Notes under the pieces: model-generated
Databases searched by the model: none
Seen by the model: only the letters and a program-made list of their open reading frames with translations
What the model was told of the DNA's origin: nothing
Made by a program: the position numbers and the translations under genes
Part shown: positions 1 through 6,450 of the stretch, in pieces
Position numbering within the stretch: the first letter of the stretch is position 1
How the letters are laid out: the number at the start of each line of letters is the position of its first letter
Source: a virus
Reading direction: 5' to 3' (one strand)
DNA: 6,450 bases
IMG/VR virus record: IMGVR_UViG_3300011982_000013
Location: 1 to 6,450 of that record

Positions 1-97
1 GGCGGCCTCCTCGTCAAAGAGAGAGGGAAGGAGCGTCTGGTGAACGTAGCGACTCCAGAGTCTTCTATCTACGTCGTCATTCACAACGAGGCGAGAG
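1..97. repeat. Terminal redundancy: 1..97 is identical to 6354..6450, consistent with a circular replicon of 6353 bp written with overlap
   Basis: Exact 97-nt match read directly from the sequence (ggcggcctcctcgtcaaagagagagggaagg...gaggcgagag at both ends). The offset between copies is 6353. Confidence 0.9.
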
Positions 98-384
98 GGC
101 ACGAGCTGGAAGAGCTCATCGTCTGAAAGGTCGCTACTTGCATAATCACCATTGCGCGCCTTGAGCTGAGAGATGATAGACGCACGTTCTTGCTCCGTAA
201 GGCGAAGGTCAAGCGCCCGGGCGAGGTCGCCGGTGGGAAGGCCGGTGTTTTCGTTGATTGGAAATACGATTTCCGCACGAGTAGCATCGACCATCGGAAT
301 TGCGAGCTCATCGAACTCGTTGTATCCGAAGTTGTCAGCGTCGCTTACACCGTGACGCATTATGATTTCTGCACGAGTTGCCAT
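1..384 (-). CDS. ORF133: 133-aa acidic hypothetical protein that wraps the origin (128 codons here plus 5 codons and TAG stop at 6336..6353). Possibly an internal scaffolding-like protein
   Basis: ATG at 384..382 lies 4 nt after the VP1 stop. Manual translation is MATRAEIIMRHGVSDADNFGYNEFDELAIPMVDATRAEIVFPINENTGLPTGDLARALDLRLTEQERASIISQLKARNGDYASSDLSDDELFQLVPSRLVVNDDVDRRLWSRYVHQTLLPSLFDEEAA, continuing over the circular junction as PPSDK*. There are no in-frame stops. It is on the same strand as all other genes and has a protein-like, D/E-rich composition. It is absent from the linear ORF track because it crosses the window boundary. No SD sequence; probably coupled to VP1. Confidence 0.5.
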   Translation of the reverse strand, partial: MATRAEIIMRHGVSDADNFGYNEFDELAIPMVDATRAEIVFPINENTGLPTGDLARALDLRLTEQERASIISQLKARNGDYASSDLSDDELFQLVPSRLVVNDDVDRRLWSRYVHQTLLPSLFDEEAA

Positions 385-388
385 AACA

Positions 389-2212
389 CTATATATCTTG
401 AGAACTTACACTCATTGGGCGAATCACTGAAATTCCGAACTGCGAGGCAACGAAAAACTGATCCGTTTTTTCACTTCCATCATAAGATAGAGCGAAAATT
501 CTATCTAGTTGGCGGGGGCTCACAAGCATCGTAGAAGGTACAACGCCTGAGCGGCTGTCATCTTCAGAAAGCTGTACCGGCTGAACTCCGGTCCACGCGG
601 AGAATTGACCATCGCGCCTAAATTCACCATGAAGTCTATCGTATGAAGCTTTGTACTCGTAGTATCGAGGAACGTATCCAAGTGGACGAGCGTACTTGGC
701 AAATTTCGCCTTTTCGATATTATTGCTAAGTTCCATGCCAAAAAGCGGCTGAAAACCAAGATCTTGAAACTCGGGAATGAAGTAATCGCCTCTACCTAGC
801 TTCAAATTGAAAGGGTCAACGCCATCAGCATTGTACTCGGTTTCAGGCACAATGGACATTATCGCCATAATTAGACCATGCTCTCTAGCTTCATAATGTA
901 TAGCGCGTCCGCTATCCGTGCCTACACCTCTACCAAAGATTTGCCCGACAGTCGTATCTGCACCTTGCGCGGTGGCTATAACTTCGGAGATGTCTACACT
1001 AGATGAAGTTCCACCTATATATTCCACTTGGTGTCTCATGAATTCTGGAAGTTTTTCACCAAAGTGAGCCTCTACCTGAGCTGCATAGTCATAGGCGCGC
1101 GCTCTACGTGTACGCTTCTGCATTTTTTCGAGGGCGAAGGCAGCGCGAATAGAGCGAGTCGAAACGCCGTCCCAAGCATTGGTAGAGGTGTTATCGATTT
1201 TGATAGCGTCAGCCTTAGCGTCGCCTTTGCCTGCAGATAAAACCGAAAGAGATTCCTTGGAAGTTGAAAGTCCAAGCGCAGAGGTCAGCGTAGGGGTGTT
1301 ATCTCCGAGTTCCGAAGGATAAACGCCCGTGAAATAGTCGTCCGAAAGCCAACGATAACGCAGGGTCATCATAGCTAAGACACGAGTTAGTTCACCATCA
1401 TCAGAAAAACCGATAGTTTCACCGCCTCCGAGGTCATCTATATTATAGCTGCCTATATTTTGGGGCTCATAATCTTGCCTTCTGTAAAAGTCTTGATAGA
1501 TTTTCTGATAAGCAAGTAGAGCGAAAGGATTAAACTTCTGTTCTACAGAGACTTGTTCAGCTAACCAATTCTTTAGAGTTTGCTTAGTAGCTACACCTAT
1601 TGTTTCTTTGTTAAAAGCGTCAAAAAAGCCCTTAATAAAGATGTCGGAGTAACTCTTACACTGAATTTCCGGCTTGAGCGTGCCATTTGAATAACGCTTA
1701 ACAGTGCAATTAACACCGTAACCAAGCATGTCTAAAAGGCGACAAGCACCCAGACCAAGGTTATAGCCAAGGGCATCTTTTGATTTTCCCTTGAGTTGCT
1801 GATATGCCTGATGTTGGGGAGGTATCGGTAAAACTCCACTCTCAAGGTAAAAAATCTCCGTAAGAACGTTAATAATATTAAGCGTAGGTACCGAAGAGTA
1901 GTTATCTGTTTTCTGGGTGACAGATTTTAGATAACGTTCACCGGTGTATAAGTTCTCGAAGCCTCTCCAGAGATGCCTATACGGAACGAAGAAAAAGTGC
2001 GTGTAGGTCTTGACGCGCACAAGAGCAGCTGTATTGAGCGGTTGCGTCCTAACGAGCTGATCTAGTGAGATTTGCGCTTTCTCTGAAGGGTTCAGATGGA
2101 GCGTCATTGTTGGCACAAGCATGCCAGCTGACATAGTATGGAGCGACCTGTGCGAAAGGTCGAACACGTTGCGCCGATAGTTCGGTGACGGCTGATGAAG
2201 GTGGAGTGCCAT
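389..2212 (-). CDS. VP1: Major capsid protein (Microviridae VP1 / F-protein family), 607 aa
   Basis: The N-terminal region RNVFDLSH...MSAGMLVP...ALVRVKTYTHFFFVPYRHLW matches the conserved gokushovirus VP1 N-terminus pattern (xF[DN]LSH, G.L[VI]P, FFvP.R.vW). The size is typical for the family. The RBS-like AAAGGAAG lies 10 nt upstream. The start is 1 nt after the Rep stop. Confidence 0.9.
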   Translation of the reverse strand: MALHLHQPSPNYRRNVFDLSHRSLHTMSAGMLVPTMTLHLNPSEKAQISLDQLVRTQPLNTAALVRVKTYTHFFFVPYRHLWRGFENLYTGERYLKSVTQKTDNYSSVPTLNIINVLTEIFYLESGVLPIPPQHQAYQQLKGKSKDALGYNLGLGACRLLDMLGYGVNCTVKRYSNGTLKPEIQCKSYSDIFIKGFFDAFNKETIGVATKQTLKNWLAEQVSVEQKFNPFALLAYQKIYQDFYRRQDYEPQNIGSYNIDDLGGGETIGFSDDGELTRVLAMMTLRYRWLSDDYFTGVYPSELGDNTPTLTSALGLSTSKESLSVLSAGKGDAKADAIKIDNTSTNAWDGVSTRSIRAAFALEKMQKRTRRARAYDYAAQVEAHFGEKLPEFMRHQVEYIGGTSSSVDISEVIATAQGADTTVGQIFGRGVGTDSGRAIHYEAREHGLIMAIMSIVPETEYNADGVDPFNLKLGRGDYFIPEFQDLGFQPLFGMELSNNIEKAKFAKYARPLGYVPRYYEYKASYDRLHGEFRRDGQFSAWTGVQPVQLSEDDSRSGVVPSTMLVSPRQLDRIFALSYDGSEKTDQFFVASQFGISVIRPMSVSSQDI

Positions 2213-2213
2213 A

Positions 2214-3596
2214 TTAACAGAACTTCCTTTTGTAATCGTTTAACTTCTTCGTTTTTACGCTGTCTTGTAACAGCAGAGAGGCTTCATTATTTGACCTCAC
2301 AACGAAAGTAGCACATTCTTCCGAAACTTCCAAATCATTGCACGAATTAAGGCAAGATAGCTCATAAGCGACAGACTCAAGTCCTTCAAAATCAGCGTAA
2401 TAACGTTTAAGGCGGAAGCTAAAGATTTTAGTGGCTAGTAACTGAAGGAGATCGTAGTACTCCATAGGGCTAATCCCAAGAGCAATGCAACTAACATAAG
2501 CACTATACGACGAACGAGCATCTTGGTAGGTCCATCCGATAAACCCAGAACGACTATACTCAAAACGATCGCGAAGATTATCAGCGTGAAGCCGAATAGA
2601 AAGTGTATAATCTCGATGTTTATCCAAAACTCTGATAGGGAATGGTATCTCATTGAATTTCAGTAATTTATCACCTAGGCCTCTTTCTCTTGCGTAGTCA
2701 TATGCGTAACGTATGACAGACAATGGGCGTACATCATTTGCGAGGCCAAAGCCTCGAGGGAGTGGGAGCGCTCGACGGAGTAGGTAAGAGGGGATAGCTT
2801 GCTCGCTAAGCTGAAGAGTTCGAGGGTCTTTGACGATTTGCGTAAAAACTCCTTGGATGAGAGTGCGATGCACAAAGCTCTTAATGTCACCAACATACAG
2901 CGAAAGCGGAAGGTTGGAATGCCAGACTTTTGGCCGACATACGCGTAAAGCTTCTCGAGGGAGAGCAGAGACAACACCATGAGAGGCAATATAACTTGAG
3001 AGATAGTTTGCAACTCCTTGAGTGTAAGAGGGGCGGACATCTGAACGACCAAATTTCCAACAGTCAGCCGAAAGCCTCCGTAGCTCGTCGAATTCTCGCT
3101 GGGGGAGCGCCTTGTAAAATAAAGCGATATGGTAATGTGCTCGGTGAGTGAACGAACCGTATTCCCCACAGGTGTAGTAGTAGAGATTGTCGGTGTACTT
3201 GATTTTCCTCCGAAGAGAGATACGCAAACGTTTGTAGTAATCCTGAACATCCTTATAATAGAGGTGTGTACAGCGATCACCATCAGCTTGAGCAGTCCGA
3301 GCGTTAGAGACAAGCGAAAGGCCGTAATCCAAAGGGCGACCAAGGATAGGAGGAACGCCAGGGCGAGTGCTATAGCTATAACCGTCATCATCATTATACT
3401 CATATAGAGGGGCGTTATCATTGCTGTAGGTTAGGGTGATAAACAAGCACTGATACCCCTCCTTACGGAGGGCAGAGTCGAAAGCTTGTATTCTTGAAGA
3501 ACGGGACCGTAGGGCATTAAGCCTGCACACGGGGCACGTTCCACACGAAACAACGTTTCCGTCCGCGAACCGAAGGGGGGATAAGCAGTACCTCAT
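2214..3596 (-). CDS. VP4: Rolling-circle replication initiation protein (Microviridae VP4 / gpA-like HUH endonuclease), 460 aa
   Basis: It carries RCR motif I (LFITLTY), motif II HUH (RAHYHIALF) and motif III with paired Tyr (VANYLSSYIAS, Y-x3-Y as in phiX A Y-VAK-Y). The N-terminal C-x13-CGTCPVCRL Cys cluster is typical of microvirus Rep. The gene is tightly linked to VP1. Confidence 0.9.
   Translation of the reverse strand: MRYCLSPLRFADGNVVSCGTCPVCRLNALRSRSSRIQAFDSALRKEGYQCLFITLTYSNDNAPLYEYNDDDGYSYSTRPGVPPILGRPLDYGLSLVSNARTAQADGDRCTHLYYKDVQDYYKRLRISLRRKIKYTDNLYYYTCGEYGSFTHRAHYHIALFYKALPQREFDELRRLSADCWKFGRSDVRPSYTQGVANYLSSYIASHGVVSALPREALRVCRPKVWHSNLPLSLYVGDIKSFVHRTLIQGVFTQIVKDPRTLQLSEQAIPSYLLRRALPLPRGFGLANDVRPLSVIRYAYDYARERGLGDKLLKFNEIPFPIRVLDKHRDYTLSIRLHADNLRDRFEYSRSGFIGWTYQDARSSYSAYVSCIALGISPMEYYDLLQLLATKIFSFRLKRYYADFEGLESVAYELSCLNSCNDLEVSEECATFVVRSNNEASLLLQDSVKTKKLNDYKRKFC
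2223..2230 (-). promoter_or_regulatory. Shine-Dalgarno-like AAAGGAAG, 10 nt upstream of the VP1 ATG
   Basis: The reverse complement of cttccttt is AAAGGAAG. The identical 8-mer precedes VP2. Confidence 0.5.
2435..2653 (-). CDS. Candidate embedded ORF (72 aa, two predicted TM helices) in the +1 frame inside the Rep C-terminal region. Speculative
   Basis: The translation MRYHSLSEFWINIEIIHFLFGFTLIIFAIVLSIVVLGLSDGPTKMLVRRIVLMLVALLLGLALWSTTISFSY is holin-like (about 70 aa, 2 TM). The same +1 frame is also open for 248 codons upstream (2675..3421). There is no SD, and alternate-frame hydrophobic ORFs are a common artefact. Confidence 0.15.
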   Translation of the reverse strand: MRYHSLSEFWINIEIIHFLFGFTLIIFAIVLSIVVLGLSDGPTKMLVRRIVLMLVALLLGLALWSTTISFSY

Positions 3597-3601
3597 CGCA
3601 A

Positions 3602-3964
3602 CTATTTGCCGTAGTTTTTGCTATACGCAACTACGTATACGATGTCGTGAAAGCGATTGGAGAGATGTCCGCTAACGGAGCGGCGGTTTGGATAGGCTAT
3701 AATGAAGCCTAAGCCGTATTTACCATTATACGTCTCTATGTACTTGTCATCATACTTAACCGAGATGTAGCCTTTGCGGCGAGCGTAGTGGCTGATATAT
3801 AGATAAGAGAGATTTACGAGGTCTTGAATGAACGAGTTGTCAGACTCATCATTGAGCTCGAAAGGGTGGCAAGCTCTGTTTAGACGCAGGTTATTCACTT
3901 GGTCGAGAGCGCGATAGCTTATGCGAGCGAAGTCTAAGACTTGCTTTACGGTCATTGTTCCCAT
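3602..3964 (-). CDS. ORF120: hypothetical Tyr-rich protein, paralog of ORF106 (true start may be Met4, MTVKQVLDF...)
   Basis: It is a same-strand ORF between ORF106 and Rep, with GAAAGG 10 nt upstream. The N-terminus MTVKQVLDFARISYRALDQVN aligns with ORF106 MTIREIFEHLQLPMSVLYDIN. Further shared blocks are F..L..L.YL and R.KGY[FI], plus a Tyr-rich C-terminus. Confidence 0.6.
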   Translation of the reverse strand: MGTMTVKQVLDFARISYRALDQVNNLRLNRACHPFELNDESDNSFIQDLVNLSYLYISHYARRKGYISVKYDDKYIETYNGKYGLGFIIAYPNRRSVSGHLSNRFHDIVYVVAYSKNYGK

Positions 3965-3966
3965 AA

Positions 3967-4287
3967 CTACATAACCTTTCTATACACCTTTACGGTGTGA
4001 TAGCTATTTGACTTCTTGAATAATTCGTAGACATTTGCTTCGTGATAATCTACAGAGGCGCTATCAGAAGAGCCACTCAAAATTATCGGATCTCGATGCT
4101 TCCTGAAGTAACCCTTAACTCTAAGTTCACGAGAACGAACAAAGCCGAGGTACTCGAGATGAGCGAGAAAAAAGTACTTGCACTCATCGTCAGGAGACTG
4201 AGATTGAAAGTAACTTCCATTACGATTGATGTCGTATAACACCGACATTGGGAGCTGGAGATGTTCAAAAATTTCTCTAATAGTCAT
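3967..4287 (-). CDS. ORF106: hypothetical Tyr-rich protein, first copy of the tandem paralog pair
   Basis: It is a 106-aa ORF on the coding strand and the first gene after the long noncoding region. It shows clear sequence similarity to ORF120 (see above). No SD is recognisable. Confidence 0.55.
   Translation of the reverse strand: MTIREIFEHLQLPMSVLYDINRNGSYFQSQSPDDECKYFFLAHLEYLGFVRSRELRVKGYFRKHRDPIILSGSSDSASVDYHEANVYELFKKSNSYHTVKVYRKVM
3975..3980 (-). promoter_or_regulatory. SD-like GAAAGG, 10 nt upstream of the ORF120 ATG
   Basis: Reverse complement of cctttc. Confidence 0.35.
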
Positions 4288-4425
4288 TGTTGCGAAGGCG
4301 AGAGGGGATGTTCATCTCTCACAATACAAAGGTACGACAAATTCCCGAAACTACCAAACATTTACAAAGATTTACCTTTGGTGTACTCCTGGGATGCACC
4401 GCAGGCTAGGATAGATTGACGAGGG

Positions 4426-4436
4426 GAAAGTGAGTG
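4426..4436. repeat. Direct repeat gaaagtgagtg, copy 1. It overlaps a 7-bp hairpin at 4427..4445 (aaagtga / gtgtg / tcacttt) that is followed by TTT
   Basis: Exact 11-mer repeated at 4512..4522. The flanks are also similar (gacgagggGAAAGTGAGTG vs gacaGAAAGTGAGTG). Confidence 0.6.
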
Positions 4437-4511
4437 TGTCACTTTTCCGTAATATATCAAGAACCGGGAGCGCAGAGACCTATTGCGCCGTTTTACCGCA
4501 AAGAACCGACA

Positions 4512-4522
4512 GAAAGTGAGTG
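4512..4522. repeat. Direct repeat gaaagtgagtg, copy 2. Another small hairpin is possible here (gaaag ... gtgcac ... ctttc)
   Basis: Exact match to 4426..4436, 86 nt downstream. Confidence 0.6.
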
Positions 4523-4544
4523 CACCCCTTTCTAGGTGTAAGGT

Positions 4545-4605
4545 GGGTTGTTGTTAAAATATGTTATTATACGTTAAGTTTTATTAATCATACCTTAGTT
4601 TTGCG
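4545..4605. promoter_or_regulatory. AT-rich tract within the intergenic region. The coding (minus) strand carries a perfect TATAAT (4571..4566) and an ATTAATAA octamer (4588..4581) shared with the phiX174-type origin core
   Basis: The plus strand reads ttgttgttaaaatatgttattatacgttaagttttattaatcataccttag. No good -35 partner was found, and the match to the phiX ori (gATATTAATAAcac vs tgATTAATAAaac) is partial. Confidence 0.3.
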
Positions 4606-4610
4606 GGGCG

Positions 4611-4740
4611 CCCGGATACGGCACTACGTTGCACTTGCCTACGCTAGGGCGCTCGTACCACACGCGCGCGCGTGGGAGGCGCGCGCACGCGCGCGATCCT
4701 CGCTTTAGCTGGGGCACTGCAGACGTAGCACCTATCCGGG
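4611..4740. repeat. Large imperfect inverted repeat (cruciform) with outer arms cccggata...tatccggg and a GC-only alternating purine-pyrimidine core at 4661..4695
   Basis: 4611..4618 cccggata pairs with 4733..4740 tatccggg, and partial arm matches continue inward. The core cacgcgcgcgcgtg (a perfect 14-nt palindrome) plus gcgcgcgcacgcgcgcg can form a 10-bp G/C stem (4665..4674 with 4686..4695). The core is Z-DNA-prone. Confidence 0.6.
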
Positions 4741-4756
4741 CTTAGCTCCCTCGGTT

Positions 4757-4776
4757 GCTCGTGCTTACGCACGAGC
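4757..4776. repeat. Perfect 8-bp hairpin gctcgtgc-ttac-gcacgagc
   Basis: Read directly from the sequence. It is a tetraloop hairpin in the ORF-free region. Confidence 0.6.
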
Positions 4777-4905
4777 CGTCGTTATGAACGAGTACTCGAC
4801 CAAAGGTCTCCTACTCGTACTGGAGCTACCTCGTTGTTTGTAAGCGGTAACAGCATTATCACCAAACATAGGTTAATTTTATATATGGTGAAGTCGTTAG
4901 CTATA

Positions 4906-5040
4906 GCTGTAACTGCACCCCCCTTATCGACCAACTGCGAAGCTATTCCTTTTGTGCTGACGTGCAATTTCGTACCTCATTGCACTAACGCACAAAAGGG
5001 CTTCTGATGCAGTTGGGCGATAAGGAGATGCAGTTACAGC
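4906..5040. repeat. Long interrupted hairpin of about 135 nt with about 49 paired bp. Candidate complementary-strand (single-strand) origin or packaging element
   Basis: Paired segments are 4906..4917 with 5029..5040 (12 bp, perfect), 4922..4929 with 5017..5024, 4931..4938 with 5008..5015, 4939..4943 with 4999..5003, 4948..4956 with 4990..4998, and 4962..4968 with 4979..4985. The loop is ttcgtacctc. Each arm also contains internal direct repeats (gatgcagtt twice on the right arm, aactgc twice on the left arm). Confidence 0.6.
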
Positions 5041-5064
5041 GGTGGCTAGTGTACGCCATCACAT

Positions 5065-5128
5065 ATAACAAAAGCACCCACGCGCCTCAAACGCTGTGGT
5101 GCAACGGTTGGGCGCGCGGGTGTTTTTT
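5065..5128. terminator. Candidate bidirectional intrinsic-terminator-like hairpin about 45 nt downstream of the VP2 stop
   Basis: Stem 5075..5086 cacccacgcgcc pairs with 5111..5122 ggcgcgcgggtg (11 of 12 bp), followed by TTTTTT (5123..5128). On the coding (minus) strand the stem is followed by CTTTTGTTAT (5074..5065). The 24-nt loop is long for a canonical terminator. Confidence 0.35.
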
Positions 5129-5165
5129 CGCTCCGCGGGGGGCTCCTTGGATCTGCAGTTACATG

Positions 5166-6170
5166 CTACTTGGCGTGGCTCATGAAGTTTGCCATTCCAT
5201 TCAGGAGGATGCTAGTACCTTGTAGCATTCTATCGACAGGAGCAAACTTTATCTGCGTTTCGTAGTAGCGAGACTGAGTATCCTTTGACTTTATTTCTGA
5301 CTTGATTTTCTCCTCGACGAAGCGCTGAGTTTTGCGAAGGATGACAGCATTTTCCGCTATTACGTCTTGCTGTAAAGTCTCCGTTAGAGCTTTCTTCATA
5401 AGCAACTCCTTTTGAGCGTAAGAGAGCTGAGTTTGAGCGCGGATATACGCCATAGTGACAAAGAGCGACTTTATCTTAGCTTGAATCTCCAACACCTTTG
5501 CAGGGGCAGTGTGCTTGAGCTCGAATTCAGCTAGGAGAGTTTGCGCCTGAATATAGTCAGCTTGATTAGCTGCAGCGAGGGCTTCAGATTGCAACTTCTT
5601 CAAATCAGCCTCCTCGAACTTGCGCTGTCTAGCGACATTATAAAGAGTGCTATCCGTTTGGGCGCGAACGTTTGCTAGTTCAGCTTCGTTCTTATCTTTT
5701 CGAGTTTCATTATCCGTCTCTATGCCTTGCGTTTCAGCTTGTGTTTTAGCTATATCGGCTTCGACTTTCTGTTTCTGAAGGTCTATTAATTGCTGTTGCT
5801 GTGCCATAGCGGCGATTTGCGCGCCGCCAGAGGCAACGCCTTGACCAAGGGTGCCTAGAGCGTTTTCAGCTCGGGGTGCTCCTTCTCCAGAGGCGGAGGT
5901 CACCGCCTGGGTGATACCAGGCGTAATATTCGACAGGGCGAGTGCAGGGTTAATACCTGCTTCCTCGAGACGCTTGCGCTGATTAGCTGGAGTGTTATAT
6001 TCATTGCTCCTATTCCATTGCTCGAGGTTGAAGCGGTTTTGCGCTTCCATGAGTTTCTGTTGGGTAAGAGCGTTGAACTTATTAGTGGAGGCTTGCCCGA
6101 TAGCGGACAAACCTCCACCAATAAGGCTGCTACCTCCAGCGATTAGCGCGGCTAATACAGCTGGAGCCAT
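5166..6170 (-). CDS. VP2: Minor capsid / DNA pilot protein (Microviridae VP2, H-like), 334 aa
   Basis: It has a Gly-rich hydrophobic N-terminus (AAIAGGSSLIGGGLSAIG) and the conserved ...QRKRLEEAGINPALA... motif (gokushovirus VP2 consensus K-[DE]-AG-[LI]-NP). The rest is a Q/A-rich coiled-coil-like region. AAAGGAAG lies 7 nt upstream. Confidence 0.8.
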   Translation of the reverse strand: MAPAVLAALIAGGSSLIGGGLSAIGQASTNKFNALTQQKLMEAQNRFNLEQWNRSNEYNTPANQRKRLEEAGINPALALSNITPGITQAVTSASGEGAPRAENALGTLGQGVASGGAQIAAMAQQQQLIDLQKQKVEADIAKTQAETQGIETDNETRKDKNEAELANVRAQTDSTLYNVARQRKFEEADLKKLQSEALAAANQADYIQAQTLLAEFELKHTAPAKVLEIQAKIKSLFVTMAYIRAQTQLSYAQKELLMKKALTETLQQDVIAENAVILRKTQRFVEEKIKSEIKSKDTQSRYYETQIKFAPVDRMLQGTSILLNGMANFMSHAK

Positions 6171-6172
6171 AG

Positions 6173-6304
6173 CTATTCTTCCTTTTCCATTTCACGTGGA
6201 ACGTCCTCGGGCTTCTCCTTGGGCTTGGGGACAAGACCGAGGATAGAGATAATGAGAGGCACAACGTCTACGATAAACTTGAGCCACTTGATTACCTTGT
6301 TCAT
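6173..6304 (-). CDS. ORF44: small single-TM protein (MNKVIKWLKFIVDVVPLIISILGLVPKPKEKPEDVPREMEKEE), candidate membrane or lysis-related peptide
   Basis: Manual translation of the 165-nt gap between the ORF133 stop (6336) and the VP2 start (6170). It has a hydrophobic core of about 19 residues followed by a K/E/P-rich charged tail. It is on the same strand as the other genes. Its stop overlaps the VP2 RBS and is 2 nt before the VP2 ATG. It is below the 60-aa cutoff of the ORF track. No SD. Confidence 0.3.
   Translation of the reverse strand: MNKVIKWLKFIVDVVPLIISILGLVPKPKEKPEDVPREMEKEE
6178..6185 (-). promoter_or_regulatory. Shine-Dalgarno-like AAAGGAAG, 7 nt upstream of the VP2 ATG (inside the last codons of ORF44)
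   Basis: Reverse complement of cttccttt. The same 8-mer precedes VP1. Confidence 0.5.
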
Positions 6305-6335
6305 AATTGTAAGTATTAAGAGTTATACATACCAG

Positions 6336-6353
6336 CTACTTGTCGCTGGGTGG
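6336..6353 (-). CDS. 3' end of wrap-around ORF133 (codons PPSDK plus TAG stop)
   Basis: This continues the frame of the 1..384 minus ORF across the circular junction (position 6354 corresponds to position 1). The stop is cta at 6336..6338. Confidence 0.45.
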   Translation of the reverse strand, partial: PPSDK

Positions 6354-6450
6354 GGCGGCCTCCTCGTCAAAGAGAGAGGGAAGGAGCGTCTGGTGAACGT
6401 AGCGACTCCAGAGTCTTCTATCTACGTCGTCATTCACAACGAGGCGAGAG
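6354..6450. repeat. Duplicate of 1..97 (circular overlap)
   Basis: Exact identity to the window start. Confidence 0.9.

What the first reader, a model, noticed from the sequence alone, without database searches (positions are those of the whole stretch)
4288..5165. An 880-nt ORF-free but highly structured intergenic region in an otherwise maximally compact ssDNA genome
About 14% of the genome is noncoding in a single block. In the viral (minus) sense every frame is stop-rich, and the only ORF of 60 aa or more there (61 aa, 4782..4967) is dismissed as implausible under noticed_but_rejected. Instead the block holds at least five distinct structural elements: a terminator-like hairpin, a 135-nt long hairpin, a perfect 8-bp tetraloop hairpin, a 130-nt GC cruciform with Z-DNA-prone CG tracts, and an AT-rich tract with direct repeats. 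Microviruses usually have almost no intergenic space. A block like this could be the complementary-strand origin plus promoter region, a structured ncRNA, or a captured non-autonomous element (hairpin-ended, IS200/IS605-style).
Basis: seen in the sequence. Interest (0 to 1): 0.7.

Follow-up and report, generated by a model that had tools for sequence, protein, structure and literature searches.

The report
Microvirus non-coding origin and control region
The 878-base gene-free, strongly folded block is real. It is best read as this small single-stranded-DNA phage's terminator, replication-origin and promoter region, an enlarged version of a block its relatives also carry, and not as a hidden gene or a captured mobile element.

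Summary
The window is a circular 6,353-nt microvirus from a human oral metagenome, with all genes on the window minus strand. The gap 4288-5165 lies between the pilot gene and the operon that contains Rep.

No ORF is conserved, and the viral strand folds at -186 kcal/mol (z = -16), the most structured stretch of the genome.

The nearest relative (capsid 75% identical) has a 993-nt gap at the same place. Three blocks there are better conserved (80-85%) than coding DNA (about 70%), and the long hairpins are kept through compensatory changes.

In viral sense the gap reads:
- a terminator-like hairpin;
- a 159-190-nt hairpin, two small hairpins and a 141-nt CG/TG hairpin;
- a small hairpin, a pyrimidine tract and CTTGATATATTACG, which carries the CTTG|ATA nick core of phiX174 and pC194 and occurs once per genome, viral strand only, in 36 of 109 related loci;
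- the only full Bacteroides-type promoter in the window.

Relatives at 40-48% capsid identity share this layout in gaps of 240-680 nt.

Best reading: a control region like the intergenic region of filamentous phages. The promoter and viral-strand origin are well supported. The long hairpins as complementary-strand origin are inferred. No copy of the block was found elsewhere, so capture is not supported.

The parts
5127..5165 (-). Segment just after the pilot-gene stop. It holds copy 1 of the repeated motif GTAACTGCA (5154-5162) and CCCCCCGCGGAGCG, and is about 80% identical to L018.
5070..5127 (-). E1: 24-pair GC-rich hairpin flanked by A6 and CTTTTGTT, about 40 nt after the pilot stop. Terminator-like in both directions (T6 on the window plus strand).
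   Evidence: DNA fold -21.3 kcal/mol, z about -6. 23 pairs kept in L018, with one G.U to U.G swap. Equivalent hairpin plus T-run after the pilot gene in relatives.
4879..5068 (-). E2: long imperfect hairpin (core 4894-5052, -48.9 kcal/mol, 55 pairs; 69 pairs when extended). It carries GTAACTGCA on the 5' arm (5029-5037) and its complement on the 3' arm (4909-4917).
   Evidence: In L018 it is a 231-nt hairpin (-80.7 kcal/mol) with a different, AT-rich apex. Of 45 mapped basal pairs, 27 are the same, 10 are changed on both sides and kept, 7 are broken. Long hairpins of 95-211 nt sit at the same place in relatives.
4786..4820 (-). E4b: small hairpin (arms 4788-4801 and 4805-4818). AGTAGGAGA and CGAGTACT are conserved in L018.
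4757..4776 (-). E4a: perfect 8-bp stem with a tetraloop (GCTCGTGC TTAC GCACGAGC on the plus strand). The sequence is not conserved in L018, which has other small hairpins here.
4602..4742 (-). E5: 141-nt GC-rich hairpin whose apex is an alternating CG/TG stem.
   Evidence: Alignment fold with L018: 44 pairs, 11 changed on both sides and kept, several G.U pairs conserved on the viral strand. z -5.6 on the viral strand. Similar CG/TG hairpins occur in the non-coding DNA of the L030-type prophages and in L102.
4541..4601 (.). AT-rich tract. It is only 56% identical to L018 and has no direct repeats.
4496..4533 (-). E7a: small hairpin AGAAAG..CTTTCT (4511-4533) followed by GTCGGTTCTTTGCGG. Identical in L018 and nearly so in the distant L030-type prophages.
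4448..4489 (-). E7b: probable viral-strand origin. It consists of hairpin GGCGCA..TGCGCC (4470-4489), the spacer TCCCGGTT and CTTGATATATTACG (4448-4461). The predicted Rep nick lies between viral G and A, at plus-strand positions 4458/4457.
   Evidence: phiX174 annotated origin CAACTTG|ATATTAAT. pC194 origin TCTTGATAATAA. GCTCCN5CTTGATAT is unique in the window, 0 expected. CTTG-N0-3-TATAT(A/T)ACG occurs once per locus, viral strand only, in 36/109 loci, always after a covarying hairpin. Same arrangement in OR148992, L020 and L120-L123.
4424..4448 (-). E7c: hairpin GGAAAAGTGA-CACAC-TCACTTTCC directly after the nick motif. Kept in L018 with a compensatory change; an equivalent GAAAACCGAAG..TTCGGTTTTC occurs in L122.
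4327..4358 (-). Bacteroides-type promoter TTTG-N20-TACCTTTG for the 106aa-120aa-Rep-capsid genes.
   Evidence: Only match in the window on either strand, 0.10 expected. Conserved in L018. Consensus from PMC4747536. Homologous promoters at the end of the gap in relatives.
4288..4326 (-). Inferred 5' leader with a small conserved hairpin (4300-4320), ending at the ATG of the 106-aa gene (4285-4287).
   Evidence: block 4288-4395 is 84% identical to L018

Best explanation
The block is the phage's non-coding control region. In layout it is the counterpart of the intergenic region of filamentous ssDNA phages.

Read in the viral (window minus) sense:
1. Hairpin E1 ends transcription of the capsid-to-pilot genes.
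2. The long imperfect hairpins E2 and E5, with the small E4a/b, fold in the packaged single strand. They most likely form the double-stranded landmark at which host enzymes prime the complementary strand (a single-strand origin).
3. E7 is the viral-strand origin. The phage's two-tyrosine HUH Rep recognises a small hairpin plus a pyrimidine tract and nicks at CTTG|ATAT, both to start and to end rolling-circle synthesis.
4. A Bacteroidota-type promoter and short leader start transcription of the 106aa-120aa-Rep-capsid genes.

Shown by sequence analysis and comparison with relatives: no conserved ORF in the gap, the folds and their conservation, and the origin and promoter motifs with their conservation. 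Inferred: what each element does. Confidence by part, in my judgement: promoter about 0.8, terminator about 0.7, nick site about 0.6, long hairpins as complementary-strand origin about 0.4. The window/L018 clade carries an enlarged version (878-993 nt) of a block that is 240-690 nt long in relatives.
For: Gene map and Rep type. Rep carries FITLTY, HYHIALF and YLSSY.

No gene.

Fold.

The nearest relative L018/L019 (capsid 75% identical) has a 993-nt gap at the same place. Blocks E1, E7 and E8 are 80-85% identical against 69-74% for coding DNA.

Compensatory changes: E5 11 of 44 pairs, E2 10 of 45, E1 one swap.

The viral strand folds better than the complement in 8 of 10 long hairpins with DNA parameters and 10 of 10 with RNA parameters. 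G.T pairs number 31 against 13.

Promoter.

Origin motif.

Same order of elements (terminator hairpin, long hairpin, origin block, promoter) in Dulem virus 259 (z -10.4), OR148992, L020, L120, L121 and L123.

The general model of separate leading- and lagging-strand origins in rolling-circle replicons is from PMC5714925. The filamentous-phage intergenic region is described in PMC10334589. A hairpin expected for complementary-strand synthesis in microviruses is discussed in PMC9865509.
Against: Nothing here is experimental.

Covariation for E2 and E5 rests on two sequences.

Neither long hairpin contains a recognisable promoter-like or known sso motif.

The gut relatives of the L027 type have only short hairpins (-0.09 to -0.13 kcal/nt against -0.21 here), so long hairpins are not a universal requirement.

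The excess of G.T pairs on the viral strand could come from C-to-T deamination bias in ssDNA rather than from selection.

The nick motif varies between clades (CTTGATAT, CTTGTTATC, CTTGGTATTA, CTTGTCTTATAT), so the exact cut site is uncertain.

Some relatives (L031, L090) carry two CTTG-type candidates.

The T-run after E1 is interrupted (CTTTTGTT).

The sequence cannot tell a DNA-level role from a sense-RNA role.
Confidence: 0.6

Rival explanations
1. E2 and/or E5 work as sense-strand structured RNA. They would be a long structured 3' UTR of the pilot transcript, or a separate non-coding RNA, acting for example on mRNA stability or regulation.
For: With RNA parameters the sense strand folds better than the antisense in 10 of 10 long hairpins. 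E5 keeps several G.U pairs in both genomes. The U-tract after E1 is imperfect, so read-through is plausible.
Against: No Rfam family matches at E<=1. No conserved promoter lies upstream of E2 or E5; the only conserved -7 box is the one at 4327-4334. The hairpins sit between a terminator-like hairpin and the promoter. E2 is almost purely Watson-Crick (54 pairs to 1 G.T), which fits DNA better than RNA.
Confidence: 0.15
2. Part of the block is an attachment site for integration by host Xer-type recombinases, possibly presented by a folded ssDNA hairpin as in CTX phage.
For: Related Bacteroidales microviruses are proviruses thought to use dif-like sites (PMC3091885). The L030/L069-type contigs are prophages whose att core (TATTTATCATA[A/C]TACAAATTATAGGAAAA) lies in the same non-coding region, about 70 nt after the promoter. 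In L018 the best E. coli dif match (17/28) falls just upstream of the promoter. By my hand alignment it matches both arm consensuses 10/11 if a 7-nt spacer is allowed.
Against: The window has no match to the dif consensus at 3 mismatches or fewer. The homologous window site matches the arms poorly. No integrase is encoded, and no integrated copy of this clade was found. E2 and E5 stems are GC-rich and not dif-like.
Confidence: 0.1
3. The block, or E2/E5 within it, is a captured hairpin-ended non-autonomous mobile element (MITE or IS200/IS605-style).
For: L018 has an apical 35-bp perfect AT-rich palindrome inside E2 that the window lacks, so hairpin modules do come and go. GTAACTGCA direct repeats flank E1. 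CG/TG hairpins appear sporadically in three lineages.
Against: blastn finds no match in phages or plasmids. Exact-pattern scans for E2, E5 and E7 in viral, metagenome and genome collections found only unrelated chance matches or L030-type prophages. The block is syntenic and homologous in L018, and its layout is shared at 40% capsid identity. The flanking repeat is conserved in L018 and OR148992 as a gap-specific motif, which does not fit a target-site duplication.
Confidence: 0.04
4. A protein-coding gene is hidden here, through a frameshift, an unusual code or a very small gene.
For: Relatives encode a lysozyme or peptidase between the gap and Rep, and the window has no recognised lysis gene. 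A 26-aa ORF (4319-4399, minus strand) is conserved in length in L018.
Against: Every frame has at least 6 TAA. There is no ORF homology between window and L018 apart from pieces inside highly conserved DNA. No family hits. In relatives the lysozyme lies downstream of the promoter, where the window has its 106- and 120-aa genes. The 26-aa ORF overlaps the promoter.
Confidence: 0.02

Closest known systems
Intergenic region of Ff filamentous phages (M13/f1/fd)
   Same: Both are a single non-coding, hairpin-rich block between the last morphogenesis gene and the replication gene of a circular ssDNA phage. Both combine transcription termination, hairpins that act in the single strand, the Rep nick site and the start of the replication-gene transcript (PMC10334589; details of hairpins A-E are from my own knowledge). 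The Rep here matches Pfam REP_ORF2-G2P, which by its name covers phage gene-II-type proteins.
   Different: No sequence similarity was seen or expected, and the virion type differs (icosahedral microvirus). A packaging-signal role is not expected, because microvirus packaging is coupled to Rep-driven synthesis. The nick core is CTTG|ATA-like rather than the Ff sequence, and the promoter is of Bacteroidota type.
Viral-strand origin of phiX174 (in gene A) and the double-strand origin of pC194-type rolling-circle plasmids
   Same: The core TCTTGATAT matches phiX174 CAACTTG|ATATTAAT (annotated origin at 4306) and pC194 TCTTGATAATAA. Rep is an HUH enzyme with two tyrosines.
   Different: Here the site lies in non-coding DNA preceded by a small hairpin, not inside the Rep gene. 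The flanking sequence differs, and cleavage is not shown.
Complementary-strand origins: phiX174 primosome assembly hairpin, G4 primase origin, Ff minus origin, ssoA/ssoU of rolling-circle plasmids
   Same: All are imperfect hairpins in non-coding DNA of the single-stranded form. The plasmid and Ff examples are roughly 130-250 nt long (my own knowledge), as E2 and E5 are. They are used by host enzymes only (PMC5714925; PMC9865509).
   Different: None of the family-specific motifs was found (no promoter-like boxes in the stems). There are two long hairpins rather than one module. Priming in Bacteroidota has not been studied, to my knowledge.
Non-coding region with dif-like att sites of Bacteroidales microvirus proviruses (Alpavirinae BMV1-7)
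   Same: Same gene order (Rep, capsid, small ORFs, pilot, non-coding DNA) and same host phylum (PMC3091885). The L030-type prophages show att in the same region.
   Different: No convincing dif-like site and no integrated copy for the window clade.

Membership tests
Viral-strand (double-strand) origin of phiX174/pC194-type rolling-circle replicons | Nick-site core CTTG|ATA on the displaced (viral) strand | tested here: met
   Viral-strand TCTTGATATATTACG at 4448-4461. phiX174 CAACTTG|ATAT. pC194 TCTTGATAATAA. GCTCCN5CTTGATAT is unique in the window, 0 expected.
Viral-strand (double-strand) origin of phiX174/pC194-type rolling-circle replicons | Cognate HUH Rep with two catalytic tyrosines | tested here: met
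   FITLTY, HYHIALF and YLSSY in the 460-aa Rep. PF23343 and phrog_942 hits.
Viral-strand (double-strand) origin of phiX174/pC194-type rolling-circle replicons | One site per genome, strand-specific, conserved among relatives | tested here: met
   CTTG-N0-3-TATAT(A/T)ACG occurs once each in 36/109 loci, 0 on the other strand, 0.3 expected. Variants occur in OR148992, L020 and L120-L123.
Viral-strand (double-strand) origin of phiX174/pC194-type rolling-circle replicons | Site-specific cleavage and joining by Rep | not testable with these tools
   Needs a nicking assay with purified Rep.
Single-strand (complementary-strand) origin (sso, Ff minus origin, G4 ori-c, phiX PAS) | Extensive imperfect hairpin(s) in non-coding DNA of the ssDNA form, beyond chance | tested here: met
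   E2 -48.9 kcal/mol (z -9), E5 -46.8 (z -5.6). Whole gap z -16.
Single-strand (complementary-strand) origin (sso, Ff minus origin, G4 ori-c, phiX PAS) | Structure rather than sequence is conserved | tested here: met
   E5 has 11 of 44 pairs with double changes and E2 has 10 of 45. Only two sequences.
Single-strand (complementary-strand) origin (sso, Ff minus origin, G4 ori-c, phiX PAS) | Works in one orientation only (viral strand) | tested here: inconclusive
   The viral strand is more stable in 8/10 (DNA) or 10/10 (RNA parameters) hairpins, with G.T pairs 31 against 13. For E2 of the window the complement is slightly better. Deamination bias could mimic the signal.
Single-strand (complementary-strand) origin (sso, Ff minus origin, G4 ori-c, phiX PAS) | Family motifs (promoter-like boxes in the stem; ssoA CS-6 TAGCGT in the loop) | tested here: not met
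   No sigma-70-like site in 4200-5300. No conserved TAnnTTTG in E2 or E5. TAGCGT occurs once in E5 (plus strand 4641-4646, read), inside the stem, and is not kept in L018.
Single-strand (complementary-strand) origin (sso, Ff minus origin, G4 ori-c, phiX PAS) | Primer synthesis starts there on ssDNA | not testable with these tools
   Needs an ssDNA-to-duplex conversion assay or primer mapping.
Ff-type intergenic control region | One non-coding block holding terminator, ssDNA hairpins, Rep nick site and the replication-gene promoter, in that order | tested here: met
   Anatomy. The same order occurs in relatives.
Ff-type intergenic control region | Packaging-signal hairpin recognised by assembly proteins | not testable with these tools
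   No assay available. Not expected for a microvirus (my own knowledge).
Intrinsic terminator | GC-rich hairpin just after a stop codon | tested here: met
   24-pair hairpin starting about 40 nt after the pilot stop.
Intrinsic terminator | Uninterrupted T/U run after the stem | tested here: inconclusive
   The viral sense has CTTTTGTT and the opposite sense has T6. The consensus scan finds one site, about what shuffles give.
Bacteroides-type promoter | -33 TTTG and -7 TAnnTTTG with about 19-21 nt between, upstream of a gene | tested here: met
   TTTG-N20-TACCTTTG at 4327-4358 (minus strand) is the only match, 0.10 expected. The -7 consensus is from PMC4747536. Conserved in L018 and relatives.
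Any described RNA family (Rfam 15), tRNA, tmRNA | Covariance-model match | tested here: not met
   No match at E<=1. No tRNA or tmRNA.
MITE / IS200-IS605-type non-autonomous element | Further copies elsewhere, or presence/absence polymorphism | tested here: not met
   The block is syntenic in L018.
dif-like Xer attachment site (Alpavirinae proviruses, CTX phage) | 28-bp site matching the dif consensus, or the att core of related prophages | tested here: not met
   0 matches at 3 mismatches or fewer. The best matches are 17-18 of 28-29.
Protein-coding gene | Open frame conserved in relatives | tested here: not met

The most novel reading that the evidence does not exclude
The long viral-strand hairpins (E2, and the alternating CG/TG hairpin E5, which recurs in three microvirus lineages) could be a so far undescribed class of single-strand-specific elements in Bacteroidota microviruses. 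One possibility is a new type of complementary-strand origin recognised by Bacteroidota primase or RNA polymerase. The repeated gap-specific motif TAACTGC would then be part of the recognition site. The other possibility is a structured sense RNA with a regulatory or anti-defence role.
Probability: 0.15. Interest if true: 0.6.

Novelty: new variant of a known kind. Interest (0 to 1): 0.4.

Why it matters
Replication origins have been mapped in phiX174-type microviruses. To my knowledge they have not been mapped in the Bacteroidota-associated microviruses that are abundant in the human mouth and gut.

This window, with its relatives, yields three things:
- a concrete, testable candidate for the viral-strand origin: a small hairpin, a pyrimidine tract and CTTG..TATATACG, conserved in 36 of 109 related loci;
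- a candidate for the early promoter;
- a set of long hairpins as candidates for the complementary-strand origin.

It also shows that these phages concentrate their control signals in one block, as filamentous phages do. That is useful for annotation, because gene callers place spurious small ORFs there. It is also useful for building replicons or vectors for Prevotella and Bacteroides.

Tried and rejected
- Rfam at E<=1 and ARAGORN: nothing.
- blastn of the gap against GenBank phages and PLSDB plasmids: no match.
- Whole window against phages: only 70-84-nt pieces of the pilot gene.
- Pilot-protein and 106-aa-protein searches in IMG/VR: only distant relatives or none.
- Exact or degenerate pattern scans:
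  - E7 pattern in IMG/VR, JGI metagenomes and GTDB genomes: only L030-type prophages plus chance matches with no microvirus genes.
  - E5 and E2 patterns in IMG/VR: six unrelated matches.
- dif consensus and prophage att core: no convincing site in the window.
- Sigma-70 promoter scan: none.
- Antisense RNA ending at the T6 side of E1: two -7-like boxes on the window plus strand are not conserved in L018, so this was dropped.
- MAFFT/RNAalifold on E2 misaligned the arms because of the L018 apical insertion. I replaced it with separate arm alignments.
- nhmmer profiles of four blocks against all loci: only weak hits. These were nonetheless the lead to the CTTG..TATATACG motif.
- The upstream GCTCC shared with phiX174 is not kept in OR148992, so I do not count it as part of the site.
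- Protein-family scans of eight gap ORFs: nothing.
Full report
WHAT THE WINDOW IS

The window is a complete microvirus genome. All long ORFs lie on the minus strand:
- capsid, 389-2212 (Pfam Phage_F, phrog_514);
- Rep, 2214-3596 (PF23343, phrog_942);
- two small proteins with no family, 3602-3964 and 3967-4287;
- pilot protein, 5166-6170 (phrog_8689).

Rep carries FITLTY, HYHIALF and YLSSY, the three motifs of a two-tyrosine HUH initiator.

The same sequence is an ENA contig from a human oral metagenome (SRR2037085). That contig has a 127-nt terminal overlap and the window ends repeat 97 nt, so the circle is 6,353 nt. The packaged strand of a microvirus has the sense of its mRNAs (established knowledge), so the viral strand is the window minus strand.

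THE OBSERVATION

The gap 4288-5165 is 878 nt, or 13.8% of the circle. Viral-sense frames contain 9, 18 and 17 stops, with at least 6 TAA in each. The eight gap ORFs of 40-72 aa hit no Pfam or PHROG family.

The viral strand folds at -186.1 kcal/mol against -123.3 +/- 3.9 for dinucleotide shuffles (z -16.2). The complement has z -11.2. In a tiling of 878-nt windows round the genome the gap is the extreme: -188.7 against a median of -111.6.

The individual elements also beat shuffles (mononucleotide shuffles): E1 z -6, E2 z -9, E5 z -5.6.

The AT-rich tract is real but has no direct repeats.

The Logan assembly of the same run agrees base for base and breaks only at 4709-4741, on the flank of the GC hairpin. 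This is not an assembly foldback.

THE NEAREST RELATIVE

A search with the capsid found one close relative (P0002, 75% identity). All other hits were at 49% or below. Its contigs come from two other samples, L018 and L019, and are identical in the gap region. They have the same gene order and a 993-nt gene-free gap in the same place.

Coding DNA of the two phages is 69-74% identical. Within the gap:
- the stretch from the pilot stop through E1 is 80% identical;
- E7 is 85%;
- the promoter/leader block is 84%;
- E5 is 64%;
- E2 is 42%, because L018 has a different and longer apex.

By comparison the 106-aa protein is only 40% identical at the amino-acid level. No ORF is shared apart from 26-29-aa pieces inside the conserved DNA blocks.

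STRUCTURE IS CONSERVED, NOT SEQUENCE

- E5: an alignment fold gives 44 pairs. Eleven differ on both sides and still pair, and several G.U pairs are kept on the viral strand.
- E1: 23 pairs, with one G.U to U.G swap.
- E2: MAFFT misaligned the arms. Aligning the 5' and 3' arms separately gives 45 mapped basal pairs. Of these, 27 are unchanged, 10 are changed on both sides and kept, 1 is changed on one side and kept, and 7 are broken, mostly at the outer end. Some of the 10 reflect matched indels on both arms.
- In L018, E2 is a 231-nt hairpin of -80.7 kcal/mol.

Across ten long hairpins from this clade and its relatives, the viral strand folds better than the complement in 8 of 10 with DNA parameters and 10 of 10 with RNA parameters. 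G.T pairs number 31 against 13. This points to the viral-sense single strand as the folding species. However, C-to-T deamination bias in ssDNA could produce part of the signal.

THE PROMOTER

The Bacteroides consensus (-33 TTTG, -7 TAnnTTTG; PMC4747536) matches once in the whole window on either strand. The match is at 4327-4358 on the minus strand, about 40 nt upstream of the 106-aa gene, with 0.10 matches expected by chance.

It is the only -7 box in the gap that is conserved in L018. Clearly related promoters close the gap in OR148992, L020, L120, L121 and L123.

Together with capsid relatives found in Prevotella genomes (P0074), this places the host in Bacteroidota.

THE VIRAL-STRAND ORIGIN

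On the viral strand, 4448-4489 reads GGCGCAATAGGTCTCTGCGCC-TCCCGGTT-CTTGATATATTACG, followed by the hairpin GGAAAAGTGACACACTCACTTTCC.

The annotated origin of phiX174 is CAACTTG|ATATTAAT. The pC194 origin used for rolling-circle ssDNA production is TTCTTATCTTGATAATAAGGG (PMC7072734).

The motif CTTG-N0-3-TATAT(A/T)ACG occurs exactly once, on the coding strand only, in 36 of 109 related loci, with 0 on the other strand and 0.3 expected. Each time it follows a small hairpin and a pyrimidine-rich spacer. The hairpin stems covary (GAAAGCGAT/ATCGCTTTC, GAAAGCTAT/ATAGCTTTC, GGTAATTAC/GTAATTAC, GGCGCA/TGCGC).

Closer relatives show the same arrangement with small variations:
- OR148992: GGCGCA..TGCGCC-CTAAATA-CTTGATATC;
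- L121 and L123: CTTGTTATC;
- L020 and L120: CTTGGTATTA;
- L122: CAGGTCTCTGCGCTC-GTATTTTT-CTTGGTGTTATATACG plus a GAAAA..TTTTC hairpin.

Small gokushovirus-like contigs place ACTTGATAT in the loop of a perfect hairpin.

This is strong comparative evidence for a cis-acting site, and the Rep nick site is the obvious candidate. The exact cut position is inferred from phiX174.

THE SAME LAYOUT IN RELATIVES

Gaps after the pilot gene are usual in this lineage:

| Genome | Gap (nt) |
|---|---|
| Dulem virus 259 | 683 |
| bajarodmic virus 617 | 598 |
| OR148992 | 532 |
| L121 | 530 |
| L123 | 525 |
| L120 | 495 |
| L020 | 483 |
| L122 | 363 |
| Dulem virus 235 | 242 |

Most are strongly folded (Dulem 259 z -10.4; others). 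In most of them the order of elements is a terminator hairpin, one long hairpin of 95-211 nt, the origin block, then the promoter.

In a cruder survey of 43 circular relatives, most 6.2-6.5-kb genomes have 700-1,200 nt without an ATG-ORF of 75 aa or more. I did not verify that all of that DNA is non-coding. The gut L027-type genomes fold much less there (-0.09 to -0.13 kcal/nt against -0.21 in the window and L018) and have only short hairpins.

The window/L018 clade therefore carries an enlarged edition of a lineage-typical block. The extra length comes mainly from E5, E4a/b and a bigger E2.

WHAT THE LONG HAIRPINS DO

This part is inference. A rolling-circle replicon needs a separate site where host enzymes start the complementary strand on the single-stranded form (PMC5714925). 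A hairpin for this purpose is expected in every microvirus (PMC9865509).

E2 and E5 have the size and form of such sites in Ff phages and rolling-circle plasmids (my own knowledge). They lie next to the viral-strand origin, they fold best on the viral strand, and their structure is conserved.

Against this: no known recognition motif is present, and not all relatives have long hairpins.

Two further observations may bear on recognition:
- GTAACTGCA occurs three times in the window, all in the gap, with 0.05 expected. TAACTGC is gap-specific in the window, in L018 and, with 3 of its 4 copies, in OR148992.
- Alternating CG/TG hairpins like the apex of E5 recur in the L030-type prophages and in L102.

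RIVALS

- A sense-strand RNA role cannot be excluded from sequence. It lacks a promoter, and there is no Rfam match.
- An attachment-site role has precedent. L030 and L069 are different phages integrated at the same host locus, with a dif-like att core in this same non-coding region (PMC3091885). But the window has no convincing site.
- Capture of a mobile element is contradicted by synteny and by the absence of any other copy.
- A hidden gene is contradicted.

VERDICT

The best explanation is a composite control region comprising a terminator, single-strand hairpins, the viral-strand origin and a promoter. In layout it resembles the intergenic region of filamentous phages (PMC10334589), and its nick core resembles that of phiX174 and pC194.

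It is a new variant of a known kind. The kind is ordinary for ssDNA replicons. The size, the 140-230-nt hairpins and the conserved origin motif of Bacteroidota microviruses do not appear in the papers I could search. Interest is moderate.

Noticed in passing
window 2675-3421 (minus strand), inside the Rep gene in another frame: A 248-aa ORF overprinted on Rep stays open in the relative L019 over 245 codons (50% amino-acid identity, no stop), although the DNA is only about 70% identical. It may be a real overlapping gene. It has no PHROG hit and only a sub-threshold Pfam hit (20 bits against a cut-off of 26.4).
   Followed up: partly
window 4909-4917 (+), 5029-5037 (-), 5154-5162 (-): GTAACTGCA occurs three times, all in the gap (0.05 expected). 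TAACTGC is found only in the gap in the window and in L018 (two viral-strand copies each, about 125 nt apart). In OR148992 three of the four copies are in the gap, about 98 nt apart. Dulem virus 259 has TTACCTGCTG twice at the corresponding places. This looks iteron-like; its role is unknown.
   Followed up: partly
L018 4486-4716, compared with window 4894-5052: In L018 the apex of the long hairpin is a perfect AT-rich palindrome of about 35 bp that the window lacks. L018 also has two small hairpins with the same loop (GAACGCAGTGA) but complementary-changed stems (GGTC/GACC and GGAC/GTCC). Hairpin modules are evidently gained and remodelled in this region.
   Followed up: no
L030 7040-7130; L106, L109, L110; L102 3740-3800; window 4655-4700: Hairpins with an alternating CG 5' arm and a TG-rich 3' arm, and so many G.T wobbles on the viral strand only, recur in the non-coding DNA of three separate microvirus lineages.
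   Followed up: partly
L030 about 990-7394; L069, L067, L066, L071, L029: These IMG/VR contigs are microvirus prophages. Different phages (about 69% identical in the capsid gene) sit between the same host flanks (92-99% identical). The direct-repeat att core TATTTATCATA(A/C)TACAAATTATAGGAAAA is visible in L069 and lies in the phage's non-coding region, about 70 nt after its promoter.
   Followed up: partly
window 3602-4287 (minus strand): Relatives encode a lysozyme or peptidase M15 between the gap and Rep. The window and L018 instead have two small proteins (106 and 120 aa) with no Pfam or PHROG match. No lysis gene was recognised in the window.
   Followed up: no
window 4709-4741: The Logan assembly of the same sequencing run breaks the genome into two contigs exactly on the flank of the GC hairpin, leaving 31 nt uncovered. 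Such hairpins probably fragment many microvirus assemblies.
   Followed up: no
window 1-97 and 6354-6450: The window ends are a 97-nt direct repeat left by assembly of a circle. The real genome is 6,353 nt.
   Followed up: yes
window 4319-4399 (minus strand): A 26-codon ORF is conserved in length and is 77% identical in L018. It overlaps the promoter and lies in DNA that is 84% identical, so it is probably not a gene.
   Followed up: partly
window about 1-590 and 6150-6450: The region around the small genes between capsid and pilot is the second most structured part of the genome (-139 to -146 kcal/mol per 878 nt against a median of -112) and has the highest GC content.
   Followed up: no

Follow-up and report, generated by a model that had tools for sequence, protein, structure and literature searches.

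A long imperfect hairpin with alternating CG tracts at its apex was found in the non-coding DNA of a microvirus genome, and comparison with a relative showed that its pairing was kept through compensatory changes. This hairpin (hairpin B) may act, in single-stranded form, as an origin of complementary-strand synthesis or as a similar cis element; the reading is put forward tentatively, at somewhat less than an even chance. We infer that the hairpin works in ssDNA and not in RNA, and that its function is priming. Among microviruses, the conversion of ssDNA to the replicative duplex is known only for phages of E. coli of the phiX174 and G4 types, and an origin has yet to be defined in Alpavirinae-like and other uncultured lineages. 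The locus is a testable origin candidate, as a covarying, strand-specific hairpin adjoining an origin-like motif conserved across very divergent lineages.

The gene-free region and its elements

The window, i.e. the whole stretch of 6,450 nt analysed, represents a microvirus genome that is complete and circular, 6353 nt long, with a 97-nt terminal repeat. It was recognised as microviral by its capsid protein (Phage_F, E 3.7e-29), by a Rep matching PF23343 and by the presence of a pilot protein. All genes are carried by the minus strand of the window. In the Microviridae the packaged strand is the coding strand, and genes on the complementary strand are highly unusual; the minus strand is therefore taken to be the packaged strand. 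The host is probably not an enterobacterium.

Hairpin B lies in a gene-free region of 878 nt, between a terminator-like hairpin (hairpin C) and a conserved origin-like block. This region is very highly structured (folding z-scores of -16.9 under RNA and -14.3 under DNA energies), and at -0.41 kcal/mol per nt it was the most structured among 130 related genomes. Hairpin C is followed by hairpins A and B, an AT-rich spacer, the conserved motif block and a predicted promoter. These elements are listed below with reference to L081, a relative with 75% capsid identity which carries a homologous tract.

5070-5126, minus strand: hairpin C, terminator-like, a GC-rich stem and then CTTTTGTT (repeat I5)
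4906-5040, minus strand: hairpin A, the other long hairpin, near-perfect, about 57 bp (repeats I2-I4)
4859-4891, 4788-4818 and 4757-4777, minus strand: three short hairpins between hairpins A and B (repeats, folds)
4610-4741, minus strand (gene-sense, packaged): hairpin B, a 132-nt imperfect hairpin (repeat I21, folds, covariation with L081)
4657-4697, minus strand: apex of hairpin B, holding both CG tracts
4535-4604, minus strand: AT-rich spacer between hairpin B and the origin-like block (alignments A1 and A4)
4496-4533, minus strand: conserved block, a small hairpin AGAAAG...CTTTCT and then the 21-nt motif CTTTCTGTCGGTTCTTTGCGG (4496-4516)
4434-4465, minus strand: candidate plus-strand origin (Rep nick region), GGTTCTTGATATATTACGGAAAAGTGACACAC, near-invariant relative to L081
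4327-4358, minus strand: promoter-like TTTG, 20 nt and TACCTTTG, identical in L081

The terminator and the promoter bracketing the region are both predicted. Hairpin C sits 40 nt past the stop codon of the pilot-protein gene and was the only element flagged in a terminator scan of the region; relative to L081 it kept 23 of its 23 pairs, with one G:U to U:G flip. The promoter-like element, which presumably fits the Bacteroidetes -33/-7 consensus, precedes a 106-aa gene starting at 4287. A scan of 4200-5300 on both strands detected no sigma-70-like promoter, and none was found preceding hairpin B. In L081, hairpin A has an extra 80-nt AT-rich palindrome at its apex; this insertion defeats automatic alignment, and pair counts relative to L081 are for this reason not given for hairpin A.

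Hairpin B ends 75 nt upstream of the conserved motif block and about 150 nt upstream of the CTTGATAT motif, which the candidate origin presumably has in common with the core of the phiX174 origin. The motif block and CTTGATAT would mark the Rep nick site. The 21-nt motif matched CTTTCTGTNGGYTCTTTGCGG in a lineage only 24% identical in Rep and 27% identical in capsid, no further mismatch being present, and a CG-tipped hairpin lies 75-95 nt upstream of CTTTCTGTNGGYTCTTTGCGG in that lineage, in the same order as here. The lineage of L008, L101, L104 and L109 is likewise arranged in this way, its spacer being about 90 nt long. In the microvirus MG945818, the CTTGATAT motif is in the loop of a stem-loop, and a CG/TG hairpin is found downstream of this loop. 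The candidate origin matched the non-coding DNA of three GenBank Microviridae records weakly (E = 4), and blastn of the non-coding sub-regions gave weak matches (E = 4) or irrelevant ones only. An exact search with a 20-mer of the conserved block had no match in IMG/VR, the JGI metagenomes or 185,579 genomes. The degenerate 21-mer had two matches in 185,579 representative genomes, which is about the calculated chance number, and the one examined (L170) was in coding DNA.

No tRNA or tmRNA gene was detected in the window by ARAGORN, no family of Rfam 15 matched it (4227 families, E up to 1, both strands, whole window), and no match to the non-coding region was obtained by blastn among 50,697 phage records. 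The hairpin B region is without a credible ORF and has frame-breaking indels relative to L081. The small ORFs over hairpin B (4520-4708 on the plus strand; 4595-4717 and 4644-4772 on the minus strand) were rejected, having no family matches and frames broken by the L081 indels.

Hairpin B and its alternating apex

An earlier note on this DNA had placed two CG tracts at the apex of an inverted repeat of about 130 nt, and both were present in the sequence as described: CACGCGCGCGCGTG at 4661-4674, a perfect palindrome, then the spacer GGAG at 4675-4678, then GCGCGCGCACGCGCGCG at 4679-4695, an alternating purine-pyrimidine tract of 17 nt. The 10-bp stem which it had proposed between the tracts exists as a perfect stem (repeat I15, 4665-4674 with 4686-4695) but is not all-G/C, as it includes one T:A pair. 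The larger inverted repeat was recovered as an imperfect one spanning 4610-4741, with the tracts at its apex and repeat I21 at its base, where GCCCGGATA (4610-4618) pairs with TATCCGGGC (4733-4741). The multiple GCGCGC sites were also seen, five of the ten in the window lying within 4664-4689.

The two alternating runs measure 16 and 17 nt, 4 nt apart, and both have the sequence expected of a Z-DNA-prone tract (alternating, preferably (CG)n, at least about 12 bp). When the whole window was shuffled 2000 times with its dinucleotides preserved, a single alternating run of at least 17 nt arose in 3% of the shuffles. Overlapping CGCGCG/GCGCGC words numbered 18, compared with a shuffle mean of 4.9. 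The exact 35-mer of the apex had no match in IMG/VR, the JGI metagenomes or 185,579 genomes. The idea that (CG)n runs are rare in phage genomes was not supported within the microviruses, whose non-coding DNA is enriched in alternating tracts of 14 nt or longer (0.253 per kb, versus 0.010 per kb in coding DNA) and in which hairpins tipped with CG in the 5' arm and TG in the 3' arm are found in the non-coding DNA of many lineages.

On the minus strand, hairpin B comprises about 51 bp in five helices, with small internal loops between them. The apex reads, in minus-strand order, ATCGCGCGCGTGCGCG in the 5' arm (4697-4682), CGCCTCCCA in the loop region (4681-4673) and CGCGCGCGCGTGTGGT in the 3' arm (4672-4657), forming a 16-bp stem with four G:U(T) wobbles, versus 10 bp only on the plus strand. 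Because each CG arm is self-complementary, two mini-hairpins are a possible alternative at the apex under DNA energies. The 141-nt hairpin was more stable than 200 of 200 shuffles on both strands (DNA-energy z-scores of -5.9 for the minus and -4.6 for the plus strand), and a 201-nt stretch gave z-scores of -6.9 and -4.0 with RNA energies. Hairpin B was present as a single copy in the genome, according to the repeat search. On its 3' side GCGCCCCGCAAAAC is found instead of a U-tract, and no TAnnTTTG was seen by eye inside 4610-4741. A single copy of the CS-6 sequence TAGCGT (minus strand, 4641-4646) is present, inside helix 4 and not in a loop, and it is absent from L081.

The possibility that the tract is an assembly artefact, as raised in the earlier note, or an amplification artefact, e.g. 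a fold-back chimera, can be regarded as effectively refuted. The Logan assembly L083 (run SRR2037085), which comes from a second assembler and possibly from the same reads, was 100% identical to the window over 102-4709, both tracts included. A homologous tract was also present in L081 and L082, from two other ENA samples, in a genome about 30% divergent (70% nucleotide identity) whose changes are compensatory. The one point on the side of an artefact is that this virus has a Logan contig breaking off at 4709, only 14 nt after the tracts, and the site may thus still be hard to sequence or assemble. For metagenome assembly, this means that a contig of this virus breaks right at hairpin B.

Covariation, strand preference and recurrence

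The covariation of hairpin B was assessed on two distinct sequences, the window and L081. A relative this close (P0002, 75%) came only from a search of 5.8 billion proteins; in a protein-guided search of IMG/VR and the JGI metagenomes, capsid identity was 32% at most. All 44 pairs were kept (88 of 88 cells paired), with 11 double compensatory and 4 one-sided changes, and no pair was broken at about 30% sequence divergence. In slid-alignment controls, 20-57% of cells were paired and 0-1 compensatory changes were counted. Judging from these substitutions, intrastrand pairing in hairpin B is under selection. The apex was 81% identical to L081, versus 55% in the rest of the hairpin, and its changes comprised 8 transitions and 1 transversion, with the alternation retained. 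The alternation itself may thus have some role at the apex. A role as a recognition site, which the earlier note had put forward as possible, is plausible given the higher identity of the apex.

The sister clades have hairpins of their own, 150-190 nt in length, which showed the same behaviour: 55 pairs with 6 compensatory changes in L084/L088 and 63 pairs with 9 compensatory changes in L087/L089, none being broken in either. Outside L081, where it found the orthologous site, a covariance model of hairpin B detected no homologue in about 1 Mb of related genomes. The weak matches of this model were analogous CG/TG hairpins in other microviruses. A mobile palindrome of the MITE or REP-like type was rejected, since hairpin B is single-copy, occurs elsewhere only at the orthologous site of L081, diverges as much as its flanks and has an apex 35-mer which is absent from IMG/VR; this test covered the present genome, about 1 Mb of related genomes and IMG/VR.

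The consensus fold had an energy of -80 kcal/mol on the gene-sense strand, compared with -52 kcal/mol on the complement. For the L081 hairpin the packaged strand was the more stable with both parameter sets (-36.3 vs -28.3 with DNA energies; -84.3 vs -56.5 with RNA energies). The two strands of the window hairpin were nearly equal with DNA energies (-46.8 for the minus and -45.0 for the plus strand), and its clear strand asymmetry is seen under RNA energies only (-86.3 vs -75.3). In L081 and four other lineages, the complement was weaker by 5-12 kcal/mol under DNA energies, and of 130 genomes, 93 had a longest hairpin of greater stability on the viral strand. The hairpins contain 6-8 wobble pairs each; as G:T(U) wobbles become A:C mismatches on the other strand, the fold is weaker on the complement. 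A stem with many G:U wobbles is more to be expected of RNA than of DNA, which runs against an ssDNA reading.

The pattern GCGCGCG-N3-4-CGYGTGTGC was found in 15 microviruses among 120 sampled matches in IMG/VR. All 15 microviral matches were on the capsid (coding) strand and in non-coding DNA, whereas the mirrored pattern gave no microvirus among 120 IMG/VR matches. The start of the CG/TG hairpin is 4-8 nt past the stop codon of the capsid gene in some other lineages; the hairpin must be transcribed there, so that a role at the mRNA level, as a terminator or 3' stabiliser, is possible. It is conceivable, if rather unlikely, that polar packaged-strand hairpins of the form 5'-(CG)n - short loop - (YG)n-3' are a distinct and widespread class of microviral cis elements, in which the alternation and the polarity of the G:T wobbles are themselves selected. 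If this were true, the stem might take a left-handed or wobble-distorted helix, or switch between an extended stem and a three-way junction; alternatively, a specific host factor might read the hairpin to launch second-strand synthesis. Either way, the priming signal would be unlike the paradigms of phiX174, G4 or M13, and the hairpin of the window, in which the C-rich loop is larger and the wobbles are balanced, would count as a divergent member of the class. Nothing relevant was found in the literature on Microviridae and Z-DNA, or on gokushoviruses and hairpins. The apex signature, CG (5') and TG (3'), is searchable across the Microviridae.

Possible functions of the hairpin

In the mechanism proposed here, the circular plus-strand DNA would enter the cell and the circle would be coated by the single-strand-binding protein of the host. 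Hairpin B, with about 50 bp and a tip closed by the alternating CG clamp, would remain folded, as would the neighbouring hairpin A. The folded hairpin B could then be a landmark for the priming machinery of the host (RNA polymerase, primase or PriA), at which the complementary strand would be started, in the manner of the phiX174 ssi/PAS hairpin, the minus-strand origins of G4 and M13 and the sso of rolling-circle plasmids. The G:T wobbles would preserve the fold of the packaged strand and give A:C mismatches on the complement, by which cruciform extrusion in the replicative form would be disfavoured. Two properties of the ssi/sso class were observed, namely a location in the non-coding DNA of the strand that exists single-stranded and a conserved, orientation-specific secondary structure, the asymmetry in the window alone being small with DNA energies. 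Neither a single-strand promoter nor an RSB element or a CS-6 placed as in an sso was found in hairpin B, and it showed no similarity to PAS sequences.

Hairpin B is like the PriA-bound ssi/PAS in the F-G intergenic region of phiX174 in being a packaged-strand hairpin in microvirus non-coding DNA. The phiX174 ssi is used in single-stranded form only and overlaps or adjoins terminator hairpins, which is taken as part of the likeness, and the CG/TG hairpin of several other lineages also lies directly after the capsid gene. In contrast, hairpin B has an alternating-CG apex, adjoins the putative plus origin and not the end of the capsid gene, and occupies 132 nt of 878 nt, compared with a hairpin of about 55-70 nt in a non-coding total of 217 nt, including ori(-), in phiX174. 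It had no sequence or structure similarity to a phiX174-type PAS (blastn against 50,697 phage records; Rfam). The minus origin of f1/M13 (f1/M13 hairpins B and C) and the plasmid elements ssoA, ssoU, ssoT and ssoW are also long imperfect palindromes (130-300 nt); they are orientation-specific and belong to non-coding DNA with several hairpins that immediately precedes the plus (double-strand) origin, of which there is a candidate here. The f1/M13 minus origins and the plasmid sso depend on host enzymes only. The order of the predicted elements in the gene-free region corresponds to that in the f1 intergenic region and in plasmids, where the sso is upstream of the dso. Hairpin B differs from them in having no sequence homology and no promoter-like -35/-10 pair in its stem, as tested against ssoA and M13 ori(-), the single-strand promoter rules of the host possibly being different ones. 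Unlike ssoA, it lacks a terminal loop with RSB and CS-6, the TAGCGT being in the stem and not conserved in L081. Without a U-tract, hairpin B does not resemble a Rho-independent terminator.

Among the alternatives, taken in order of decreasing probability, the foremost is an RNA-level element in a viral-sense transcript, which would terminate transcription without a U-tract, stabilise a 3' end, present an RNase III site or form part of a structured ncRNA; it is unlikely, and yet several observations speak for it. The strand asymmetry of the window and L081 hairpins is much greater with RNA energies, wobbles are frequent (6-8 per hairpin), the CG/TG hairpin of some lineages is 4-8 nt past the capsid stop, and in phiX174 the terminator and ori(-) overlap in one hairpin. 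Against this, hairpin B is preceded by hairpin C, which has the look of a canonical terminator; no U-tract follows hairpin B, no promoter was detected upstream of it, and it matched none of 4227 Rfam families (E up to 1). Moreover, L081 and four other lineages show the preference for the viral strand under DNA energies too. A role in ssDNA other than priming, such as an accessory site for Rep termination or re-initiation, a packaging or condensation signal, or protection from nucleases or defence, is decidedly unlikely. Concordant with such a role are a spacing of 75-95 nt to the deeply conserved origin-like motif, seen in two lineages that are very divergent, the arm polarity of the element and the greater sequence conservation of the apex than of the stems. 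However, the position relative to origin-like motifs varies, with the hairpin downstream of the CTTGATAT loop in MG945818 and directly after the capsid gene in others, and microvirus packaging or termination signals are not known to have such a form.

It is quite improbable that hairpin B is largely a non-functional by-product, in which (CG)n microsatellite slippage in tolerant non-coding DNA was followed by single-strand C-to-T decay yielding the TG-rich arm. The (CG)n sequence is indeed both a direct and an inverted repeat (D7, I15), nearly all apex changes are transitions, and the 80-nt palindromic insertion in hairpin A of L081 implies that palindromes grow in this region; but such an origin is at odds with 11 compensatory double changes and no broken pair at about 30% divergence, an apex more conserved than its flanks, and an arrangement relative to the 21-nt motif that was retained at 24-27% protein identity. 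Nor would symmetric decay yield the strict arm polarity (15 vs 0, the mirrored form being absent). The reading of the earlier note, Z-DNA or a cruciform in the replicative form, taken here as a structure of the supercoiled molecule that would regulate replication or transcription or be bound by protein, fits less well, being very unlikely as the main function. As in Z-DNA-forming (CG)n/(TG)n tracts, the alternating runs are at least 16 nt (16 and 17 nt) and the alternation is preserved in L081 by changes that are almost only transitions; alternating tracts are also enriched in microvirus non-coding DNA, and the strands of the window fold about equally with DNA energies. However, selection acted on intrastrand pairing (44 of 44 pairs, 11 compensatory changes), the covariation in the four basal helices is left unexplained by Z-DNA, and polarity by strand and arm is not expected of a symmetric duplex structure. 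In a cruciform both strands must fold, and the A:C mismatches on the weaker complement cost 8-12 kcal/mol in L081, L104, L008 and L080 (DNA energies). Finally, a folded attP of the CTXphi type, with two inverted dif-like half-sites joined for integration of the single-stranded genome by the host XerC/D, is highly improbable. The likeness is to CTXphi attP(+), an ssDNA-phage hairpin of about 150 nt that is present in the packaged single strand and not otherwise. In Bacteroidetes, dif-like sites flank the prophages of related microviruses, some of which have a second, inverted dif-like site described by the authors as reminiscent of CTXphi, and relatives of the present virus are thought to use XerC/D (PMC3091885). 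The best dif score was 21.5 (shuffle mean 21.9, maximum 29.5), none was within 4610-4741, and no dif-like 28-mer exceeded chance in the window or five relatives, all with a proteobacterial consensus which may not be that of the host; by the same consensus, the stem of hairpin B had no dif-like half-sites. No prophage copy was found by the conserved-motif search of 185,579 representative genomes, its two matches being at chance level.

The complementary-strand origin proposed here is comparable to the hairpins of the reekeekee- and roodoodoo-microviruses, which show compensatory changes and were tentatively proposed to be minus-strand origins (PMC9865509). These are also hairpins of uncultured microviruses found by folding and backed by compensatory substitutions; they differ in being 13-64 nt long, in very compact genomes, and an alternating CG/TG apex or arm polarity was not reported for them (PMC9865509). 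For engineered or synthetic microviruses, the non-coding region of about 880 nt is probably not dispensable.

Genome and gene-free region

An exact direct repeat of 97 nt (window 1-97 and 6354-6450) indicates that the window is a complete, circularly closed genome of 6353 nt. An ORF at 81-311 (minus strand) and other features near the ends may run over the circular junction. All genes of the window, small ORFs included, were on the minus strand. In the Microviridae the packaged strand is the coding strand, and genes on the complementary strand are highly unusual; the minus strand is thus the ssDNA strand and also the mRNA sense, and is called the viral strand here.

Main genes of the window
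389-2212, minus strand, microvirus major capsid protein (Pfam Phage_F, E 3.7e-29; PHROG 514, E 1.7e-71)
2214-3596, minus strand, rolling-circle Rep (PF23343)
5166-6170, minus strand, DNA pilot protein (PHROG 8689)

The nearest relatives were Alpavirinae-like gut microviruses. Among 5.8 billion proteins searched, there was a single close relative (capsid P0002, 75% identity, on contigs L081 and L082), and all further relatives had a capsid identity of 49% or less. In relatives with 43-49% capsid identity (L084, L086, L087, L088 and L089), the gene that came first after the non-coding region encoded a phage lysozyme (PF00959). The window (3602-4287) and L081 had two small ORFs (106 and 120 aa) in its place, and no family match was found for the two window ORFs.

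Hairpin B, which carries the CG tracts, is set in a stretch of 878 nt without credible genes (~14% of the genome). Its folding energy of -0.41 kcal/mol per nt was the strongest for any non-coding region in a comparison of 130 related genomes, and z was -16.9 (RNA energies) and -14.3 (DNA energies).

Layout of the non-coding region along the viral strand (5' to 3'), in window coordinates
5166, pilot gene stop
5126-5070, hairpin C, GC-rich, then CTTTTGTT; terminator-like
5040-4906, hairpin A, ~57 bp
4891-4757, three short hairpins
4741-4610, hairpin B
4604-4535, AT-rich spacer
4533-4496, small hairpin and 21-nt motif, CTTTCTGTCGGTTCTTTGCGG
4465-4434, origin-like core, begins GGTTCTTGATATATTACGG
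4358-4327, promoter-like element, TTTG-N20-TACCTTTG
4287, first gene start

The terminator-like hairpin C, 40 nt downstream of the pilot gene stop, was nearly invariant in L081; one G:U to U:G flip kept the pairing on the viral-sense strand only. Hairpin A is a further hairpin with near-perfect pairing, and its counterpart in L081 has an extra 80-nt AT-rich perfect palindrome at the apex (L081 about 4560-4645), giving 84 bp and 209 nt. The palindromes of this non-coding region evidently grow through insertion at the tip.

The CG tracts and hairpin B

The elements described in the earlier note were read directly in the sequence: the perfect palindrome CACGCGCGCGCGTG at 4661-4674, GGAG at 4675-4678 and the 17-nt alternating tract at 4679-4695. 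The larger inverted repeat was also found, with its base formed by 4610-4618 and 4733-4741 (I21). The proposed 10-bp stem does pair on the plus strand (I15), but it is not all G/C, since one of its ten pairs is T:A and the other nine are G:C. The two adjacent alternating runs measured 16 and 17 nt, and 3% of 2000 dinucleotide-preserving shuffles had even one run of 17 nt or more. Overlapping CGCGCG/GCGCGC hexamers numbered 18 (11 of them inside the CG tract), and the shuffles averaged 4.9. Hairpin B was more stable than all of 200 shuffles on both strands and with both energy models (RNA and DNA). The CG-tract feature exceeds chance.

The suggestion of an assembly artefact was contradicted by a Logan contig of the same virus (L083, run SRR2037085), which was 100% identical to window 102-4709, and the search for the same tract in related microviruses recovered a homologous one in two other samples (L081 and L082). 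An artefact can therefore be virtually dismissed. The Logan contig breaks at 4709, inside hairpin B and 14 nt past the CG tracts. The break is not accounted for by any repeat of 31 nt or longer; a dip in coverage over this GC-rich hairpin may lie behind it, and sequencing or assembly may be hard here.

L081 and the window could be aligned over the non-coding region, with a divergence about the same as in the genes. RNAalifold on the hairpin B alignment of these two sequences gave 44 pairs, with standard pairs in 88 of 88 cells; 11 pairs had changed on both sides and 4 on one side only, with gain or loss of a wobble; no pair was broken. As a control, sliding the 3' partners by 1-3 columns reduced pairing to 20-57% and left 0-1 compensatory pairs. 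As only two distinct sequences were compared, this is a strong indication, not statistical proof, that hairpin B is selected for pairing. Sister clades (43-49% capsid identity) had no alignable hairpin B, and each retained a hairpin of 150-190 nt in this region, where compensatory changes were also seen (L084/L088: 55 pairs, 6 compensatory, 0 broken; L087/L089: 63 pairs, 9 compensatory, 0 broken).

Between the window and L081, the apex (alignment columns 46-99) was 81% identical, with 8 transitions and 1 transversion, and the alternation of purines and pyrimidines was kept. The rest of the hairpin was 55% identical (15 transitions, 20 transversions), and C:G to G:C and A:U to U:A swaps were tolerated in the basal stems. 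This difference in identity argues for sequence constraint on the apex.

The minus-strand apex forms a stem of 16 bp through four G:U(T) wobbles, which become A:C mismatches on the plus strand.

Fold energies in kcal/mol, viral strand and complement
Window/L081 consensus, RNA: -80 and -52
Window hairpin B, RNA: -86.3 and -75.3
L081 hairpin B, RNA: -84.3 and -56.5
L081 hairpin B, DNA: -36.3 and -28.3
Window hairpin B, DNA: -46.8 and -45.0

Shuffle means were the same on both strands, so the strand difference is not explained by composition. For the window with DNA energies the difference was small; since the CG arms are each self-complementary, the extended apex stem alternates in this model with a pair of mini-hairpins. 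In 93 of the 130 related genomes, the viral strand gave the more stable fold of the longest non-coding hairpin.

CG/TG hairpins in other microviruses

A covariance model built from hairpin B gave weak matches to hairpins in L104, L008, L109, L101 and L080. These matches are analogous rather than homologous and belong to distant lineages (capsid 27-33% identical). The same kind of hairpin was present in L042, L045, L047, L048 and GenBank MG945818.1. In each analogous hairpin the 5' arm was alternating and CG-rich and the 3' arm TG-rich, and both energy models gave the viral strand the more stable fold. Their ratios of G(5'):T(3') to T(5'):G(3') wobbles were 5:0, 5:1, 4:1, 5:1 and 4:0; this polarity was balanced in the window (3:3) and L081 (4:4). 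Alternating runs of at least 14 nt occurred in 168 related loci at 0.253 per kb of non-coding versus 0.010 per kb of coding sequence. The contigs L007, L008, L101, L104 and L109 measure 8.8-23.7 kb, above the normal microvirus genome size, and carry microvirus capsid, pilot and Rep genes, with minus-strand ORFs beyond the hairpin region. Each may be a prophage, a concatemer or a microvirus of unusual size.

IMG/VR was searched with the pattern GCGCGCG-N3-4-CGYGTGTGC. Among the 120 matches listed, 15 contigs encoded a microvirus capsid (L186, L189, L193, L203, L204, L217, L221, L229, L231, L251, L263, L268, L283, L284 and L290), representing, in our grouping of the sequences, about nine distinct groups. 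The motif was on the capsid-coding strand and non-coding in all 15, and the mirrored motif (TG arm 5', CG arm 3') gave no microvirus among the 120 matches listed. The hairpin-forming property is imposed by the pattern; strand bias, arm polarity and non-coding location are not. Many unrelated microviruses thus have a polar 5'-(CG)n, 3-4-nt loop, (TG)n-3' hairpin in their non-coding DNA; in some lineages it begins 4-8 nt past the capsid stop codon. No description of it was found in the literature searched, where PMC9865509 was the only paper found on hairpins of uncultured microviruses; its description includes neither alternating CG/TG apices nor polarity.

Probable plus origin and proposed role of hairpin B

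The 21-nt motif CTTTCTGTNGGYTCTTTGCGG was found, without mismatch beyond its N and Y positions, only in the window/L081 clade and in the L008/L101/L104/L109 clade, with 24% Rep and 27% capsid identity between the two.

Positions of the 21-nt motif
Window, 4496-4516, minus strand
L008, 7241-7261
L101, 4022-4042
L104, 4592-4612
L109, 7122-7142

In both clades a CG-tipped hairpin lies 75-95 nt upstream, with an AT-rich spacer between. The motif, preceded by a small AGAAAG...CTTTCT hairpin, is far better conserved than any of the proteins and probably serves as an element of a replication origin; its GTTCTTT in the window presumably resembles the f1 gene II nick site. The block at 4465-4434 (GGTTCTTGATATATTACGGAAAAGTGACACAC, minus strand) weakly matched (E = 4) the non-coding DNA of Microviridae in three GenBank records. 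One of these, MG945818 (L174, about 885-925), has the CTTGATATATTA core in the loop of a stem GCTTGGCC/GGCCAAG, and HUH-Rep nick sites usually occupy such a loop. The block also has CTTGATAT in common with what we take to be the phiX174 origin core. It is a candidate Rep nick site, and because of the loop setting and the common core, 4434-4533 is the probable plus-strand origin region.

Hairpin B is therefore placed in a multi-hairpin intergenic region, with a terminator-like hairpin on one side, a promoter-like element on the other and a probable plus origin adjoining, a layout shared with the f1 intergenic region and plasmid single-strand origins. The data fit a cis-element acting in viral-sense single-stranded nucleic acid. 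The microvirus cycle has to begin with complementary-strand synthesis that the host primes at a hairpin (ssi/PAS in phiX174). Conserved hairpins of other uncultured microviruses have been proposed as priming hairpins (PMC9865509). Taken with the layout, this leads us to favour, tentatively and at slightly under an even chance, a complementary-strand origin or closely related single-strand DNA signal. The CG clamp would be a nucleation point resisting single-strand-binding protein, and the wobble asymmetry would limit cruciform extrusion in the replicative form. Hairpin B is likened to known single-strand origins in this proposed action, but the family-specific sequence tests all failed: no PAS similarity and no single-strand promoter boxes were found in it, and CS-6 in the loop and the RSB element were absent.

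The main rival, a role at the RNA level, is unlikely; in its favour, wobble-rich stems suit RNA, the window's own strand asymmetry is clear under RNA energies only, and the hairpin abuts the capsid stop codon in some lineages; no U-tract follows hairpin B. Another role in ssDNA is improbable, and neutral growth of a palindrome or microsatellite a little more so. Z-DNA or a cruciform in the replicative form, as the earlier note had proposed, has a slim chance. A Xer attP is highly improbable, and no dif arms were found in the hairpin. If the polar CG/TG hairpin is a distinct priming signal, the locus gains interest.

The promoter-like TTTG-N20-TACCTTTG (4327-4358, minus strand), ~40 nt upstream of the first gene, was identical in L081, and L008 has a TATCTTTG box at the equivalent place. 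We take this candidate promoter to fit the Bacteroidetes -33/-7 consensus, a likeness which hints at a Bacteroidota host.

Follow-up and report, generated by a model that had tools for sequence, protein, structure and literature searches.

A long hairpin conserved among small single-stranded DNA phages of Bacteroidales: a possible complementary-strand origin with promoter-like blocks

A phage of this kind injects its plus strand only, so that synthesis of the second strand by the host has to come first. To our knowledge, it is not known how this second strand is started in microviruses outside the phiX/G4 group. Published work only points to hairpins as candidates in microviruses (PMC9865509), and the need for such a hairpin is therefore not a new idea. 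The question considered here is whether a long hairpin found in a viral DNA of 6450 nt (IMG/VR record IMGVR_UViG_3300011982_000013, positions 1–6450; this whole stretch is called the window below) can be such a starting site, and, if so, which host enzyme would use it.

Bases 1–97 of the window are an exact repeat of bases 6354–6450 (97 nt), which indicates a complete circular genome of 6353 nt. All genuine genes are located on the minus strand and include those of the major capsid protein (389–2212; Pfam Phage_F and PHROG 514), a rolling-circle Rep of the REP_ORF2-G2P family with the motif HYHIALF (2214–3596), two small ORFs (3602–3964 and 3967–4287) and the DNA pilot protein (5166–6170, with the stop at 5166). 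The genome is that of a member of the Microviridae. Since Microviridae package the strand of mRNA sense and all the genes lie on the minus strand, the packaged strand, which enters the cell, is the reverse complement of the window. Among 5.8 billion proteins, the capsid protein has one close relative only (75% identity), encoded on the contigs L095 and L096, which are identical across the non-coding region. A hydrophobic ORF of 248 aa (2675–3421, minus strand) is nested in the Rep gene in another frame, possibly as an overprinted gene; in relatives, nested ORFs of 180–183 aa occupy this place.

The sole long non-coding region of the window (4288–5165) contains the hairpin. In the viral sense, the stop of the pilot protein gene is followed by a terminator-like stem, the long hairpin, a second long hairpin (H2), a small hairpin, a nick motif, a promoter and the first ATG (4287). 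The initial annotation had described an interrupted hairpin of 135 nt and about 49 bp, composed of collinear stems, at 4906–5040. It was found at these positions with 50–52 pairs in five to six collinear stems, and its 12-bp outer stem GCTGTAACTGCA/TGCAGTTACAGC is perfect (13 bp on the minus strand). Folding of the viral (minus) strand with DNA parameters, which had been suggested as a check, gave a single interrupted hairpin of −47.3 kcal/mol (z −12.5); the plus strand of the same segment, taken as single-stranded DNA, gave −47.8 kcal/mol (z −11.7), and 0 of 200 shuffles were as stable as the 4906–5040 fold. The functional strand of this core, which is defined by the DNA folds and by compensatory changes in L095, was taken to be the packaged viral (minus) strand. 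Local folding with a span of 240 nt extends the core to the full hairpin at 4871–5078 (minus), which has 208 nt and 75 bp and a stability of −57.1 kcal/mol as DNA.

The terminal loop of the hairpin, GAGGTACGAA, has 10 nt and belongs to the apical stem-loop GTGCAAT-GAGGTACGAA-ATTGCAC (4962–4985, minus). Two bulges, ATCA on the 5′ arm (5005–5008, minus; kept as TCA in L095) and AATA (4947→4944), are staggered across a GAAGC/GCTTC helix. The internal sub-repeats noted earlier, gatgcagtt and aactgc, are indeed each present twice. The suggestion that the element arose by duplication did not hold, as the sub-repeats are not retained as repeats in L095, where AACTGC/GCAGTT became AAGTGC/GCACTT by compensatory change. 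Another repeat, TGTAACTGCA, has one copy directly after the pilot protein stop (5154–5163, minus) and a second at the hairpin base on the 5′ side (5029–5038), and both copies are present in L095 as TAACTGCA.

All six reading frames are closed in the hairpin region in the window and three relatives, and a coding function was thus ruled out across these four genomes. A tRNA and tmRNA scan of the window found none. With DNA parameters, the two strands of the window hairpin are of equal stability, so that folding does not discriminate between them; the strand asymmetry of G-T pairs is likewise uninformative for the lineage of the window and strong for a more distant group, termed clade C below.

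The pairing is conserved in related genomes through many compensatory changes, and stem-disrupting substitutions, which had been named as the observation that would speak against the hairpin, do not prevail. The non-coding regions of L095 and the window align throughout at ~80% identity. From 72 pairs of the window hairpin, 38 are unchanged in L095, 17 are changed on both sides and still pair, one bears a one-sided change that preserves pairing, 13 are broken and three fall in gaps; the broken pairs are mostly at the base and the apex, where the alignment slips. The hairpin of L095 is 223 nt long (−80.7 kcal/mol), being lengthened by an apical insert. This insert, at ~4552–4640 of L095 and also present in L096, is a 78-nt AT-rich perfect palindrome positioned exactly at the hairpin apex, where it replaces the apical CAAT/ATTG; it could represent a small mobile palindrome, or indicate that expansion is tolerated at the apex. 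In six further homologues with a 78-pair consensus, double changes were found in 28 pairs versus 11.6 in shuffles (0 of 500 reaching that number), and 88% of cells are paired, versus 79% in shuffles and 34–42% with the partners slid. Covariation was counted within closer subgroups because a plain alignment of all the hairpins mis-registers the basal stems.

How widespread such hairpins are was estimated by folding 186 microvirus loci with DNA parameters and comparing the energies of single hairpins. The result is bimodal: a single hairpin reaches −47 kcal/mol or below in 21 loci, which represent 18 distinct sequences, and all the others are at −35 kcal/mol or above. These 21 long hairpins comprise 185–239 nt and 62–97 bp, with energies from −47 to −81 kcal/mol. 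Loci L097/98, L100, L101, L102/103 and L107–109, with capsid proteins 40–49% identical, have a homologous hairpin in the same place as the window, flanked by the pilot protein gene and the gene that opens the next operon, and across the relatives these homologous hairpins measure 146–223 nt. Dulem virus 259 (GenBank PP511881.1) has a hairpin at this place too, where its record carries no annotation. The hairpin is not universal among relatives, because Microvirus D_HF33_14 has no such structure. The long hairpin is real and is conserved in a set of small Bacteroidales phages with single-stranded DNA. Exact DNA searches of viral contigs with the base pattern of the hairpin and a 22-mer from the origin block, and of metagenome contigs with a 20-mer, gave no match; the only match of a 20-mer in genome contigs was a chance one, within coding sequence of a Ruminiclostridium MAG.

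The primary sigma factor of Bacteroidetes (sigma-A) recognizes the consensus TAnnTTTG at −7 and TTTG near −33 (PMC7366714). Ten homologous hairpins, with a mean identity of 60%, were aligned, and 21 columns proved invariant. Of these, 16 cluster in three blocks: CAAT.AG, which precedes the apex on its 5′ side; CG..ATTG, which follows it on the 3′ side; and, further along the 3′ arm, (T)A.CTT(T)G. The first two blocks are held by the apical stem-loop. The distance from ATTG to TA is constant at 18–19 nt, and the blocks ATTG and TAnCTT(T/C)G look like the Bacteroidetes sigma-A promoter in both sequence and spacing. In the window, the −33-like ATTG (4968→4965) agrees with TTTG in three of four bases and is followed after 19 nt by the −7-like element TAGCTTCG (third block; 4938–4945, minus, 3′ arm), which has five of the six specified bases, with TTCG in place of TTTG; the significance of this single match is modest. 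L095 shares TAGCTTCG with the window, L108 and L109 have CACCTTTG, and relatives carry an exact TAGCTTTG or TACCTTTG at the homologous position. A sigma-70 promoter scan of the region found none, which fits a host that does not use this promoter type.

An exact TAnnTTTG is present on the 3′ arm of 14 of the 18 distinct long hairpins, the other four having one mismatch in the homologous place, and is found in 0 of 27 weaker hairpins, with ~0.085 expected per arm. By our own estimate, the support from this motif is modest (p roughly 0.001–0.003); the statistics draw on three or four independent lineages. Most lineages leave 2–6 bases of the −7 box unpaired: the AATA bulge of the window takes in the first two bases of TAGCTTCG, a TTT bulge occurs in L101, L102 and L107–109, clade C has a TCT bulge, and L100 and L188 have an internal loop. 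Dulem virus 259 differs in having no bulge, the whole −7 box being paired. The partner of the box on the 5′ arm varies by lineage and the box itself is constant, so that the box is constrained as a sequence and not as a pairing. The orientation of the motif is the same in all lineages: it is located on the 3′ arm and directed toward the base of the hairpin, which makes the 5′ arm the template.

Clade C (L163, L166, L169–L171, L173, L175, L179 and L182; capsid proteins ~30% identical) has hairpins of 192–239 nt in a different intergenic region, between an ORF of 154–156 aa and the pilot protein gene. Their 3′ arm contains TATCTTTG with a 3-nt bulge, and this hairpin family is apparently unrelated to that of the window. 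The clade C hairpins strongly favor the viral strand, by ~13 kcal/mol, and contain ~10 G-T pairs. The 5′ arm in clade C also bears TAnnTTTG, which indicates that AT-rich composition inflates chance matches to the motif.

A related microvirus was found integrated in a Porphyromonas-like chromosome in two samples (L188, 9430–15582, and L189, 607–6188), next to an L-serine dehydratase gene that is 88% identical to the enzyme of an uncultured Porphyromonas. This prophage encodes no integrase, its junctions are between the Rep and capsid genes, and it keeps a hairpin of 212 nt intact and internal. The nearest GenBank phages are from saliva. In addition, the window has a promoter of the Bacteroidetes type, TTTG-N20-TACCTTTG (4327–4358, minus; consensus as in PMC7366714), upstream of the first gene, and the full motif stands in the same place in seven of eight related genomes; no Shine–Dalgarno sequence is apparent before this gene. 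A Bacteroidales host is well supported by this promoter motif, the Porphyromonas-like prophage and the saliva-derived phages taken together.

Between the pilot protein gene and the hairpin stands a GC-rich stem (5067–5128; without assigned strand) with an A-run before and a T-run after it, which resembles a bidirectional intrinsic terminator. Folded as RNA, its viral sense gives −40.5 kcal/mol (z −5.5) and its antisense −36.2 kcal/mol; the stem is conserved in L095, and part of it was picked up by the scan that looked for sigma-70 promoters. On the other side, the GC-rich hairpin H2 (~4605–4750, minus) belongs to a segment of ~350 nt that is confined to the lineage of the window and L095, shows 14 compensated pairs against L095 and several G-T pairs, and could serve either as an additional single-strand initiation site or as a non-coding RNA. 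At 4757–4776 (minus), there is a perfect stem of 8 bp capped by a GTAA tetraloop (GNRA type); in the corresponding place, L095 has two hairpins sharing the loop GAACGCAGTGA.

Further downstream, a small hairpin GGCGCA...TGCGC (4469–4489, minus) stands just upstream of the phiX-like motif CTTGATATATTA (4450–4461, minus), a putative nick site of Rep. The small hairpin is a 100% conserved block in L095, and the same arrangement occurs in L107–109. We take the core of the phiX174 origin to be CAACTTGATATTAATAAC and its Rep nick site to be CAACTTG/ATATTAATAAC, with the core CTTGATAT. The latter was found in the 186 microvirus loci 119 times on the viral strand and 34 times on the other strand, with 17.5 expected (~7-fold enriched). 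The nick motif is kept in L095, L107–109 and L188 at the same relative place, and, judging from the sequence, CTTGATATATTA is probably the plus-strand origin. The distance from the long hairpin to this motif is 46–62 nt in L107–109 and L188 and 410 nt in the window, owing to the inserted segment.

Summarizing these data, it is likely that the hairpin is a complementary-strand origin of some priming type. The initial annotation had proposed a single-strand or primosome-assembly origin, and its general part stands in view of the covariation, the non-coding site upstream of the nick motif and the intact state of the hairpin in the prophage; membership in the families it named is not supported. 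The fuller reading, namely that the hairpin is a complementary (minus)-strand origin and probably a single-stranded DNA promoter for the host RNA polymerase, has in our opinion about an even chance of being right. The resemblance of the conserved blocks to the Bacteroidetes sigma-A promoter points to priming by RNA polymerase, of the M13 or Frpo type, rather than by PriA or DnaG.

The proposed mechanism is as follows. The packaged strand would fold after entry, and the 208-nt hairpin would rebuild a duplex stretch in the single-stranded genome. On the 3′ arm of its upper half, the −33-like ATTG and, 19 nt further on, the partly bulged-out −7-like TAGCTTCG may imitate a promoter for the primary sigma factor of the host. 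Host RNA polymerase would then bind and transcribe toward the hairpin base, using the 5′ arm as the template, and the RNA, complementary to the viral strand, would be extended by the replicative polymerase. The terminator-like stem ~30 nt past the base of the hairpin could end the primer; it carries a T-run for this direction as well. Several points count against such priming: the boxes of the window are imperfect, the apex is lost in L095, and the −7 box of Dulem virus 259 is paired. Besides, the known microviruses phiX174 and G4 use PriA or DnaG, not RNA polymerase.

The last point leads to the first alternative, a complementary-strand origin of the primosome or primase type, in which the hairpin would be recognized by PriA, as is the n′ site of phiX174, or by DnaG, as is the G4 origin, and the promoter-like blocks would be their binding determinants or a coincidence. 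It shares with RNA polymerase priming the same structural, covariation and positional evidence and has on its side the PriA and DnaG routes of the characterized Microviridae. All the homologues conserve (T)AACTGC or CCTGC close to the base of the 5′ arm, which would serve as the template, and this might also favor it, CTG being the start triplet of E. coli primase. Nevertheless, the entire non-coding region, compared by blastn with 50,697 phage records (phiX174 and G4 being assumed to be among them), gave no match at E ≤ 0.01, the hairpin is three to four times as long as that of n′, and the match to the sigma-A consensus at the right spacing would be left unexplained, so that we regard this type of priming as rather unlikely.

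The promoter-like elements could instead serve in double-stranded replicative form DNA, with the long inverted repeat acting as an operator or a supercoil-driven cruciform for early transcription toward the genes. The −33-like and −7-like elements do point toward the genes, tandem promoters are common, and the equal stability of the window hairpin on both strands is in agreement with such a role. A promoter in duplex DNA needs no complementary 5′ arm, yet 60–85 pairs are kept by compensatory change over the full length, and the conserved bulges would be meaningless there. A complete consensus promoter is already available beside the first gene, and the clade C hairpins favor the viral strand. 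An ordinary promoter of this kind seems unlikely to us.

It is still less probable that the hairpin functions in a transcript, as a 3′-UTR stabilizer, a processing site or an antisense RNA. As RNA, the viral sense folds better than the antisense (−81.7 vs. −72.3 kcal/mol), and covariation cannot separate RNA from DNA. However, G-T pairs are rare in the hairpin family (0–5 of 62–86 pairs), which suits DNA better than RNA, and a search of the whole window with Rfam covariance models gave no match at E ≤ 1. The hairpin comes after the terminator-like stem and before the only complete promoter, where the genome is transcribed least; no T-run follows it, and the invariant blocks that match a promoter would have no explanation.

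An accessory part in the plus-strand origin, such as Rep loading or termination, or a packaging signal, with no priming role, is very improbable. The nick motif is indeed close to the hairpin in most relatives, at the 46–62 nt given above, but in the window a structured insert of 350 nt separates the two and neither has been lost. In clade C, the hairpin occurs without an adjoining CTTGATAT in the non-coding region, and origins of the phiX type need only ~30 nt. A folded single-stranded attP for integration of the XerCD type, as in the CTX phage, or a selfish palindromic insertion could be thought of in view of the prophages without integrase and the AT-rich palindrome gained by L095, but the L188/L189 prophage opened between the Rep and capsid genes with its hairpin intact inside, and the hairpin is syntenic and covarying over divergent genomes, unlike a recent insertion, which makes this explanation extremely unlikely. 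A CTX-like attP is excluded for the L188/L189 prophage itself, as the arms are not at its ends, and is by homology unlikely for the window.

Priming at the hairpin by host RNA polymerase would have several consequences. What is new here is a defined hairpin family with covariation, a fixed genomic place, three invariant blocks and the signature of a Bacteroidetes promoter; these blocks suggest a concrete mechanism, mimicry of the unusual promoter of this phylum. If true, single-stranded DNA promoters extend to a phylum with a different sigma factor, and microviruses switched their priming strategy on moving to Bacteroidales hosts. The hairpin could then become a handle for single-stranded vectors or rolling-circle plasmids in gut and oral Bacteroidales and a marker for host prediction of uncultured microviruses. 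The most specific statement, that it is a single-stranded DNA promoter tuned to the primary sigma factor of Bacteroidetes (−33/−7), the first such promoter beyond the −35/−10 type of sigma-70 and the first minus-strand origin of Microviridae primed by RNA polymerase, is advanced tentatively and may well prove too strong.

Comparison with the known systems shows where this hairpin stands. The phiX174 n′ site and the G4 origin belong to the same virus family, answer the same biological need and likewise use an intergenic hairpin. They consist of ~55 nt or of three small hairpins between the F and G genes and are recognized by PriA or DnaG; unlike them, the hairpin described here has conserved blocks that resemble promoter elements. 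The earlier likening of the hairpin to the phiX and G4 origins and to ssoA failed at the level of sequence, which assigns it to none of these families.

The single-strand origins ssoA and ssoU of rolling-circle plasmids are also imperfect, strand-specific hairpins of ~150–250 nt upstream of the double-strand origin. Both are primed by RNA polymerase, and the sso sits upstream of the nick and is exposed last. The marks of ssoA, whose hosts are Firmicutes, are CS-6 (TAGCGT/A) in the terminal loop and RS-B. CS-6 is absent from the terminal loop GAGGTACGAA, TAGCTT being in the arm and not in the loop, RS-B was not identified in the hairpin, and blastn of the hairpin against 72,556 plasmids gave no match at E ≤ 1.

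The minus-strand origin of M13, f1 and fd, with its hairpins [B] and [C], is likewise formed by imperfect hairpins in the packaged strand of single-stranded DNA phages, and the intergenic region of these Ff phages has the same order of a terminator, the hairpin or hairpins and, immediately downstream, the nick site of the plus strand. The Ff hairpins present −35-like and −10-like elements to the host RNA polymerase, which makes the primer. The differences are that the window belongs to the Microviridae and not to the Inoviridae, that it has one hairpin (208 nt; 146–223 nt in the family) instead of two short ones, and that the consensus apparently mimicked is that of Bacteroidetes sigma-A, not sigma-70, with no sequence similarity between the two systems.

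The Frpo or ssi elements of F-like and IncI plasmids are long stem-loops as well, which rebuild a duplex promoter in the transferred single-stranded DNA. Frpo can serve in primer synthesis and drives early protein-coding genes on the transferred strand. Unlike this, a transcript from the hairpin of the window would be antisense and non-coding and would reach the terminator-like stem within ~100 nt, for which reason its only sensible role would be that of a primer; the sigma consensus also differs, and there is no similarity to any plasmid. Frpo is characterized by unpaired bases within or close to its −10 box, as Masai and Arai (1997, cited in PMC11541004) reportedly described, and the bulge of 2–6 nt within the −7 box in most lineages is a comparable trait. 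The hairpin studied here combines several traits of single-stranded DNA promoters: the entering strand forms a stable stem-loop, the orientation is one that would give a complementary RNA, and bases of the −7 box are unpaired.
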